64,000 bases of DNA. Source: Candidatus Thorarchaeota archaeon. Lineage in GTDB: Archaea > Asgardarchaeota > Thorarchaeia > Thorarchaeales > Thorarchaeaceae. Made by a program: the position numbers and the translations under genes. The notes beneath the pieces are model-generated. The model was not told the DNA's origin and made no database searches. It saw only the letters and a list, made by a program, of their open reading frames with translations. Below are positions 1 to 64,000 of the stretch, piece by piece. The number at the start of each line of letters is the position of its first letter. Positions within the stretch are counted from its first letter, which is position 1. The stretch lies in the NCBI GenBank assembly GCA_046482545.1, contig JAWOEX010000038.1:16240-80239 (forward strand), read 5' to 3'.

Positions 1-84
1 TCCAATATCAAGAATCAAACCGTCATCCGGCAAGCTGGGGAGAGTAATCTTCTGGATTGGGGTTCGCATCACTTCTGTATTCAT
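1..84 (-). CDS. Class I SAM-dependent methyltransferase, N-terminal part (runs off window)
   Basis: Manual translation from ATG at 84: MNTEVMRTPIQKITLPSLPDDGLILDIG, ending at the start of SAM-binding motif I (ILDIG). Confidence 0.55.
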   Translation of the reverse strand, partial: MNTEVMRTPIQKITLPSLPDDGLILDIG

Positions 85-174
85 CCATTCTCTTCCTCAC
101 ACAGATGAGGGTACTCCACAATTCTTTTAACAGTCCTCTTTGCGAGAATTAAATGCACTTGGAGTATGAAAAGT

Positions 175-280
175 GGGCCGGTAGTTCAGCCTGGTAGAAT
201 GCCTCCTTGGCACTTGTCAAGCGTTAGCTTGATCTCCAAAATGGAGGAGGTCACGTGTTCAAATCACGTCCGGTCCACCA
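175..280 (+). tRNA. tRNA-Ala(GGC) with a 29-nt intron at position 37/38 (213-241); CCA encoded
   Basis: Acceptor stem GGGCCGG/CCGGTCC with G3:U70; anticodon stem CCTCC/GGAGG; GGC at 209-211; T-loop GTTCAAATC; ACCA end. Confidence 0.95.
213..241 (+). other. tRNA intron with relaxed BHB motif
   Basis: Central helix TTGG(207-210)/CCAA(236-239); bulges CA|C and AA|T; internal hairpin TCAAGC-GTTA-GCTTGA. Confidence 0.9.
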
Positions 281-361
281 TTAAAAACTTGACAATTTCC
301 GTTTCTTCTTAATCCATCAAAGCTGACAAGACTATTAATTTACAAATCTCAAGGGCAATTC

Positions 362-565
362 ATGCCGATTGTTGAAATCAAGTTATGGACAGGCGTATCT
401 AAAGATGCTGTAGAACAAATCATCCCCGGAGTTACGAAAGTTTTCGTTGGGTTAGGAATTCCGGAACGAGCGGTCGAAGTTATTGTTCAAGAAGTCCCAA
501 AGACCCACTGGGGGATTGAGGGAAAACCAGCTTCAAAAGTGATGGGTGACGAGAAGCCACCCTAA
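362..565 (+). CDS. 4-oxalocrotonate tautomerase family protein
   Basis: N-terminal catalytic Pro (MPIVEI), 67 aa, C-terminal EVPKTHWGIEG motif. Confidence 0.85.
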   Translation: MPIVEIKLWTGVSKDAVEQIIPGVTKVFVGLGIPERAVEVIVQEVPKTHWGIEGKPASKVMGDEKPP

Positions 566-878
566 GGGCTTCTTGGATAAACTATCAAATCCATACACTT
601 TGAGTAAATTATTATCTAGAGAATTGAGGGGTCGAAGTGGAGGATTTCCGTAAGATTTCAGATAAACCGATGGACACGTCGAAGACAGTTCATCTGGCTT
701 CTCTCTTCTCCAACAGTAGGGACTTTTATTGCGCCTGCTTCAAGCAGTTCACTCAATTGTAAGAAATGTCTCATAGAAATACATTGCAGCTATATGAATC
801 TATCATCGAACATTCTATTTACTCCTCTTATGTAGGATTCATATACATATCACCTCGGATACTTCTACAGTGATTATG

Positions 879-2166
879 ATGGTTGATTACAAGGTGAAAG
901 ACATGGATTTGGCCGAGGAAGGCAGGTCTCTGATTGAGTATGCAGAGACGCATATGCCGGTTCTCATGCATTTGCGAGAGAAATACTCAGAGTCGAAACC
1001 GCTCGAAGGAATGAGAATCTCTGGCTGTCTTCATGTAACAAAGGAGACCGCCGTGCTTGTAGAGACACTACGGGCGGTCGGTGCTCAAGTAGCATGGTCT
1101 GGTTGCAACCCTTTGTCAACGAATGACAAGGTAGCAGCAGCTCTTGCGGCAAATGACGTCCCCGTTTTTGCGTGGCACGGGCTTGATACCGAGGACTACT
1201 ACTGGTGTATCGAACAAACACTCAAGATTGAGCCGACAATGACATTGGATGATGGAGCAGATTTGATTTTTACACTGCATAACAAGCATACAGAACTCAT
1301 TGAGAATCTGTATGGCGGCGCAGAAGAAACAACTACTGGAGTCATCCGTGTCAGAGCAATGGCAAAAGATGGTGCACTCAAGTATCCAATCATGGCAGTC
1401 AACGATGCTGATACCAAGCACCTGTTTGACAATGTATACGGTACTGGACAAAGCTCCTTTGATGGAGTGTTGCGAGCATCTGCCATTCTGATAGCCGGGA
1501 AGACTGCTGTGATTGGTGGCTATGGGTACTGTGGACGAGGTCTTGCAACCCGAGCTGATGGTCTTGGGGCAAATGTCATTGTTACAGAAGTGGATCCGGT
1601 GAGAGCACTCAAGGCGCGCATGGACGGGTTCAGAGTGATGCCAATGATTGACGCAGCCCCTGAGGGGGATTTGTTCATCACAGCAACGGGCATGCGAGAT
1701 GTCATCACTAAGGAGCATATGGAAGTGATGAAAGATGGAGCAATCCTCGGAAATGCCGGTCATTATGATGTCGAGGTCAACAAGAATCATCTTGAGGACC
1801 TAGCTAAGACCAAGGAAAGGGTAAGACACGCACTTGATGCATACAGACTCAAAGATGGACGTACGATCTATCTGCTCGGTGATGGACGGCTGGTTAATTT
1901 GGTCGCTGCAGAAGGACATCCTAGTGAGAAGCTGGCATTTGTTGCCGCTTCCTAGAAAGGTCATGGACCTGTCCTTTGCAGCCCAGCTTAACGCAATGCT
2001 ATGGTTGAAAGAGCGTGGTAAGAATCTGGAACCGGATGTCTATGAATTTCCCAAGGAACTGGATCGACAGACTGCGAGACAGAAGCTGGAAACCATGGGC
2101 ATTGACATTGACACACTCAATGCTAAACAGCAAGAATATGCCACTTCATATGCAGAAGGAACATGA
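879..2166 (+). CDS. ahcY: S-adenosylhomocysteine hydrolase (418 aa after removing the 31-nt intron at 1927-1957)
   Basis: Motifs GCLHVT, CNPLST, LDDGAD, EETTTG, KHLFDNVYGTGQS, GYGYCGRG; spliced join gives EGHPSEVMDLSFA; archaeal-type C-terminus ending EGT. ORFs 870..1955 and 1834..2166 carry the two exons. Confidence 0.93.
1927..1957 (+). other. Putative BHB-type mRNA intron in ahcY (AGAAGCTGGCATTTGTTGCCGCTTCCTAGAA)
   Basis: Central 4-bp helix CTAG(1921-24)/CTAG(1952-55); 3-nt bulges TG|A and AA|A; flanking helices ATC/GGT and GAAGC/GCTTC; removal restores frame and conserved motif. Confidence 0.88.
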
Positions 2167-2173
2167 AAAAGGA

Positions 2174-2194
2174 CGGACAAATAGCTTCTGTCCG
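2174..2194 (+). terminator. Possible terminator hairpin after ahcY
   Basis: CGGACA...TGTCCG inverted repeat just after the stop codon. Confidence 0.35.
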
Positions 2195-2271
2195 CTTGTA
2201 TGTTGGAAGATGGGCAATTGCATCCAGCTGTAATTCTTTCATCCATCTGATAGAAGGAGAGGCATCATGCA

Positions 2272-2832
2272 TTGAGCAAGAAATTACTTTTCCTACGACA
2301 TTCTGAGTCTGAACTGGATTTTAGCATCCCAGCGAGTCAATGGGGTCTTAGTAGGAGGGGTAGACGCCAAGCCAAGGAGCTGGCTCTATCGGGCTCATTC
2401 GATGATGTCGAGTACGTAATCACTTCAGAAGAAAAGAAGGCGCTTCAAACGGCTACACCGATTGCAGAACGAAATTCTCTCACTATCTACGAAATGTCGG
2501 AATTCAACGAACTCAATCGGGATGTAGCGACACCAGTAACGATAGCTGAGTATGAGGCTGCCGTAAAGCGAGCGTTGGAACATCCTCATCAAAACATTCA
2601 CGGTTGGGAACGGGCCTCAAAAGCACTGAAGCGCTTTACACGAGGTGTACATATTACAAAAAGCGGCGATGGCGAGAGAATCTTGGTTGTATCTCATGGG
2701 ATTGTGCTTACTCTCTATTTTGGCCTATTGACCAATGAGATGGATAATCTCTACAAACGCTGGAAGAAGCTGGGTTTCGATGATTGGGGGATAGTAAAAA
2801 ATGAAAAAGTAGTGAAAGACATTATTCACTAG
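2272..2832 (+). CDS. Histidine phosphatase (phosphoglycerate mutase-like) family protein
   Basis: FLRHSES (RHG variant), ITSEEKKALQTA, FNEL, VVSHG. Confidence 0.8.
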   Translation: MSKKLLFLRHSESELDFSIPASQWGLSRRGRRQAKELALSGSFDDVEYVITSEEKKALQTATPIAERNSLTIYEMSEFNELNRDVATPVTIAEYEAAVKRALEHPHQNIHGWERASKALKRFTRGVHITKSGDGERILVVSHGIVLTLYFGLLTNEMDNLYKRWKKLGFDDWGIVKNEKVVKDIIH

Positions 2833-2903
2833 GAGAGATAGACTCTACTTTTCCAAATAATCTACGCTCAGATTGCTGGTTACTTTACGATTCTCTCCTC
2901 CGA

Positions 2904-4157
2904 CTAGGAAGAAATCTCGGCATGCGCTTTAGATGCCCTTTCGTGTTCACCTTCTTTTGCTCTTTCTTCACTCCTTGCGGCGGGCAAATAAGCCAGAATC
3001 GGAAAGAGAATTAAAGATAGAAAGAATGGTGTTAATCTATCGATATTTTCTTCTGCACCCAACAAGAAAGCGGCTATTCCACCCAAAACTGAGAACAGAC
3101 CAGAAAAGGATCTTGCACTCTCTACAACGCCTTGTGCTTCTCCACGTCTTGTGTCTTCGGAGTGGCCAGCAGCCAGCGAAACTGAAGACACAGAAATGAG
3201 TGGCCATATTGGGAAGATCCACACCATAGCTGCACTAATTGGGTGATTTAGAATGCCCAGAAGGAAGAGCCCAAGATTTCCAAAGATGCCTAGTCTCAAT
3301 GCAAAAGAATCACCGATGCGATCAGTAAGCTTGCCATAACCAAAGGAACCGATAGCTCCTGCCAATCCACTAAGTGCACTGATGATACCAATCCAGAAAC
3401 TCTCCTTTCCATATATCTCATACATCTTTACTTGGAAAAGTGGCAGAAACACTCCACGACCTACACTGATGAGGAGAATAGCCATTGTAACCTGAAAGAG
3501 AACTGGCTTCATATTTCGAAGACCCTCCAAGACACCTCTGCTGGGGGAAGCTTCAGTCTCGATGTCTTCCTCTTGAAACAGGATAAGAAAAATCGCCATG
3601 GCGATGATGTGGATTGCAGCGGTGAACGTGAATGTAAGATAAAGAGGCCAGATGTCCCAAATATAACCAATCAAAAGTCCACCCAACCCCCATCCGGCTG
3701 ATGAGAATAGGAAGAATGCACCAATATTGCTTGCTCTTTGTTCCTCTTTTTGTTCCATCAGCGTAATGGCTGCATTACGAACAGGATTGTACAGGGAGGT
3801 GAACAAGGAAGCCAACATATAGGCGAAGAGAAGCATCCCTAAATGTAGAATACCTGAACCAGATGCCAGTTCAGTAAGCGGGAAAGTGATTGTGAACGCT
3901 GCCTGTCCTAGCATAGAAAGGGCAAGCAGCTTTTTCCTAGAAGCGAATATGTCACTAATGTATCCCCAAACCCAAGAAAGTGAGATTGCTGTTATGGCAA
4001 CAATGGTTCTACATAAGGAACTAGCTACAAATCCATACAGGTCGTAGACATAGAGGGGAATGAACGTAAAGTACAATGACAGAATAAAGCCGCCCGTAAT
4101 CTGCATAGGAATGAGCGCAAATCCGCTTCTAGACCGAAGAATAGATTTCTCTGTCAT
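2904..4157 (-). CDS. MFS transporter
   Basis: About 12 hydrophobic segments; motif-A-like WGYISDIFASRK and GKLTDRIGD. Confidence 0.85.
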   Translation of the reverse strand: MTEKSILRSRSGFALIPMQITGGFILSLYFTFIPLYVYDLYGFVASSLCRTIVAITAISLSWVWGYISDIFASRKKLLALSMLGQAAFTITFPLTELASGSGILHLGMLLFAYMLASLFTSLYNPVRNAAITLMEQKEEQRASNIGAFFLFSSAGWGLGGLLIGYIWDIWPLYLTFTFTAAIHIIAMAIFLILFQEEDIETEASPSRGVLEGLRNMKPVLFQVTMAILLISVGRGVFLPLFQVKMYEIYGKESFWIGIISALSGLAGAIGSFGYGKLTDRIGDSFALRLGIFGNLGLFLLGILNHPISAAMVWIFPIWPLISVSSVSLAAGHSEDTRRGEAQGVVESARSFSGLFSVLGGIAAFLLGAEENIDRLTPFFLSLILFPILAYLPAARSEERAKEGEHERASKAHAEISS

Positions 4158-4243
4158 CTCGGACCCCCATCAGTATTGTTTGCAACCTCGTGTCGAAAGG
4201 CGGTTGACTGTTGGCGATTCTAGCTACTGACAATTCGTCTACT

Positions 4244-5380
4244 TCAGATGCTGTCAATTTCTTTAATCTTGGCGATAATTTCGGTTGGCAACTGTGGCAT
4301 ACCTGTTGGTTTCTGCATCAAGTGAATTGGCGTTGATGAAGCAGCTCCTTTCACCATGTGGTAGATTTGACCCATATTCTGCTCGGCCACAATTACATGC
4401 TCCACTTCTGATGCCATATTAGCGACGATTTGTTCAGGAAATGGCCATACCGTCTTCAATCTCAGCATCCCCGCCTTAATACCCTCTTCTCTGACTTCTC
4501 GGATGGCTTTTCGCCCGCTGCGTGATGGTGTTCCATACGCAACCAATGCTATCTCAGCATCGTCGAGCATGAATTTCTCAACTTCGACAATGTCATCCAT
4601 GTGATCGAGAATCTTACTGTTGAGGCGGTTGATTAATCTCATCTGGACATCATCGGCATCAGTTGGGTATCCACGTTCATCGTGAGTAAGGCCAGTTGCA
4701 TAGAACTGGTATTCTGAACCAAATAGTGCCATCGGAGGAATTTGATCATCATCAGGTTTGAATGGTAGATACTCCGAAGGATCAACCGTTGGTTGCTTTC
4801 GGTCTACGATTTCTATGTCATCTTGATCTGGAATGATAAGACGTTCTCTCATGTGGCCTACCGTTTCATCTGCTAGCACAAACACAGGAACTCTATATTT
4901 CTCAGCCAAGTTGAATGCCTTTACCGTCTCATCAAACATCTCTTGAACTGAAGCTGGGGTTAGGGCAATGATTTGATAGTCTCCATGGCTACCCCATTTT
5001 GCCTGCATGACGTCACCTTGCTGTCCCCGTGTGGGTTGCCCGGTGCTTGGTGCACCTCTCATGATATTGACCAACACCAACGGTGTTTCAGTCATTACAG
5101 CCAGACCTATTGCTTCTAGCATGAGACTGACACCTGGTCCAGAGGTTGCAGTCATAGACTTTGTGCCCGTCCAAGAAGCTCCTATTACGCTCGTAATTGA
5201 TGCAATCTCATCTTCGTACTGCACATATGAGCCACCAACTTCTGGCATTCGTTGCGACATGCGTTCTGCTATTTCTGTGGCCGGTGTAATCGGATAACCA
5301 CCGAAATACCTGCAACCCGCATGTAGCGCTCCTTCTGCGCATGCGATGTCGCCCATGGTAAACATTGTCTGTTCAGGCAA
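4244..5380 (-). CDS. korA: 2-oxoacid:ferredoxin oxidoreductase alpha subunit
   Basis: GYPITPATEI, QYEDEIA, TATSGPG, RGAPSTG motifs. Confidence 0.9.
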   Translation of the reverse strand: MPEQTMFTMGDIACAEGALHAGCRYFGGYPITPATEIAERMSQRMPEVGGSYVQYEDEIASITSVIGASWTGTKSMTATSGPGVSLMLEAIGLAVMTETPLVLVNIMRGAPSTGQPTRGQQGDVMQAKWGSHGDYQIIALTPASVQEMFDETVKAFNLAEKYRVPVFVLADETVGHMRERLIIPDQDDIEIVDRKQPTVDPSEYLPFKPDDDQIPPMALFGSEYQFYATGLTHDERGYPTDADDVQMRLINRLNSKILDHMDDIVEVEKFMLDDAEIALVAYGTPSRSGRKAIREVREEGIKAGMLRLKTVWPFPEQIVANMASEVEHVIVAEQNMGQIYHMVKGAASSTPIHLMQKPTGMPQLPTEIIAKIKEIDSI

Positions 5381-5383
5381 TGA

Positions 5384-5722
5384 CTAGTCCTCCTCTTCCT
5401 GTTCGAATTCAGGAATCAGTGTCCCCTTCTCCAAATTCCCTTTTTCGTAGGCTTTTCGCGCTTTGTCTCTTTCTGTTAAGAAAATTGCCATATCCGGACA
5501 AATCCTTTCACAGAACTCGCAATTCACGCATGCGTCGATATCACAAGCTGTGACGGGATGATATCCTTTCTCATTGTACTTGCTTTCATCAATGCATAGC
5601 ACATTTTTTGGGCAGAACTCAGTGCATAACTCACATTGTTTACACTGTTCCTGCAAAATAACCAGTACTTCTTCCCTCACGCGGGGTGGTTTTGGAGTGA
5701 TTGGCTCTCGAGTACTAGACAC
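5384..5722 (-). CDS. korD: 2x[4Fe-4S] ferredoxin, 2-oxoacid oxidoreductase delta subunit
   Basis: CKQCELCTEFCP and CVNCEFCERICP; directly upstream of korA. Confidence 0.85.
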   Translation of the reverse strand: MSSTREPITPKPPRVREEVLVILQEQCKQCELCTEFCPKNVLCIDESKYNEKGYHPVTACDIDACVNCEFCERICPDMAIFLTERDKARKAYEKGNLEKGTLIPEFEQEEED

Positions 5723-5953
5723 GGCTTCTTTCTCCTTGGTCGCTCCGATAAACTCAATGAGAGGTTTTGGTGTACACCAAAGCTCTACCAGGTCGGCCTG
5801 ATTCTATCGCTGAAGACGGAGTATTTGAGAATATTGGTACCCTCACAACCTTCCTTCTTACATTCAAATAGATGGTTGTCTTTTTCATCGCCATAGTAGT
5901 TAAGAGGTGTGGGTGTGGAGATATGACTGTACCCCTTGTTGGAGCGATAGCAC

Positions 5954-6418
5954 TTGCCTGAGAAAATACCGCCACAGGATGAATTAGAACAATCTATCAA
6001 AGGAAAAACGCTCCGTGTATACTGGTATATGCTTCGCCATCCTGAACCGATGACAGCTCGAGAGATACAACATGGGACCGATCTTTCGAGTCCATCATTG
6101 TCCATGCATCATTTGGAAAAAATGAAGGACATAGGACTCGTCAACAAAGACCGGCACGGGCGGTATACTGTTAGGAGAGATATCCGCGTGGGCATGCTGA
6201 AGCAGTTTATCGGCAGAGGGCGTTTGATGGTACCAAGATATCTTTTCTATGCTACATTTTACTCTTCGCTCACTGCAGCACTTGCTACATTACTATGGTA
6301 TTTTATTGACTGGTATTCTGTCTTGCTTCTGTTTCTTATGGCATCGGTCTGTGCTGTCCTGTGGTATGAAGCATTCCGAATATGGAGAAATGTCCCGTTC
6401 CCGGAGGAGGAAGAATGA
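5954..6418 (+). CDS. Winged-helix transcription regulator with two C-terminal TM helices
   Basis: TAREIQHGTDLSSPSLSMHHLEKMKDIGLV wHTH followed by two hydrophobic segments. Confidence 0.75.
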   Translation: MPEKIPPQDELEQSIKGKTLRVYWYMLRHPEPMTAREIQHGTDLSSPSLSMHHLEKMKDIGLVNKDRHGRYTVRRDIRVGMLKQFIGRGRLMVPRYLFYATFYSSLTAALATLLWYFIDWYSVLLLFLMASVCAVLWYEAFRIWRNVPFPEEEE

Positions 6419-7425
6419 AATTGAAAAAGTATACCCGCCATAATTTCGTGCAAAAACAGTATTCCGAACACCAAACCCAGATTGCTGATTCTGTTTGGCT
6501 GTGGTCGAAAGCGGGAAGACGAAAAGGAGCAGTCTTACTCCCATTGCTTTTCATGCTCTTTGCACTTCCTTTGATTTCAACTGCAGGCTTTTGGAAGTTA
6601 TCTTCACTTAGTGAAGGTTCAACTGTTACAGTATCGGCAGAACCTCCTGAGCTAAATCTGACATACTACTCATTGTGGAACGAATCCAAGACACCAGTTA
6701 AACTGGGAGGCGACACACTTATTGGCGATCACATAATCCTAAATGCTACGTGGACGCCTGACACTACTATTGAGAAAACAGCGCTGGATGTTCGTGCTCC
6801 GGCTATACCGGCGAATATCACAAATGTAAGTACTTCCAGTAGCATAGAAATAAACACTCGAAAGCTAGGCAACAATGCTACCTGTATTATTAATGCAACC
6901 GCTTGGTGGGGCGATGGTTACGTTACCTATAAGCTCTTTCACGAGATCTTCATTGGCAATTTCTTCGTCCCTCATTTGGAGCTGCAAGATCCCAATGGCG
7001 GCGAGGTCTGGACTGGGGTAAACAATGTGACTTGGACCGCGGAGGACAACAATATAGAAGAGAATCTTACGTTCGAAGTGCTTCTGTCAGCAGATGCTGG
7101 TGCTAGTTATCAATTGCTTCGTGCAGATTTGAACAGAACTTGGTTCGAGTGGAACTGTACTGGCTTTCTCAATCTGACGACTTACAAGATTCAGGTGAGA
7201 GCAACAGATGGAATCTACATAGTATCTGATGAATCTGACAACACTTTCACTGCCGGAGACATATATGCATCTCCCACTACCACAACTACAATAACTGGAA
7301 CAACCACTACGACTACTCGACCAACTACATTGTCGCCGGAGATAGGGCTGATAATCTCCGTAACCATAGTAGCTAGTGCGTTCCTTGCTGTGGGAGTCTA
7401 CTACGTTGCCAAAACAAGGCTTTAA
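6415..7425 (+). CDS. Exported, C-terminally anchored protein with Ig/Fn3-like domains and Thr-rich linker
   Basis: ATG at 6415 overlaps the upstream TGA (ATGA) behind GGAGG; N-terminal hydrophobic segment, many NxS/T sequons, poly-Thr, TM helix and basic tail. Confidence 0.75.
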   Translation: MKLKKYTRHNFVQKQYSEHQTQIADSVWLWSKAGRRKGAVLLPLLFMLFALPLISTAGFWKLSSLSEGSTVTVSAEPPELNLTYYSLWNESKTPVKLGGDTLIGDHIILNATWTPDTTIEKTALDVRAPAIPANITNVSTSSSIEINTRKLGNNATCIINATAWWGDGYVTYKLFHEIFIGNFFVPHLELQDPNGGEVWTGVNNVTWTAEDNNIEENLTFEVLLSADAGASYQLLRADLNRTWFEWNCTGFLNLTTYKIQVRATDGIYIVSDESDNTFTAGDIYASPTTTTTITGTTTTTTRPTTLSPEIGLIISVTIVASAFLAVGVYYVAKTRL

Positions 7426-7752
7426 CATTCAACCAAGTATTTTATTCATAAACGGCTGCGTATTGAGGCGTGTTTAGTAAGCCCAAGCTCTTTGGGCTCT
7501 AAACCATGACTAAACCAAGAAGTTCTGTGTAGTATGGGACTGGGAGCTCGCATTTCTTCTCTCCCAGCTCCTTATTCGATTGGCCCTGCATCGATATCTT
7601 CTTGCATGAAGCCTACATCAACCCTCTTAGAGCACATCGTATAACGATTTATGTCTGCCATCAGATGGCCTCTGAACTCTCATGTTGCGGTATGGAGTCT
7701 CTGCTCGATTGTTATGAGCGTTCAGAAGCAGAAAAGCACAGATTCAGCTTCT

Positions 7753-7950
7753 CTATTGATAGTCGTAGTCTGTTAGTGACAACAAGCCCTTGTTGCCTAT
7801 CCTAGCATTTGTGAGCCCTTCATCTTCAGCTATCCTCTTTGCGTCCTCTGCATGTTCTCTACTTGTTCTGGGCAAATCAGACATTGCATGGTGGGGTTGA
7901 AATCCGAGCAGAGCAGTTGGGATTGATGGATTGCACTCAGCTACGAATCC
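7753..7950 (-). pseudogene. 3' remnant of a PflA-like (COG1180-type) radical SAM gene
   Basis: Manual translation GFVAECNPSIPTALLGFQPHHAMSDLPRTSREHAEDAKRIAEDEGLTNARIGNKGLL...; in-frame stop at 7977-7975 just upstream; no start codon upstream of the homologous segment and no CxxxCxxC. Confidence 0.65.
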
Positions 7951-7959
7951 AGAATATGA

Positions 7960-8018
7960 AAATCTTACAGAATCCTAAATAAATCGGCACATAGAAGTGC
8001 AAAATATCTGTAAGATTT
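7960..8018. repeat. 12-bp perfect inverted repeat enclosing a small hairpin
   Basis: AAATCTTACAGA (7960-71) / TCTGTAAGATTT (8007-18); inner GCAC-ATAGAA-GTGC. Confidence 0.8.
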
Positions 8019-8080
8019 CCTGTATGCCTTCTTATGACCAAGGGCGAGGGGAGTTTATTAGGCCTAGTAAGAAATCCGAG

Positions 8081-8505
8081 TCTAGTAGGACTAGGGCGGT
8101 GGGCCACTCCCAGCGGGGTACGAGCCCAGCCCCGAAGGCTGTGAGGAAGACCCCGTCTTCTAAGCAGAAGTCCTCACTCTCCCGTAACGGTCCTCCATCA
8201 GGCCGGGGGGAGTCCGCGGCTGTTCGCTGTGTCCAACTGGACCTGTCCAGCTTTGGTGACGAAGCCGGGCAGAGCGATAATAACCCCGCCGTGGCAAGGA
8301 CTGTGGAAGACCTCACTGTCGCCGGAGTGATGACCCGAAGCACGACAGGAGACAGAAAACAGGACCGTGGGAGGAATCTTATTCCACTGAACGCGGACGA
8401 AGCCCCTGCTAACCTGAGGGCCTACGGTTACCTTGGGGGCGGTAACGCTAGCAGGGGAAGAGTGGAACACAGAAGTTTCATGCAGTTGCTACAACTGTAA
8501 GAAAC
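8081..8505 (+). ncRNA. Candidate large structured non-coding RNA, family unassigned
   Basis: GC-rich segment after TATA-like TTTATTAG (8054-61); many 6-9 bp helices, a GUGA tetraloop, long-range pairings and a terminal hairpin. Confidence 0.6.
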
Positions 8506-8554
8506 AGGTTATACAGAAATGGATGTATTAGTACTAAGCTTCACGTGATAAAAA

Positions 8555-8983
8555 TCAGCTGGAAACTTTTTCCATCACTACATTCTTGACACCATCAAGC
8601 TGTTCAAGTGTTGCTCGGAAAGCGTCCATTTCTTCAGAAAGTTGGGTTGGCGAGAAATAGCATTCATAGAAACAGCGCGTACCACGAAGGCAAACACCAG
8701 TCGAGAATAACAAATCAACCAATCCGGCCTTCTTGAAAACATGAGATAGCTCAGTGAGAAAGTCATTTGTAAGCTTCCCAATCTCTAGGCTTAGATACGT
8801 AACTTCATCAGTATCAATCGGAAAGATCTTCACGATGCGGTCCTTGTGAACTAACACCATAAGACCCCTATCAGTAGAGATAGCCTCTTTGAATGAATTC
8901 GGGAAAGTGACCTTCTCTGAATTGTCAAAAACTAGCACGCGTCCAGCGGTTGCACCTTCGTAATCTTCTTCTTCTTCTGCCAT
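8555..8983 (-). CDS. Hypothetical regulator: AbrB-like N-terminal domain plus ACT-like C-terminal domain
   Basis: RVLVFDNSEKVTFPNSFKEAI (AbrB-like pattern); ACT-like end LEQLDGVKNVVMEKV; start taken at ATG 8983. Confidence 0.5.
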   Translation of the reverse strand: MAEEEEDYEGATAGRVLVFDNSEKVTFPNSFKEAISTDRGLMVLVHKDRIVKIFPIDTDEVTYLSLEIGKLTNDFLTELSHVFKKAGLVDLLFSTGVCLRGTRCFYECYFSPTQLSEEMDAFRATLEQLDGVKNVVMEKVSS

Positions 8984-9135
8984 GATTTGCTCATCCCCTA
9001 GCGTGGAAGAGTACCAAGCGAGCTCCTGTTTTTGTACCCCCACCCAAATATAAATGAAGCTCTACTGTTTAGGGTTCGCTTCCAAAAGCGATTGAAACCA
9101 ATAGAGTCTTTTTTGTGTACTTTATTGAGTGGCAT

Positions 9136-9546
9136 ATGCAGGAACTATTCGAATTCGAGGCAGACATTCGGGAAATTAAACGGGTACTCAAAGAAGTATA
9201 CTATACAGCATGCGAATCTGAAACCAAGGTGAAGACAAGAGAGCTGGTAGCAATGGTCATAGAACTTCAGGAGAAAGCAAAAACTCTGCAGGAACTGTAT
9301 AACATTAGTAGAAATGCTCGTCATATCCTGAAGGACTACAAGGCTAAAGCTTTTCTCAAAAAGAGCGGCAGAGCCCTGTCAAGAAGAAGCGAAAGCTACA
9401 GGGATAAACATCGCGAGATTTCACCATCACATCTTGCGAAATATCGAGCCAATCTTGAAGAGCATGTAGAGAACGTATCAGATGAAATTGGGGAGTGGAT
9501 TAGGAGCATAAGAAACCTTGATGAAACTCCCAGTCCACCGAGATAG
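9136..9546 (+). CDS. Hypothetical alpha-helical protein
   Basis: Clean ORF with charged helical composition. Confidence 0.6.
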   Translation: MQELFEFEADIREIKRVLKEVYYTACESETKVKTRELVAMVIELQEKAKTLQELYNISRNARHILKDYKAKAFLKKSGRALSRRSESYRDKHREISPSHLAKYRANLEEHVENVSDEIGEWIRSIRNLDETPSPPR

Positions 9547-9556
9547 CTACATCACA

Positions 9557-10645
9557 CTACCAACGCAATCTCGCAGCCACACCACCAAACGATTCCAATT
9601 GTGCGCCGGCTTCACTCTCTGGTGAAAAAATCATTAGTTCAGTTCCGTAATCTTCAACCTCATCCACGACGTCGTCAATCAGATCCGTTTTCTCCTCCAA
9701 AACCATCATTGTTTCCACGCGGCCGTTCCGCAAAGCACGTAGAACCTCCTCCTTACCGTATGTTGCGGTCGGACGGCTTTTCATTAAGTCCTCCATGAAG
9801 CTATCCCAAGCCTTGCGTGCAGCATAGATTTCAGTCTCGTGGAGCACCCTTGAAGCTTCTTTCACGGCTTGTTGTAGGCCGGTTTCATCAATCAAGCCAA
9901 CCGAGATAATGTTGTCAACAATCTTCTCTCTGAGTCGATAATCGAGATCTGATTTCTCCAGAAACTCCTGCGCACGGATGGTATTGCCACCGACGATTAT
10001 GGCATCAACACTATCAAGCTCATTAAGCAGCATGTCATTGAGAAGATTACCCACATGTTTGTAAAACTCCATCATTTTTTCGTCTCTTATGCGCTGATAC
10101 CGCTTGGCACTCTGACCACCTGCTCGCGTCTTGCCGATGATGTAGTAGTCTTCTTCCCTGACCAGCTCAATATGATTGCCTCGTAGATAGCCCACCACAA
10201 CTTGGCCACCTTCAATCAGAACAATAACAACCAAGCTCTTTGGCTTCGTTAGTTCCTCAAGCTCATCCAAGACAAACTCCCGTCCACAGATATAGTCGAA
10301 TTTGGAAATGGGTGAAGGTGGAACGACTATCTCCCGGATTTCTTTTTCGGTACCGCCTTCTCTCTTTATTCCGAAGAAGAAAGCCATACCATTCTCAGGG
10401 ATTTCACCTATAACCGATAGCTCATTCAGGATAGCTGTAAGATTATCGATTACCCGCTTTCTGTTAGTTTTGCTCTTTATGTTCTCTGCTCCTGCAAGCT
10501 CCGACTTAACGAAATTTATGACATCGACTAGGCTCTTCTCAGGTGGAATATACAAAGTTGTGAAGGAGCTATGCCTGCCCTTCAGTTCTTTCAACTGCTC
10601 AACCTTGCGTTTGAGCTTTATTCTCTTAGGGTCCATCGTAAGCAA
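9557..10645 (-). CDS. prf1: Peptide chain release factor aRF1
   Basis: NIKS, YICGREF (YxCxxxF) and GGQS motifs; C-terminal FGGVAARLRW. Confidence 0.9.
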   Translation of the reverse strand: MLTMDPKRIKLKRKVEQLKELKGRHSSFTTLYIPPEKSLVDVINFVKSELAGAENIKSKTNRKRVIDNLTAILNELSVIGEIPENGMAFFFGIKREGGTEKEIREIVVPPSPISKFDYICGREFVLDELEELTKPKSLVVIVLIEGGQVVVGYLRGNHIELVREEDYYIIGKTRAGGQSAKRYQRIRDEKMMEFYKHVGNLLNDMLLNELDSVDAIIVGGNTIRAQEFLEKSDLDYRLREKIVDNIISVGLIDETGLQQAVKEASRVLHETEIYAARKAWDSFMEDLMKSRPTATYGKEEVLRALRNGRVETMMVLEEKTDLIDDVVDEVEDYGTELMIFSPESEAGAQLESFGGVAARLRW

Positions 10646-10945
10646 ACACCTGCCATAGTTCCGAATGCTCAGCAGAGACTATACAGAAACAAAAGCCGTA
10701 AACGACTCTTGAATGTCGAGCCTTCGGAGGATATTTGAAGTTTACGACGTGTTAGTCACAAGCAATTCAACAAGAAAAACCTGCGCAGTAGTATATTCGA
10801 AGAACTGCGATACCTCTGACGACAGGTTAAAAAGGAAGAGCCGCTCTGAATTCTCAATACAGGTGAAGGCGGATGTGGCCACACCAATTTACGGGTCGCT
10901 AGGAAGTACTTTATTCTCAGCATACATGCTGTTCTCCGACTCTCA

Positions 10946-12484
10946 ATGCCTTCACCTAAAATGGAGTCTTGGAAACAAATGAAACCACAGCTTACCGAAG
11001 GAGAGCTTGAGGTGCTAAAGCAGCTCCTCAACCGAAAAGGTCCCACGTCTGTTAAGGAATTGAAGAATGAGATGGGTGACGAAGAGCAAAGAATAGTTTC
11101 ATTACTCAGCTCACTATCTGAGAGAGGTCTTGTAGATTTCGATGTTGTTGAGGAAACCGAGTATACTCTCACAGACGAAGGGAAGCGGTATCAGGATTTC
11201 GAATTGCCGGAAGTTAGGCTCGTCACAGTAGTGAATGAGCTAGGGGGAAAAGCCCCCTTTGATGATGCAACCGATAAAGCAGAACTGAAAGGACGCACTA
11301 AAGGAATCGCCATAAGTTGGGCCAAAAGGAACGGATGGCTTGAAATTACCAAAGAGAAAGGGAAGAATTACTTTATTTCACTTGAAGAGAATCCACAAAG
11401 CCCTCTCAGTACAATTCTCGAGAAGGTAGCAGCTGACGAAGAAATTTCAAAAAATCATCAGGATATCCTGCAACAAGCTGTTCAGAGAACTCTTGTGGAA
11501 GAACACATCACAAAGGGGTTCATTGGAGAGGTTCCTAAAAACAAAAGGAAACAAGCTTCAAAAGCGGTTTCCTCACGAGCGGTGGGTATATCACTGCTAA
11601 CACCGAAAATGCTTGCAGAAGGGTCTTGGAGAGACAGATCCTTCAAACCATTCAATATTGAAACAGAGCCCGCCTTCGTAAGCTACGGAAAGAAACATCC
11701 TTATCGCGAATTCAATGACTGGCTTAGAGAGATATTTTTAGGTCTCGGTTTCACCGAATGGTTTGGTCCCTACGTTGAAACCGAATTCTGGAACAACGAT
11801 GCCCTATTCGTTCCTCAGGATCATGTAGCCAGGGAAGTGCAAGATCAGTTCAGAATTACAGAACCGTATGACCATGGTGATATCGTTGATGAAGAGTACT
11901 TCCAAGCAGTCAAATCTGTGCATGAAGGCGGGGGCATGACTGGTTCTAAAGGGTGGGATTCACCCTTCAGCCGGGAAGTCTCCACAAGACTCTGTTTGCG
12001 ATCCCATACAACACCAGTTTCAATGCGTTATCTTTGGGAAAACAGAGAGTCACCCCAAAAGATGTTCATCGTGGACCGGAACTTCCGAGCAGAGAAATTG
12101 AGTGCAAGGCATGCCCAAGAATTCAATCAATGTGATGGCATAATCATGGATAAAGGGTTGACACTTCGTGATCTTATGGGCTTCATCGAAGAAATCTGTA
12201 AGCGTGTTGGTATTGAAAAAGTGAAATTCAAACCTGGCCAGTTTCCATTCACAGAGCCAAGCATAGAGGGTTTTGCCAAGCATGAAGAGCTTGGGTGGAT
12301 TGAAGTTGCACCGGGCGGGGTATTCCGGCCTGAGGTTACTAGACCATTGGGCATAGAGGATCCTGTTCTTGCTTGGGGCATCGGTTCAGGGAGACTCTAT
12401 ATGGCAGCGATGGGAATCTCGGATATCCGTCAGCTCTATTCCAGAGACCTAGAATGGTTGAGAAGAAACGTATATGTGAGGTAG
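10946..12484 (+). CDS. pheS: Phenylalanine-tRNA ligase alpha subunit (archaeal type)
   Basis: N-terminal wHTH; GKKHPY, FWNNDALFVPQDH, LRSHTT, FPFTEPS. Confidence 0.95.
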   Translation: MPSPKMESWKQMKPQLTEGELEVLKQLLNRKGPTSVKELKNEMGDEEQRIVSLLSSLSERGLVDFDVVEETEYTLTDEGKRYQDFELPEVRLVTVVNELGGKAPFDDATDKAELKGRTKGIAISWAKRNGWLEITKEKGKNYFISLEENPQSPLSTILEKVAADEEISKNHQDILQQAVQRTLVEEHITKGFIGEVPKNKRKQASKAVSSRAVGISLLTPKMLAEGSWRDRSFKPFNIETEPAFVSYGKKHPYREFNDWLREIFLGLGFTEWFGPYVETEFWNNDALFVPQDHVAREVQDQFRITEPYDHGDIVDEEYFQAVKSVHEGGGMTGSKGWDSPFSREVSTRLCLRSHTTPVSMRYLWENRESPQKMFIVDRNFRAEKLSARHAQEFNQCDGIIMDKGLTLRDLMGFIEEICKRVGIEKVKFKPGQFPFTEPSIEGFAKHEELGWIEVAPGGVFRPEVTRPLGIEDPVLAWGIGSGRLYMAAMGISDIRQLYSRDLEWLRRNVYVR

Positions 12485-12491
12485 GAAACTG

Positions 12492-14153
12492 ATGATTGTA
12501 GAATGTAGATTCAATGGTCTTAAGGACCTTATCGGGAGAGAGATTACAGCTGAAGAACTTGATGAGATCCTTTTTCTCCTGAAGGCAGAAGTCGAGTCTT
12601 TCGACGGTGAAGAGATGGAGATTGAGGTCAATCCTGATAGACAAGATATGCTATCTCAAGAAGGGATAGCAAGGGCCGTCAAGTCATTTGTGGGTATTTC
12701 ACCAGGACTCAAGGAATTCCCAGTAAAGGATTCAGAGAAGAAGATTATTGTTGAACAAGGCCTTGAGCGGATAAGGCAGTTTATCGCATGTGGTATTGTG
12801 AGGAATCTTGAGATAGATGACACATTGGTTAAAGACTATATGCATCTTCAGGAGAACCTTACGGCTACTCATGGTCGCAACAGGAAAAAGGCTAGTATCG
12901 GTCTCTACGTGTATGACGATATAGAGTTCCCTGTTACCTACAAGCTTGAGAAGCCAGAGTTTATCGAGTTTACCCCATTGGGCCTTTCAACTGGGATGGA
13001 TGGTCCAACAATCATAGAACAGCACGAGAAAGGTGTAGAATACGGACCAATCATATCTGATTTTGAAAAGTGGCCTCTTCTGCTCGACGCCGATGAAAAA
13101 ATCCTGAGTTTGCCACCAATTATCAACAGCAATGATTTGGGCAGAATATCTGATGATACCACCAATGTCTTCGTCGAAGTAACAGGGACGCATGAGCCAA
13201 CGGTAAATCAGGCACTCAACATAATGGTAACAGCTCTAGCCGAAAGAAGAGGCGAGATACAATCTGTCAATGTCAAGTATCCGAATGATAAGACCATTTC
13301 CACTCCTAATCTGAAGCCGCTTGAAATGAAATTGAGCAGAGATGGGGTAGAAAGCCTTACAGGACTGCAACTCAACAGCAAGGAAATTGTCTCTTGTCTT
13401 AATCGAATGGGATACGATGCGACGACTGTAGAAGACGGGTTGGACGTGCTTGTTCCCGCATACAGAACTGATATCCTTCATGAAGTTGATCTCATTGAGG
13501 ATGTGGCAATTGGTTATGGCTTTGACAGGATAATACCTACCATGCCAAAAACAATGACCGTTGGAAAGCTGCTGCCAGTCCGCAAACTCAAGAATCGAGT
13601 AAGAGACCTTATGATCGGGTTGGGTTATCAAGAAGTTTTGAGTTATGTGATGAGTTCTCCCAAAGTTCTCAATGAAAAAACCCTGAGAAATCAGGAGCTT
13701 GTGAAGACTGGCAATCCTAAGAGCAAAGATTTCTCCTGTCTAAGAAACTCATTGCTGCCGATTCTTCTTGATTTCCTTTCCAAGAACCAGCATGCTGATT
13801 ATCCACAGGAAATCTTCGAAGTAGGCGATATTGTTATCCCGAATAATGACAGTGAGACCAGAACTGATCAACCGCCTTCTGTATGCGGTATGCAAACGAA
13901 TCCCGAAATCAACCTCACGAAACTCCTGAATCATCTAGGTTTTCTACTCCGAAATCTGGGATTGACAAATCGATTTGAGTTCAAGGCTATTGAAGATGAT
14001 ACATTCATCGAGGGGAGAACAGGTAGCATATTAGTCGACAATGATAGAATAGGTATTCTTGGTGAGATTCATCCGGAGGCGTTGGAAGCATTTGGCATTG
14101 GTACGCCAGTCATGGCATTTGAGCTGCAAATACCTAGGACTGGGAAATGGTAA
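12492..14153 (+). CDS. pheT: Phenylalanine-tRNA ligase beta subunit
   Basis: NPDRQDMLS, GRNRKKASIG, LSLPPIINS, YRTDILHEVDLIEDVAIGYG; follows pheS. Confidence 0.95.
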   Translation: MIVECRFNGLKDLIGREITAEELDEILFLLKAEVESFDGEEMEIEVNPDRQDMLSQEGIARAVKSFVGISPGLKEFPVKDSEKKIIVEQGLERIRQFIACGIVRNLEIDDTLVKDYMHLQENLTATHGRNRKKASIGLYVYDDIEFPVTYKLEKPEFIEFTPLGLSTGMDGPTIIEQHEKGVEYGPIISDFEKWPLLLDADEKILSLPPIINSNDLGRISDDTTNVFVEVTGTHEPTVNQALNIMVTALAERRGEIQSVNVKYPNDKTISTPNLKPLEMKLSRDGVESLTGLQLNSKEIVSCLNRMGYDATTVEDGLDVLVPAYRTDILHEVDLIEDVAIGYGFDRIIPTMPKTMTVGKLLPVRKLKNRVRDLMIGLGYQEVLSYVMSSPKVLNEKTLRNQELVKTGNPKSKDFSCLRNSLLPILLDFLSKNQHADYPQEIFEVGDIVIPNNDSETRTDQPPSVCGMQTNPEINLTKLLNHLGFLLRNLGLTNRFEFKAIEDDTFIEGRTGSILVDNDRIGILGEIHPEALEAFGIGTPVMAFELQIPRTGKW

Positions 14154-14257
14154 TTTGTCCTGCACTCACTTTGGTAAAAATGGAACATTCTCACAAGAAT
14201 TATAAGAAATGCTAGGAACGACTGAGTAAAAGATGACTTCTAAGGTGAATATCCTGA

Positions 14258-14863
14258 ATGACTCCTAATCAAAACGTCTCCAAAATACAGAGTGATTCCG
14301 AAGGGGAAGAGGACTTTGAGGAATACAAATATCGATTGGTCCTCCTAGGAGAGGCTGCCGTTGGCAAAACATCCCTTCTAAGGAGATATACCGAGAATAC
14401 GTTTGACGAAGAATACAAACAAACTCTTGGAACTACGTTCGCAGCGAAGGATGTTGCCATAGAGAACGATGAAGGCGAGGAAACAGAAGTCCGTCTCGTA
14501 ATCTGGGATATGGGTGGACAGTCAACATACAAAGAACTGAGACGCCAATACATGAAAGGAGCGGCCGGGGGTATTATTGTGTATGACGTAACCAGACCCG
14601 AGACATTCATGGCAATGAATAACTGGTTCGAATCGTTCCGAGAAACCTGTCCAAATTCACCGGTAATAATCTGTGCCAACAAAATAGACCTCGAAGAAGA
14701 CAGGATGGTGCCAGTTGAACCCGGAATTATGCTGAGGGATTGGTTCCAAGCAGATTATTATGAGACGTCAGCAAAAACTGGCGAGGCGGTTGATAACGCG
14801 TTTCAGAGAATCGCCAAAATCCTAGTTGACAGATCACGGTCGGACAAACAGCCAGAAATGTGA
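14258..14863 (+). CDS. Rab-like small GTPase
   Basis: G1 GEAAVGKT, G3 WDMGGQ, G4 NKID, G5 ETSAK; RabF-like YMKGA and IVYDVT. Confidence 0.9.
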   Translation: MTPNQNVSKIQSDSEGEEDFEEYKYRLVLLGEAAVGKTSLLRRYTENTFDEEYKQTLGTTFAAKDVAIENDEGEETEVRLVIWDMGGQSTYKELRRQYMKGAAGGIIVYDVTRPETFMAMNNWFESFRETCPNSPVIICANKIDLEEDRMVPVEPGIMLRDWFQADYYETSAKTGEAVDNAFQRIAKILVDRSRSDKQPEM

Positions 14864-14934
14864 TTCGCACCTGCGCCAAACCGCAAATACCAATTCAGGA
14901 ATATCTAATCCTGTTTGGGCATAGCATACTGCGG

Positions 14935-15591
14935 TTAAGCAGGCCGATAGTCGTCTATTTCGTCTCTCAAATCCCTCTTGATTTTGAGGATATCTCTAGC
15001 CTGCAATTCGTGCCTCTTTGAATAGGTCTTCACGATGCCGCTCCATTTGTCGATAGTCACGAGAATTGGATCTGAAGGTACTATTTTCTGTATGTCGCTC
15101 TTTACCTGTTCCATAACATCAAGAACATCACCAGCAACACAACCCATCTTAAGTGAATCCAGAATTTTTTCCAGCTGATCAGCAATCTTCATTCCTCTGT
15201 CAGGCGATAGTGATGGAGCAGCAGCCGGTCGGGACGTATCAGGCTCTGGTTCCTGGCTTGTTGGGGCCTCAGCTTTAGCGGGAATTTTTTCAATCTTGGC
15301 AAGAACCTGCTCTTCAAGACCAGCAAGGGATTCATCTATCGACTGTTCAACTCGTTTCATCGCATCGTTGACAACTGCCTCCAGTTGCTCCTGGCTAAGA
15401 GTGGATGTTGTAGTATCGGTTGAACTCGCCTGTTGCTCTATTTTCTCCAATATCTTATCACGGGCTACGCGTACCTCAGAACGGATTTCCGTAACAGATT
15501 CCATAATTGTGACCATCCGCTTGAGAGTGTCTCCAAGGGAATCTATACTGTCTTCAATTTCGCCCAAACGACTCAGGAATTCTTCTGCCAT
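14935..15591 (-). CDS. Hypothetical coiled-coil protein with C-terminal helical domain
   Basis: GGAGGT upstream of ATG 15591; heptad-like N-terminus and Pro/Ala linker. Confidence 0.65.
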   Translation of the reverse strand: MAEEFLSRLGEIEDSIDSLGDTLKRMVTIMESVTEIRSEVRVARDKILEKIEQQASSTDTTTSTLSQEQLEAVVNDAMKRVEQSIDESLAGLEEQVLAKIEKIPAKAEAPTSQEPEPDTSRPAAAPSLSPDRGMKIADQLEKILDSLKMGCVAGDVLDVMEQVKSDIQKIVPSDPILVTIDKWSGIVKTYSKRHELQARDILKIKRDLRDEIDDYRPA

Positions 15592-15934
15592 CTCTGTGGT
15601 ACCTCCACATATCACGTTTTCATCTTTGTTCTTCTTGAAGAAAAAGATTTGGCTCATGAACTAGTGTAGTCATCAAGGCGATGATACATCAAATATGATT
15701 TTCATTAGTCACAACATTCCTCTTTATTCCTTAAGAAAACAAATCAGTACATGAGATGCATTTAACAGAGATTAACCTATATGTATTACTCCATTTTACA
15801 AGCTGGAGACCTAGCTATACTCTTCGTTAGAGAAAAAAGCACACAATCTTTGAGTAGTATAAGGAGCTCTGCAAAATCATTAAATGGTAGCAACTACGAA
15901 CCCCAAAGGGCCACAAGAACAGGAAGTATAGAAA

Positions 15935-16522
15935 TTGTCCACTGAACCCGCGAGTCACATGTTCAAAGCAGTAGCGCTTGGAGACGGTGCAGTTGGTAAG
16001 ACAAGCTGTATCAAGCGATACACTGAGGACAGTTTCAGTGAGGAATATATTTCTACAATTGGCACAACGTTTGCGCTCAAAACAGTCGAAGCTCAAACTC
16101 CGGATGGTAGGAAAGTCAATGCTAGAGTTGTCCTTTGGGACTTAGCAGGCCAGCCAACATACAACGAACTTCGTCGTCGTTACATGGCCGGTGCAAGTAT
16201 GGCGATAATCATCTATGATGTAACAAGACCGCAGACTTTCCTTAACGTAGGCGAGTGGTTCACTAAATTCGTAACTGTTTGTCCCAATGCGGTTGTTACT
16301 GTTGTTGCTAACAAGATTGATAGGACTGACAGGTTAGTACCTCCTGAAGCCGGGGAAATGGTAAGAGAATGGCTCGATGTAGACCACTTTGAGACTTCAG
16401 CGAAAACTGGTGAAAACATTACAGAGATGTTTAACAATCTCGTGTCCAGATCAATCGAGAAACAGGCTCGTCTGGGCAAATTGGGCAGCATGGTCCAAGA
16501 CGCCCGAGAGACCCAGATATAG
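15935..16522 (+). CDS. Rab-like small GTPase
   Basis: GDGAVGKT, TIGTTF, WDLAGQ, NKID, ETSAK. Confidence 0.9.
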   Translation: MSTEPASHMFKAVALGDGAVGKTSCIKRYTEDSFSEEYISTIGTTFALKTVEAQTPDGRKVNARVVLWDLAGQPTYNELRRRYMAGASMAIIIYDVTRPQTFLNVGEWFTKFVTVCPNAVVTVVANKIDRTDRLVPPEAGEMVREWLDVDHFETSAKTGENITEMFNNLVSRSIEKQARLGKLGSMVQDARETQI

Positions 16523-16546
16523 TGATTGTAGTTTGAGGAATTTCGT

Positions 16547-17083
16547 ATGGCTACAACCAAGAATCTAGTCAAATGGGCATTAGGCCACTTCGGGCTTTTT
16601 ATCTTGAATTTCTTTGTATTAGTGGGAGTCATAGAAAGTTTGAAGCTGTTCGCAGAAGAGCTTCCCCTATTGAATACTCTTCTTCTTGGCTATATGCTGG
16701 TGCACACTTTCAGTCTTCTTTCCATTCAGCTCGGAATACAGATACTAGAGCTTATCCGCATTCGTATACCTACATTCTTGCCCAGTTACTATTTCCAATT
16801 CTCCGACCAAGAAACAATCCCAATGCCACTCTTGGATCCAACAAAAAGCAAGCTCGCCGTGCTAATCCTTCTGCTCATCATTACGGGGGGACCAGTACTG
16901 TACTCGATTTTCGCAATCTATGGGTTCTTTCTCATCCAAGCCCATCTCTTGATTATTGCACTAAAGCCTGCCGTCATCCTTGAATATTTTGGAATATTTC
17001 TCAATTGGATGCCTCCAATCATTGGGTTCATGGTCGCGATAGTTATTCTGTCAATCGTTGCAGTCGAATTCAAACACGTATAG
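16547..17083 (+). CDS. Hypothetical integral membrane protein
   Basis: 4-5 hydrophobic segments; starts 24 nt after the GTPase stop. Confidence 0.7.
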   Translation: MATTKNLVKWALGHFGLFILNFFVLVGVIESLKLFAEELPLLNTLLLGYMLVHTFSLLSIQLGIQILELIRIRIPTFLPSYYFQFSDQETIPMPLLDPTKSKLAVLILLLIITGGPVLYSIFAIYGFFLIQAHLLIIALKPAVILEYFGIFLNWMPPIIGFMVAIVILSIVAVEFKHV

Positions 17084-17084
17084 A

Positions 17085-18395
<1,311 letters not shown>

Positions 18396-18475
18396 TCATC
18401 CTGCTTTCTAAGACGATATTTCACTCTTTCTTACGGTTACTGTTATATTTGAGAAGCTAGCATTCAGCATGAATA

Positions 18476-19831
18476 ATGTTGCTACGACCCGATGTCTGCA
18501 TTGTTGGCTCTGGAACAGCTGGATGTGTTACCGCTCGGCGTTGTTCCGAGATGGGACTGAAAACCTTAATACTAGAGAGAAAACCCAAGGATAAGATAGG
18601 CGAGAAGGTCTGCGGAGACGAAGTTAGCAAATCTCATTTCGAAGCAACAGGGGTCAGTATGCCGGATTCCGATGAGATATCAACAACCATTTCAGGGGCA
18701 GATATATTTCCACCATCACTAGAAAACGAGCTCCAAGTTCGGGGCTGGGTTGAATTCAATGGGTGGACTCTCAATCGGAAAGCCTTTGGTCAAAGGTTAT
18801 TGCACGAAGCACTTGATAGCGGAGCGGTAATCAGGACACGATCCCATGTTTTAAAGCCGATTATCCAAGGAAACAATGTTGTCGGAGTTCAGTACAGGGA
18901 TCTAAGAGAGGGTACTGAGAAGCAAGTCTACTCTAAGCTGGTAATCGACGCTAGTGGCTATCCGACTGCAATCCGTAGAAACCTCGATAGTGAAATGATT
19001 GAGAACAAGATAAACAAGGAAGATGTTGCATTCTGTTACAGAGAGATTTTGAAACTAAAAATGCCCCTCACAGAATCACATGTGGCGAGAGTGTTTCTTG
19101 GCAGTTCGATTGCTCCCGAAGGTTACGCATGGATTTTCCCCAAAAATCAACAGACCGTAAATGCTGGGATTGGGGTTACCGGGGGAGAGCAACTCAAATC
19201 ACCGAGAAAGTGCTTTGAAGACTTCAAGAATAGGTATCCACTGCTTGCAGGCAGCGAAGTCCTGACCGGAGCCGGGGGAGCAGTCCCGGTTAGAAGACCA
19301 TTGGATTCGTTAGTTGCCGGAGGTGTTGCTTTTGTTGGTGACGCAGCCTTACAAGTTAACCCAATCCACGGGGGGGGAATAGGCCCAGGAATGAGAGCGG
19401 GAATCATCCTTGGAGAAGTTGCAAAGATGGCGATTGCAAGAGGGGACCTAAGTCCCAGAGGTCTATGGCAATACAATATTCGATATCAAAGGAATTACGG
19501 AAAGCGGCTTGCCTCGCTTGAGATTTTCAGAAAATTACTTGAAAACATTACAGATGAAGAGATGGATTTTGGCTTCAAAAAACGACTCCTCACCGCCGAA
19601 GATTTGATGTCTGCCAACCGCGGGGAGGGTTTTTCGATTGGAATAGTTGATAAGATGAAGAGGCTCTTCCGGGGTATTTCTAAAATCGGACTACTTCGAA
19701 GGATTCAGAAAGCAGCCAGTCTCATGAAGCAAATCGAAAAGGTCTATAGCATGTATCCAGGGCATCCAGAGGATTTAGAGGAATGGAAGACGCAGATTAC
19801 CGAAATTCTCAAAGATGCCGATTTCGAATAA
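18476..19831 (+). CDS. Geranylgeranyl reductase family flavoprotein (DGGR-like)
   Basis: IVGSGTAG, KVCGD, GYAWIFP, VGDAA...NPIHGGGI. Confidence 0.85.
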   Translation: MLLRPDVCIVGSGTAGCVTARRCSEMGLKTLILERKPKDKIGEKVCGDEVSKSHFEATGVSMPDSDEISTTISGADIFPPSLENELQVRGWVEFNGWTLNRKAFGQRLLHEALDSGAVIRTRSHVLKPIIQGNNVVGVQYRDLREGTEKQVYSKLVIDASGYPTAIRRNLDSEMIENKINKEDVAFCYREILKLKMPLTESHVARVFLGSSIAPEGYAWIFPKNQQTVNAGIGVTGGEQLKSPRKCFEDFKNRYPLLAGSEVLTGAGGAVPVRRPLDSLVAGGVAFVGDAALQVNPIHGGGIGPGMRAGIILGEVAKMAIARGDLSPRGLWQYNIRYQRNYGKRLASLEIFRKLLENITDEEMDFGFKKRLLTAEDLMSANRGEGFSIGIVDKMKRLFRGISKIGLLRRIQKAASLMKQIEKVYSMYPGHPEDLEEWKTQITEILKDADFE

Positions 19832-19869
19832 ATAATGGTCTATCATTGAATTCCATTTTGGACCAGAAT

Positions 19870-20871
19870 TCATACATCCCGGATGCCATCTTTCTGTATT
19901 GTAAATACTGCTTCCCCTTCTGGCAAGTTAGGCGAATCGACAAGACGACATATCCTGCGCTCACCTTTTGATTTCCGTAGATAGCACCTAACCAAGGGTA
20001 CATGAGCCAATACGTGGCCTCCAACTGGGGCAGTCGGATCACCGAAAAAGGCATCAGGCCTTGACATAACTTGGTTTGTCACAAAGACCGCCATATTATT
20101 GATTTCTGATCCCCTTTGCAGATGATGAAGATGTTTGTTGAGCTTCTGCTGTCTTGCAGCAAGTGTACCTCTACCGGTATATTCAGCTCTAAAATGGCTC
20201 ATGACAGAGTCAAGAATCAGTAAGCGGGCACCCTTTTCCGGTGCCATCTCCATAGCCTGATCACACAAGAGTATCTGATGGTCGGAATTGTAAGCACGAG
20301 CCCATACAACATTCTTCAGAACCTCCTCCGTATCGAGACCAATTGCTTCAGCCATGTCCACTAGACGCTCTGGTCTAAAAGTACCTTCAGTGTCAACAAA
20401 GATGGCTGTTGCCTCCAGTCCGCCCTCTTCTCGCGGAAGCTGAACATTCACTGCGATTTGATGGGCCATCTGAGTCTTTCCAGACCTAAATGAGCCGTAC
20501 ACCTCTGTCAATCCTTGGGTTTCTATACCGCCTCCAAGAAGCTCATCGACCGCTTTTGAACTAGTAGTGATTAAACCAGCATTCTTACGCCTTTCGAGCA
20601 GCAAATCTGCTGTTTCAAAACCGATATCCAGCATTTCTCGGGCTGCCTTGATAATTTTCGTGGCAGTGGTTTCTCCAATCGAGCCAGCAGCAGCTAGTTC
20701 ATTGGGTGATGCAACAGCAATAGCTTCTGCACTCTTGAAACCTGCTTCGCGGAGACGCTTGCTTATTGCCGGACCAACACCGGGTAAATCCGTTAGTTCG
20801 ACATCCGCCAGTTCGTTTTCGTCTTCATCTTCCTCGAATTCCTCGTAATCTGCATCTTCATCTGGGGGGAT
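19870..20871 (-). CDS. radA: DNA repair and recombination protein RadA (probable ATC start at 20871)
   Basis: Walker [29 protein letters not shown]; the frame stays open 79 codons upstream of the listed ATG and encodes the acidic leader and HhH domain (LTDLPGVGP). Confidence 0.93.
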
Positions 20872-21105
20872 TGTAGGTACCTCCGGCGTGAGTAATTCTA
20901 CACTATGGGCTTATTAAGCTCAAGCTCGTCGCCACTGAGATGTTTGCGCTGCGAGTATAAAAATGCCACCAGTTAGAAAGAAACGCTTATCGCTGTCAAG
21001 ACGTCCTAGATTCCAGCCCCTTACACATGACAAGATTACAAGAAAAGAGCAACCCGCAAAAGTGAAATGTCTGTGAGTTACTCTAGACTAAGCAGAATAG
21101 AATTA

Positions 21106-21414
21106 TCAGCCCTCAGCCAAAGTAACTAGAATGAATTCTTTTTGTGGGGCGATTCGAATTCCACCCATATTAGTTTGTATCTGAACAAAATCCATTTCCG
21201 CTCCCTCTTCGACCTGACAGATGACTTCATTCGTTTTTCCTATCAAGGAGCTCAAGAGAGCCGAAAGCTCCTCTGCTCGTTCCATAGATACACCCCAAGT
21301 GTTGATTGGAAAGCCCTCCGGGCTAATAAAAAGGGCTGCGTATACATCGGGAAATTTAGTAGTTATGTTCTGAATGATACGCTCGAAGATTTCTCGTTTT
21401 GGCATTGCAGTCAT
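21106..21414 (-). CDS. Roadblock/LC7 (MglB-like) domain protein
   Basis: About 100 aa; AALFISPEGFPI and LSALLSSL pattern. Confidence 0.75.
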   Translation of the reverse strand: MTAMPKREIFERIIQNITTKFPDVYAALFISPEGFPINTWGVSMERAEELSALLSSLIGKTNEVICQVEEGAEMDFVQIQTNMGGIRIAPQKEFILVTLAEG

Positions 21415-21523
21415 TAGTTACACATCCAATACATTTTCATGGGGTAAGTTAATTGAACCACTGGGTTCTTATCTTTTTATCTTTGCCCTGATGTCATGGA
21501 GCGTACTAGTGTGTGAATACATC

Positions 21524-22147
21524 ATGAAATTTGGCGATGAGACAATGGAGCTCAAGGGTCGTAAGGTCACCTTAGCTAGGATAGTATCGCGATTAACAGC
21601 TGCTCCATTAATCAACTTTTACGCAGGAATCATAATATCAATTTCAACGTATCCTGCATTGGGGCCTATTCTAAACCCTTGGTCCAATATGATAATCTGC
21701 ACTCTATTGATGGTGATTGCTCCAGTAGCACCCATTGTCTTTCAAGCCAAGCGGGGAAAAGTAGATCTAGATGTCTCAAAACAGGAACAGAGGCTGTGGT
21801 TTTTTGTATTCGGAATTTTCTGCTATCTCGCTGCCTATGGTGTTTACTGGTTTCTCAATAGTGATGTCATGCGAATTCTTGCAGCTGCCTATGTGGCAGT
21901 CACAACGGGTGTCACCGTGGTAAATGGGTTCACAAAAGTATCTGTTCATGCCGCAGGTATCGCGGGACCCTCCACAGCTCTTATCTTTATGTATGGAATA
22001 CCAGCTTTGCCTGTAATAGGGCTATGGTGCCTTGTGGTGTGGGCACGCAGTATCCTAAAACAGCATTCTATCGTTCAGGGAATCATAGGTATTATCCTTG
22101 GTATGTCTATTACTGCAGTAACCTACTTTCTATTATATCCCCTTTGA
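21524..22147 (+). CDS. PAP2-superfamily-like membrane protein
   Basis: Six TM segments; KVSVHAAG and WARSILKQHS motifs. Confidence 0.6.
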   Translation: MKFGDETMELKGRKVTLARIVSRLTAAPLINFYAGIIISISTYPALGPILNPWSNMIICTLLMVIAPVAPIVFQAKRGKVDLDVSKQEQRLWFFVFGIFCYLAAYGVYWFLNSDVMRILAAAYVAVTTGVTVVNGFTKVSVHAAGIAGPSTALIFMYGIPALPVIGLWCLVVWARSILKQHSIVQGIIGIILGMSITAVTYFLLYPL

Positions 22148-22305
22148 TATAATATCTCAACAAGCCTTATGAAACAATTGTGACATATCATTATGTGGAG
22201 TACTAGGATTCAATGCTCTTGTATTTCATCATCCTTCCTCATATATCAGAATTGTCACATAGAGGCGAGGAGTACCTATAGTTAGAAATTGAGCGGTAGA
22301 AAACA

Positions 22306-23577
22306 ATGCCTGAATACATAACCTGTCCAGTTTGTGGCCGAAAAGTGAGGAAAGGATCTACATTTTGTATTGAGTGTGGGTCCCGGCTAGCAGGTGAAAA
22401 GAAACAAGCTGAGAAGAGAAGAGAGAAGTCCAAAGAAGACCAAAATCAAGAGGACGACCTAGCTGAGCTTGAAAATCGAATGGTCGGTTTATTGGGAAAT
22501 GAAAAAGCACTCTACGCGAAAGAACCAAGCGAACAGAGTAGACAGACACAATCTGCACAGGCAAGCGATACCGAAAGTCCGCCAAAGAAATCAGTAGGTG
22601 ATTTAGAATGGAAGGTAGGCGAGGAGGGAGAGCAAACAGTTGAACAAGAGCAATCACCAAGTGTCTCTACTACAAATGTCGTATCAGAGGCAGCTTCTGA
22701 GCAAATGGAAGTTGAATCAACTCATGATGATATGGGTCTTAGCTGGGATGCAGAGGATATTCCAGAGATGAGTGCAGATAAGGTAAGAGAAGGTATGCCG
22801 TTCACACAGGTTGAACCACCAGAAGTACAGGCATCTGGACCAACCCTTACCCCTAAGGAGGCCAAGGAGCACCTTTTCCCTGAGAAAGAGAGGTCTTCTG
22901 CTCGGGAAGCAGTCTCACACCTATTTCCACAAGGGCGAGGAGTAACAGATAACAACTTCATTGATGTTGTTGTGGGAAAACCTCGCAAAATCAGTGTCGA
23001 AGAACCAATGGAAGAGCTTGAACAGCCGACATGCCCAAACTGTGGAGTCGCCCTCGCATCAGATGGCTTTGAGTATCCACCTTATGTTTATGAAGCCATG
23101 GGGAAGGCCAGAATTGAGTATGGTGAGAATTTACTAGATGAAAAACAACACGCAGAGGCCATCGAAAGTTTCGAGAAGGCAAAGATGCTCTATGAAAGAG
23201 CTAATGATGAGAAGAAGATGGAGAAATGCAGAGAGAAGATAGATGAAGGATACGAGGCTATGGCCGAGTTTCACTATGATCAAGCCGAATTGCACAAAGA
23301 AAATCACGAATACGAATGGGCGATAGTTCAGTATAAGAAAGCCAGAGAAATTTACATGCTGACAACCAAGCGAAAGGAACGGGCAAAGTGCGCTGAAAAG
23401 GTAAGAGAGTGCTATGTTGAGTGGGGAGAAGAACTCGAAGAACGAGGGGATTATTTGGCTAAAGATGGCGGGACAAGAGAGGCCCTAGCCAAATACCAGA
23501 AAGCCGCTGAGAAATACAGACAGGGAGACGACAACAAACACCTGAAAGGCCTTGAGAAAAAAATCAGGGATGCCTAA
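22306..23577 (+). CDS. Zinc-ribbon protein with acidic linker and TPR/SNAP-like helical repeats
   Basis: CPVCG..CIECG, CPNCG; repeats AIESFEKA, AIVQYKKA, ALAKYQKA. Confidence 0.7.
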   Translation: MPEYITCPVCGRKVRKGSTFCIECGSRLAGEKKQAEKRREKSKEDQNQEDDLAELENRMVGLLGNEKALYAKEPSEQSRQTQSAQASDTESPPKKSVGDLEWKVGEEGEQTVEQEQSPSVSTTNVVSEAASEQMEVESTHDDMGLSWDAEDIPEMSADKVREGMPFTQVEPPEVQASGPTLTPKEAKEHLFPEKERSSAREAVSHLFPQGRGVTDNNFIDVVVGKPRKISVEEPMEELEQPTCPNCGVALASDGFEYPPYVYEAMGKARIEYGENLLDEKQHAEAIESFEKAKMLYERANDEKKMEKCREKIDEGYEAMAEFHYDQAELHKENHEYEWAIVQYKKAREIYMLTTKRKERAKCAEKVRECYVEWGEELEERGDYLAKDGGTREALAKYQKAAEKYRQGDDNKHLKGLEKKIRDA

Positions 23578-23595
23578 TAGAAAGATTTCGCCAAT

Positions 23596-24513
23596 TTACA
23601 CACTCGGTTCGAAACCTGTCAATCGCAAAATATTGTCATGAAAAATCAAATCCACATCTTCAAGGCTTAAATCCAACTCTTTTCTTAGCGAATCAACTGC
23701 TTCGTACTGCTTCTCCAGAATATTTATCCTGAAGCCACGAGGAAAGAACGACGAATCCGTTCCGAACACAATCCTGCATGAATCTCCCGCGATAAGAGCT
23801 CGCTCAAAGATTTTCCTCAGGTTGAGTGAATAGGGCAAGTATTTCATCCAACTGTTGCTACCAGAGCTATCCATGACTACGTTTGGTACCTGATACATCA
23901 ACATCAGGCATTCTCGGAAAAAACCAGCACCGAAATGAGCAATCATAAAGTTCAGTTCTGGATAATCTTGGGCGGGTTTTTGTATGTCCAAGGGATTGCC
24001 ATATCGGAGGTTGGCAGTCGGCCCAATAGTTATTCCAAAATGAAGTATCACAAGCAAATCCTGCTTGGCAGCTTCTTCGTAAATCGGATAACACAGGTCA
24101 TCAGAAGCATGAAAGTCCCAAGTGCTCGGGTATAACTTGATACCCTGAAAATCGTCTTTGCCCGCCCTCCGAACTCGCTCAACCGCGTCTTTTTCTGAAG
24201 GGTTTATGTTCGCATATCCCATAAAACGGCCCGGAAACCTCTGACGGGTCTCTAGAAATTCGTCCCATGTATTAGGGCTAATCATCATACCAATGGCTTC
24301 AACTCCATACTTGTCAAGCTCATCTATCCACATAGCACCGACATCCCATGGCTCATCAGGTAGTTCAAATGGCTCCATGTCGGTCCGGTATTTCAGCCGT
24401 TCCTGCATCCGCTCCACCCTATCGGAATCCGATAGCCATTCCTTCAACATATCATAGGTGAAGAAGTGCGCATGCGAATCAACAACTGGGATGCCTACGC
24501 TTGACTCTATCAT
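23596..24513 (-). CDS. Amidohydrolase family protein (Amidohydro_2)
   Basis: DSHAH, GIKLYP, ILHFG, IAHFG, FGTDS. Confidence 0.85.
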   Translation of the reverse strand: MIESSVGIPVVDSHAHFFTYDMLKEWLSDSDRVERMQERLKYRTDMEPFELPDEPWDVGAMWIDELDKYGVEAIGMMISPNTWDEFLETRQRFPGRFMGYANINPSEKDAVERVRRAGKDDFQGIKLYPSTWDFHASDDLCYPIYEEAAKQDLLVILHFGITIGPTANLRYGNPLDIQKPAQDYPELNFMIAHFGAGFFRECLMLMYQVPNVVMDSSGSNSWMKYLPYSLNLRKIFERALIAGDSCRIVFGTDSSFFPRGFRINILEKQYEAVDSLRKELDLSLEDVDLIFHDNILRLTGFEPSV

Positions 24514-24626
24514 TGTGAATCCTTATCCTAGCCAAATATGGTGATTTTTAATCTGAAGTCGAGCATATTAGGATTGTTAGACAGGTACTTCATGAGTACC
24601 AGCTGCCATTTCGAATAGACTGGTTC

Positions 24627-27488
24627 CTAAATCCAATCGCCTGTTTCTAGTTTAGCCGGAAGATACTCATCAGTGAGGTAGTTAAACCCATGACTTGCGA
24701 ACGCCTGTATCTCCGCTTTTTCTTTCATCTTGAGCATGAGCTCTAAGTCCCGTACCCATTCCTTGTTCTTCTGTACGAATGGCTCGTCCAACATCTGTTT
24801 AACCCTCCGAATGTCTGAGTCCTCCATCCTGATACGCACCGCTTTCGGGATTTTGTATTCCTCAAGATCACGGCTCAATACACCCAGAAGTTTCAATTCA
24901 GGAGTGGCAATGAATGGCGATTCATAGCTTAACCGTTTGCTGCCCCGCAAGAAGATGGAATATATGTAATGCCCATACGGGTCAGAGTCGACAAGTGCAA
25001 ATGCTGGAATCTGCAATTCCCTCACCAGCATCTTGAGAAAGGCACGTGTGGCTATGTCACCAGTACCCTTCCCAGTTAGAATGATACAGGGTTGACGCTC
25101 CCAATACTTAGCCTCAGCTAATCTCATCATGGCTGCGTCTTTCTCTGAGAGGATGATAAACTCAGCATCACTTTCCACAATTTCAACCTGATCAAGAAAA
25201 GGCGTAATAGACCAGCCACCAGTACCCATTTTGGTGAGATCCAGACGGTCACCACCATCTCGCAGCACAACTCGGCCCATAGCGGAACCTCGCGCTGAAG
25301 CAACAACGTGAATACTATCACGTGTAGTCTGGAGCATGGAAGCTACATCTTCAATTGTTTTGTCGCTATATTTCTGATCTCTGAAAAGGTTCACGTCACT
25401 GTAGAAGACTTCTCGTTTCGTAGCGTGGAGATTATCACGCAGCAACTCATATACGATTTCCATGACTCTAGCAGTTCGAGTTGCATCAAGAACTGATCCG
25501 AGTGAATGATAGGGCCGTGAAATCTTTCGGGTTCCTAGAAGAAGTAAATCGCGAACTTGATCCCAAACGATATTGTCGGCTGAACGGCTAGGAATCTCAA
25601 AGACTGGACGCCCGGTCATCATAGCTTCATCTAGGACGGTTCGAACTTCATCGACAAGCCGTTCGCTTGTTTCCTCAGCGCTCAGCGCCACGACTTCCAT
25701 GGTTTCACGAGTACGAGCAGATTCCTCTTTCTCTTTCTCCTTGGCCGCCTCCATCATCTGCTCGGTCTCTTTCCAAGACTCTACCATCTGATGGCGGAAC
25801 TGTCTTACTGAATCAGGTACGTCGAGACCAGAATCCTTCCGTATAATCGATTCTCTTGCCTCTTTCAGTTTCTTTACAGAAGTACTGACAATCGGGATGC
25901 GCGGGCCAGAAACAATCTTCATTCCCTGTTCTTCGACCACTCCACCGCGATCCACAACCTCCTTGGCAGTTTCGATGAGTTTCTTACCGCCTTTTTCTCC
26001 GATTCCATCTACATCCTTAGCCAAATCAGAAGGAGATGCTGACACTATTTTCGGTATAGTATCATAACCCTTGGAAATGAGATTTTTTGCGGTCTTCGGG
26101 CCAATGCCTTCAAGGTCAGTAAGTTCGACATCATCCAAATCAGCAGCATCGGCTCGTTCAAAAGCCACAGTTTGCGAAGCTAACTGGACCACCTTGTGGG
26201 CGCTCTTCTTTCCTATGCCTTCCACCTCATCGGCAAGTTCATCGGGGTCACAAGCTGCTAGTTCTGCTATTGAGCTATAGCCTGCTTTTTTGAGAAGATC
26301 TGCCGTCTTCGCACCAACGCCTTGCAAATCTACGAGGTCATAATCAGAGACTATCTCCTTTGCCTGTCTTAACCTAAAGAGCTTCTGAGCAGATGCCACT
26401 ATATTCTGAGCACCCTTATCTCCTACACCTGTAACGAACCGAGTGAGAGTCGTTGAATCTGATGTAGCAATCTTCTCGAGAGTAGCGTATCCAGCCGCTC
26501 TGAGATTCTCAGCAGTTTTCGCGCCCACACCATCTAATTGAATCAAATCAAAGGTTTCCTTGTCCTCTTCGGAGGGTCTGGGTCCTTTCGTCTTTGCAAT
26601 TTTCTTTGCTGAGGCAACTATGTTTTCGGCACCTTTCCTTCCTACACCATCTACTGAATCTGACAATTCGTTCGGCATGGTATCGGCAATCTTGAATACG
26701 GTATCGTAACCTGCTTCTCTGAGACTTTCTGCTGTTTTTGCTCCCACCCCATCAAGTTCTGTCAATTCATCGCCAGCAGCTTCTTTCTTGGCGGATTTTG
26801 GTTTCTTCTCTCGCCATAGTTTCCTTGCAGATTTCAACATCTGTTCAGATCCCTTCTTACCCACACCAGGAACAGAAACCAGTTCCTCTGCTTCTGCTTT
26901 TGCGACAGATTCTATGGAATCAAAACCAGATTCTATTAGGTTCTCCGCGGTCTTTCCCCCTACAGCGTCTAGCTGCTTTAGTTCAGCTATCTCTTTCTTG
27001 GGTTTTGGCTTCATCTTCCGCCAGAGTTTTTTTGCTGCTGCCAGAATCTGCTTTGCACCCTTTCTACCCACACCAGAAACAGATGCCAGCTCTTTCTCGT
27101 TTGCATTCGCAATGGCCTCTATTGAATCATAACCAGCGTTTATGAGATTCTCTGCAGTCTTTCCCCCCACACCATCAAGTTTCGATAGTTTGTTTATTTT
27201 TTCCATAGGTTTTGGCCTAATCTCATCCCAGAGCTTTGTTGCCGCTGCCAGAATTTGTTTTGCCCCTTTCTTGCCCACACCAGGAACAGAGGCAAGCTCT
27301 TTTTTATTTGCATTTGCAATGGCCTCTATTGAATCAAAACCAGATTCTATTAAGTTCGCCGCGGTTTTTTTTCCCACACCATCAAGTTCTGTCAGTGACA
27401 CCGTTGAATTCCTTCCGTTCTGTTCAGTCTTTGGTTTATCATGTTCTAGTAATGTTGATTGACGAAACTCAGGTCTCCCTGGCGTCAT
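24627..27488 (-). CDS. top6A: DNA topoisomerase VI subunit A with seven N-terminal (HhH)2 repeats
   Basis: 5Y-CAP TKREVFY; TOPRIM SEKDA and VDSDPYG; KAEIQA; start overlaps top6B stop (TGATG). Confidence 0.9.
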   Translation of the reverse strand: MTPGRPEFRQSTLLEHDKPKTEQNGRNSTVSLTELDGVGKKTAANLIESGFDSIEAIANANKKELASVPGVGKKGAKQILAAATKLWDEIRPKPMEKINKLSKLDGVGGKTAENLINAGYDSIEAIANANEKELASVSGVGRKGAKQILAAAKKLWRKMKPKPKKEIAELKQLDAVGGKTAENLIESGFDSIESVAKAEAEELVSVPGVGKKGSEQMLKSARKLWREKKPKSAKKEAAGDELTELDGVGAKTAESLREAGYDTVFKIADTMPNELSDSVDGVGRKGAENIVASAKKIAKTKGPRPSEEDKETFDLIQLDGVGAKTAENLRAAGYATLEKIATSDSTTLTRFVTGVGDKGAQNIVASAQKLFRLRQAKEIVSDYDLVDLQGVGAKTADLLKKAGYSSIAELAACDPDELADEVEGIGKKSAHKVVQLASQTVAFERADAADLDDVELTDLEGIGPKTAKNLISKGYDTIPKIVSASPSDLAKDVDGIGEKGGKKLIETAKEVVDRGGVVEEQGMKIVSGPRIPIVSTSVKKLKEARESIIRKDSGLDVPDSVRQFRHQMVESWKETEQMMEAAKEKEKEESARTRETMEVVALSAEETSERLVDEVRTVLDEAMMTGRPVFEIPSRSADNIVWDQVRDLLLLGTRKISRPYHSLGSVLDATRTARVMEIVYELLRDNLHATKREVFYSDVNLFRDQKYSDKTIEDVASMLQTTRDSIHVVASARGSAMGRVVLRDGGDRLDLTKMGTGGWSITPFLDQVEIVESDAEFIILSEKDAAMMRLAEAKYWERQPCIILTGKGTGDIATRAFLKMLVRELQIPAFALVDSDPYGHYIYSIFLRGSKRLSYESPFIATPELKLLGVLSRDLEEYKIPKAVRIRMEDSDIRRVKQMLDEPFVQKNKEWVRDLELMLKMKEKAEIQAFASHGFNYLTDEYLPAKLETGDWI
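25958..27395 (-). repeat. Seven tandem ~69-75 aa (HhH)2 coding repeats; the first three have a 207-nt period
   Basis: LxxLdGVGxKTAxxL recurs 7 times; ACCATCAAGT at 27171 and 27378. Confidence 0.9.
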
Positions 27489-29425
27489 CAGTCACCACCT
27501 GTGGCAACATCTGCTACCAAATCGCTACCTTCGGTATCCGTTTTCGTATCCTCTTCTTCCTGCCCCTTATCGAAACCAGAAATTGAATCTCTGATTCGTT
27601 GAGCTATTGCTTCAGCATCATACTTCTGCTTACCCTCTGCGTCATTAACGATGCTCACTAAGCTATCCGCAAACTGGTCAGCATACATAGCGAGTACACC
27701 TGCTCGCTTTGCTTTCCTCCTTGCCTTCTCTTTCTTAGACATGTAACGCCTGAAGGATCTGCCGGCTTCTTCAAGTGCTAGCTTGATTTCCTTCAAGAGA
27801 ACTTCATCTTCAGCCAAAGCCTGTTTGCTTTGACCTTTGAACATCACGTGCACGTAGGCACCACAGACATGGATGAATACCAACAATGGGCCCTTTGGCA
27901 GGCCGTTGTCAAAGGTATCAAGTTTGTAGTTCTTCCAGTTTACCATTGCAGTTGCTTTCCAAGTTGCACAATCGCTGTTATCACGCATCTTGGGCACACG
28001 GTTGACAAATCGCTTCAATACCACGGGCGAAGACGACGCGGGTTTGATGTCTCCACCGTAAGCTATGCAGACCTCGACCGAGAAAGAAAGCCCCTTGCCA
28101 GACGTAGGACTTCGTGTAACAGCTGTAATGAAGTCAGGATTGTATGCCATCTGTACAGTTTGTTCAAAAACCTCTTCGCCCACAGGTACTACAGTATCCG
28201 TAGGTGGTGCGTAGTAATCTTCTGACGAAAATGATCTGTAGAGAAGTTCAACCTGCAATTTCGATAAATTGGACGGATCTTGACCAGAATCAATGATCTT
28301 GATACCCCGGTCTTCCAAAGCATCATTGGTATTCGAGATGATGTCTTTTGCCTTGCTATTGCTCATTCTCACGAATGCATTCGTCAAAAATGATTGAACA
28401 GTCCCATGCTCGGTCTCTCTGAGAATATCCTGAAATTCTCCAATGCGGATGCTGGCAGGGTGAGGTTTCGCATACTTGGGTTCTTCCGGAAATGTCTTGA
28501 CTCGACGAGGGTAAATATGAAGGTCACCGTAAGGATCGATGAATACAATCGTAACATGAGAATTCAGGAGAGAAGCCATTTCTGCATACTCGTCAGCATA
28601 GCCCCTACGATACTGAATATTCAGATAGTGCAGCTTGATATATGTACCCTGTTTGAACTGCAAATCCATCTCCTTGGGACCCGCAACGTAGTCTTTCGTA
28701 TTCGCTGTCGTTGTATAATAATCAGCAACTATTGCTTTATCTGCCTTGTAATTCTTCGATATTGTAAAAATCGGTTTTCCCGTTGTATTCTGAGCATCAC
28801 TAAATGCAGAAGGAGCACCAAATCCTTGGCTACCACGAGTTTGTCTCAACTTCTCACTCTTGCTTGATGCAAGATAAATCCCGAATTTTTCGAGGTCGGA
28901 AGGCACCATACCGATGCCATTGTCAAAAATGGTGAACTCGTATACCTTGAACCCATCTTCGTCATCAATTGGGATTAGGTTGGGCATCTGGATCTCTTCA
29001 ATCTGTATGACGACTAGAGGTTCTTGTTTATCAATCAGCTTCTTGAAAGGTTTGATAAAAGCCTTAAAATCTTTAATCCGTTTCTCCAAGTCCTCCTTAG
29101 GATAAGGTGGGATATTGACTTTCTTTCCCGCAAGAGCCTTCTTCTCTAATTCTTTGCTCTTAGATATGGTATCGACAAGTTCGGATTCTAGGCTTTCCAC
29201 TACTTCTGCAACAAGTTCGGGATTGAGCTGGTCACTGAGTTCCGGTTTCTTTTTCGCTCGCCACCACCAGCTCTCAATGGCATCTATTGAGTTATCAAGA
29301 AACTCGATTGCATACTGTGTATGCTTATTGAGCCCAGTTTCGAAGCCAACTAATTGGGTCCGTTTGCGCATGAACTTAGCTATAGTTCCTTGCTTGATGT
29401 CACCAGTTTCTTGGCCACTTGCCAT
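27488..29425 (-). CDS. top6B: DNA topoisomerase VI subunit B
   Basis: GHKL motifs EFLDNSIDA, DNGIG, QTRGSQGFG; KPHP; RFVNRVP; WKNY. Confidence 0.92.
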   Translation of the reverse strand: MASGQETGDIKQGTIAKFMRKRTQLVGFETGLNKHTQYAIEFLDNSIDAIESWWWRAKKKPELSDQLNPELVAEVVESLESELVDTISKSKELEKKALAGKKVNIPPYPKEDLEKRIKDFKAFIKPFKKLIDKQEPLVVIQIEEIQMPNLIPIDDEDGFKVYEFTIFDNGIGMVPSDLEKFGIYLASSKSEKLRQTRGSQGFGAPSAFSDAQNTTGKPIFTISKNYKADKAIVADYYTTTANTKDYVAGPKEMDLQFKQGTYIKLHYLNIQYRRGYADEYAEMASLLNSHVTIVFIDPYGDLHIYPRRVKTFPEEPKYAKPHPASIRIGEFQDILRETEHGTVQSFLTNAFVRMSNSKAKDIISNTNDALEDRGIKIIDSGQDPSNLSKLQVELLYRSFSSEDYYAPPTDTVVPVGEEVFEQTVQMAYNPDFITAVTRSPTSGKGLSFSVEVCIAYGGDIKPASSSPVVLKRFVNRVPKMRDNSDCATWKATAMVNWKNYKLDTFDNGLPKGPLLVFIHVCGAYVHVMFKGQSKQALAEDEVLLKEIKLALEEAGRSFRRYMSKKEKARRKAKRAGVLAMYADQFADSLVSIVNDAEGKQKYDAEAIAQRIRDSISGFDKGQEEEDTKTDTEGSDLVADVATGGD

Positions 29426-29771
29426 TTTGTTTCGATACACTCCTTTGTTTGATAGATAGCTAGCTGGATAAGCCGGGCATTCTTGGATTGTTTCTTCTTT
29501 CCCGGCAGTTGAGAGTTGACTGATGCTTAGCGTGGTTCGGTTGTTAGGCCCAACCCACCTAGATATTAGAGAGGCTAAGGGGTTTATCTCCCTAGTTCTT
29601 ATTATCGTTTTCCAGCTAGATATATCCGATGCACGAGAGACCTAATAAGAGGTTTATTCTTGTGTCCGGGGAATGGATACATCATTATTAGAGTTTCTAG
29701 TAGTGACGAGGTAGAGACCCATTCAACCCGAAAAACCATCATTTCAGATATATCGGTTCGAGGTTAATCTA

Positions 29772-30527
29772 TTGAACAAACGGCGAATCAAAATCCTTGG
29801 GATTCCAGTAAAGCCCCTTGTCACAAAGGGCACGAATCTCAATCAACTAATTGTCGAGGGTATGAAGAAGGAAAACATACATTTCCAGAATGGAGATATC
29901 ATCATTATCACTCATAAGATAGTCTCGAAGGCCGAAGGTAGGATAGTTAACAAGGGGGACATCACCGTCTCAGAAAGGGCAAAGTGCATATCTGAGAGAG
30001 AAGGTTTTGATAAATATCAGGTCGAATTGGCCTTAAGAGAAAGTGAAGAGGTCATTCGAGATAGAAGAGCTCTCATAACAGTAAACAAGAGCGGACTAGT
30101 CTGCAATTTCGCGGGTATTGACCATTCAAATGCTCCAAGAGATAGCTATATCCTTTTGCCCACAAATCCTGATGAAAGCGCCTTGCACATACAGCAAGAG
30201 ATTGTTGCATCAAGTGGCAAGGAAGTTGTGGTTATTATTACTGATACGGAAGGAAGACCTTGGAGAAAGGGGGCTGTAAACGTAGCGATAGGCTGCGCAG
30301 GAATAAACGCTCTCAAATACAACAAGCGCCGAACAGATCTTTATGGAGATACACTTCAAAGATCCACAGTATGTCAAGTTGATGAACTGGCGTCCGCGGC
30401 AGAGCTCGTTATGGGCCAAGCGAATGAATCAGTGCCGGTAGCCATAATCAGGGGATATGAATACGAAAAGGGCGAAGAGCATGTAGCTGACATATTTCGG
30501 TCTGCTGAAAACGATTTATTTCGATAA
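29772..30527 (+). CDS. cofE: Coenzyme F420-0:L-glutamate ligase
   Basis: HKIVSKAEGR, AGIDHSN, TDTEGRPWRKG, DELASAAELVMGQ, DLFR. Confidence 0.93.
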   Translation: MNKRRIKILGIPVKPLVTKGTNLNQLIVEGMKKENIHFQNGDIIIITHKIVSKAEGRIVNKGDITVSERAKCISEREGFDKYQVELALRESEEVIRDRRALITVNKSGLVCNFAGIDHSNAPRDSYILLPTNPDESALHIQQEIVASSGKEVVVIITDTEGRPWRKGAVNVAIGCAGINALKYNKRRTDLYGDTLQRSTVCQVDELASAAELVMGQANESVPVAIIRGYEYEKGEEHVADIFRSAENDLFR

Positions 30528-30644
30528 TAATTCTACTACTTCCCGCTTGGAAAACACAATCGAGTTGCAGACCCATATCACCCATGAGTTGACCTAGCAA
30601 TGCAGGCCTATTTCGTGGTTGAGAGTGTCACTCATCATGAATAA

Positions 30645-31376
30645 TCATAGTGGGGATCCACATTTTCCGCAGAACTTATCGCCTGCAGAGTAAGGCTCGC
30701 CACAGTCGCTGCAATAGCCGGCGACATCACCGCTGGTATCGGCTTCACTAGATTCCGCTCCAGGCTGCAGCGGAGCACCGCACTGGGGACATTTCAGTTT
30801 GCCTCCTGTTCCTGCTCCACAGTAGGGACATTTCCCCTTCTGCTTTGCACCACGAATATTGGCAATAATGGTCGGAATTACACCTTTCTGCTTGAAATCG
30901 AACCGCATGGCACCACCAGATTGTAGCTCAACAATGAGTTCATCACCGCTCTGTTGGGCTTGAGCTATTGCAATTACTGGTACAGCGACACTATCTGTAT
31001 TTCCATCTTCATCAGTATTGATATATGAATCGCGATTCCACGAAGCAACGGCACCGAGCACCGCCGCGGCTCCCATACCCCTTCCGAATCTCCTCAATGC
31101 ACGACCACCGAGGCCACCAACTTCGCTGCCTATCGCGCTCAAAGCTGCTGCTCCTGCAATGGCACCAGCCACCCCGCCTACTTTTTTCAGCTTCCCCCAA
31201 CGAGAAGGCTTTTTCTTCCACACAAGACGAACGTCGGTAAGCTGAATAGAACCGTCGTCACCATCGAATTTGACATCCTTTTCGCGGACCATCGTTTTTT
31301 CATGTTGCATAGTCTGGAGGCGATTATCGTCGCCAAATGACACGTGTAGGAATCCAGGTGTTCTTCTTCTGGGCAA
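30645..31376 (-). CDS. PH/GRAM-like domain with Gly/Ala-rich insert and C-terminal zinc ribbons
   Basis: GSIQLTDVRLVW; GGVAGAIAGAAAL; CPYCG/CPQCG and CSDCG/CGKCG. Confidence 0.6.
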   Translation of the reverse strand: MPRRRTPGFLHVSFGDDNRLQTMQHEKTMVREKDVKFDGDDGSIQLTDVRLVWKKKPSRWGKLKKVGGVAGAIAGAAALSAIGSEVGGLGGRALRRFGRGMGAAAVLGAVASWNRDSYINTDEDGNTDSVAVPVIAIAQAQQSGDELIVELQSGGAMRFDFKQKGVIPTIIANIRGAKQKGKCPYCGAGTGGKLKCPQCGAPLQPGAESSEADTSGDVAGYCSDCGEPYSAGDKFCGKCGSPL

Positions 31377-31513
31377 TTGTCACACCTAGAGCGTGAATGA
31401 AATCTGACGTATTAACTTTATTGCCTTTGAACGTTTTTCAGGAGATTCAAACAAGCACTTATCGGAAGTAGATTGCCCAATACACCGGATGATTGACTTG
31501 AACAACGGGAGAA

Positions 31514-33055
31514 TTAGGATGTTGGAATTGTGAAACTGAAAGTAGACCCTTCCTCAGGTCTGCTTTGGACAGATATTTCTCCTCCTTGCATTTCGACAAG
31601 TGAACGCGTAATCCAAAGGCCCAGTCCTGTGCCACGTTCTTTGGCAGTTTCGGGATTATCTGCCCGAAAGAATTTGGAAAAAATCTGATCCCTTTCATCT
31701 TCAGTTAATCCAATACCATTGTCTGCTATATCCACCCGGACATGGTCTCCCTCAGCAGCTGCAGAGATGGTAATGTTTCCATCAGAAGGAGTGTATTTGT
31801 GAGCATTTGAGACCAGATTCAATATGATTTGGGAGGTTCGTCGTTCGTCAGCTTCTACCTTTGGCACATCTTGAGGAACATCAATCGACAGCTCTTGTTT
31901 TTTTCTCTCTATCTGGGGCCTCATTTGATCCACGACTTTCTCAATAATTGCAGATATATCGAATTCGCGGATATCGAGTCTCATAGCTCCTGCCTCAATG
32001 CGTGATACCTCCAGAAGCTCATCAACCAGTTCGGACAAGTAATCTGCATTTCGACATACAGTCTCAAGGAACTCTCTTTGTTCATCTGTGAGCTCGCCAG
32101 TATCGCCGTCCAGCATCATTTCAGCGTAGCCTTTGATTGATGTAAGAGGGGTACGAAATTCGTGAGTTACTAACGAGACAAATTCGGATTTCAAACGCTC
32201 AGCTTCTCGTTCAGGAGTGATATCTCGAAAGACGACTAATTTTCCCAAATACTCATCTTCAGTATCCCGAACCGAAGATGAATAGACCTGTAACTCCCTT
32301 CTTACAGGCCACTCTTGGATGAAGGTCCTCTCTTCAGATTTATCACAATCAGACTCATCCAGAAGGAGTTCAACAATTGAGTCGTTGCCAAACACCTTTT
32401 CCCAATGCTCCACATGGTCACTGTAGGGCCTATCTAGAACTTCTGTTTCATTCACTGAGAACATTCTGCTAAAGGATTCATTAATTCTGAGTATCTTGCC
32501 TTCTGGAGAAAGAAGCATCATGCCATCGTTTGCTGCATCCAGCATAGCACTCATTTGGCTTCTGGCATGGTCCAGCGCTTTTGCTATTTCTGTCAATTGG
32601 GCCATTGGCTGAGTCAAATCATTTTCAATAGTTCGCTTCTGAATCTCAGACATCGGACTCTTCTTAGCGGCTTTATCCTCTGTAATATCTTTTTTAATTA
32701 TGAGAATGTGTGTGATACTACCATCATCACTAATGACAGGTCGTATTTCGACTGCCTCAAGATATCTACTTCCATCTTTGCGCTGGTTAACTACCTGACC
32801 AGCCCAGATTTTACCGCTCCCAATATCTGTCCATATCTCTCTATAGAAAGATGAATCCCGTTGTCCCCGTTTGAGAATTGCTATCTGATGTCCAAAAACC
32901 TCGTTTAGTGAATATCCAGTCAGCTCGGAGTAATCTTGATTTGCCCAGATAATGGTACCGTTGGTATCAGTTATGACGATTGCTGCATCATCAACTGCTG
33001 AATCCAGTATCTTTCTCCATTCTTCATTGCTCAAGGTGGTAGGCCAATCTGCCAT
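31514..33055 (-). CDS. Soluble PAS-PAS sensor histidine kinase
   Basis: Two PAS/PAC domains; H-box THEFRTPLT, N-box NLVSNAHKY, DNGIG, FFRAD, GTGLGL. Confidence 0.92.
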   Translation of the reverse strand: MADWPTTLSNEEWRKILDSAVDDAAIVITDTNGTIIWANQDYSELTGYSLNEVFGHQIAILKRGQRDSSFYREIWTDIGSGKIWAGQVVNQRKDGSRYLEAVEIRPVISDDGSITHILIIKKDITEDKAAKKSPMSEIQKRTIENDLTQPMAQLTEIAKALDHARSQMSAMLDAANDGMMLLSPEGKILRINESFSRMFSVNETEVLDRPYSDHVEHWEKVFGNDSIVELLLDESDCDKSEERTFIQEWPVRRELQVYSSSVRDTEDEYLGKLVVFRDITPEREAERLKSEFVSLVTHEFRTPLTSIKGYAEMMLDGDTGELTDEQREFLETVCRNADYLSELVDELLEVSRIEAGAMRLDIREFDISAIIEKVVDQMRPQIERKKQELSIDVPQDVPKVEADERRTSQIILNLVSNAHKYTPSDGNITISAAAEGDHVRVDIADNGIGLTEDERDQIFSKFFRADNPETAKERGTGLGLWITRSLVEMQGGEISVQSRPEEGSTFSFTIPTS

Positions 33056-33060
33056 CTTGA

Positions 33061-36000
33061 TCACCGGATTACTTCCCGAATCCACCCTTCTACAATAGTA
33101 GCATCACATCCCTTAAGCATCTTGACAAGATGAATCCTAAGTGTGGTTGGAGAGTATTTACGAGGGTCTTCAACATAGATGAAAGGGCTGTGGTCTGCAC
33201 CCTTGCAATACTCCCCTGTAAGAGGATTTACAGAGAAGTTATGAGAGTGTTTTCTTGACACAGCACTTCTACGTCGCCATTTCTCTGTCCTGCGGTCAAA
33301 CCTAATTTGGCTCGTACTACCGTAGGCTTTGACTAATTCGTAAATATGTGTGACTTTGTTGCGGAGCATCATCAGCTCCACCGCGAGCTTGATTCGCTCT
33401 TCATCGGTGAAAAGCCTCAAATCACCTTTCCGAACTTTCCAGACAACAGAATCTTTGAAGCCTTCATCGTGAATATAGATACTGGCGTTCTTAATCACTT
33501 CAAGCATCAAGTTTTGAGTTGGTTTGTCAAGACGAATAGGTGATGTATTCTTTTCATTAGAAGATTTTGAGCCTGAGTCATTCTTTTCCGTATCTCCCCT
33601 GCGAGAGCCCAATAGAAACATCATTGCCTCATAACAATCGGTATCCCAACTATCCAAGGCTCTCATTGTTCTACCGCGCAATTGCTGCCAAGCTGTAACG
33701 TTTCGAGTGGCAGTTGCATCAATAAGTAGATTAGGAGTTGTTACATCCCAACCCGTTCGAGCCCAACGGGACACGATTATGACGTTTATGCGAAGATTAT
33801 TCGCATCCACAATCCGAGCGGCAAGGTCGTACATTAGTTGCTGCTTCTTTCCTTGAGCCATCTCAACAACATAGAATCTCTGTCTATCTCCGCTGGGCTG
33901 TTCGAGTTCGGATTCCATGGCATCAGAGAAGCGAGAAGCGATAAGGGCGTAATCAAAGAAGCTCCTCATCCATTTCTCCAAATGTGGGTAGCTTTCATCC
34001 AAACGCGAAAGCAATGTGTCTTGTTCTCGAAGACCTAGCTCCTTAACAGCTTCTTGAAGAGGATGGAGGACCTCGGTATCGAATTCAACAGGACGCCATG
34101 CTCCGACAGCATCCAGACCCTCAATGTAACTCTGAATAATTTCGTCAAAAGTAATCCTAAACGATTGTAGGTGCTTCTGAGGCATCCGAATACTCTGGGT
34201 AAGAAGACCAAATAATGTCTCGCCCAGTTCTGAACCCATGATATTACGTCTTATGAAAGAAGCTATTTTATCAGGAACTGACTGTTTTTCGGAGAATGGC
34301 AAATACATCTCACTTGAGAGTACTGCCATCGGAGAGAGACCACGTTGTCCCAGCATCTGAGCGAAGATGCCAGCAACGCCAGAATAACCCGGCTCAGCTA
34401 CGTTAGACTTCCAGTCAAGAGTCTTTCCTCTCCCGAAAATAATTACACTATTTAGATCTCGTGCCTGCCGTTCGGCTTTTATGATTGCGCTGATGGCTTC
34501 AACCCTTCCCTCGCCCATGCGATAGTACAGAGACCGGAGGATGCTGTATAAGCCCGCAATAGTGCTCGCTAGAATATCTTGCACTCGTTGTTCTAGTTCT
34601 TTTTTCGTTGGAATCGACTTATATGACTCTAAGAAGCCTTCAGCATCAATACTTTTCCCAAAACCCTTGACTCTGAGCTTGGATGCGATATTTGAACTAT
34701 AAAGGAAATCAAGAAGGCTCAAACGAACATTTCTGAACTTGATAAGTAGTCTACGAAACCTAATCATCGTCTCTTGTTGCGTTCTTGAAAGGTCGCCAAC
34801 TAGCTTCCGGCGGACAAGGGCTTCATCGGATAGATTATTGGCGATTTGAACCATGCTGATTAGCGAGAGCTCGTTAAGTCCCAACTCCCCGTCTGTTTTC
34901 CATCTCCCAAATCGAGCTTTAATTGCGTCTCGCTGATCCTTTCGATAAGAATACATATCCAGAATGTCACGAGCAATAGTCATTCTTTGACTAAATGGAA
35001 TATCAGCGAAGACATTTCGTAAGAAATGCGATCCTAACAAATCTATGTAGTCCCTCAGAAGAGACTTGTAACGACTAAGCAGTGACCGGATTTTGCGTTC
35101 TCTGTCAGAATATGTGAATGGTACACCAAATTCGCCGAAGGGGGCCACAAAGCCATACGCAATGAGATCGACAGCAGGCACCACATAGACTAGTTCGAGG
35201 CCAAGCTCATGGAAACGTTCACGGAAGGCTTTGGCTGTGCCTGAAAAACCTATGAGACCTTCCATGCTACCATCGTTAAGCCAGTCAACTAGCAGTCGTG
35301 CGACAGCCGCAGAAACCCCATTCATGTCCTGCACGACCTTGTGCACTTCGTCCAAAATGACATAGCGTGTGTTGCTACCCTGAAGGAAACGTTCTACTGA
35401 TATCTTGTCGAATCCGCCTTTGCCTTTTGGTGAACCCAGCTGAGCAAGTCCAGCATACGTCATAATCAGGACCACGGGTGGGTTTTTCGATTTCTCACGC
35501 TTCATTCTGTAATCAGTTGGTGTGCCTGCAAAGACATCGTCAGGCGATAAGTGGAGTCCAATGGACTTGTAGCAAAGTTCGCGCACCCACTGCTGCTCAT
35601 AATTCATTGTGGGCACGAGCACCAGAATCGATTCACTTGGAGAAGCAGTTTTCAACCAATCCTGGATAGCCATCATACCAATCAGTGTTTTTCCCGAGCC
35701 AGTAGGAGCCTCGATCAGGGGACCCTGATATCCATGACCACGGAAAATAGTAAAGGCATCACGTTGATACGGTCGGGGAATTGATGAGCCGATTAAATCG
35801 CTATAATGCCATTGTTCCATCTCTGGCTTTTCCGATTCCGGACCAAGTAGGTCGGTAATGGTAGCAAGGAACAGTTCCGAAACCAAGCCCCCCGTATCGG
35901 TCATCTCTTCGAAAAAACGTTTGAATTCAGCGGCCTTGTTATTTATATTGGATATACCTGGAAATCCGTTCTGCTCAAACTTGACATACAGTTCCTTACC

Positions 36001-36654
36001 CAAAAGAGCCTGTAAACCTGCGTCATCAAGATTAGTAGGCTTGTAAGTCCTGTTGGTTCTAGAGTAGTTGCCGTTCGTCCTCGAAAGATATCCAGCTTCT
36101 ACAAGACGGTCTAGGTGCCGTTTCACTGCACTATTGGTGTTCTCCTGCAAAAATTCATGCTTATTGATGTATTCAGTCAACTTGGTAACAGACAACGACT
36201 CCAGTGACTCTTCTAGAGCCTTGACCAGAAGATCTCGAATTAGTTTCCCTTTGAGATGAGGTTCCAGAGTAATATGAAGAGGAATGGCTTCGGGGGCTTT
36301 GGAATGCATATAGTTGAGCGGTGCATTCAGCGCAATCAGACTACGCAAAGAACAGACCAAACCCGCGGTGTGTCCCTCTTTCAGGGCACTACGTAGAGAT
36401 TGAACAGTTTTCTCGTAGTTGTCAAATAGCGCATAGAAGCGGCTCTTCATGCCTACAGTCAAGCCTTTTTCGAGACTAGCTTCGAATTCTCGGTGTATTC
36501 TGGTTGCGAAAGATTGAGCTTGCCAACAGTCAATTGCTAAAGATTGCTCTTGCCGCAGGTCGATGTCTAGAGGAATGGGAAGCTTTGTGAGTTGTGATCT
36601 TCTGTCATCCAGAAGGCTTTCACCATTCTTAAAATCGGTTTCCCCTTTTGTCAC
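33061..36654 (-). CDS. Large SF2 (DExH; ResIII/XPB-like) helicase/ATPase with N-terminal wHTH
   Basis: RPYQ, APTGSGKT, VLVPT, LDEVH, FSGT, TGWDV, QQLRGRTMR. Confidence 0.8.
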   Translation of the reverse strand: MTKGETDFKNGESLLDDRRSQLTKLPIPLDIDLRQEQSLAIDCWQAQSFATRIHREFEASLEKGLTVGMKSRFYALFDNYEKTVQSLRSALKEGHTAGLVCSLRSLIALNAPLNYMHSKAPEAIPLHITLEPHLKGKLIRDLLVKALEESLESLSVTKLTEYINKHEFLQENTNSAVKRHLDRLVEAGYLSRTNGNYSRTNRTYKPTNLDDAGLQALLGKELYVKFEQNGFPGISNINNKAAEFKRFFEEMTDTGGLVSELFLATITDLLGPESEKPEMEQWHYSDLIGSSIPRPYQRDAFTIFRGHGYQGPLIEAPTGSGKTLIGMMAIQDWLKTASPSESILVLVPTMNYEQQWVRELCYKSIGLHLSPDDVFAGTPTDYRMKREKSKNPPVVLIMTYAGLAQLGSPKGKGGFDKISVERFLQGSNTRYVILDEVHKVVQDMNGVSAAVARLLVDWLNDGSMEGLIGFSGTAKAFRERFHELGLELVYVVPAVDLIAYGFVAPFGEFGVPFTYSDRERKIRSLLSRYKSLLRDYIDLLGSHFLRNVFADIPFSQRMTIARDILDMYSYRKDQRDAIKARFGRWKTDGELGLNELSLISMVQIANNLSDEALVRRKLVGDLSRTQQETMIRFRRLLIKFRNVRLSLLDFLYSSNIASKLRVKGFGKSIDAEGFLESYKSIPTKKELEQRVQDILASTIAGLYSILRSLYYRMGEGRVEAISAIIKAERQARDLNSVIIFGRGKTLDWKSNVAEPGYSGVAGIFAQMLGQRGLSPMAVLSSEMYLPFSEKQSVPDKIASFIRRNIMGSELGETLFGLLTQSIRMPQKHLQSFRITFDEIIQSYIEGLDAVGAWRPVEFDTEVLHPLQEAVKELGLREQDTLLSRLDESYPHLEKWMRSFFDYALIASRFSDAMESELEQPSGDRQRFYVVEMAQGKKQQLMYDLAARIVDANNLRINVIIVSRWARTGWDVTTPNLLIDATATRNVTAWQQLRGRTMRALDSWDTDCYEAMMFLLGSRRGDTEKNDSGSKSSNEKNTSPIRLDKPTQNLMLEVIKNASIYIHDEGFKDSVVWKVRKGDLRLFTDEERIKLAVELMMLRNKVTHIYELVKAYGSTSQIRFDRRTEKWRRRSAVSRKHSHNFSVNPLTGEYCKGADHSPFIYVEDPRKYSPTTLRIHLVKMLKGCDATIVEGWIREVIR

Positions 36655-36746
36655 TCACTATGCCTCCGGTTTTCGCATATAGAACTGGGAGTCTATATCC
36701 ACATATGGCAAACCGAGATTAGTAAGTTTTCAGTATAGTACCTTTT

Positions 36747-37406
36747 TTACTCCGTTGATTCAGCTTGAGCAGCTCTGCGTCCCTTTAGCAGAGCTACAGT
36801 GATACGTTCAATCAACTCTGTAGGACTAAATGGTTTGGTTATATAGTCATCCGCACCCGCATCCAGACCTTCCATCATGTTTTGTTCCTCAGATTTTGAA
36901 GTCAGCATTAGCGCAACTGGAGCATCCTTGCCCATCTTCTTCTTGATTTCAGACACAACCTCATAGCCATTTTTCTTTGGCATCATGACATCAACGAGCA
37001 TGACGTCAGGTCGTTTGTCAAGGACTGTGTCTACCCCCTCGGCACCATTTTGTGCGGTTATCACACGAAATCCCTCTCTGGATAGCTTGATGCGAATCAG
37101 GCGGAGTATATCCTCCTCGTCATCAATTGCCACAACACGTGTTTTCCTTCGGGTTTTCCTTTTAGTAATGGCGGAAGGTGCTTTGTGCAGTTCACGGGCA
37201 ACCAGTATGGCAGCTAGCAAGTAACCTAGAAATGCAACTGCAAGCTGGTGGTACCATTTATTGGGACCGACATCTGGAAACAACGGAAACAATAAGAAGC
37301 CAAAATTGTGCCGAAGGAAGGGTAACAAGCCGCAAACCGTGCCAATGAAAATCAGAACTAAGGCAAGCACAATCACTGTTGCTTTCCTTCGCGTCATGAC
37401 AGGCAA
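36747..37406 (-). CDS. Membrane-anchored response regulator (2 TM + receiver, no output domain)
   Basis: IDDE, LVDVMMP, LTS, GADDYITKPF after two hydrophobic segments. Confidence 0.85.
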   Translation of the reverse strand: MPVMTRRKATVIVLALVLIFIGTVCGLLPFLRHNFGFLLFPLFPDVGPNKWYHQLAVAFLGYLLAAILVARELHKAPSAITKRKTRRKTRVVAIDDEEDILRLIRIKLSREGFRVITAQNGAEGVDTVLDKRPDVMLVDVMMPKKNGYEVVSEIKKKMGKDAPVALMLTSKSEEQNMMEGLDAGADDYITKPFSPTELIERITVALLKGRRAAQAESTE

Positions 37407-37548
37407 ACCCTGTCAACACGCCTCATGGTTATATATAAAGCAATTATGGAAAAGGATAATCGAAAATTACCGAAAAATTAAACGAACGGGAATGTTCTTC
37501 GAGAAGAATTTAAGGGAGTGTGTACCCAAGCTTCAAGGAGAGATTCAC

Positions 37549-38430
37549 ATGACAATCAAAAAGATAGCAGTACTAGGTGCCGGCCAGATGGGTAATGGAA
37601 TAGCCCAAGTCTGTGCTCAAGCAGGCTACGAAGTGGCAATGCGCGATATCAAGCAGGAGTTCTTAGATAAGGGCATGAAGACAATTCGAAAGAACCTTGA
37701 GAGAGGTTTGAAAAAGGACAAAATTACGGAAGAAGAAATAGAACAAGTGCTAGATTCTATAAACCCCGTACTTGATTTGGAAGAAGCCGTAAGTGACGCT
37801 GATTTAGTTATCGAGGCAGTTCCCGAAATTGTGAAGCTCAAATTGGAAGTTTGGGAGGATGTTGAAAACCTTGCGAATGACGATGCGGTATTTGCATCAA
37901 ATACTTCAAGCATTAGCATTACGCAGATGGGAGCTGTGACAAAGAGACCGGAGAGGTTTATCGGCATGCACTTCTTCAACCCTGTACCTGTTATGAAGCT
38001 CGTTGAGATTATCAGAGGGGTCGCAACAGAAGATGAAACGGTTGAAATCATTGAAGAAGTTGCAGCAGAGCTAGGAAAAGAAACGGTCCTTGTTGAAGAG
38101 GCACCAGGTTTTGCGGTCAATCGTTTGCTTGTCCCCGCCATAAACGAAGCCATTTTTGCTATTCAGGAAGGTGTTGCGACTGTGGAGGACATGGACAAAT
38201 CAATAGAACTAGGTTTGAATTGGCCAATGGGACCGCTCAAACTTGCTGACTTTGTAGGACTTGACACCTTGCTACATATCGCGGATTACTTCGTGGAAGA
38301 ATTTAAGGATTCCAAATATCGAGCACCGCCGCTGCTCAGGAAACTTGTACGTGCAGGCTGGGTAGGCAGGAAGGCAGGAAAAGGCTTCTATGACTATTCG
38401 GGGGATAAGCCAGAACCCTTAGAATTCTAA
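37549..38430 (+). CDS. hbd: 3-hydroxyacyl-CoA (3-hydroxybutyryl-CoA) dehydrogenase
   Basis: LGAGQMGNGIA, EAVPE, SNTSS, GMHFFNP, PMGPL..D.VGLD; start at ATG 37549 behind GGAG. Confidence 0.9.
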   Translation: MTIKKIAVLGAGQMGNGIAQVCAQAGYEVAMRDIKQEFLDKGMKTIRKNLERGLKKDKITEEEIEQVLDSINPVLDLEEAVSDADLVIEAVPEIVKLKLEVWEDVENLANDDAVFASNTSSISITQMGAVTKRPERFIGMHFFNPVPVMKLVEIIRGVATEDETVEIIEEVAAELGKETVLVEEAPGFAVNRLLVPAINEAIFAIQEGVATVEDMDKSIELGLNWPMGPLKLADFVGLDTLLHIADYFVEEFKDSKYRAPPLLRKLVRAGWVGRKAGKGFYDYSGDKPEPLEF

Positions 38431-38460
38431 TGGAAGAGCGCGTTCAAGAGGATATGAAAA

Positions 38461-38495
38461 CAGGGGACCAATCCAGAGTTCCCTGTGCCTTTTTT
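38461..38495 (+). terminator. Hairpin plus T-tract after hbd
   Basis: CAGGGG...TTCCCTG followed by TTTTTT. Confidence 0.5.
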
Positions 38496-38596
38496 GCGGC
38501 ATGGAATGCAAGATAGGTTGCATCAATTTGGCGATTTTCTGAAAGCAAATTAGGATTCTGAAAAGTTAATAGACTCCAATGAACTATGCATGATTA

Positions 38597-39448
38597 GTGC
38601 TTTCTATGGTTCATGAGGAAAAGGAGTATGTTGGTTACGACGGAAAGCGGATGTTTATGCATCTGTGGAGACCCGCGGATGACAAGCCACGGGCTCTGAT
38701 TGTGGCCATCCACGGGCTCGGAAGTCACGGTGGAGACATGAGAACCATAGGCGAGTTTCTTGCTGGACGGGATTTGGCGGTTTTCGCTCCTGACATGAGA
38801 GGTTTTGGACACTTCTCAGGGCTGAAAGGACATGTAATGGATTTCGACGAATACATCGAGGATATGCATAACATCATCATGCAGGCAAAAGACCAGTACA
38901 AAAACAGAATCACCTTCGCTTACGGGCATTCCTTGGGAGGGCTACATGTTATTCGATACGCTCTGACCTATCCTAAAGAGATTGATGGGAGTATCCTTTC
39001 GTGTCCTGCAGTGTCGGAAACACTGGAAATCGGAAAGGGAACGAGACTAGTAGGCAAAATCTTGTCAGTTCTGAATGTCAAGAGATATTTTGAAAACGGG
39101 ATAGAATACGAAGACCTCACAAGAAACAAAGAAGTAGTAGAAGCTCACAAAACAGACCCTCTCAGGTTTGATAAAATGACACCTCGCTTTGGTATATCTG
39201 CATTGAACGCACAGCAAGAAGCGATTGAAGCTTCTGAGATGATACGGCTGCCAGTACTCATGCAGCAGGCGGGGGCGGATAAGTTAGTATCTCCAGAGAA
39301 AGCCAAACAATTCTTTGATCGTATTAGTGCGAAGGACAAGACCTGGAAGCTGTATGATGGATTCTATCACGAGATATTCGAGGAGCCCGGCGGAGAACAG
39401 GTCTTAGCCGACCTCTACTCATGGCTAGAAAGAAGGATACCAAGATAG
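38597..39448 (+). CDS. Alpha/beta hydrolase, lysophospholipase/monoacylglycerol lipase family
   Basis: IHGLGSH, DMRGFG, GHSLGG, ADKLV, YHEIFEE. Confidence 0.88.
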   Translation: MLSMVHEEKEYVGYDGKRMFMHLWRPADDKPRALIVAIHGLGSHGGDMRTIGEFLAGRDLAVFAPDMRGFGHFSGLKGHVMDFDEYIEDMHNIIMQAKDQYKNRITFAYGHSLGGLHVIRYALTYPKEIDGSILSCPAVSETLEIGKGTRLVGKILSVLNVKRYFENGIEYEDLTRNKEVVEAHKTDPLRFDKMTPRFGISALNAQQEAIEASEMIRLPVLMQQAGADKLVSPEKAKQFFDRISAKDKTWKLYDGFYHEIFEEPGGEQVLADLYSWLERRIPR

Positions 39449-39554
39449 AAATCTGGGGTTTTGAAACACGAGGGAAAACTGAGAATGTAGAGTTCGAAAG
39501 CATTAAGAATTGTTCTTCCGTTCAATCTGAATCGAGTTCAAGTGGTGAGTGGAT

Positions 39555-40142
39555 ATGGCGAAGAAAAAGTACAGCTTCAAATGTCTAGAACAGAATTGCG
39601 AATCACAAGCGTGCCATCTTCGAGAACACGTCAATGTGACACTTGATGATTTGACAAGATGGACGGATGCCGGCTATCTGCAGAATATCCTACCCGGTTT
39701 GGTATTCAAGCTGCCCAAATCAGAGAATGAACAAATCAGGATTGTAACAATGAAAAAAGACCTAGAGAACCAGGAAGGGACTGCTTGCATCTTCTATCAC
39801 GAAGAATCAACAGCCTGTGAGATTGAATACAGTAGACCCATCTCTTGCAGAACCTATCCGCTCAAGTATAACGGCGACAAGTTCTACGTAAGCAATCGTG
39901 AATGCCCAGGAGTTGGAAAGGGCAAAATAAACCGAGAAAACTTGAAGAAAGCAAAAGAGAAAGCGGAACAGGACTTCAATGAAAGGAACAGAACAATATC
40001 GTCGCTGCCTGCGCTTTATAGCCTCATAATGGGTCAGCTCATGCAACAGTCAGCAGAGGCGATGCAGGGACTCTCTGAAGAGGATCGCAAGCGAATTCAA
40101 GACATTATGTCAAAGCAAGAGCAACAAGAAGAAAGGGAATAG
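39555..40142 (+). CDS. YkgJ family cysteine-cluster protein
   Basis: CIFY...CEIEYSRPISCRTYP, CPG. Confidence 0.75.
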   Translation: MAKKKYSFKCLEQNCESQACHLREHVNVTLDDLTRWTDAGYLQNILPGLVFKLPKSENEQIRIVTMKKDLENQEGTACIFYHEESTACEIEYSRPISCRTYPLKYNGDKFYVSNRECPGVGKGKINRENLKKAKEKAEQDFNERNRTISSLPALYSLIMGQLMQQSAEAMQGLSEEDRKRIQDIMSKQEQQEERE

Positions 40143-40149
40143 CAACCCC

Positions 40150-41259
40150 TCAGCCTTCGATTATTGCAAGGTCTCCAGGAGCATAGGTGAGGATCTCTAG
40201 GCCTTCTTCGGTTATGCAAACAAGGTCTTCCATCCTTATGCCGAATTCTCCGGGAAGGTAGATTCCAGGCTCTATGCTATGAGTCATGCCGGGAGCCAAT
40301 TCTAATGAATTACCGCGCACAAGATAAGGAGGCTCGTGAACTTGCAGTCCAATACCATGACCTAGGCGGTGAGTGAAGTACTTGCCATATCCTTCAGATT
40401 CTATGATTCTCCTTGCAATTCCATCAGCGGATTCACACCGAATCCCTGGGCCAAGTTCCTCAAGTGCAGCTTTTTGCGCTTTGACCACTACATTATAGAC
40501 CTCAAGCTGTTTTTCGGTGGGTTCTCCAACCACCCCAACTCTGGTCATATCAGTGTTATACCCGTCGACAGCACAGCCACAGTCCAAAAGAATGATATCT
40601 TTGTCTTCTAGCCCCCGGTTGCTTGGCTCTGCATGGGGGAGTGCACTGTTCTCCCCGAATTGTACTGCGGCAAAAGTAGGTTCAGCCCCACTTTCGATGA
40701 TTACATTCTCCACAATCTGTTTGAGATGCCTTTCAGTCATGCCTTTTTCAGCACTTCTTAGAGCGTTCATGACTGCTTCTTCTATTACTCGACCAGCCTT
40801 CTTCATAAGTTCCACCTCGTCTTTACTCTTGGTTAGACGCATGTCATCCACAAGTGGAGTAAGTGAGATTGTAGATGCGAACCCACCTAGTGCTTTCTTG
40901 AGATTCCAAAAGATACCCAGAGTCATATTCTCATCCAAGGCGATATGGGGTCCATCAGACTCCGCATCAATTGTTTGACCGATGAGTCGGTACGGATCCT
41001 CTTCCTCGGACCAAGGGATGAAATCATCAATCCAAGTTCTCTGTGAAATCTCTAAAAGCTCGAAATTTGGAACAATTAGAATCGGATCCTCATCGGATTG
41101 AATAATGAGAGCCACAAGCCTCTCACGCATTTCGTATTCTAGTCCTGTTAGGTACTGGAAAGTGGGTGAAGGAGTAACGAAAGCCACATCTGAGTTCATA
41201 GACATGATGAAGTCTTTGAGCGCAGAAACTCGTTCTTTGTAGACAGAAGTATTGAGCAT
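40150..41259 (-). CDS. pepQ: Xaa-Pro dipeptidase (M24B)
   Basis: LPHA, DCG..DMTR, HRLGHGIGLQVHE, EPGIY, GIRMED. Confidence 0.9.
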   Translation of the reverse strand: MLNTSVYKERVSALKDFIMSMNSDVAFVTPSPTFQYLTGLEYEMRERLVALIIQSDEDPILIVPNFELLEISQRTWIDDFIPWSEEEDPYRLIGQTIDAESDGPHIALDENMTLGIFWNLKKALGGFASTISLTPLVDDMRLTKSKDEVELMKKAGRVIEEAVMNALRSAEKGMTERHLKQIVENVIIESGAEPTFAAVQFGENSALPHAEPSNRGLEDKDIILLDCGCAVDGYNTDMTRVGVVGEPTEKQLEVYNVVVKAQKAALEELGPGIRCESADGIARRIIESEGYGKYFTHRLGHGIGLQVHEPPYLVRGNSLELAPGMTHSIEPGIYLPGEFGIRMEDLVCITEEGLEILTYAPGDLAIIEG

Positions 41260-41553
41260 TGCAGATGATAGCTCTCATTCATCCCAAATAATGGCTCCGA
41301 TTCACACAGAAATTGCACTTCAAGGAGCGTATTTCATTATGGATCTAAATATCTCCAAGTTTTTAGATTCTCGGGCCCGTGTAAAAAGTCATACCAACAT
41401 ATCGGAGTGATTCATATTATTGTTCCTGATTGTCAATATCCGTGCGTGTGAATAGCCAATTGACAGCTCATTTGAGCTTCTCACAACAATTCCGCCTACT
41501 TTTTCCACAGAGCCTGTACTCTCACAAAGCTTAAATCATTAAACATGACTCAG

Positions 41554-41572
41554 TACATAGTATCACTAGGTA
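41554..41572. promoter_or_regulatory. Putative PadR operator palindrome
   Basis: TACaTAGT-ATC-ACTAgGTA, downstream of TATA-like TTAAAT and upstream of the PadR gene. Confidence 0.5.
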
Positions 41573-41611
41573 TCGTGACGGCATGAATAACAGAACAGAG
41601 GATTGTAGTCT

Positions 41612-41971
41612 TTGAAAAAGACAGAGAGTTTTGAGGACAGCTGGAAAGTAGAGATGCGCAGAGGGATACTTCAATATGCAATCCTAGCAATTGTAAGGAA
41701 TAATCAAGATGGGATTCACGGGTATGGCATTGCCAAGGAACTCAACCAAAGAACTGATAGCGTTCTCAAAGTAAAGGATGGAACACTTTATCCCATCTTG
41801 CACAGACTTAGAAATGAGCGTCTCCTTAATGTTCATACCGAGAAATCTGATGCTGGGCCAAAACGGAAAGTGTACGTGCTCACCGCTGAAGGAGATAGAG
41901 TCCTAAGAGCAATGAATGTCATTCTCGACGAAATGATGGCGAAGCTGGAGCTGCTTAGAAATGGAGAGTAA
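41612..41971 (+). CDS. PadR family transcription regulator
   Basis: MRRGIL, HGYGI, GTLYPILHRL, GPKRKVYVLT. Confidence 0.92.
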   Translation: MKKTESFEDSWKVEMRRGILQYAILAIVRNNQDGIHGYGIAKELNQRTDSVLKVKDGTLYPILHRLRNERLLNVHTEKSDAGPKRKVYVLTAEGDRVLRAMNVILDEMMAKLELLRNGE

Positions 41972-42425
41972 AGAAATCCAAAATCGAATTGAGGATTATC
42001 TCAACAAGGTCAGAATACGTTTGCCAGAAGGGGTCAATCGCAAAGAGATAATCGAGGAACTGAAAGTTCACATAAATGATGCTCTTTCAGACAAGTTGCA
42101 CAACACTCCCTCAGAATCCCCAATGGCTCTGCTTGAGAATGTCCTGAATAGTTTGGGCTCTCCAGAAGAGATTGCTTCTGAATACCACAAGGAGATGTCC
42201 GAAGGCGCGGTTTGGACAGCTAAAAGAAAGAGAATGCTCCATATGATAGGGCGCCTTGTAGTAGTGTTGTTTGTTGTCCTTGTTGCTAGTCTATGGCTCT
42301 CAAGTAGAATACCGAGAATCGGTTTTGTTCCATTAGTCTTGATTCTACTGCTCTTTGCTATACCAGAATGGTTGATTAAGCTGTACCAAGGTGGAGTCTT
42401 TGTATTCCATGAAGAAGAGAATTAG
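41961..42425 (+). CDS. HAAS-domain membrane protein (PadR partner)
   Basis: IEDYL...EIIEELKVHI...LGSPEEIA plus 2 TM helices. Confidence 0.8.
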   Translation: MESKEIQNRIEDYLNKVRIRLPEGVNRKEIIEELKVHINDALSDKLHNTPSESPMALLENVLNSLGSPEEIASEYHKEMSEGAVWTAKRKRMLHMIGRLVVVLFVVLVASLWLSSRIPRIGFVPLVLILLLFAIPEWLIKLYQGGVFVFHEEEN

Positions 42426-42459
42426 TTACCTTGATATGACGGCCGGTTAACATAGGGGT

Positions 42460-43029
42460 ATGTCTAAGAGTACACACTATTTCGATCATGCCTCGTCTGA
42501 GCACACAGACGTAGTGCTTAATACCGTAAAGGAGCATCTGAAAGAACATCCTGAAATCAAGCGCATTGTTGTCGCCACAACAGAGGGCTCAACGGGTGCA
42601 AGAGTAGCAGAGACGTTTTTTGATAAAGATGTCGTTGTGGTTACCCACATGACTGGCTTCTCCGAGCCAAATGAGAATGAGCTTAAGCCCGCTAACCGGA
42701 AAGAAATGGAAAAGCATGAAGCAGAAATCCTCACATCTACTCACGCCCTTGCCGGGATTGCAAGAAGTTTCAGAAAAGAACTCGGAACGTGGACTGCCAC
42801 CGAACTGATGGCTGTGGCATTTCGTACATTTGGACAGGGAACAAAGGTCTGTGCTGAAATAGCAATGATGGCAGCTGATGCAGGCTTAGTTCGAATAGAT
42901 GAGGATGTAATCTGTATCGGGGGTACCGGCAGAGGAGCAGACACAGCTTGGGTGATACAACCAGCCAATACCAGTGCATTTCCAAATCTTAAGATGCGAG
43001 TTTGTCTGTGTAAACCACGGGATTTCTAG
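42460..43029 (+). CDS. Pyruvate kinase C-terminal-like protein (COG1751-type)
   Basis: [37 protein letters not shown]. Confidence 0.85.
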
Positions 43030-44057
43030 CTGAAGACATCCTTGAATTTGCTAAGGTACTCGCGCTGTTGGTCGCTGAGGTCTTCGGGTATAGCGATGTG
43101 GACTCGAACCAGCTGATCACCTTCCCTGCCGTCATCAGCATGGACACCTTTTCCGCGCATCCTGAATAATTTCCCGCCTCTCGTCCCAGCAGGTATGTCC
43201 ATTTTGCTCTTTCCGTACATCGTGGGAACTTCAACTTCTCCCCCGAGAACTGCCACTGAAAATGGTATGTCCATTTCCATGTAGACATGAAGCCCACGTC
43301 GAACAAACCGATCGTGTGACTCCACAGAAAAGACAACAATGAGATCTCCATAGGGTCCGCCTCTTGCACCAGCATTTCCTGCCCCCCGAATTCTCTGACC
43401 CATTCCATCTTCAATCCCCGCAGGAATTGGGACTTCAATTTCCTTTCTTTCAGTTTTCAGACCTGAACCATTGCACTCAGGACACGGGGTGTCGATAATC
43501 TCGCCAGAGCCATGACAGCGTGGACAAGTTTGAGAAACGCGCATGAATCCACCCATCGACCGCATCACTTGCCCCCGTCCATGACACTGGGGACAGGTTC
43601 TAGGTGAGGTGCCTTCAGCCGCGCCAGTACCCCCGCACTCGTCACATTTTACTTTCCGTTTGAAAGCAATGTTCTTCTCAGTACCGAAAAATGCCTCTTC
43701 AAATGTGAGCTTGATTCTTATACGCAGGTCCTCGCCTGGCGGTGGACCGCTTCTGCGGCTGCGTCCAAAGCCCCCAAATCCTCCAAAAAACTGCTTGAAG
43801 AGATCCCCTAATCCGTCCATCCTGATGCCATCAGTGTCAGCAGTTCCAAATCGGTCATAATTTGCTCTCTTCTCGGGGTCCTTCAAGACCTCGTATGCCT
43901 TGTTTATCTGCTTAAGCTTCTCTTCAGCTTTCTTGTTAGGATTTCGATCTGGGTGATACTTTTTTGCAAGCTTTCGATAGGCTCGCTTAATCTCATCCTG
44001 AGTGGCGTTTCTGTCCACCCCTAGGATGTCGTAATAGTCCTCTTCAGCCAAGCCCAT
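43026..44057 (-). CDS. dnaJ: Chaperone DnaJ
   Basis: J-domain HPD, G/F-rich region, four CxxCxGxG repeats. Confidence 0.97.
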
Positions 44058-44075
44058 TCACCAAGTGTCGAGAGC

Positions 44076-45971
44076 TTAGTCCTCATCGATGTCTTCGAAA
44101 TCAACATCCACAACCGAGTCTTCATCGATGTCATCTTCACTCGATGAATCGCCAGTGCCTGCAGGACCCTGTGCTCCCATTTGACTTGGGTCAAAACCTG
44201 CGGCTCCCATCTGACTTGGATCAAAACCTTGTGCACCTGGGCCTCCTCCACCGTACACCTTCTGGGAGATTTCGTAGATTATCTCCTTTACAGATTCCGT
44301 GCCGGATTTCATTTTCTCAAGATCCTCCTCTTCGATCGCTTTCTTCAAAGACTCAGATTCTTTCTTGAGATTCTCCTTAAGATCATCAGGTACTTTGTCT
44401 TCGAAATCTTTTAGGAGTTTTTCGCCTTGGTAAATCATTTGATTAGCCGTATTCTTGGCATCAATGATAGCCTCACGCTTCTTGTCCTCTTCAGCATACT
44501 TTTCTGCCTCTTCTACCATATCTTCAATTTCATCTTCAGAGAGGTTGGTAGTAGCCTTGATTGTTATAGACTGCTCATTGCCGGTAGCTTTGTCCTCGGC
44601 CTTGACATTCACAATACCATTTGCATCGATATCAAAGGTAACTTCAATCTGTGGTGTCCCTCGTGGCGCTGGTGGGATACCCACGAGTTGAAACTTGCCA
44701 AGACTCATGTTATCCTTGGCGAGAGGACGTTCACCTTGTACAACATGAATATCAACAGCAGTCTGTCCGTCGGCAGCAGTAGTGAACACCTTGCTCTTTT
44801 TCGTTGGAATAGTTGTATTGCGAGGAATGAGAGGTGTTGCTTTGCCGCCAAGTGTTTCAACGGCCAGTGTCAACGGAGTCACATCAAGCAATAGGATGTC
44901 CTTGGTTTCTCCTGAAAGAACACCTGCCTGAACGGCTGCGCCTAGAGCCACTACTTCATCCGGATTGATACTCTTTTCTCCTTCCTTGCCAAAGATGCCC
45001 CGTACGCTTTCTTGAATCATGGGCATCCGTGTAGCGCCTCCCACAAGCAGAATCTTATCAACCTCTTCAGGTTCTAGCTTTGCATCAGATAGCGCACGAC
45101 GCAAGGGACCCATAGTCTTTTGAACTAAGTCTTCGGTCATTTGTTCAAGCTTAGCCCTAGTAAGATCAAGGTCGATATGCTTGGGGCCGCTCTCATCAGC
45201 AGTAATGTAAGGCAAGTTGATGTTAGTCTCTTTCACTGTTGAAAGCTCAATCTTGGCTTGTTCGGCCGCTTCCTTGATTCTTTGCATGGCCGTCAAGTCT
45301 TCGGATAAATCGATGCCATGTTCCTTCTTGAACTCGTCTACTATCCAATCCATTACTCGCTGATCCCAATCATCGCCACCCAGCTTGGTGTCACCAGAAG
45401 TGGACATAACCTCGTAAACATCCTCAGCTACGTCTAGTATTGAGACATCGAAAGTACCTCCACCAAGGTCATAGACAAGGACTTTCATCTCTTCCTTCTT
45501 GCCGAGACCGTAGGCGAGAGTTGATGCTGTAGGTTCATTGACAATTCTAAGAACATCCAACCCTGCAATACGACCCGCATCCTTGGTGGCCTGTCGCTGA
45601 CTATCATTGAAGTACGCAGGTACAGTAATTACTGCTTTTTCGATTTCCTCATCAAGATACTCTTTTGCATCGTTCTTCAGTTTCCTGAGAATCATCGCAG
45701 AGATTTCTTGGGGGGTGTACTGTTTATCATCAATCTCAACTGTGTAATCCTCACCCATGTGTCGCTTGATGGACCTAACAGTACGGTCAGGCATAGATAT
45801 TGCCTGCCGCTTGGCCAGTTCCCCCACGATAATCTCGCCTTTCTCAGTTATGCCTACAACCGATGGAGTAAGCCTCTTCCCTTCCGCATTGGGAATTATC
45901 TGAGGCTTTCCTCCTTCCATATAGGCTATTCCGCTATTTGTAGTGCCCAAATCTATGCCAACTACTGTCAA
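44076..45971 (-). CDS. dnaK: Chaperone DnaK (Hsp70)
   Basis: [32 protein letters not shown]. Confidence 0.98.
44173..44232 (-). repeat. 30-nt tandem duplication in the dnaK tail (GFDPSQMGA x2)
   Basis: GCTCCCAT(T/C)TGACTTGG(G/A)TCAAAACCT occurs twice. Confidence 0.85.
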
Positions 45972-45977
45972 TTTTAA

Positions 45978-46583
45978 TCACTCACCAGTATCATTACTTT
46001 TATCGTTACTATTGTCTGTTATATCCTCATCATCAATCTCATGTCTATTGACGCAAACAAGTGCAGGACGCAGCACCTTATTCCTCAGCATGTAACCCTT
46101 CTGGTATTCTTCTAGTACAATACCATCAGGTTCGCTAGGGTTATGTACTTTCTGAATCGCATGTTGATAATACGGATCGAATTTCTCTTCACCACGGTCT
46201 ATGGGGCGAACATCCTCATTGTTGAATATCTTTTCAATCTGTTTCCCAATCGCTGCAACTCCTTCTTTAGCTTCATGAGGATTCTTCTCGAAATCTACTT
46301 CCAGTGCTCTTTCCACGTTATCGTATACATCCAAGAGCTTCAGCAGGATTGATTCACCAGCAACTCCTCGTATTTCATCAATCCTCTTATTCATTCGCTT
46401 CTTGTAGTTCTGAAACTCTGCTTGGAGCCGATGAAGTCTGTCTGTCAATTCGTCCGTTTGCTCCTTATGCTCTAATAGTCTTTGCTCAAGATAGTTCTCA
46501 GGAGTCAGCTCAAATGCTTCTGGCTCAGTGGCCTCTTCGGATTTATCTGATATATTCATCGCAGTTTCCTCTTCATCCTGCAT
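45978..46583 (-). CDS. grpE: Nucleotide exchange factor GrpE
   Basis: RLQAEFQNYKKR, DNVERAL, FDPYYQHAI, KGYMLRNKVLRPA. Confidence 0.95.
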   Translation of the reverse strand: MQDEEETAMNISDKSEEATEPEAFELTPENYLEQRLLEHKEQTDELTDRLHRLQAEFQNYKKRMNKRIDEIRGVAGESILLKLLDVYDNVERALEVDFEKNPHEAKEGVAAIGKQIEKIFNNEDVRPIDRGEEKFDPYYQHAIQKVHNPSEPDGIVLEEYQKGYMLRNKVLRPALVCVNRHEIDDEDITDNSNDKSNDTGE

Positions 46584-46810
46584 TGTTCGGTCACCCTATT
46601 TATTCAAGACTGACTCTGATTGGCAAACATGCACAGAAGCAAGCCAATTCTACGAATCGGCTGCAATACGACCGTACAGGTCGCATCCCCATTGGTGACT
46701 CTTGGCGTGAATCCCGGTTCTAACAAGAAAAACTTTTCGTCTTATGATATTACAAACGGACGCATCTGATAACCGAAAGTAACATTTAGAGAGATGCAAG
46801 TATCATCAAT

Positions 46811-47551
46811 ATGTCATTAGATGAGGCTGTTACCAAGGCAAGGAGATGGGTCGAGGAAGCTGAGAATATCTCGGCTCTAACTGGGGCGGGCATTAGCGTG
46901 GATTCAGGTATACCAGATTTTCGCTCGGAAGGGGGGTTATGGGATAAATACAACCCAAATGAGTATGCTACGTATGATAGCTTCATGAGAGACCCGAGTA
47001 AATTCTGGGAGATGGGACAGGAGCTGGCTGGCGTTATTCTGGACGCTAGCCCGAACGAGGCTCACAAAGCATTAGCTAAGTTGGAGAAAGAGAGCAAGCT
47101 TCTGGGGATTATCACTCAGAATATAGACAACCTTCATCAAGAAGCCGGTAATGAGAAAGTGGTAGAACTCCATGGTAACTATCTCAGGGCTTATTGCTTG
47201 GAATGTGGCAAGCGGTATGTAGGAGAAAAAATTCAGCGGAGAGTAGTGGAAGGTCAAATACCGCCAGCTTGCGATGGATGCGGAGGAATACTGAAATCTG
47301 AAGCGATACTCTTTGGCGAACCGTTACCTGAAGGAGTCATGTCGGAGGCAATACGTATCTGTCGAAAAACGGATCTCATGCTCGTTATTGGAACCAGCCT
47401 GCAAGTATACCCAGCAGCATATTTGCCACATCTAGCGAAGAAATCTGATGCCAAAATAGTACTCGTTAACCTGCATGGTGATAACCGTGAAGGGGTAGCA
47501 GATCTTGTGCTTGAAGGAAGGGCTGCAGATATAATGCCTAGAATTGTCTAA
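46811..47551 (+). CDS. cobB: NAD-dependent protein deacylase (sirtuin)
   Basis: GAGISVDSGIPDFR, TQNIDNLH, ELHG, Zn CxxC pairs, GTSLQVYPAA. Confidence 0.93.
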   Translation: MSLDEAVTKARRWVEEAENISALTGAGISVDSGIPDFRSEGGLWDKYNPNEYATYDSFMRDPSKFWEMGQELAGVILDASPNEAHKALAKLEKESKLLGIITQNIDNLHQEAGNEKVVELHGNYLRAYCLECGKRYVGEKIQRRVVEGQIPPACDGCGGILKSEAILFGEPLPEGVMSEAIRICRKTDLMLVIGTSLQVYPAAYLPHLAKKSDAKIVLVNLHGDNREGVADLVLEGRAADIMPRIV

Positions 47552-47898
47552 GCGACAATTCCAAAGCCAAACCACGAATATGCTGCGAAAATCCCCGGAG
47601 CTATGATCACCGAGAGCAAGATGGTTATTACTCCGGGCAAATAGAGGTCATTATCCATCATCCAGAGACCAACATAGGAATATGCATAAGCTACACAGCA
47701 AGTGGTGAACCCCATAACAATAACAGGGATTATTGGTAGGGCTATGGCAAACCAACCACTTTCAACAATCCACAGTGGACCGTTGATGGAAAGCATTACC
47801 AAAGCTACCCTGACGGCCAAATATACAATAGCAGAAACGAATATTCCAACTTGTGAAAAGGTCAACCTTGGCGACAGACTCATTTTAACCGCTACCAT
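47548..47898 (-). CDS. Small membrane protein
   Basis: Three hydrophobic segments. Confidence 0.55.
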   Translation of the reverse strand: MVAVKMSLSPRLTFSQVGIFVSAIVYLAVRVALVMLSINGPLWIVESGWFAIALPIIPVIVMGFTTCCVAYAYSYVGLWMMDNDLYLPGVITILLSVIIAPGIFAAYSWFGFGIVA

Positions 47899-47942
47899 GA
47901 CTTAGGGTACAGGTATACGAGTAAAGCCTTTTCGGTTTAGAG

Positions 47943-48935
47943 ATGAAAAAAATGCAAACTCACGGAAGCATGAATAACCTTGCTTGGAAAATCAGTTCTT
48001 GTGGACAGCTTGCCTTACTAATTGAAGCAAGTGCTCCTAAGCCGGGTAACGTGAGTAGGATAAACCGCTTTTCCGATACCGAGTATCGGCATTATCTATC
48101 TAGTGCTGCTCAAGCAGGCAAGGGGATATTTCGTGCGGCCCAGACAGGTGTATGGCTTGCAGAAGAGAAATTGGACTATAATCAATCGAATCTGGGCGAA
48201 CTGATATTGTTGTCCGAGAAAGAAGCTCTTGGTGGTTTCGCTGGGCAGAATACCGTTTTTGGAGCCATTCTTCTACTGATTCCTCTTACGGTTGCTCTTT
48301 CTTCAAGTATAGCACATAGAGGTGAAGTAAACTCTGCGTTAGTTGAGGAGTGTCTCGGGAGGCTTATTGAAAACACAACCGTAGAAGATGCTATTGCCTT
48401 TTCTCGCTCCTTCGAGATGATTGAGTTCCGAGATTACGAAAAGAAGCAAGATAGGGACTGGAATGAAATCCACGAACGATACGATATGACGAATTCTGAG
48501 ATAAGAGACAATATAAGGATGGACAAGCTGACTCTTGGCGAACTGCTCAGAATCTCCGCTCCTATCGACCCGTTGTGTAGAGAGATATCTGAATCATATC
48601 CCCTAGTTTTGCACGAACTGTATCCCCGACTCTCAAGTATGAGTCAAGCAATCGAAGGGATAGAAGAGGCTGTAGTGAAGCTTTTCATCTGGCTTCTATC
48701 TGAACGAGTGGACGGACACATACTTCGTAAGAAAGGCCTAGAAACCGCCCAGCTGGTCAGAGAGAAAGCACGTGAAACCATATCCAGCTATGATCTCAAC
48801 GAAAACTTGGGTGGTGCGGTTGCTCACCTTGAAGAGTCTCTGCCTAGTGGAATCAATCCGGGAACTACCGCTGACTTCATCGCGGGCACGATTATGTATT
48901 GGCTGGTGGATAAGCGCTTCTTAACTAGCCAATGA
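47943..48935 (+). CDS. citG: CitG family protein (triphosphoribosyl-dephospho-CoA synthase-like)
   Basis: IEASAPKPGNV, NTVFGAILL, DGHILRKKG, NPGTTAD. Confidence 0.85.
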   Translation: MKKMQTHGSMNNLAWKISSCGQLALLIEASAPKPGNVSRINRFSDTEYRHYLSSAAQAGKGIFRAAQTGVWLAEEKLDYNQSNLGELILLSEKEALGGFAGQNTVFGAILLLIPLTVALSSSIAHRGEVNSALVEECLGRLIENTTVEDAIAFSRSFEMIEFRDYEKKQDRDWNEIHERYDMTNSEIRDNIRMDKLTLGELLRISAPIDPLCREISESYPLVLHELYPRLSSMSQAIEGIEEAVVKLFIWLLSERVDGHILRKKGLETAQLVREKARETISSYDLNENLGGAVAHLEESLPSGINPGTTADFIAGTIMYWLVDKRFLTSQ

Positions 48936-49110
48936 TGCCGCTGAATAGAAGGGCCGCTATTACAAATAGTATGGCTGCAGAAGGTATCAGCATGATAAAT
49001 CCCTCTTGCCGTTTCACTTCACGAACCTCTGTGCGTGGGCCGAAATAGTATGTGAGCAATAGCAGAACACCCAGCACCACTAAGCCAATGGTTAACCCTT
49101 CATGTGCCAT
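48925..49110 (-). CDS. Small two-TM membrane protein
   Basis: MAHEGLTIGLVVLG... with two hydrophobic helices. Confidence 0.55.
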   Translation of the reverse strand: MAHEGLTIGLVVLGVLLLLTYYFGPRTEVREVKRQEGFIMLIPSAAILFVIAALLFSGIIG

Positions 49111-49205
49111 CGTATTCACGCATATTAATGGTTCACAGCAATGCCTGTTAAATGTAGTTGTAACTTGTCGCGAAATCACATTACCTAGTATGCAAGAAAA
49201 GGAGT

Positions 49206-49478
49206 CTATTGCAGGAACTGCCGGAAAACATGATTAAATTTGGCACGTATTTCCTTTGCCCTGTCGGTGTCCGCCAAATACAATGGCTGACGCATATCTT
49301 GTAAGTTTGGAATCTTGCGACAAAGTTGTCTCCCCATGAGCTTTCTTAGAGCAAAACTAACCGTTCGTGGGGCCAAATCTACTTCCTTGCTAATATCCTT
49401 AGGAGTCATCGGTCCCTCTTTACTTAATTTGTTGAGGATGACTATAGCACTCTTAGGGAGCTCAAGTGACACTAACAA
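49206..49478 (-). CDS. MarR-like winged-helix regulator
   Basis: LPKSAIVIL..L...GPMTPKDI..LAPRTVSFALRKL..PNLQDMRQPLY. Confidence 0.8.
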   Translation of the reverse strand: MLVSLELPKSAIVILNKLSKEGPMTPKDISKEVDLAPRTVSFALRKLMGRQLCRKIPNLQDMRQPLYLADTDRAKEIRAKFNHVFRQFLQ

Positions 49479-49670
49479 CTCTCTCCATCGCTTTTTGAAA
49501 TTACCTTCCTATTTCTACTTTACTCCCTTCCTGCATATAAGAAATAACATGAACGCACTAAGTAGTGTACCGGTAAGAGAACTTATCAGAATCCCACCAT
49601 CTAGGAGAATCAAAGCCCCTATTACGGGCCTAGAAAGTATCTCAGATTATTGTGGAGGATAAGAGTCACC

Positions 49671-50663
49671 TTGAAGAAGAAAGTGTTTGTTACGCGAGAA
49701 ATTCCAGATTCCGGTCTGAATCAAATAAAGAAGGAATTTAGCACGGATATCTGGGAATATACTAGAGCACCGACTAAGGACGAGCTTATAAAACGAGCTC
49801 AATATTGCCATGGTTTAGTCACTCTATTATCTGATCCGATAGATTCTGCTCTTCTAGACCAGCTCGACCAGCTCTCAATCATAGCACAGTATGCTGTTGG
49901 ATACGACAATATAGACATGGAAGCAGCCACCTCAAATGGTATCATGGTTACAAACACACCAGGAGTTCTTACTGATGCCACTGCTGATCTCACATGGGCA
50001 CTCATAATGGCATCAGCCCGGAGAATTGCCGAAGCAGACTCATATGTCAGAGAGGGGCAATGGAAAGTTTCCTGGGGGCCGAAGATGCTTCTGGGAAAGG
50101 AGGTGGCTGGTGCTACACTGGGCATCGTTGGGCTCGGGAGAATTGGGAGTGCTGTGGCCAGAAGAGCAAAAGGTTTCTCCATGGATATCTTGTTTCATAC
50201 AAGATCTGAAACAAATCGAACTAGAAGCATTGCAGAGGACCTGAATGCAAGGAGGGTAGAATTCGATGAGCTCCTACAGGAATCGGATATTGTGTCCCTC
50301 CATGTCCCGTTGACCCCTGAAACCGAAGCAATGATAGATGAAAGAGAACTCGAAATGATGAAGGAAGGATCCATTCTAGTTAATACATCCCGAGGAGAAG
50401 TAATTAACGAAAAAGCTCTCTTCCGTGCTCTGAAAGAAGGACACCTCTTTGCCGCGGGTCTGGATGTCTTTGAAGACGAACCGATTCTACAAGACAATCC
50501 TTTGCTTCAAATTGATAATGTAGTTCTCGCTCCGCACATAGGAAGTGCAACACTGGAGACAAGGTCAAGGATGGCTGAAATTTGTGCTGAAAACCTGAGC
50601 AAGGGCTTAAAGGGAGAACGTCCGCCTAATCTAGTGAACTCTGAGGTGTTAAATCATGGATGA
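49671..50663 (+). CDS. gyaR: Glyoxylate reductase / D-2-hydroxyacid dehydrogenase
   Basis: AVGYDNID, NTPGVLT, GLGRIG, NTSRG, GLDVFEDEP, APHIGSAT. Confidence 0.9.
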   Translation: MKKKVFVTREIPDSGLNQIKKEFSTDIWEYTRAPTKDELIKRAQYCHGLVTLLSDPIDSALLDQLDQLSIIAQYAVGYDNIDMEAATSNGIMVTNTPGVLTDATADLTWALIMASARRIAEADSYVREGQWKVSWGPKMLLGKEVAGATLGIVGLGRIGSAVARRAKGFSMDILFHTRSETNRTRSIAEDLNARRVEFDELLQESDIVSLHVPLTPETEAMIDERELEMMKEGSILVNTSRGEVINEKALFRALKEGHLFAAGLDVFEDEPILQDNPLLQIDNVVLAPHIGSATLETRSRMAEICAENLSKGLKGERPPNLVNSEVLNHG

Positions 50664-51195
50664 AAACAAGGCTACAAAGTTGTTGAAATCGCGCTCATCT
50701 GTAAGGAATTTCTCCGATGAACCGTTACCCCGCGAGATTCTCGATGATATTCTCAAAGCTGCTCTCAGAGCTCCCTCAGCAGGGAATAGGCAACCTTGGA
50801 GAATATACGTTGTAAGGGATAGGTTGAAGAAAAAATCTCTTGCGGAAGCAGCCTACGGACAAAGTTTCATCGTTGAAGCCCCTGTTGCATGTGTAGTTTG
50901 TGCTGTGCCATCTGAGTCCGCTCATCGATATGGAGAAAGGGGAAGAGATCTCTACTCTATTCAAGACACAGCAGCTCTTACCTACAGTATCCTGCTTAGC
51001 GCGCATTTTGCGGGGTATGCCGGGTGTTGGATAGGGGCATTTAACGAAGAAGATGTTTCTACAGTTCTCGCTCTTCCTTCAACGATGAGACCAGTTTCAA
51101 TTATACCACTTGGAAGAGCCGCTCCGGAAGAAGAAACCAGAACGAGCCGTAAACCGCTATCAGAAGTTGTAGTCCGGCAAAGTGAAAGCACGTAG
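50656..51195 (+). CDS. Nitroreductase family protein
   Basis: RSSVRNF, APSAGNRQPW, GCWIGAF, RKPL. Confidence 0.9.
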   Translation: MDENKATKLLKSRSSVRNFSDEPLPREILDDILKAALRAPSAGNRQPWRIYVVRDRLKKKSLAEAAYGQSFIVEAPVACVVCAVPSESAHRYGERGRDLYSIQDTAALTYSILLSAHFAGYAGCWIGAFNEEDVSTVLALPSTMRPVSIIPLGRAAPEEETRTSRKPLSEVVVRQSEST

Positions 51196-51355
51196 ACTTT
51201 TGGCAAGAAAAGATTCACTACTTGTATGAACTTCATGGGCCAATGGAAAGTTCAAATCCATTTTTCTAGCCGTTAGAGCAGATTCCAAGATGTTTCACAA
51301 ATAGCGGCTTTACCGTTTGGCACGAAGTGAAGCGGTAGATTACGCACTAGCTTAG

Positions 51356-51395
51356 AAAAAATCAAAAAAAAGAGTTGTGGGGACCGAAGTCCCCA
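51356..51395 (-). terminator. UUCG hairpin plus U-tracts after the large S8 protease gene
   Basis: Minus strand reads TGGGGAC-TTCG-GTCCCCA, then TTTTTTT. Confidence 0.75.
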
Positions 51396-51410
51396 TCTTA
51401 AACTGTAAGG

Positions 51411-54400
51411 CTACTTTCTCTTCACGAGGAAGAGAATGAGCACTACTACAACACCAACACCGACGCCGGCGACTAGACCCAGAAGCCACACTGGTATAAG
51501 CGGTTCCTCCGGGGGTGTCGTCGTAGTGGTTGTCGTGGTCGTTGGAGGCTCGGTTTCAACGTTGCCAGCACTGAACGAAGACGAGTAAGCACGAGTCTCA
51601 AAGCCTGGCCAGTACGTGGCCGGTAGCTCGTAGGTCGCGCGATCGATAGCCTCATCGTTGTCGAAACAACGAATCTGGATCATGTAGGTGTCCAGTTCCT
51701 CAAAACCATCAGAGTCCCACTCATAGGTGGTCTCGTTAAGGTCCTTGGCGAGGAGCTGGTAGGTCTCACCTTCATCAGCTGACACTAGCACTTCGTAGTA
51801 GAGCGCATCATCAGCGTTCCTGTCGGTCGCATCCCACTCAATCGTCTTGACAACATCACCAGTAACGGTCACATTCTCTACAACGGGTGCAAAGAAGTTG
51901 TTAATGGTAATGTCGGGTATCTCCAGGCTGTAATCGATGTTAGTACCCGTATCACTGTCAATCAGCACTGAGAATTCACCGTTAGCCAGAAGGTAGTAGG
52001 TGTCAATCTCGAAGCTCTTGACGTAAGCCCGGTCAGGCTCAAGACCAACTCTGGTATCGACTTTGACATCGAACGTGCCAGGCTGACCATCGTAGTTAAA
52101 GACACCAATCATTAGAGTGCCGTCTCTGTCTGCCTCGAACTCACCTTTCTCTGGCTTGTCACCAGTTGCCATCTGATCCTCTAGCACGTTGTTGCCATAG
52201 GTCCAGGAGCTGTTGTCGGTATCCTTCCACCACGCCATGATGTCACAGTCACCATTGGTGAAATCAACGGTCACTCTGACTGGATCACCGGCATTGATGT
52301 CAGGCACCTCAACCCATGCGAACTGGTCCAAATCGATGGCTCCTGAGAACGGATCATAACCGGAATCAGGAATCACCAATTCGTTTCCAGTAGACTCGAA
52401 CAACATACCCTTGAGAATCTTCATCTCGAGAGACGTAATCTCATAGTCGGGCATATTGGCCAGTGTCGCATCGGCCCAAGTAGCGTTCATGACAACGTGG
52501 TCACCTTCAGCGGTACCGCCCTCGGTGATTGAGTCATAACCAAGCTTGTCTCGTGCTGTCCAGTACAAGCTCAGCGAGGGTTCTGGTATCTCCTCGTAAC
52601 ACATCACGTTGACGGTGAAGTTCTGAGGCATCGGATCGCCTTCCATCGATAGAGTGTTGACGAAGACCGCATACAAACCTGTGCTGTCAATGCTAGCAAC
52701 AGCTGAGGAGCTCGTGTCACTTGGCTTGATGGCGCCGGCTGAATCAGCCATAACCATGCCTTCCATAGAGACAATAGCTACCTCGAACTCAGTGTCAGCA
52801 CCTTCCCAGGTCACCTTCGCACCGAGATACTCAGCAGATGTGTTGGTCACGTCCACCATGTAGGTGAAGTGGTCCGCTGAACTCTCGCCGTAATAGGTGT
52901 CCCAAGGTCCAACTGCCGTACCGTGCTCGTAAGGAGTCCAGACATCACCATAGCCATCAGCAACCAAGAGCTCTTCGCCCTTAGAAGTATCAATGGCTGT
53001 TGTGACGTGGTAGGAGTATGGTAGCTTCTTGACGTATCCAGTCTCAGCAGTATCATCGAAGACGATGAATCCGTGGTGTATACCAGGATCAGCGTCTGCA
53101 CCAACCGTCAGGTTAGCCCAGATGCTATCAGTATCGTCACCGAAATCGAAACTGGCCGCATCAACTGCGTTCGTCTCCTCCCAAATCATGATGCTGACGT
53201 TCAGCTCGTTGCCGCCATCGTATGGCCACTCCCAGATGGTGTCATCATGGATCGACACAATCGACGTGTTCTGGAATAGATTGGTCAAACCGTCCGGGTG
53301 AGCCAAATCCATCTTGATGACGTTAGAGCCTGAACCACCAAACTGGATTCGGGTAAGCTCATCACCCTCTTCCGTGGAGGTATTGTAGTAGTCAGGAACA
53401 TCATTGGCATTCTTGTCATCCCAATCGAAGACAAATGACCATAGATCGTCGTTGTTGTCAAAGGTGGCATAATCACCACTAATGACAATCGTCGCATATG
53501 TAGCGCTCTCGAAATCTGACCATTCAGATGCACTCATCTCCTCAGATAGGTCAAAGTAACCAGCTTTGGTCGTATTATGACCCATTGAGACAGACTCGTT
53601 GTAAATCCAAGTTTCCCAGACATCAGAATACATCGTGTTAATCTGGTACTGCCTCGCCTCAATCGTGGCGAAGTCCGCAGTACTCACATATGTGCCACCT
53701 GCGAACTGTCCAGTTAAGGAGATATTCGAGGTGTCTCCAGGTGCTAGCGAGCCATAAAACAACGAACTGTCCTTGTGACCGTCAGGAGCTGCATCTTCAA
53801 TCAGTATGTCCTCAGCATAGGGATCCATCCACGCGGCCCAAGCAGACTGTACCGAGTCAACGTAGTTGCTTGATGAGTCAGTATTGTACCACCAGACACC
53901 ATCAGTAAGATCGGTATCGACCGCTTTGATGTAGTCAATAGCGCCTTGTGCATCAACTCTACCGTGACCTTGTGTGAAGCCATCGTAGCCGAGGTCCTTA
54001 GCACTGCTCTGTATTGATGTCTTGATATCACTGGGTTCAGGATCACCCAATTCAGTTGCAGCTTGTGCAACAAGTGCAGCCACACCAACAGTTACCGGAC
54101 ATGCCATGCTGGTTCCACCAAAGCCCTGGTATGGGGTCGTGCCCCAAATCGGGTCATCGTACATACCCCACGCATAATCTGAGTAGTATGGGTGTACTGC
54201 ATAACCGTACGCACCGGGCGCCACAACATCTGGCTTGGAATAGCCGGAGAATAGTGGTCCTCTCGATGAGAACGATGCTATCTGATCAGCACCCTGACCC
54301 GGACCATATGTGTCCTGGTAGTAGTGATTGGCGGTCGAAGCTCCGACATGAAGTATCGACGCAGCGCTCGGTGGGGTTGTTGTCGCAAATCCAGGTCCAG

Positions 54401-56273
54401 AGTTACCGGACGAGAACGCATAGAGCATTCCCGGGTATTCGGAACCGAAGTATCCTGGTGTTGACAATGCTAGATAGACCAGTGACGCAAACCCGTAGAA
54501 CTCGTAGTTCTGGTCGGCTATCCATCCCCAGGAGTTACTCGTCATGTTCATCTTGTGTGTGCTATTGACGTTCCACTCGAAGAAGCCGCTAGTGGAGTTG
54601 TAATCAAATCCTGCAACCCACATATTGGCACCAAACTGAGTTCCAAGTCCCACAGTCGAAATACCGAGGACTGTACTCTGATTGGCAATACCGTACAGCT
54701 TCTCAGATGTACCGTTGAAACCGACAGGATGGTCGAGCACTCCACGCCCTGCAATGAGGCTTGCACACGCTGTTCCGTGACTATCATCGTCATACATGAT
54801 ACCGACTAATCGGCCACCAAGGCCAATACCATCGACCATGCCAATGCCGAAAATCGGATCCCAGACATGTGCTAGGACACCGAGACCGAAGTCTACAATG
54901 CCATCGTCATCCTCATCCCACGCAACTACAACATGCTTGTTGTCGATAGTTCCGCCAGTGGTGTTGTACCACCAGTCATCATCAAGGTCATCTACGAAGC
55001 TCCAGTCACCAAGATCATTGAAGTAATCCCAGGAACTGGTTTCATTGAAGTACATAAGCTCTGCGTAGATGTTCAGGTTCCAGAACTGGGTGTGAGCAAC
55101 AGTCGTATTCCAGTCTATGATGAGCTTCTGCCCCGTTTCTCCGTTGAGAACGAGGGCTGGAGCAAACATCTTAGCATATGGTGTGTAACGCTGCTGCATG
55201 ACATATCCTGTACAGTAGTAAGGAATAGTGTCATTGTCAGTATTGGTCCAGTTATAGAAGAAGCTATTGGCTTGTGTTAGCGACGGATCAGGCAGTTCCA
55301 TGTCTTGCCTCAGGACGTTATAATAATAGTCCGTGAGATTAGACTCTGCCGGATATCCATCGGGATACCACGCGCCAAGATAGGCTTCAAAGAACCAGTC
55401 TAGGGTGACCACACTGCCTTGATAATTGACATATGGGTCCCAACCGGTCGTATTGACATAATACTTGCCATCCTTCTCATAACTGAGCAGATTCCATGAA
55501 GAGGCTTCTAGGTAGGCAGTCACGTTCTCTACGTTTGTGGCATTAACTCGATAAAGAGTCAATCCCTCAGCAAACCCACTTGGATCGTAGCTTGTTGGCA
55601 TCCCAGTCTCATCTATGTCTACAGCATCATACAAGTCAGGATGGCTGAAATCGACACCAGTGTCAACAACGCCGACTCTGATATCTGTACCATCGTAACC
55701 TTCGCCATAGGCATAATCGCCACCAACAAGGTCCTTGACCTCGTACATCTGTGGCTCTGAGTCTCTGGGTTGCTCAAGATCCGGCCTAGCGCTCAAATCG
55801 CTACCAGTATCCCTGTAGGTCTGGTCTGCGAACACAGAAGCAACACCTTCAAAGCTCTCTAATTCGGTAAGCGCATCAGCGCTGTCTACATAAGCACTCA
55901 CGACTGTCGCAACCTTGAAGTCAGCTTTCCAGTTGACTTGCACAAGGTTCTCAAGAGCCGCCAGGTCAGCACCGTCGTTCACTACGACAAGAACACCAAC
56001 GTCTCCATCGGCGTTAGTCGCAACTTTGTCGGGTGCTACACCTGTTTCTTTGTAGCTTGCTAGAACCGAATCAAGAACCCCATCCAGACGTGATTCGTCC
56101 AGATATTCCTCCCAGTTGTCCATCACCGTCTGAGGTGTAGACACGTCAGGAGAGGAATTGTCGGGGGTTGCAACCTGTGACTGAGCCATGGGCCTGTGGG
56201 GAACGACTCCAAACATACCTAGAGTCATCACTCCAATCAGGAGCATAACCGCAATTTTTCTCAGGTTGTTCAT
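51411..56273 (-). CDS. Large membrane-anchored subtilisin-like (S8) protease
   Basis: Signal peptide; triad VVDTG, SHGT, GTSMACP; oxyanion SGNSG; poly-Thr, TM helix and KRK tail. Confidence 0.9.
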   Translation of the reverse strand: MNNLRKIAVMLLIGVMTLGMFGVVPHRPMAQSQVATPDNSSPDVSTPQTVMDNWEEYLDESRLDGVLDSVLASYKETGVAPDKVATNADGDVGVLVVVNDGADLAALENLVQVNWKADFKVATVVSAYVDSADALTELESFEGVASVFADQTYRDTGSDLSARPDLEQPRDSEPQMYEVKDLVGGDYAYGEGYDGTDIRVGVVDTGVDFSHPDLYDAVDIDETGMPTSYDPSGFAEGLTLYRVNATNVENVTAYLEASSWNLLSYEKDGKYYVNTTGWDPYVNYQGSVVTLDWFFEAYLGAWYPDGYPAESNLTDYYYNVLRQDMELPDPSLTQANSFFYNWTNTDNDTIPYYCTGYVMQQRYTPYAKMFAPALVLNGETGQKLIIDWNTTVAHTQFWNLNIYAELMYFNETSSWDYFNDLGDWSFVDDLDDDWWYNTTGGTIDNKHVVVAWDEDDDGIVDFGLGVLAHVWDPIFGIGMVDGIGLGGRLVGIMYDDDSHGTACASLIAGRGVLDHPVGFNGTSEKLYGIANQSTVLGISTVGLGTQFGANMWVAGFDYNSTSGFFEWNVNSTHKMNMTSNSWGWIADQNYEFYGFASLVYLALSTPGYFGSEYPGMLYAFSSGNSGPGFATTTPPSAASILHVGASTANHYYQDTYGPGQGADQIASFSSRGPLFSGYSKPDVVAPGAYGYAVHPYYSDYAWGMYDDPIWGTTPYQGFGGTSMACPVTVGVAALVAQAATELGDPEPSDIKTSIQSSAKDLGYDGFTQGHGRVDAQGAIDYIKAVDTDLTDGVWWYNTDSSSNYVDSVQSAWAAWMDPYAEDILIEDAAPDGHKDSSLFYGSLAPGDTSNISLTGQFAGGTYVSTADFATIEARQYQINTMYSDVWETWIYNESVSMGHNTTKAGYFDLSEEMSASEWSDFESATYATIVISGDYATFDNNDDLWSFVFDWDDKNANDVPDYYNTSTEEGDELTRIQFGGSGSNVIKMDLAHPDGLTNLFQNTSIVSIHDDTIWEWPYDGGNELNVSIMIWEETNAVDAASFDFGDDTDSIWANLTVGADADPGIHHGFIVFDDTAETGYVKKLPYSYHVTTAIDTSKGEELLVADGYGDVWTPYEHGTAVGPWDTYYGESSADHFTYMVDVTNTSAEYLGAKVTWEGADTEFEVAIVSMEGMVMADSAGAIKPSDTSSSAVASIDSTGLYAVFVNTLSMEGDPMPQNFTVNVMCYEEIPEPSLSLYWTARDKLGYDSITEGGTAEGDHVVMNATWADATLANMPDYEITSLEMKILKGMLFESTGNELVIPDSGYDPFSGAIDLDQFAWVEVPDINAGDPVRVTVDFTNGDCDIMAWWKDTDNSSWTYGNNVLEDQMATGDKPEKGEFEADRDGTLMIGVFNYDGQPGTFDVKVDTRVGLEPDRAYVKSFEIDTYYLLANGEFSVLIDSDTGTNIDYSLEIPDITINNFFAPVVENVTVTGDVVKTIEWDATDRNADDALYYEVLVSADEGETYQLLAKDLNETTYEWDSDGFEELDTYMIQIRCFDNDEAIDRATYELPATYWPGFETRAYSSSFSAGNVETEPPTTTTTTTTTPPEEPLIPVWLLGLVAGVGVGVVVVLILFLVKRK

Positions 56274-56737
56274 CTTAATATTTCTCCTCACAATTTTTCC
56301 ACAGAGAACTGTTCAGCGTCATGCCAAGCTTAGTTCTGGCATAGTTTCTATCGCCGATATACCTCAAACGCTTGTCTGATAAATCGCAAGCGCCTCTCCT
56401 CTAACGCATCCTCTGTGTTACTGTGATTGTATTACTTTTTGCCTTCGGCCTCTATTAAGCGTTCCCCCTCATTTGGAAAGTTAAATTATCTTTTGAGAGT
56501 ATATCACGCAATTTCGGAGATGTAGATTCATGTATTTACTGGAAAAGGAGTTATGCTATCTCCATGACGAAATCGTGATGGCGATAATATCTGAAACTGG
56601 TTTTGGTAGTCATTTATCTTGGTGATATCATCACACTTCTGAGCAGGATGTGGATGCTTGGAAATGTGACATAGATAATCGGCAAATGACGGCGACGAGA
56701 ACCACAGAAGGGAAGCGTGTGAAGAAATCACGCATGA

Positions 56738-57859
56738 CTAAGATTCACGTGTCATACGCTTAATCCCATCAACCATTTCGTGAACCATCATTACTGCACC
56801 AATCATCTCTACTTTGTCCTCTTGTTTCTCGACCTCATCAGCACTCCCAGCAACTCTGTTGAGGGCCTTTCCAAGTTGTTCAAGTAGTTTGGTCAGCGCA
56901 TTCTTCGCGGCAGGTTCAAGCGAGCTGGACTTAATTCTGGAAATGAGTTCAGCAATATCAGAGATAATGCTCTCAGCTACATCAGAAGCAGTTTCCGACC
57001 TACGATTGATTTCATCAAGTCTCTTATCTCGATCCTTTAGTTCTTGTTGAATACTCGTCAGCTTCTCCATAACATCCTTGGGGATAGTCTTCTTACCAGC
57101 CGGCTGTTCCTCCTGAAGCTTCTCGACTTGCTCCTCCAGTGCCTGAATTTTCTCATCTTTCTCCTTGACCTCTTTTTGGATGATCTCCTCCACATCATAT
57201 TCTGGTTGAGCTCTGACCTCAGAGGCGGCCTCAAGTTCCTCTTCCATCTCAGTCAGTGATGCTTCTCTAGCCTGAAGCTCATCTTGCAGAGATTCAACTT
57301 GGGTTTGTAAATTCTCAAGGGTCTCTTCTCGCTCGCTAAGAAATTCGTTCAATCGCTTGTTTTCAGCTTCAAGCTCTGAAAAGCTCTCTTGCATTTTCTT
57401 GTAAGCCGTTCTCATCTCGCTCGTCTGCTGTTGAATCTGCACAGCATCCAAATCAGGTGGTGACACCATTTTAGCAGACAAAAGGCCAAGAACGATAGTG
57501 ACGGCGGCAACGTAGACAACACCTACAACAACGGATCCGAATACGATATCGGTCACAAACTGCAAGCGCCGCACTAAGGGCCACCAAGAGCCGAAAGTCA
57601 GTTCGGTTGGCCCCCACCAGACTGATCCAAAGCCTGCATACAAGACCGCAAGAATTGAAACGAGGAAGCTCCCCAAGCCAACAAAAACGATTACATTTCG
57701 CTTCATCTCTTCTCTAGGCAGATACCGTTGATATAGAAGCAATAGAATGGCAAGAAAAATCAACGGTAATACGTACGGTAGAACTGCTACCAAATCACTG
57801 CCGGGAAAAACGAAATCGATTGTCGGTTCTAGGACCATATAGGAGTCTGGGATGACCAA
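56738..57859 (-). CDS. Membrane protein (3 TM) with long coiled-coil tail
   Basis: N-terminal hydrophobic segments, then about 200 aa of E/Q/K-rich heptads. Confidence 0.75.
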   Translation of the reverse strand: MVIPDSYMVLEPTIDFVFPGSDLVAVLPYVLPLIFLAILLLLYQRYLPREEMKRNVIVFVGLGSFLVSILAVLYAGFGSVWWGPTELTFGSWWPLVRRLQFVTDIVFGSVVVGVVYVAAVTIVLGLLSAKMVSPPDLDAVQIQQQTSEMRTAYKKMQESFSELEAENKRLNEFLSEREETLENLQTQVESLQDELQAREASLTEMEEELEAASEVRAQPEYDVEEIIQKEVKEKDEKIQALEEQVEKLQEEQPAGKKTIPKDVMEKLTSIQQELKDRDKRLDEINRRSETASDVAESIISDIAELISRIKSSSLEPAAKNALTKLLEQLGKALNRVAGSADEVEKQEDKVEMIGAVMMVHEMVDGIKRMTRES

Positions 57860-57989
57860 TGTTGGACCTCCTCTTTTAGCAAGATACCTATGTCATCGGT
57901 GGGTTAAATATCTTACATGGATGAGTCCTCATAGCACTAGGAATCAATTGTATCATCTACAAGAGGGGAAAATGGTCTGTAGCTTTTGT

Positions 57990-58283
57990 CTACTCGTCCC
58001 AGAGTTTCGCCTTTGCCTTTTCATGTTCTGCGGCAATCATCTCTAACGAGTTGAAGAGCCTGCATACTTCCTCGATTGAAAGCAGAAACGCTCCTTTCAC
58101 ATCGCGATCCTCACCAAGAGAAAGTCTCACTTTCCCATCGTTCACCCACCCTTCTTGACTCTTCGTAGGAGGGTTATACTGCACTTCCATCCAAGTCCGT
58201 CTTGTTTTGCCTGCATCGTCGTCATAGAAGTGTTTCAGCTGCAATCTCCGCTTGTATTTCCATTCTTTCTTGTTCTTACTCAT
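57990..58283 (-). CDS. Small hypothetical protein
   Basis: ORF from ATG 58283; beta-strand-rich N-terminal part and C-terminal helix. Confidence 0.6.
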   Translation of the reverse strand: MSKNKKEWKYKRRLQLKHFYDDDAGKTRRTWMEVQYNPPTKSQEGWVNDGKVRLSLGEDRDVKGAFLLSIEEVCRLFNSLEMIAAEHEKAKAKLWDE

Positions 58284-58446
58284 AATTGAACCCCCATGGT
58301 TCTTCTTAGTTACAAACACACAGAAATCGCTATTGGATTTCTCTCTCGTATTTTCCGAGTAAAATTTTTGCAATAATACAAAATCACCTTCAAGAATAAA
58401 CTTATGAGATAATCAAACTCATTCCACGCGAAAGGGTTCGATTAAG

Positions 58447-61332
58447 TTGAAGCAGCAACCACCTAGGCCCAAATTGATATTTCTAACAATTGGAATACTA
58501 GTTCTCCTTTTTCTACCCATGGTCCCAGTTCAGTCTCATCAGATTCAGGCGAACCTTGGGCAGGAGAATACGATTATTGAGCCAGAACTAGCTGAAAAAA
58601 TGAATTCGTTTCCTTCCAATCAGAAAATCCCAATTGTGGTGAACTTCCCAGATGGCTATTCGTCACACGAGATGAGAGCCGTTCTGGAAGAATTGGATTT
58701 GCAGAACACATTGATCAGACATGTCTTTTCTCTCATTCCAGTCGTTTCGCTATATGCTGGCAGCAATGATATCGAGACATTAGCAAGTATCCCAATCGTT
58801 GAGAGACTTGGTTTTGACTCCAAGCTCCAACTTGTTTCAAATGACCAAAAAACGAAGGCTAATGATGATGGAGGACTCGGATATACGCATCCGGATGAAA
58901 TTTTGGATACCGATTCTTTGATAGAAAACGGATTCAACGGAACGGGAATCCAAGTAGCCGTTCTCGATAGTGGGGTTCAAGGAACCCATCCCGATTTGGA
59001 AAATCAACTGATGGGATTCAAGGACTTAGTGAGTGATTCAGACCAAGATGATATGGATCCTTCCGATGGTATTGATGCCTATGACGACAACGGTCATGGC
59101 ACCGTATGTTCTTGGCTTGTTGCGGGTTCTGGAGAGATGAATGGCGGAAAGTACACTGGAATAGCTCCAGGAGCCGATCTTCTGATCGTTAAGGTATTGG
59201 ACGAAGAGGGAGCTGGTGATGATTCGGTTATAGCCGAGGGTATCGAATTCGCTGTAGATAGCGGCTCAGATGTTATCTCCCTAAGCCTAGGAGGGCCAAT
59301 GGCTGATGTTACCGCTGAGGATCCTTCAATGCAGGCAGCAAAGGCCGCGATCGAACAAGGTCTCACAGTAGTAATTGCTGCGGGCAATACTGGTCCTGCA
59401 GCGTATACCATCAATTCACCAGGAGTACTTGAAGAAGCAATTACAGTAGGCTCCTCCGCTGATGGAACAGGAGTTGTAGCTTTCAGCAGCAGAGGACCTG
59501 TTAATAGGCAATACGCAGAACCTTACGGAATCTATGCGAAACCCGACATCATCGCACCTGGCTTGAACATAATGTCTGGGAGGGCAGATAGTGCAAACTA
59601 CCTTGACTACCCAGTTTACAACCAGTCCCAGTATGGTTCTTATTACACTCAATTCTCTGGAACCTCAGCATCAACGCCTCAAGTAGCTGGATTGGTGGCT
59701 CTGCTGATGAGCAAGTATTCGCATCTAAGACCGATTGAAACAAAGACGGCTCTCATGGCGGGTGCAACTGATTTGAATCAAGATTCCATGGAACAAGGCT
59801 GGGGACTTGCCAATGCGACCATGTCAAGTGAGTTGCTCAGTGCAACGGATACGCTCACGATAATGACACCTAGGAGCTATCCAACGCTGCCCGGCAGCAA
59901 GAAAGTCCTCATAGTCGGTGAAGATAGAGAAGACCAGGATGTGTCTGTGTTGTCGACCGACACAAGGGGCAATCTCAATATCCAATCGTTTGGTAACGCA
60001 AGCCAATTCATTCAAGTTCCTCAATCTGTCACAGTTGAAGAAGGGTATTCCTATTTCGGTATATCCCTAAGCATATCTGATGATTTACCGTTGAGCTCCA
60101 TTGGTGCATATACCGGAGAGGTGGTTCTGACCTCGGGTGAAGAAAACATAACGTCCATTGAACTAGAATTCTCCATCACTACGTACGGCGGAAAATTGAT
60201 GGTGGATATGGCTCATCACTCTGCAGACGACCCTGATGACCCATCATACTACAGATACTTCACAGAATATCTCAAGAATCAAGGGATTTTACTTTCCGAA
60301 TTTCCAACCGAAGGAAGTAGCGATACCATTGACACGGGAGCTCTATCTACAACTGAGACCTTCATGATAATGGATACAGAGACAACATATGGAGAACAGG
60401 AAATTGACGCCATACATGAGTTCGTGGAGAATGGGGGGACACTCTTCATTCTTTCAGAGTTCTACGATAACCAAACAGGAACGGCCAGCTTTGCTATAGA
60501 TTACTACAACATGATTCTCGAACCATATGGAATCCAATGCGAGGAATTTGAGATTGGCCGAGGACCCAACGACCAGACGGGTCTGTTTTACGGTGAGGAC
60601 TACGGAGGTGTGGTAGAAAATCACTCGCTTGTGGAAGGTGTAGAAAACCTATACATCCTTTCAGGAAGCACGCTTTCAGTCAACTCATCTGTAGCCGGTG
60701 CCGAAGGGCTATTCTGGTATAGCACCGACAAGGAGCATGCTCTTATCGCCAAAGCCGACTACGGTGACGGACGTGTAATAGCAGTATCAGATGGTTCTAC
60801 ACTTTATGATGACATCCTCTACGATGCTATACGTGGGGGTGCAGACAACTTGCAGCTTCTTCGGAACATTGCTGGTTCCCTAATCCCTGAAAGACCAAGA
60901 ATATTTGACATTCAGTTCGACATCGACCAAGCAGGCGAGATGGTAAGCATTGTGAGCTACGTATTTGATGATGATCTTGATGATGTCTCAATGACCATCA
61001 CCGGGCCCAGCGATGAGGTATCTGAGCTTGAAGTGACCGAAAATTTGGGCTATAAATTCAGAGCATCAACAAATGTAAGCAGTGGCGGCTTCTACGAAGT
61101 GCTCGTAACGGCTACAGATTTCAGCGGTAACACGAGAACAGCGAAAAAAGTCTTTTTGATTCCAGTGAGCAGCCCTACGCAAGAACTCACAAACATTGTA
61201 ACAATCCTGCTCATTGGTATTGTCGTTGTCGGCCTAGTCTATGTGATGTCCATCAAGTTCAATGTGCGCGATAAATTAGATTCCGAGTGGGAAATAGAAG
61301 TTGAAGAGGATGAGGGCCCGCTTATCGAATAG
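58447..61332 (+). CDS. Membrane-anchored S8 protease with GATase-like domain (site-1-protease-like architecture)
   Basis: Signal peptide, prodomain, LDSG, GHGT, AGN, SGTSASTP; DTETTYGEQEIDAIHEFVENGGTLFILSE domain; C-terminal TM helix. Confidence 0.85.
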   Translation: MKQQPPRPKLIFLTIGILVLLFLPMVPVQSHQIQANLGQENTIIEPELAEKMNSFPSNQKIPIVVNFPDGYSSHEMRAVLEELDLQNTLIRHVFSLIPVVSLYAGSNDIETLASIPIVERLGFDSKLQLVSNDQKTKANDDGGLGYTHPDEILDTDSLIENGFNGTGIQVAVLDSGVQGTHPDLENQLMGFKDLVSDSDQDDMDPSDGIDAYDDNGHGTVCSWLVAGSGEMNGGKYTGIAPGADLLIVKVLDEEGAGDDSVIAEGIEFAVDSGSDVISLSLGGPMADVTAEDPSMQAAKAAIEQGLTVVIAAGNTGPAAYTINSPGVLEEAITVGSSADGTGVVAFSSRGPVNRQYAEPYGIYAKPDIIAPGLNIMSGRADSANYLDYPVYNQSQYGSYYTQFSGTSASTPQVAGLVALLMSKYSHLRPIETKTALMAGATDLNQDSMEQGWGLANATMSSELLSATDTLTIMTPRSYPTLPGSKKVLIVGEDREDQDVSVLSTDTRGNLNIQSFGNASQFIQVPQSVTVEEGYSYFGISLSISDDLPLSSIGAYTGEVVLTSGEENITSIELEFSITTYGGKLMVDMAHHSADDPDDPSYYRYFTEYLKNQGILLSEFPTEGSSDTIDTGALSTTETFMIMDTETTYGEQEIDAIHEFVENGGTLFILSEFYDNQTGTASFAIDYYNMILEPYGIQCEEFEIGRGPNDQTGLFYGEDYGGVVENHSLVEGVENLYILSGSTLSVNSSVAGAEGLFWYSTDKEHALIAKADYGDGRVIAVSDGSTLYDDILYDAIRGGADNLQLLRNIAGSLIPERPRIFDIQFDIDQAGEMVSIVSYVFDDDLDDVSMTITGPSDEVSELEVTENLGYKFRASTNVSSGGFYEVLVTATDFSGNTRTAKKVFLIPVSSPTQELTNIVTILLIGIVVVGLVYVMSIKFNVRDKLDSEWEIEVEEDEGPLIE

Positions 61333-62605
61333 GGCCATATGTCTCCTCTAGCAACTCCTCCATCCTTTCGTGTTGAGGAGGGAGTAGTGGAGACTCTTTC
61401 AGGACCGCTCCTTCATCCACTCGCTTCAGTATTTGATATGCCCATCTGGAGCCCATTCGGGGTGACAATACCTGCCCCCCTATGATTATGCCGTCCTTGT
61501 CTGTTACAAGGGCAATTTTAGTGAATTCAGCACCATCGGTTAGGAATGTCACATCTGTTTCGATACGCATACGATTCGCTGTTTCTGACGAGTGACCTAT
61601 ACAAACGATATCTGTATTGAAAATTCGATCATATTGCAGACGCAGGTTTACATCTTTGAATATCTTATCGCGACCAACCACAGCCAGACCAGCCTGCTTT
61701 CCTGCCCTTGCTGCAGTACTGCCAATGGGCATGAGGACGGGCTCCCCAGTCAAGAAATCTGACATTTCCGCACAATCTCCAATGGCATAGACACCTTCAG
61801 CAGAGGTTTCCATGTGTTCATCTACAACTATTCCGCCTGTGGGTCCAATTTCCAAACCCATTTCCTTTCCCAAGACAACATTTGGAACTACACCGGTCAT
61901 GAAGAGAACTGCATCACATGCGACGGTTTCATCACCAAGTTCTACACCCTCAACACGATTCGTTCCAGCTATTGCATTTGGAGCCGTACCTTTGTGAAGA
62001 ACCATATCCGCCGGTATCCTAGATTCGAGCTCAGAACTCATACTCGGTTCCAAGAGTCGTCGCATGAACCGAGAACGTACGACAAGGTGCACTTCGTTAC
62101 CTAGTTTGTGAAGACGCTCTGCTATTTCCAAACCACTAAAACCAGCACCAATTACGGCTATTCGCTCCAGAGAGGGAAGATTTTCACCCAGAGCGGCAGC
62201 ATCTTCAATGCTTTGGATTGTGTATGTGTATTTCAACCCGGTCCCGGGGATATCTGGCTTATTGGGGATACCTCCAGTAGCCAGAACCAATTTATCAAAT
62301 TCGACCTCTGATCGTGTTCCATCGGGTGCACGAATAGTAAGTGTGCGATTAGTAAAATCACCCTCCAGAACGCGGGTTCCCATACGTACCCTAATACCTT
62401 TGTCTTTCAGTTTATTTAACGACCAATCTTGAATCTCAAGCTGGTCAGTATCTGGTGTTTCAAAGGCCAAGGAAGATCCGGGTTTCCTATGAGCGGGTTC
62501 GGTTTCCTCAGTTATGATTTCTACATCAGCTTCTGGGTCAAACGTACTAATGGTTGATGCAGCAGTAGCACCACCGGGACCGAATCCAACAATTACTACT
62601 TTCAT
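61322..62605 (-). CDS. FAD-dependent pyridine nucleotide-disulfide oxidoreductase (NOX/CoADR-like)
   Basis: GFGPGG, LATG, GAGFSGLE, YAIGDC. Confidence 0.85.
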   Translation of the reverse strand: MKVVIVGFGPGGATAASTISTFDPEADVEIITEETEPAHRKPGSSLAFETPDTDQLEIQDWSLNKLKDKGIRVRMGTRVLEGDFTNRTLTIRAPDGTRSEVEFDKLVLATGGIPNKPDIPGTGLKYTYTIQSIEDAAALGENLPSLERIAVIGAGFSGLEIAERLHKLGNEVHLVVRSRFMRRLLEPSMSSELESRIPADMVLHKGTAPNAIAGTNRVEGVELGDETVACDAVLFMTGVVPNVVLGKEMGLEIGPTGGIVVDEHMETSAEGVYAIGDCAEMSDFLTGEPVLMPIGSTAARAGKQAGLAVVGRDKIFKDVNLRLQYDRIFNTDIVCIGHSSETANRMRIETDVTFLTDGAEFTKIALVTDKDGIIIGGQVLSPRMGSRWAYQILKRVDEGAVLKESPLLPPQHERMEELLEETYGPIR

Positions 62606-62612
62606 TCAACAA

Positions 62613-64000
62613 CTACTCCTTTTTGAAATACCTACTCACCAACACTAAGATTGCAGCTAGGCCTCCGACAACAACAGCACCTATAATCAATATGGTGTAG
62701 TCCTCGACAACTTGTAGACTGGCGAATCTCTCTTCAATGCGTTGACCAGTTCTGCTGATAGCGTATGCATATACGTCATATTCACCTGGAGATAGGCCAG
62801 ACGGTTTTATCCGAATATCATAGATACCATCAGTACTGCTGAGTGTAAAATTCAAAGGATTGCCAGTCGTCCCAACGAAAGAAACACCAACACTGCTAGC
62901 CATCAAATAGCCTTCAATTTCGATTCTACCGGTAATCATATCTTGAATGAAAGGACCAACTCTTACAGTAGTGTTATCAAGTGAAGCACTTGCTATCCCC
63001 AAAGCGCCCGAAATCGTCCTCTCTATCATCAGAGAATTGAGATACAGAGTCTCATATCCATCACTTATATTCAGGATAGCGCTCATGCTATAGGTAGTAT
63101 CCCATGATGAGGAGTTGAAAGCCAGAAGGTAGTTTTTGGATCCAGCTAGAGTGTCTGTTTCCACGATAGAGTCTCGTCCGTATACCAGTTTCCATCCTAA
63201 ATCGATACTTGTCGATAGGCTGTCCCTGTCAGTGATTGAGATATTTAGAGAATAGATTCCATTATTGGCATCAAATTTGATTTCCTGAAAAAGGGGCCGC
63301 CATGTGTTTTCAAGCGTTACATCATCAAGGGAGTCAGCGGGAGAAAGTGTGCTGTTGTGAGTATACATGTTCATCATTATACGATCAGCCATCACACCGG
63401 TATCCACCCGGACAAATAGCGTAGTGGAACTTGTCCACCATTCAGCCTTATCCTCATCGGATTCAACCCAGCTTCCATCCCAGTAATATGCCTGAATCGT
63501 CCCATCAGTTACGTTGACCATCAAATCTGCTCCATCGAATCCGGTTGCATTATCGTCATCCACATCTAGAGCTAAGGAGAAATTATATGAATTCCAAGAA
63601 GTAGGAGTTTCCCTTACTGTCGCAGCCATTCCCACCTGATTCTGGTCTCGATACGCGGACACAGATACTATGTCCAATTCCCCATACAGAGAGAGGTTTT
63701 CATCACTGGTAACTATGGGCTCGATTCCAGTCCAGTCAGAAAGTGTGGTTCCGCTTGTAAGGGGAACATCAAGAACATGACGAACCGTGTGAAGCGTGTC
63801 ACAGAGACCAAAACCCCAGTCGACTTCAGGAGGAGAATGGTGAGAGCTGATTCCGCCAGCTCCTTCCAGGAGCGCGCTCAAGTCATCCCATAGAGTGCTT
63901 TCATCTGAGCTCTGATAACTAAGCGCCAATGCACCGGCTATATGTGGCGTCGCCATGCTTGTACCTGTTCTCGTTGTCCATAGCGAATCCGATGTGCTTG
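62613..64000 (-). CDS. S8 protease, C-terminal part (gene starts beyond the window), TM-anchored
   Basis: TGTSMATPHIAG, WGFG, C-terminal TM helix and basic tail. Confidence 0.8.
   Translation of the reverse strand, partial: STSDSLWTTRTGTSMATPHIAGALALSYQSSDESTLWDDLSALLEGAGGISSHHSPPEVDWGFGLCDTLHTVRHVLDVPLTSGTTLSDWTGIEPIVTSDENLSLYGELDIVSVSAYRDQNQVGMAATVRETPTSWNSYNFSLALDVDDDNATGFDGADLMVNVTDGTIQAYYWDGSWVESDEDKAEWWTSSTTLFVRVDTGVMADRIMMNMYTHNSTLSPADSLDDVTLENTWRPLFQEIKFDANNGIYSLNISITDRDSLSTSIDLGWKLVYGRDSIVETDTLAGSKNYLLAFNSSSWDTTYSMSAILNISDGYETLYLNSLMIERTISGALGIASASLDNTTVRVGPFIQDMITGRIEIEGYLMASSVGVSFVGTTGNPLNFTLSSTDGIYDIRIKPSGLSPGEYDVYAYAISRTGQRIEERFASLQVVEDYTILIIGAVVVGGLAAILVLVSRYFKKE

Follow-up and report, generated by a model that had tools for sequence, protein, structure and literature searches.

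The sole ahcY gene of a 3.05-Mb, 98.9% complete Thorarchaeota-family genome (G000) is broken by a 31-nt insert at positions 1927-1957 of the window, by which we mean the whole 64,000-nucleotide stretch of DNA that was analysed, and this insert is very likely a real archaeal bulge-helix-bulge (BHB) intron in the ahcY pre-mRNA, of the type removed from archaeal tRNAs (probability about 0.88). Its structure, the conservation of its site, the covariation of its helices, an intact second exon under selection, and the presence of the enzymes are shown here; its removal in vivo and its cleavage by EndA are inferred. On every feature that could be tested, apart from removal in vivo and the outer helix, the insert groups with archaeal BHB introns.

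The interrupted ahcY gene and its RNA structure

The gene encodes AhcY, an enzyme central to the methyl cycle, and the closest named relatives of this ahcY are found in Thorarchaeota. On the plus strand, the frame of the first exon opens with an ATG at 879 and runs to an in-frame stop, TAG, at 1953-55, and the other 68 codons lie in a different frame that extends to 2166. An earlier note had claimed that a 31-nt insert splits ahcY at the conserved GHPxxVM motif, and this held: taking out 1927-1957 gives ...AEGHPSEVMDLSF..., brings back the motif GHPSEVMDLSF, and yields a protein of 418 aa, encoded from the ATG at 879 to a TGA at 2164-66. Exon 1 (879-1926, plus strand, starting at the ATG and ending on the G that opens the Glu codon of GHPS-E) corresponds to positions 1-347 of the TIGR00936 (adenosylhomocysteinase) profile, and exon 2 (1958-2166, plus strand, 68 more codons and the stop) to positions 349-416, with a full-length match across both. 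Exon 2 aligns to the C-terminal 68 residues of solved enzymes and covers the adenine-pocket segment and the C-terminal segment, which is described as the dimerisation domain (PMC10978960). The frame-shifting intron between the exons (1927-1957, plus strand), which contains the in-frame stop, has homologous boundaries in 23 sequences. Translation of the unspliced mRNA gives a 358-aa protein without the C-terminal domain, and an exact look-up of this truncated protein found no record.

The insert is not an assembly error, because the same insert is present in independent genomes and in one contig from an independent RNA-library run. A profile search of G000 detected no MTA/SAH nucleosidase above the cut-off, so that no evident way around AhcY was identified. 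The neighbours of ahcY are a tautomerase-family gene upstream (window 362-565) and a histidine-phosphatase-family gene downstream (2272-2832), and no mobile-element gene was seen beside the intron.

Folding of the junction RNA with ViennaRNA placed the central and inner helices at probabilities of 0.93-1.0 with three sizes of folding window. The central helix (H) pairs an exon strand, CUAG at 1921-1924 (plus strand, p 0.93-0.96), in which a U-A pair changes to C-G in homologues, with an intron strand, CUAG at 1952-1955 (plus strand), which is supported by covariation and includes the stop of the unspliced frame. With 4 bp and a 3-nt bulge on either side, one in each strand, this helix satisfies the BHB criterion: the 5' bulge UGA lies at 1925-1927 and the 3' bulge AAA at 1956-1958 (both plus strand), with predicted cuts, by the rule of PMC2738675, at 1926/1927 and 1957/1958. 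The inner hairpin (h', 1928-1951, plus strand, p 0.94-1.0), composed of GAAGC/GCUUC and then GGCA/UGCC with a 5-nt loop, is supported by folding and covariation. Only 0.02% of shuffled inserts form both a 4-bp central and a 5-bp inner helix, and the fold z-score of the insert region is -2.5 to -2.9.

The outer helix (h, within 1918-1961, plus strand), in which 1918-20 would pair with 1959-61, can form its pairs in 19-21 of 21 sequences. In this strain, its probability is ~0 because other exon pairings win, and forcing it costs 4.1 kcal/mol. The dependable motif in this strain is therefore HBh', the relaxed form reportedly cut by hetero-oligomeric EndA (PMC2738675), and four homologues (L021, L114, L115, and L136) have the complete hBHBh' as their minimum-energy fold. 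The complete hBHBh' motif proposed for this junction in the earlier note thus held in part: all 16 base pairs that it listed are standard pairs at the right positions, both bulges were confirmed, and the central and inner helices are favoured; the outer helix is compatible with pairing but unfavoured in this strain.

This sequence by itself leaves the cut site ambiguous, because deletions of 1927-57, 1928-58, and 1929-59 all yield an identical mRNA. Its position is settled by the homologues: in L026, L111, L113, L114, L136, L150, L151, and others, the Glu codon is recovered only if the cut follows the second base of the bulge, and in introns beginning with U the boundary is unambiguous and agrees with the EndA cut rule. 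The cut after the second bulge base that had been proposed is compatible with the present sequence. A search of Rfam with the insert returned nothing above the gathering score and only a chance match at E 1.5. A C/D-box or K-turn reading was rejected, as the boxes are not kept across the intron copies.

Inserts at the same site in relatives

A search of relatives, the phylum, and metagenomes showed that 23 different sequences, 22-59 nt in length, are inserted at the identical ahcY nucleotide in three Asgard families, namely that of the window, f13 (G080 and G060, the latter a single contig of 2.81 Mb), and f33. Removal of the insert restores GHPSEVMD in all 23, and, in contigs that extend far enough, the 68-69-aa exon 2 stays open as far as the usual stop codon. 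Over 21 sequences, 92.9% of the helix cells were paired, with 25 double changes, a result that none of 500 shuffles reached, and slid controls gave 12-46% paired; the shuffle test takes no account of relatedness. The central helix alternates between CUAG/CUAG and CCAG/CUGG in step with the Pro codon, the third base of which covaries with the intron strand, and the Ser codon is AGY in 19 of 19 intron alleles and of mixed type in intronless alleles. A subgroup of at least nine homologous sequences carries a G-A mismatch in the last central-helix pair, and the second pair is broken in one sequence.

The pN/pS ratio of exon 2 was 0.16 in intron-bearing alleles versus 0.18 in intronless ones; the value for exon 1 was left unused because an unaligned indel distorts it. 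No second ahcY was found in the intron-bearing genomes searched. Of the checks that the earlier note had suggested, the survey of related genomes was met by the recurrence of the intron with compensatory changes, and neither relaxation of exon 2 nor an intact second ahcY was found. Because the insert recurs at the same spot with compensating changes, the ahcY message almost certainly must be spliced. Two long ahcY introns, of 59 nt (L113:721-803, in G046) and 50 nt (L152:1218-1291), each contain two hairpins, and L113, with its two CAUUCG-type loops, could be a nested or duplicated intron. The short frames of G366 and G367 are located at contig ends and were set aside.

It could be argued that an insertion, such as one that left a transposon footprint, has turned ahcY into a pseudogene or an inactive split gene. 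This reading would be consistent with a direct repeat, CCTAG, at 1920-24 and 1951-55, 31 nt apart, and with the lack of an intron in close relatives, including a ~97% identical strain. However, deletion between the two repeats gives GHPRKVM and not the conserved motif, which rules out a transposon footprint; the repeat is a self-complementary helix and is missing from the CCAG/CUGG copies; and exon 2 has remained intact under purifying selection, with no second ahcY found in the intron-bearing genomes searched. We therefore consider inactivation very unlikely. Programmed ribosomal frameshifting or bypassing, by which ribosomes would skip the insert without RNA splicing, fits the absence of observed spliced RNA, and archaeal cbf5 introns were once confused with frameshifting (PMC2738675). 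Nevertheless, the insert lengths (22, 28, 31, 32, 33, 34, 50, and 59 nt) fall into all three phases and the stop is always inside, the motif is restored only if the insert, no more and no less, is taken out, and BHB geometry is what is conserved, all of which makes this explanation highly improbable.

Within the family of the window, the intron is present in 13 of the 74 genomes with an ahcY match and absent from about 61, among them both genomes of the same genus. Its presence on a 62-row tree requires 15 changes and is scarcely clustered (40 of 500 shuffles were as low). The ~97% identical strain, recovered from the DNA run X4, has TCG GAA instead of AGT G-intron-AG, which is not what precise loss from a spliced mRNA would leave and points to short-patch exchange. 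Synonymous identity among intron alleles is raised only at codons -4 to +7, and long co-transferred flanks are thereby ruled out. As part of the best explanation, we propose repeated gain or loss among Thorarchaeota through short recombination patches, gain and loss being indistinguishable. In three loci (L018:3283-3489, L034:6312-6554, and L039:4801-5013), a second copy of the ahcY 3' end lies 0.5-2 kb downstream of an intronless ahcY and starts near the intron site (query residues 338-348 onward); these copies are possibly a trace of recombination that moved or removed the intron.

Splicing machinery, RNA data, and the intron-encoded tail

G000 codes for RtcB and for two paralogues of EndA, in the regions of C34:51991 and C28:122373, whose lengths of 187 and 199 aa fit an alpha-beta enzyme, and by inspection one of the EndA proteins has the Tyr/His/Lys positions. 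Many tRNA genes of this genome have introns, including a tRNA-Ala(GGC) identified with ARAGORN at 175-280 of the window (plus strand) with its own 29-nt intron, and an EndA substrate thus exists in the genome. Several of these tRNA intron hairpins have AUU-led loops (AUUUC, AUUCA) that resemble the start of the ahcY intron loop. In the near strain of X4, the tRNA-Ala(GGC) region shows three base differences (216, 233, and 234) and a 20-nt insertion after 293. By the known chemistry of EndA, the two-subunit enzyme would cut the ahcY transcript after the second base of each bulge, at 1926/1927 and 1957/1958, and RtcB would ligate the exons into an mRNA coding for the full-length 418-aa AhcY.

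Three metatranscriptome runs and one DNA run were compared over window positions 100-2900, and near-identical ahcY contigs were present in the RNA runs. Two RNA runs have zero coverage at the ahcY junction and are for this reason uninformative on splicing. The only RNA-library contig over the site (X3, 151 nt, 1819-1969, depth 2.6) retains the whole insert and may represent either pre-mRNA or DNA. The proposed check for spliced reads thus produced no spliced joint in the three RNA runs, where coverage is thin and contigs drop rare forms. Since no spliced joint was seen and the single crossing contig is unspliced, splicing is inferred and not shown; EndA/RtcB-type mRNA splicing in an Asgard archaeon, as the earlier note had it, is supported by comparison, with splicing itself unseen in RNA.

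Archaeal transcription and translation share one compartment, so unspliced ahcY mRNA will be translated. What is new here is a conserved A-F-(x)-A-A/x tail in the unspliced frame of the Thorarchaeota ahcY introns, which in this strain falls in the span from the G of the Glu codon to the stop of that frame (1926-1955, plus strand). The exon-1 frame of every Thorarchaeota intron ends in A-F-(x)-A-A/x-stop, for example EKLAFVAAS, VREAFAAS, or VYAAFAAA, one copy having Leu for Phe. In the tail segment, pS is 0.26-0.49 versus a pN of 0.06 in the exon-1 frame, and the pattern is reversed in the other two frames. The penultimate residue is Ala in 19 of 19 copies, encoded by all four Ala codons, and TAA, TAG, and TGA are all in use as stops. 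Length changes before the stop are of +9 and +18 nt (the two long introns) and one 3-nt deletion, and those after it are mostly not multiples of three. Two Ala residues within the last four occur in only 38 of 1949 long ORFs of the genome. The tail is absent from the f13 and f33 copies and from the other two ahcY sites described below. These counts come from related sequences and not from independent events, and the conserved bases double as hairpin stem. We lean towards selection on the tail peptide, for the Thorarchaeota copies only and with this partial confounding by hairpin pairing in mind.

The main alternative accepts the intron as real and holds that its inner sequence is kept as RNA only, as hairpin and loop or through recent lateral spread, the AFAA tail being a by-product. 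In support of this, the invariant GC/GC bases are stem pairs and the third-position changes are compensatory pairs, AUU-led loops also occur in tRNA introns of this genome, and the tail is missing from other families, with a patchy distribution on the tree that fits recent spread. Against it, AFAAS-stop is retained in L113, where the hairpin is a different one and 24 nt separate the stop from the end of the intron; length changes respect the frame before the stop and mostly not after it, and a stop alone needs little selection, because without it the shifted frame would end 3-35 codons on anyway; and the motif was found in no other intron-like place in 86 family genomes. On balance, we find the RNA-only explanation slightly less convincing than a selected peptide. 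A further candidate, the tail as a structural mimic of exon 2 (FAA resembling SFAAQ), was ruled out because the position of Phe is fixed relative to the stop and not to GHPS.

If the tail is selected, its function may lie in degradation. Ribosomes on the unspliced mRNA would append the intron-encoded AF(x)AA(S/A/L) tail to the truncated subunit, and the tail would route this subunit to PAN and the proteasome. C-degrons with a penultimate Ala are known, and hydrophobic tails at the C-terminus reportedly elicit a response from archaeal PAN (PMC10237035). PAN is present in the genome, and neither ClpP nor CHY-finger proteins were found there, so that PAN or a different AAA protease would be needed to read the tail. 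Degradation is only inferred, and that the tail acts as a degron remains a suggestion with the odds slightly against it. The same reserve applies to the bolder reading, which we offer tentatively, that the Thorarchaeota ahcY intron is dual-coded, serving as an EndA substrate as RNA and, when retained, as a C-terminal degron (AF-x-AA-x) that clears the truncated enzyme. A NEMF/RqcH-family gene was observed at G000 C28:234443-235744, and Ala-tailing quality control may exist in this organism.

It is also conceivable that splicing is a regulated switch, in which EndA/RtcB activity would set the ratio of active to truncated AhcY and hence methylation capacity, as IRE1 does for HAC1/XBP1. A selected tail would imply translation of unspliced mRNA, an unspliced contig exists, and alternative exon pairings compete with the outer helix; however, most relatives, including those of the same genus, lack the intron (~61 of 74), its presence requires 15 changes on the 62-row tree, and there are no condition-dependent data, so we regard a switch as unlikely. 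The likeness to XBP1/HAC1 that the earlier note had drawn is a valid analogy at the level of the chemistry, with a nuclease and a ligase in place of a spliceosome, and may extend to an intron-encoded tail, with no sign of regulation shown.

Other sites, other genes, and known systems

BHB-shaped inserts were also detected at two different ahcY sites in two other Asgard families. In G066 (family f9, L116:1052-1083), a 32-nt insert follows GHFDIE, with a central helix AUUG/CAAU and two AAA bulges, and the cut rule restores the frame and FDIEIPTKELY. In G074 (family f19, L117:690-716), a 27-nt in-frame insert contains a stop, its central helix is UGGG/CCCA with bulges AAA and AAU, and the cut rule gives TKWEFDN. 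Across the whole of G000, no other convincing mRNA intron emerged from a strict BHB scan with a coding filter, in which ahcY ranked 4th of 582. A relaxed scan gave 1110 matches, mostly operon junctions; these were not validated against the proteomes of relatives, and the result does not mean that no further introns exist. The genes cbf5, EF-1alpha, and rpoA1 are uninterrupted in G000. A mobile mini-element shared with other genes was rejected, since a pattern search of 86 genomes returned only ahcY and chance matches. A BHB-like match at window 27454-27491 is an overlap of the topoisomerase VI B and A genes and not an intron. By eye, from the translation, the ORF at 24627-27488 (minus strand) is a 953-aa topoisomerase VI A-like protein that overlaps the end of the B subunit gene and has, in its N-terminal part, a long array of LDGVG-type (helix-hairpin-helix-like) repeat motifs.

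No ahcY intron was found in the literature searched, from which subscription papers were mostly missing; the mRNA cases there are cbf5 and one Haloferax 5'UTR, and cbf5 is the only archaeal gene for which they confirm splicing within the coding sequence. Splicing being inferred, the ahcY introns, at one site in three Asgard families and at two more sites in two others, would mean that the enzymes of tRNA splicing also process mRNA in the nearest lineage to eukaryotes, and that genes bearing such introns get misread as pseudogenes. The conserved tail offers a specific candidate mechanism by which the cell could deal with the translation of unspliced mRNA.

The cbf5 pre-mRNA intron of Crenarchaeota (Desulfurococcales and Sulfolobales; Watanabe 2002, Yokobori 2009, PMC2738675) is, like that of ahcY, short, located within the coding sequence, and without a homing ORF; both form a BHB or relaxed BHB, have their cut site, a predicted one in ahcY, after the second bulge base, lie in phase 1 in a conserved codon, and show patchy gain and loss. 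In contrast to cbf5, ahcY encodes a metabolic enzyme and not an RNA-modifying one, belongs to the Asgard phylum, is interrupted at three sites in one gene, and carries the conserved tail; splicing has been demonstrated for cbf5, whereas for ahcY it is inferred only. The BHB intron of Haloferax volcanii HVO_1309 (PMC7714728) is, as inferred for that of ahcY, carried by an mRNA substrate of the archaeal splicing endonuclease, but it lies in the 5'UTR and leaves the reading frame unbroken. The BHB introns of Asgard tRNA and rRNA (PMC11291895; bioRxiv 10.64898/2026.10.13.758758) share with the ahcY intron the motif, size range, phylum, EndA type, and repeated gains. These two studies cover tRNA genes, a term search found no mRNA intron in them, and according to the preprint none has so far been demonstrated to undergo splicing in an Asgard cell (bioRxiv 10.64898/2026.10.13.758758).

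With the Ala-type C-degrons (the ssrA tag, RqcH/NEMF Ala tails, and penultimate-Ala degrons; PMC10591846, PMC10237035), the ahcY tail has in common a hydrophobic, Ala-rich end on a truncated protein, and its Ala is invariant at -2, as in penultimate-Ala degrons; unlike them, it is encoded in cis by an intron. Yeast HAC1 (PMC5114014) also contains a non-spliceosomal intron, the retention of which swaps the C-terminus for a short intron-encoded tail, in the case of unspliced HAC1 mRNA a 10-aa degron. In HAC1, however, Ire1 cuts under stress, and Duh1 and ubiquitin read the tail, whereas the ahcY intron belongs to the BHB/EndA type and its degron function and any regulation are hypothetical. If the dual-coded reading is true, this intron would give archaea an equivalent of the HAC1 fail-safe, assembled from tRNA-splicing components in the prokaryotes most closely related to eukaryotes.

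Follow-up and report, generated by a model that had tools for sequence, protein, structure and literature searches.

What is the GC-rich, strongly folding stretch at positions 8081-8505 of the window, the 64,000-nt piece of a Candidatus Thorarchaeota contig analysed here? From the letters alone, the original prediction had described it as an unassigned multi-helix RNA of about 420 nt with a possible pseudoknot, and had left open whether it was a divergent RNase P-like RNA, a guide RNA derived from an element, or belonged to a new class. The folding stretch itself was borne out: GC content is 0.54-0.64 within 8081-8505 compared with about 0.44 in the flanks, and the minimum free energy of -183.7 kcal/mol (z -3.46) was equalled in 0 of 100 shuffles. 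The Rfam check returned no family for it, HEARO and group I/II introns included, either with the whole window searched at the gathering threshold or with 7900-8700 searched at E <= 10, where the only rows were chance-level snoRNA, miRNA and lncRNA matches. As a side observation on the same window, ARAGORN reported no tRNA, yet Rfam reports one.

The absence of an Rfam match, together with the size, the GC-richness and a multi-helix fold like that of large ribozymes, would fit a free-standing RNA unrelated to any mobile element, either of a new structured non-coding class or a divergent RNase P/MRP-like ribozyme. Archaeal RNase P RNA (RF00373) is likewise a large, GC-rich, multi-helix archaeal RNA, and the stretch carries short strings that look like parts of it, namely the P4-like GAGUCCGCG and ACAGAAA. 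However, the RF00373 model does not match here, a genuine RNaseP_arch gene (156 bits) lies elsewhere in the genome (G000:C34:21067-21410), as does an Archaea_SRP gene (103 bits), and the P4-like pairing is not conserved among copies (see below). Since canonical genes for both RNAs exist elsewhere, identity with RNase P or SRP RNA was rejected. Moreover, in autonomous copies of a transposon this same sequence is the 3' end of tnpB, and it always lies between transposon ends. We therefore find a free-standing RNA scarcely credible.

Positions 7954-8511 are very probably a miniature version, devoid of genes (MITE-like), of a transposon from Thorarchaeota, with the GC-rich part, approximately 8081-8511, as its omega-RNA scaffold. 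That part is most likely an unusually large TnpB guide-RNA scaffold (omega RNA). This reading is backed by homology to tnpB-linked copies, by the element architecture, by a 6-bp TCNNGA target duplication and by a covarying fold. The unit is 558 bp long, lacks an intact gene, is present in many copies, and shares its termini and target duplication with an autonomous element. The suggestion of an element-derived guide RNA thus appears right in substance, as the module occupies the right end of a mobile element that encodes TnpB. The fold is real and conserved, but it is a variant of an already known kind, a tnpB-linked guide-RNA module, and no new RNA class. The predicted island is likewise real, although the repeat unit is larger than its ~420 nt. 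The parts of the window copy are as follows.

7948-7953, plus strand: 5' duplicated target hexamer TCCAGA; T(C/A)NNGA is found at both ends of copies.
7954-8511, plus strand: whole repeat unit of 558 bp, in the order left-end hairpin, TATA-like box, RNA module, right-end hairpin.
7954-8030, plus strand: left end, with a variable 6-nt tip (ATATGA) followed by the hairpin AAATCTTACAGA (7960-7971) / TCTGTAAGATTT (8007-8018).
8054-8061, plus strand: TATA-like box TTTATTAG, conserved in miniature copies; a candidate archaeal promoter.
8063-8390, plus strand: relic of the last ~100 tnpB codons, with a broken frame; the TGA stop of intact genes corresponds to 8388-8390.
8081-8511, plus strand: omega-RNA-like structured module of ~430 nt, homologous to sequence across and beyond the tnpB 3' end.
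8475-8505, plus strand: right-end hairpin, outer stem GTTTC/GAAAC, inner stem CAGTTG/CAACTG.
8507-8511, plus strand: GGTTA, with which the element ends on the right and past which copies are no longer conserved.
8512-8517, plus strand: 3' duplicated target hexamer TACAGA, with one mismatch to the 5' hexamer.
8512-8535, plus strand: putative guide stretch, assuming that transcription continues past the right end, as it does in canonical TnpB systems.

The Thorarchaeota genome contains 87 loci of the repeat (copies or fragments), amounting to 0.97% of its length. Both ends are kept in 28 of these loci and a near-complete RNA module in 40. Of 24 genomes from the same family, 18 carry the repeat, the hosts being Thorarchaeota MAGs, and outside that family it is essentially absent. 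Copies are only 73-83% identical and must therefore be old; many are 5'-truncated or internally deleted. At least six long tnpB open reading frames (ORFs) remain in the genome. In the case of a copy lying by a cas1 gene (G008:C19), we considered this Cas1 as an element gene and rejected it, as it belongs to an ordinary cas1-cas4-cas3 locus into which the copy was inserted.

The ends of the element were defined by comparing copies and occupied sites. The left end is conserved in about 28 two-ended copies, and its motif TCTTACAG repeats the right end imperfectly in inverted orientation. Two pairs of occupied and empty sites set the right boundary exactly at GGTTA, and the two empty sites, in the sister genome G001, hold a single hexamer, which gives a 6-bp duplication of TCNNGA. 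In agreement with this, 13 of the 19 copies scored have one and the same central NN in their two hexamers, where 3.97 would be expected (0 of 10000 shuffles). Some copies show direct repeats extended to 8-11 nt, and a longer duplication was also considered for these; this was rejected because insertion beside an older left end fits better, and the 3' flank of one such case, the C18 copy, continues as the start of a left end. Sequences past GGTTA and the hexamer are unrelated among copies, the first 6 nt past GGTTA being the duplicated target, and no conserved TAM was seen 5' of the target hexamer among copies. For the window copy we found no orthologous empty site in G001 or G002, where its two flanks fall on separate contigs; together with the hexamer mismatch, this suggests either mutation or recombination between copies.

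The same left and right ends bound a full element of 8.3 kb (G000:C28:133383-141680), which has TCAGGAAT on both sides and is arranged as left end, an oppositely oriented gene for a giant, putatively Cas1-like/PD-(D/E)xK protein, then tnpB, omega RNA and right end. Because the target is duplicated over 6 bp, the element is not of the IS200/IS605 type. Hence the terminal hairpin, which had been likened to an IS200/IS605 right end, is indeed the right-end hairpin of the element, but of an element of another kind. Duplication of the entire hexamer also led us to reject IS200/IS605 C_L/C_R logic. The resemblance of TC-NN-GA to a serine-recombinase core brought IS607 into consideration, but it was rejected on the same ground and because the genome has no resolvase: PF00239 (serine recombinase/resolvase) had no match in this 98.9%-complete genome, nor adjoining the inspected tnpB genes. 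No intact Y1 or serine transposase was found in the genome, its sole Y1_Tnp match being a truncated or fused relic.

In full-length copies the module shares sequence with the final ~100 codons of tnpB and extends to the right end of the transposon. We observed this overlap in L032, L033, L034 and L035 and also, in other genera, in 17 copies linked to tnpB. The 560-aa ORF of L032 (908-2587) matches PF07282 at residues 386-444 (E 3.5e-10) and solved TnpB/Cas12f chains at residues 207-449, and the RNA module begins directly after this TnpB core. At the RuvC-II position, this TnpB reads IGIGRL, with G where the catalytic E is usual, so that nuclease activity would depend on a rearranged site such as PMC10691335 describes. 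The window copy itself has no tnpB gene. It does contain an ORF (7997-8500, plus strand, 167 aa) whose residues 23-106 are 68% identical to TnpB residues 453-535, and this raises the alternative of a protein-coding gene for a functional small protein. However, the ORF leaves the tnpB frame after ~8314 and matches no Pfam family. Whereas the 17 tnpB-linked copies, from many genera, share one frame with the stop at the same alignment column, miniature copies differ in the length of this region modulo 3 and have stops at scattered columns. The gap runs upstream of the tnpB stop point the same way, as they are multiples of 3 in 7 of 7 cases among tnpB-linked copies compared with 2 of 22 among miniature copies, where the other 20 break the frame. 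A functional protein is thus very improbable. The dismissal of overlapping ORFs as spurious was thus half right, since the ORF is a frame-broken relic of the C-terminal tail of TnpB. The miniature copies have lost the coding frame and kept the RNA pairs.

This retention was assessed against a consensus fold computed with RNAalifold from 50 homologous copies in more than 10 genera. Compensatory changes occur in 47 of its 81 pairs, all five covariation measures (five of five) lay above 500 of 500 shuffles and all slid controls, and the window copy retains 80 of the 81 pairs. Mutual information with APC correction (82 copies) was discarded, as subfamily signal in 8096-8131 dominates it. The supported helices of the module are the following.

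5' part, plus strand: 8088-92/8169-73, 8102-05/8137-40, 8145-50/8156-61, 8176-82/8207-13, 8224-28/8273-77, 8231-34/8239-42 and 8245-52/8263-70.
3' part, plus strand: 8316-20/8344-48, 8365-68/8393-96, 8373-77/8381-85, 8403-10/8450-57, 8438-41/8446-49 and 8301-05/8468-72.

Among the helices proposed from the single sequence, those that held up in the 50 copies include 8243-8272, with changes on both sides in 11 of 12 pairs, and 8403-11/8449-57 (93% paired, changes on both sides in 6 pairs). The helices 8316-21/8343-48 (90% paired) and 8176-83/8206-13 (91%, with low variation) were also recovered, as was the outer GTTTC/GAAAC stem of the terminal hairpin (93%). The pairing GTGAGGA/TCCTCAC (82%) is weak or ambiguous, as GGACT/AGTCC (8088-92/8169-73) competes with it. 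Two other local helices did not survive: CAGCC/GGCTG is paired in merely 58% of copies, and TTCCACT/AGTGGAA, paired in 76% without covariation, clashes with the strongly covarying hairpin 8373-77/8381-85. In the case of the two long-range pairings, GCGGGGT/ACCCCGC is formed in 44% of copies, with a 5' arm that the window copy alone possesses, and the P4-like GTCCGCG/CGCGGAC, 83% paired, shows no real covariation. In place of this pairing, the 3' arm of the latter forms a helix with 8365-68 (22 compensatory cells), and the 5' arm is able to pair with 8288-94, which is invariant. As both crossing pairs fail in the 50-copy count, a conserved pseudoknot is not supported. At the right end, the inner stem covaries across genera (AGTTGG/CAACT, CGTGG/CCACG, GGGAGG/CCCTC, GTTGAG/CTCAA) around a conserved TTCACTCA loop, which other copies carry and which is deleted in the window copy. 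PMC10691335 reports this motif 3' of tnpB genes linked to aCas1 in Asgard archaea.

The giant neighbour of tnpB is the candidate integrase. The gene for this protein (1400-1860 aa, with PD-(D/E)xK-like and P-loop-like regions) adjoins three tnpB genes in divergent orientation. A medium-confidence, helical model of its N-terminal 345 residues (pLDDT 67.5) had Cas1 or casposase proteins as 9 of its 12 best structural matches (Z 11.5 to 8.3), the first being 8flj_A (Z 11.5, rmsd 3.9, 172 aligned residues), and the top Foldseek match was also a Cas1 (E 0.089). The model thus makes the N-terminus a candidate Cas1-like fold. Sequence comparisons with Pfam (E <= 10) and with PDB sequence profiles (3 and 21 sequences) found no Cas1 in the protein, and hhalign against seven local Cas1 proteins found nothing (probability 0.2%). 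ESM-Atlas features likewise gave no Cas1 (best score 0.77, with Mrr/STAND leading), and a single-sequence fold of residues 160-760 was uninformative (pLDDT 36).

Does the miniature copy still make a functional RNA? It could instead be an inert relic of the same identity, that is, a deletion derivative holding the 3' end of tnpB and the right end, no longer transcribed and decaying, with a fold that is merely inherited. The 17-27% divergence of the copies and the truncation of many of them would fit such a fossil, as would the broken tnpB frame, the lack of an intact Y1 or serine transposase, and, for the window copy, its differing hexamers and non-syntenic flanks in relatives. Pair retention among miniature copies averages 96.2%, and since a chimeric-arm control is still 92.6% paired, the excess over expectation is no more than modest. 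Miniature copies owe much of their covariation to descent from different masters (L032-type and L035-type), not to changes after miniaturisation. Part of the conservation of the module is at the protein level, because ~300 nt of it are also coding in autonomous copies. However, paired columns diverge among miniature copies at half the rate of unpaired ones (0.145 vs 0.302), and the window copy retains 80 of the 81 pairs. The deletion derivative has also kept the whole structured module from its first helix onwards, together with the conserved TATA-like box, and the long tnpB ORFs of the genome could use such RNAs. We therefore regard an inert relic as unlikely.

If the miniature copy is instead a functional omega-RNA source, its RNA would be transcribed from the TATA-like box at 8054, which the original prediction had correctly placed. 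The box lies ~27 nt upstream of 8088, where homology to the tnpB-linked module begins, and from its position and conservation in miniature copies we infer promoter activity. The transcript would read on into the flanking DNA as the source of its guide; the assignment of 8512-8535 to this role is extrapolated from canonical OMEGA architecture (PMC10055086). TnpB from the few intact copies may then load such RNA in trans and cut, or bind, the matching empty site, which would favour retention or spread of the element, and the Cas1-like giant protein may perform the integration that creates the 6-bp duplication. Taken further, the miniature copies might form a dispersed, self-promoted library of trans-acting omega RNAs of ~430 nt, each with a guide from its own flank, that programme the few TnpB proteins with a rearranged RuvC-II alongside a Cas1-like integrase, for instance so that the element homes to empty TCNNGA sites or is integrated there under RNA guidance. 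We consider this extension a long shot. If true, it would represent a living intermediate on the way from a Cas1 transposon with TnpB to a CRISPR-like adaptive system.

TnpB omega RNAs are the ancestors of Cas12 guide RNAs. An omega RNA paired with a Cas1-like integrase in Asgard archaea is a combination so far catalogued by computation alone. The copy family described here provides a fold, backed by covariation, for an omega-RNA scaffold that ranks among the largest; it also gives the precise ends of the element, a 6-bp TCNNGA target duplication and a natural substrate of 558 bp for studying how a Cas1-type transposon and TnpB guide RNAs cooperate. For annotation, the element makes up ~1% of the genome and explains at least one break in synteny as well as many contig breaks, and GC-rich "orphan RNAs" of Thorarchaeota should be viewed with caution, as they usually are this element.

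Compared with known systems, the element resembles casposons in having a Cas1-fold integrase candidate, terminal inverted repeats and a target-site duplication; the modelled N-terminus matches 6opm_A, a solved casposase, with Z 9.2 over 180 aligned residues. Casposon target duplications are ~14-15 bp, whereas the present one is 6 bp. Unlike casposons, the element has no family B polymerase, carries TnpB and an omega RNA, and would have its Cas1-like domain as the N-terminus of a 1400-1860-aa protein.

Characterised omega-RNA scaffolds are roughly 100-250 nt long, and IS200/IS605 elements transpose by scarless peel-and-paste next to a TAM. In contrast, the present module is ~430 nt long, overlaps ~100 codons and is covered by no Rfam model, and the element has a 6-bp target duplication, imperfect inverted ends and no evident TAM. 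As the target is duplicated, the canonical order of TAM, element and guide is not directly transferable. Nevertheless, as in the TnpB omega RNA/reRNA of OMEGA systems, such as those of ISDra2 and of IS605-family elements (for the latter, PMC10055086), a structured scaffold lies at the 3' end of tnpB, overlaps the ORF and runs up to the right end. It is conserved as far as that boundary, beyond which the flanking DNA would serve as the guide. Protein-less PATE-like derivatives of IS200/IS605 carry omega RNAs that are used in trans (Meers et al, PMC10055086). Like PATEs, the miniature copy is a minimal non-autonomous element with both ends and an omega RNA, occurs many times per genome, and would need TnpB and a transposase in trans. 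It differs from them in that its parent is not a Y1-TnpA element, its insertion duplicates TCNNGA and it has a conserved TATA-like box.

Finally, the element resembles in host and neighbourhood the Asgard aCas1-TnpB loci (Cas1H-Asgard-1 and -2), for which Altae-Tran et al (2023, PMC10691335) describe a GTTCACTCA motif downstream of tnpB. That motif occurs in our tnpB-linked copies and in many miniature copies, the window copy having the loop-deleted form. Shared with those loci are an Asgard (Thorarchaeota) host, the NADXN RuvC-III motif and flanking repeats, and the giant neighbour protein with its predicted Cas1-like N-terminal fold would be a further likeness. The present TnpB is likened to Cas1H-Asgard-1 and -2 by host, motifs and this candidate neighbour. 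The long covarying fold, the miniature copies and the 6-bp duplication do not appear in the available part of that account. It does propose a "hypervariable region" beside GTTCACTCA as a possible guide (PMC10691335); in the present family, by comparison, this region behaves like the 5' strand of a hairpin stem closed by the TTCACTCA loop.

The GC content of the window rises from ~0.44 in both flanks to 0.54–0.64 across 8081–8505, and as RNA this stretch has a minimum free energy of −183.7 kcal/mol, as compared with −159.6 ± 7.0 for 100 dinucleotide shuffles, none of which folded as well (0/100; z = −3.46). These values bear out the GC-rich, strongly folding candidate of the original prediction, which had offered an RNase P-like RNA, an element-derived guide RNA or a new class as its identity, and had proposed checking Rfam and looking for a canonical RNase P RNA gene elsewhere in the genome. 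No Rfam family matched the island at gathering thresholds, nor at E ≤ 10. The genome holding the window (G000; 3.05 Mb, 45 contigs, 98.9% complete) has canonical RNaseP_arch (156.5 bits) and Archaea_SRP (103.5 bits) genes on contigs other than the window's, and therefore RNase P RNA and SRP RNA were rejected as identities of the island. The sole Rfam match in the window at gathering thresholds was a tRNA whose anticodon-loop insertion identifies an archaeal host; ARAGORN found no tRNA in the window.

Features in the window
175–277, forward strand: tRNA gene (Rfam tRNA, 52.8 bits) whose anticodon loop is interrupted by 31 nt, presumably an intron of archaeal kind
7948–7953: hexamer TCCAGA
7954–8511: element copy carrying the island
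8512–8517: hexamer TACAGA
9557–10645, reverse strand: 361-aa ORF with eRF1 domains 1–3 (Pfam E 1.7e-23, 1.7e-16 and 1.6e-08), a release-factor family protein of aRF1/Pelota type with no relation to the element

A BLASTN search of G000 with the region returned dozens of copies at 73–83% identity, and wider queries placed homology among full copies at ~7957 to 8512. A census of G000 gave 87 loci (29.6 kb, 0.97% of the genome), including 28 two-ended copies, 40 with a near-complete RNA module and 9 abutting contig ends. Within the taxonomic family of the host, 18 of the 24 genomes sampled contained copies, and the rest of the phylum gave one marginal match only. A conserved 16-mer scanned against public genomes matched, among archaea, 'Candidatus Thorarchaeota' and 'uncultured archaeon' MAGs alone; matches in bacteria were single chance 16-mers in GC-rich genomes. 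In a relative, an RNA-module copy (L238, G008:C19, ~5003–5378) is inserted between cas4 (4186–4824) and a cas3-like HD gene (5559–8216) of an ordinary CRISPR-Cas locus with cas1 at 2896–3918.

Several seemingly 5'-truncated copies have a long ORF upstream. The one at locus L032 (560 aa) contains a Cas12f1-like TNB domain (PF07282; residues 386–444, E 3.5e-10) and aligns with solved TnpB/Cas12f chains over residues 207–449 (best E 1.6e-7). Its motifs include GIDLG (RuvC-I) and NADRN (RuvC-III), the latter of the NADXN form that PMC10691335 assigns to 'derived' TnpBs; at the RuvC-II position it reads IGIGRL, with G replacing the usual E, a non-canonical site resembling the rearranged ones described there. 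G000 encodes roughly six such long tnpB ORFs. In tnpB-linked copies, the GC-rich module starts directly after the TnpB core and extends to the element end, just where TnpB omega RNAs (reRNAs) lie, as the guide RNA option had anticipated. Some 40–60 nt ahead of the TATA box of tnpB (TTTAAATA), the right-end-like motif recurs (..GTGAACTCAACT..GAAACAGGTTAG) behind a GAGTTCA...TGAACTC hairpin, so that tnpB and the RNA form a unit bracketed by direct repeats of right-end-like sequence.

Examples of the upstream right-end-like motif
G000:C20:230333–230470, reverse strand
G000:C28:135203–135340, reverse strand

Three tnpB genes stand head-to-head with homologous giant ORFs (1365 to >1860 aa, 28–30% identity) that matched no Pfam family.

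Giant protein genes, head-to-head with tnpB
L227:222–4418 (G000:C20:230621–234820)
L229:147–4241 (-)
L228:112–5700

In a complete element (G000:C28:133383–141680), the right end and its RNA module are followed by tnpB, a frameshifted giant gene and the left-end hairpin seen in the short copies, in that order, with TCAGGAAT on both sides. What remains in short copies is the left end, ~55 nt that include a conserved TTTATTAG box, and then the entire RNA module and right end. Since the full element shares their left-end hairpin, RNA module and right end, the short copies are its internal-deletion, MITE-like derivatives.

The 29 homologue clusters of the giant protein are all Thorarchaeota-type MAG proteins annotated as hypothetical. 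No Cas1 relationship was detected with Pfam at E ≤ 10, with PDB sequence profiles, or with hhalign, tried on seven genuine Cas1 proteins that relatives encode (probability 0.2%), and the only two sequence leads were a weak PD-(D/E)xK match (HSDR_N_2, E 0.077) and Mrr/STAND-like feature neighbours (score 0.77). Motifs include a PD-(D/E)xK-like GKGKAD...DLKTK, a P-loop-like SPTSSGKSAA and a conserved C-terminal H-C-H-C cluster. We modelled residues 1–345 with a 20-sequence alignment (pLDDT 67.5, pTM 0.57), and in an exhaustive structural search Cas1 or casposase chains took 9 of the top 12 ranks (8flj_A, Z 11.5, rmsd 3.9, 172 residues aligned; 4n06_B, Z 11.0; casposase 6opm_A, Z 9.2), although such Z values are not decisive for a helical model. 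The top Foldseek match was also Cas1, but at E 0.089. Because the Cas1 matches are consistent and the aligned lengths long, the model is best read as a Cas1-like catalytic domain at the N-terminus. An association of aCas1 with TnpB in Asgard archaea, with a GTTCACTCA motif downstream of tnpB, is published (PMC10691335); the present family carries this motif, and its putative Cas1-like protein beside tnpB would match that association.

Copies are bounded on both sides by T(C/A)NNGA (background frequency 0.0096 per position), and run from a variable 6–7-nt tip plus AAATCTTACAG on the left to GGTTA on the right, the ends forming an imperfect inverted repeat (TCTTACAG / CTGTAAGA). Of 19 copies scored automatically, 13 had the same central dinucleotide in both hexamers (expected 3.97; 0/10000 shuffles). 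We compared two insertions of G000 with sister genome G001. TCCTGA flanks each side of a 555-bp element on G000:C16, and the empty site on G001:C145 shows TCCTGA once, its flanks contiguous; TCTAGA likewise flanks the element on G000:C34, with a single cCTAGA at the empty site on G001:C141. Insertion at TCNNGA therefore duplicates 6 bp, which excludes scarless IS200/IS605-type transposition and also the IS607 type, no serine recombinase having been found in G000, and is in keeping with an integrase that makes staggered cuts, for example one of the Cas1 family. The single Y1 (IS200-type) transposase match in G000 (L043:1635–2375; G000:C24:6134–6874) is truncated or fused; it appears truncated after ~100 residues, then reads into unrelated membrane-protein-like sequence. 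The flanks of the C16 insertion (L239, G000:C16:7400–9700, versus L242, G001:C145) are 86–94% identical between these two congeneric genomes, as against ~72–80% for other compared flanks, and this region may be recently exchanged or unusually conserved.

The hexamers of the window copy differ by one base. Its left flank (7565–7947) matches G001:C141 and, in a second sister genome, G002:C28, and its right flank (8565–9073) matches G001:C13 and G002:C114; with its flanks on separate contigs in each sister genome, the copy sits at a synteny break, possibly due to recombination between copies. The duplicated target lies between scaffold and flank, and no TAM was visible 5' of the hexamer among copies.

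RNAalifold was applied to 50 aligned copies (23 miniature ones from G000, tnpB-linked copies, and copies from >10 genera) and gave 81 pairs, 47 of them with at least one compensatory double change.

Best-supported helices, with compensatory cells in the 50-copy alignment
8245–52/8263–70: 69
8373–77/8381–85: 38
8145–50/8156–61: 29
8224–28/8273–77: 29
8231–34/8239–42: 26
8403–10/8450–57: 24
8365–68/8393–96: 22
8438–41/8446–49: 20
8102–05/8137–40: 20
8316–20/8344–48: 17
Near-invariant helices: 8176–82/8207–13; 8088–92/8169–73; 8214–20/8288–94; 8301–05/8468–72

The helices originally listed outperformed 500/500 shuffles and all slid controls when taken together, but were split when judged one by one. 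The two crossing long-range pairs proposed as a possible pseudoknot were not conserved across the 50 copies, and hence no pseudoknot was shown. In the right-end hairpin the TTCACTCA loop is conserved and the stem covaries across genera; in the window copy this loop is deleted. The 'hypervariable region' noted beside the GTTCACTCA motif in PMC10691335 behaves as a hairpin arm, not an obvious guide. At the apex of helix 8316–20/8344–48 (8322–8340), a covarying inner stem (CCGGA.../...CCCGA region) surrounds a near-invariant AGUGAUGA, a C-box/K-turn-like string that may bind L7Ae. Sequence comparison identifies the module as the tnpB-proximal right-end RNA, with a conserved fold, of a Cas1-type/TnpB transposon; it is not a new RNA class, and the RNase P-like option fell with the empty Rfam search and the RNaseP_arch gene elsewhere.

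Across 17 tnpB-linked copies, drawn from many genera, the tnpB reading frame stays open over the first ~310 columns of the alignment and ends in a stop at one shared column in every copy (window 8388–8390). Upstream of it, 7/7 gap runs are multiples of three and 14/14 sequences tested have equal length modulo 3; downstream, gap lengths are mixed. As the frame is kept to this shared stop, ~300 nt of the module serve as TnpB tail and structured RNA at once in autonomous elements. Miniature copies preserve the module together with both ends and the TATA-like box, yet 20/22 of their gap runs break the frame, and only the RNA-level pattern persists. A 167-aa ORF of the window copy shares 68% identity, over its residues 23–106, with TnpB residues 453–535 and then loses the frame. 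Miniature copies keep 96.2% of pairs on average (80/81 in the window copy), a modest margin over the 92.6% of a chimeric control, and divergence in paired columns is half that in unpaired ones. Given this modest margin, and given that different master copies account by inheritance for the subfamily differences, the data suggest but do not prove that miniature copies are still under selection.

By analogy with the OMEGA paradigm (PMC10055086), the RNA would be transcribed through the right end, gaining a flank-derived guide; TnpB from intact elements would bind it, in trans for miniature copies, and then target the matching empty site, biasing retention or spread. Beyond the accessible text of PMC10691335 go the ~430-nt covarying scaffold overlapping 100 codons, the miniature copies amounting to ~1% of the genome, the exact element ends with a demonstrated 6-bp duplication, and the interpretation of the 'hypervariable' region as a hairpin arm. 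The protein-less miniature copies with their omega RNA-like module resemble the protein-less elements with omega RNAs known for IS200/IS605 (PMC10055086).
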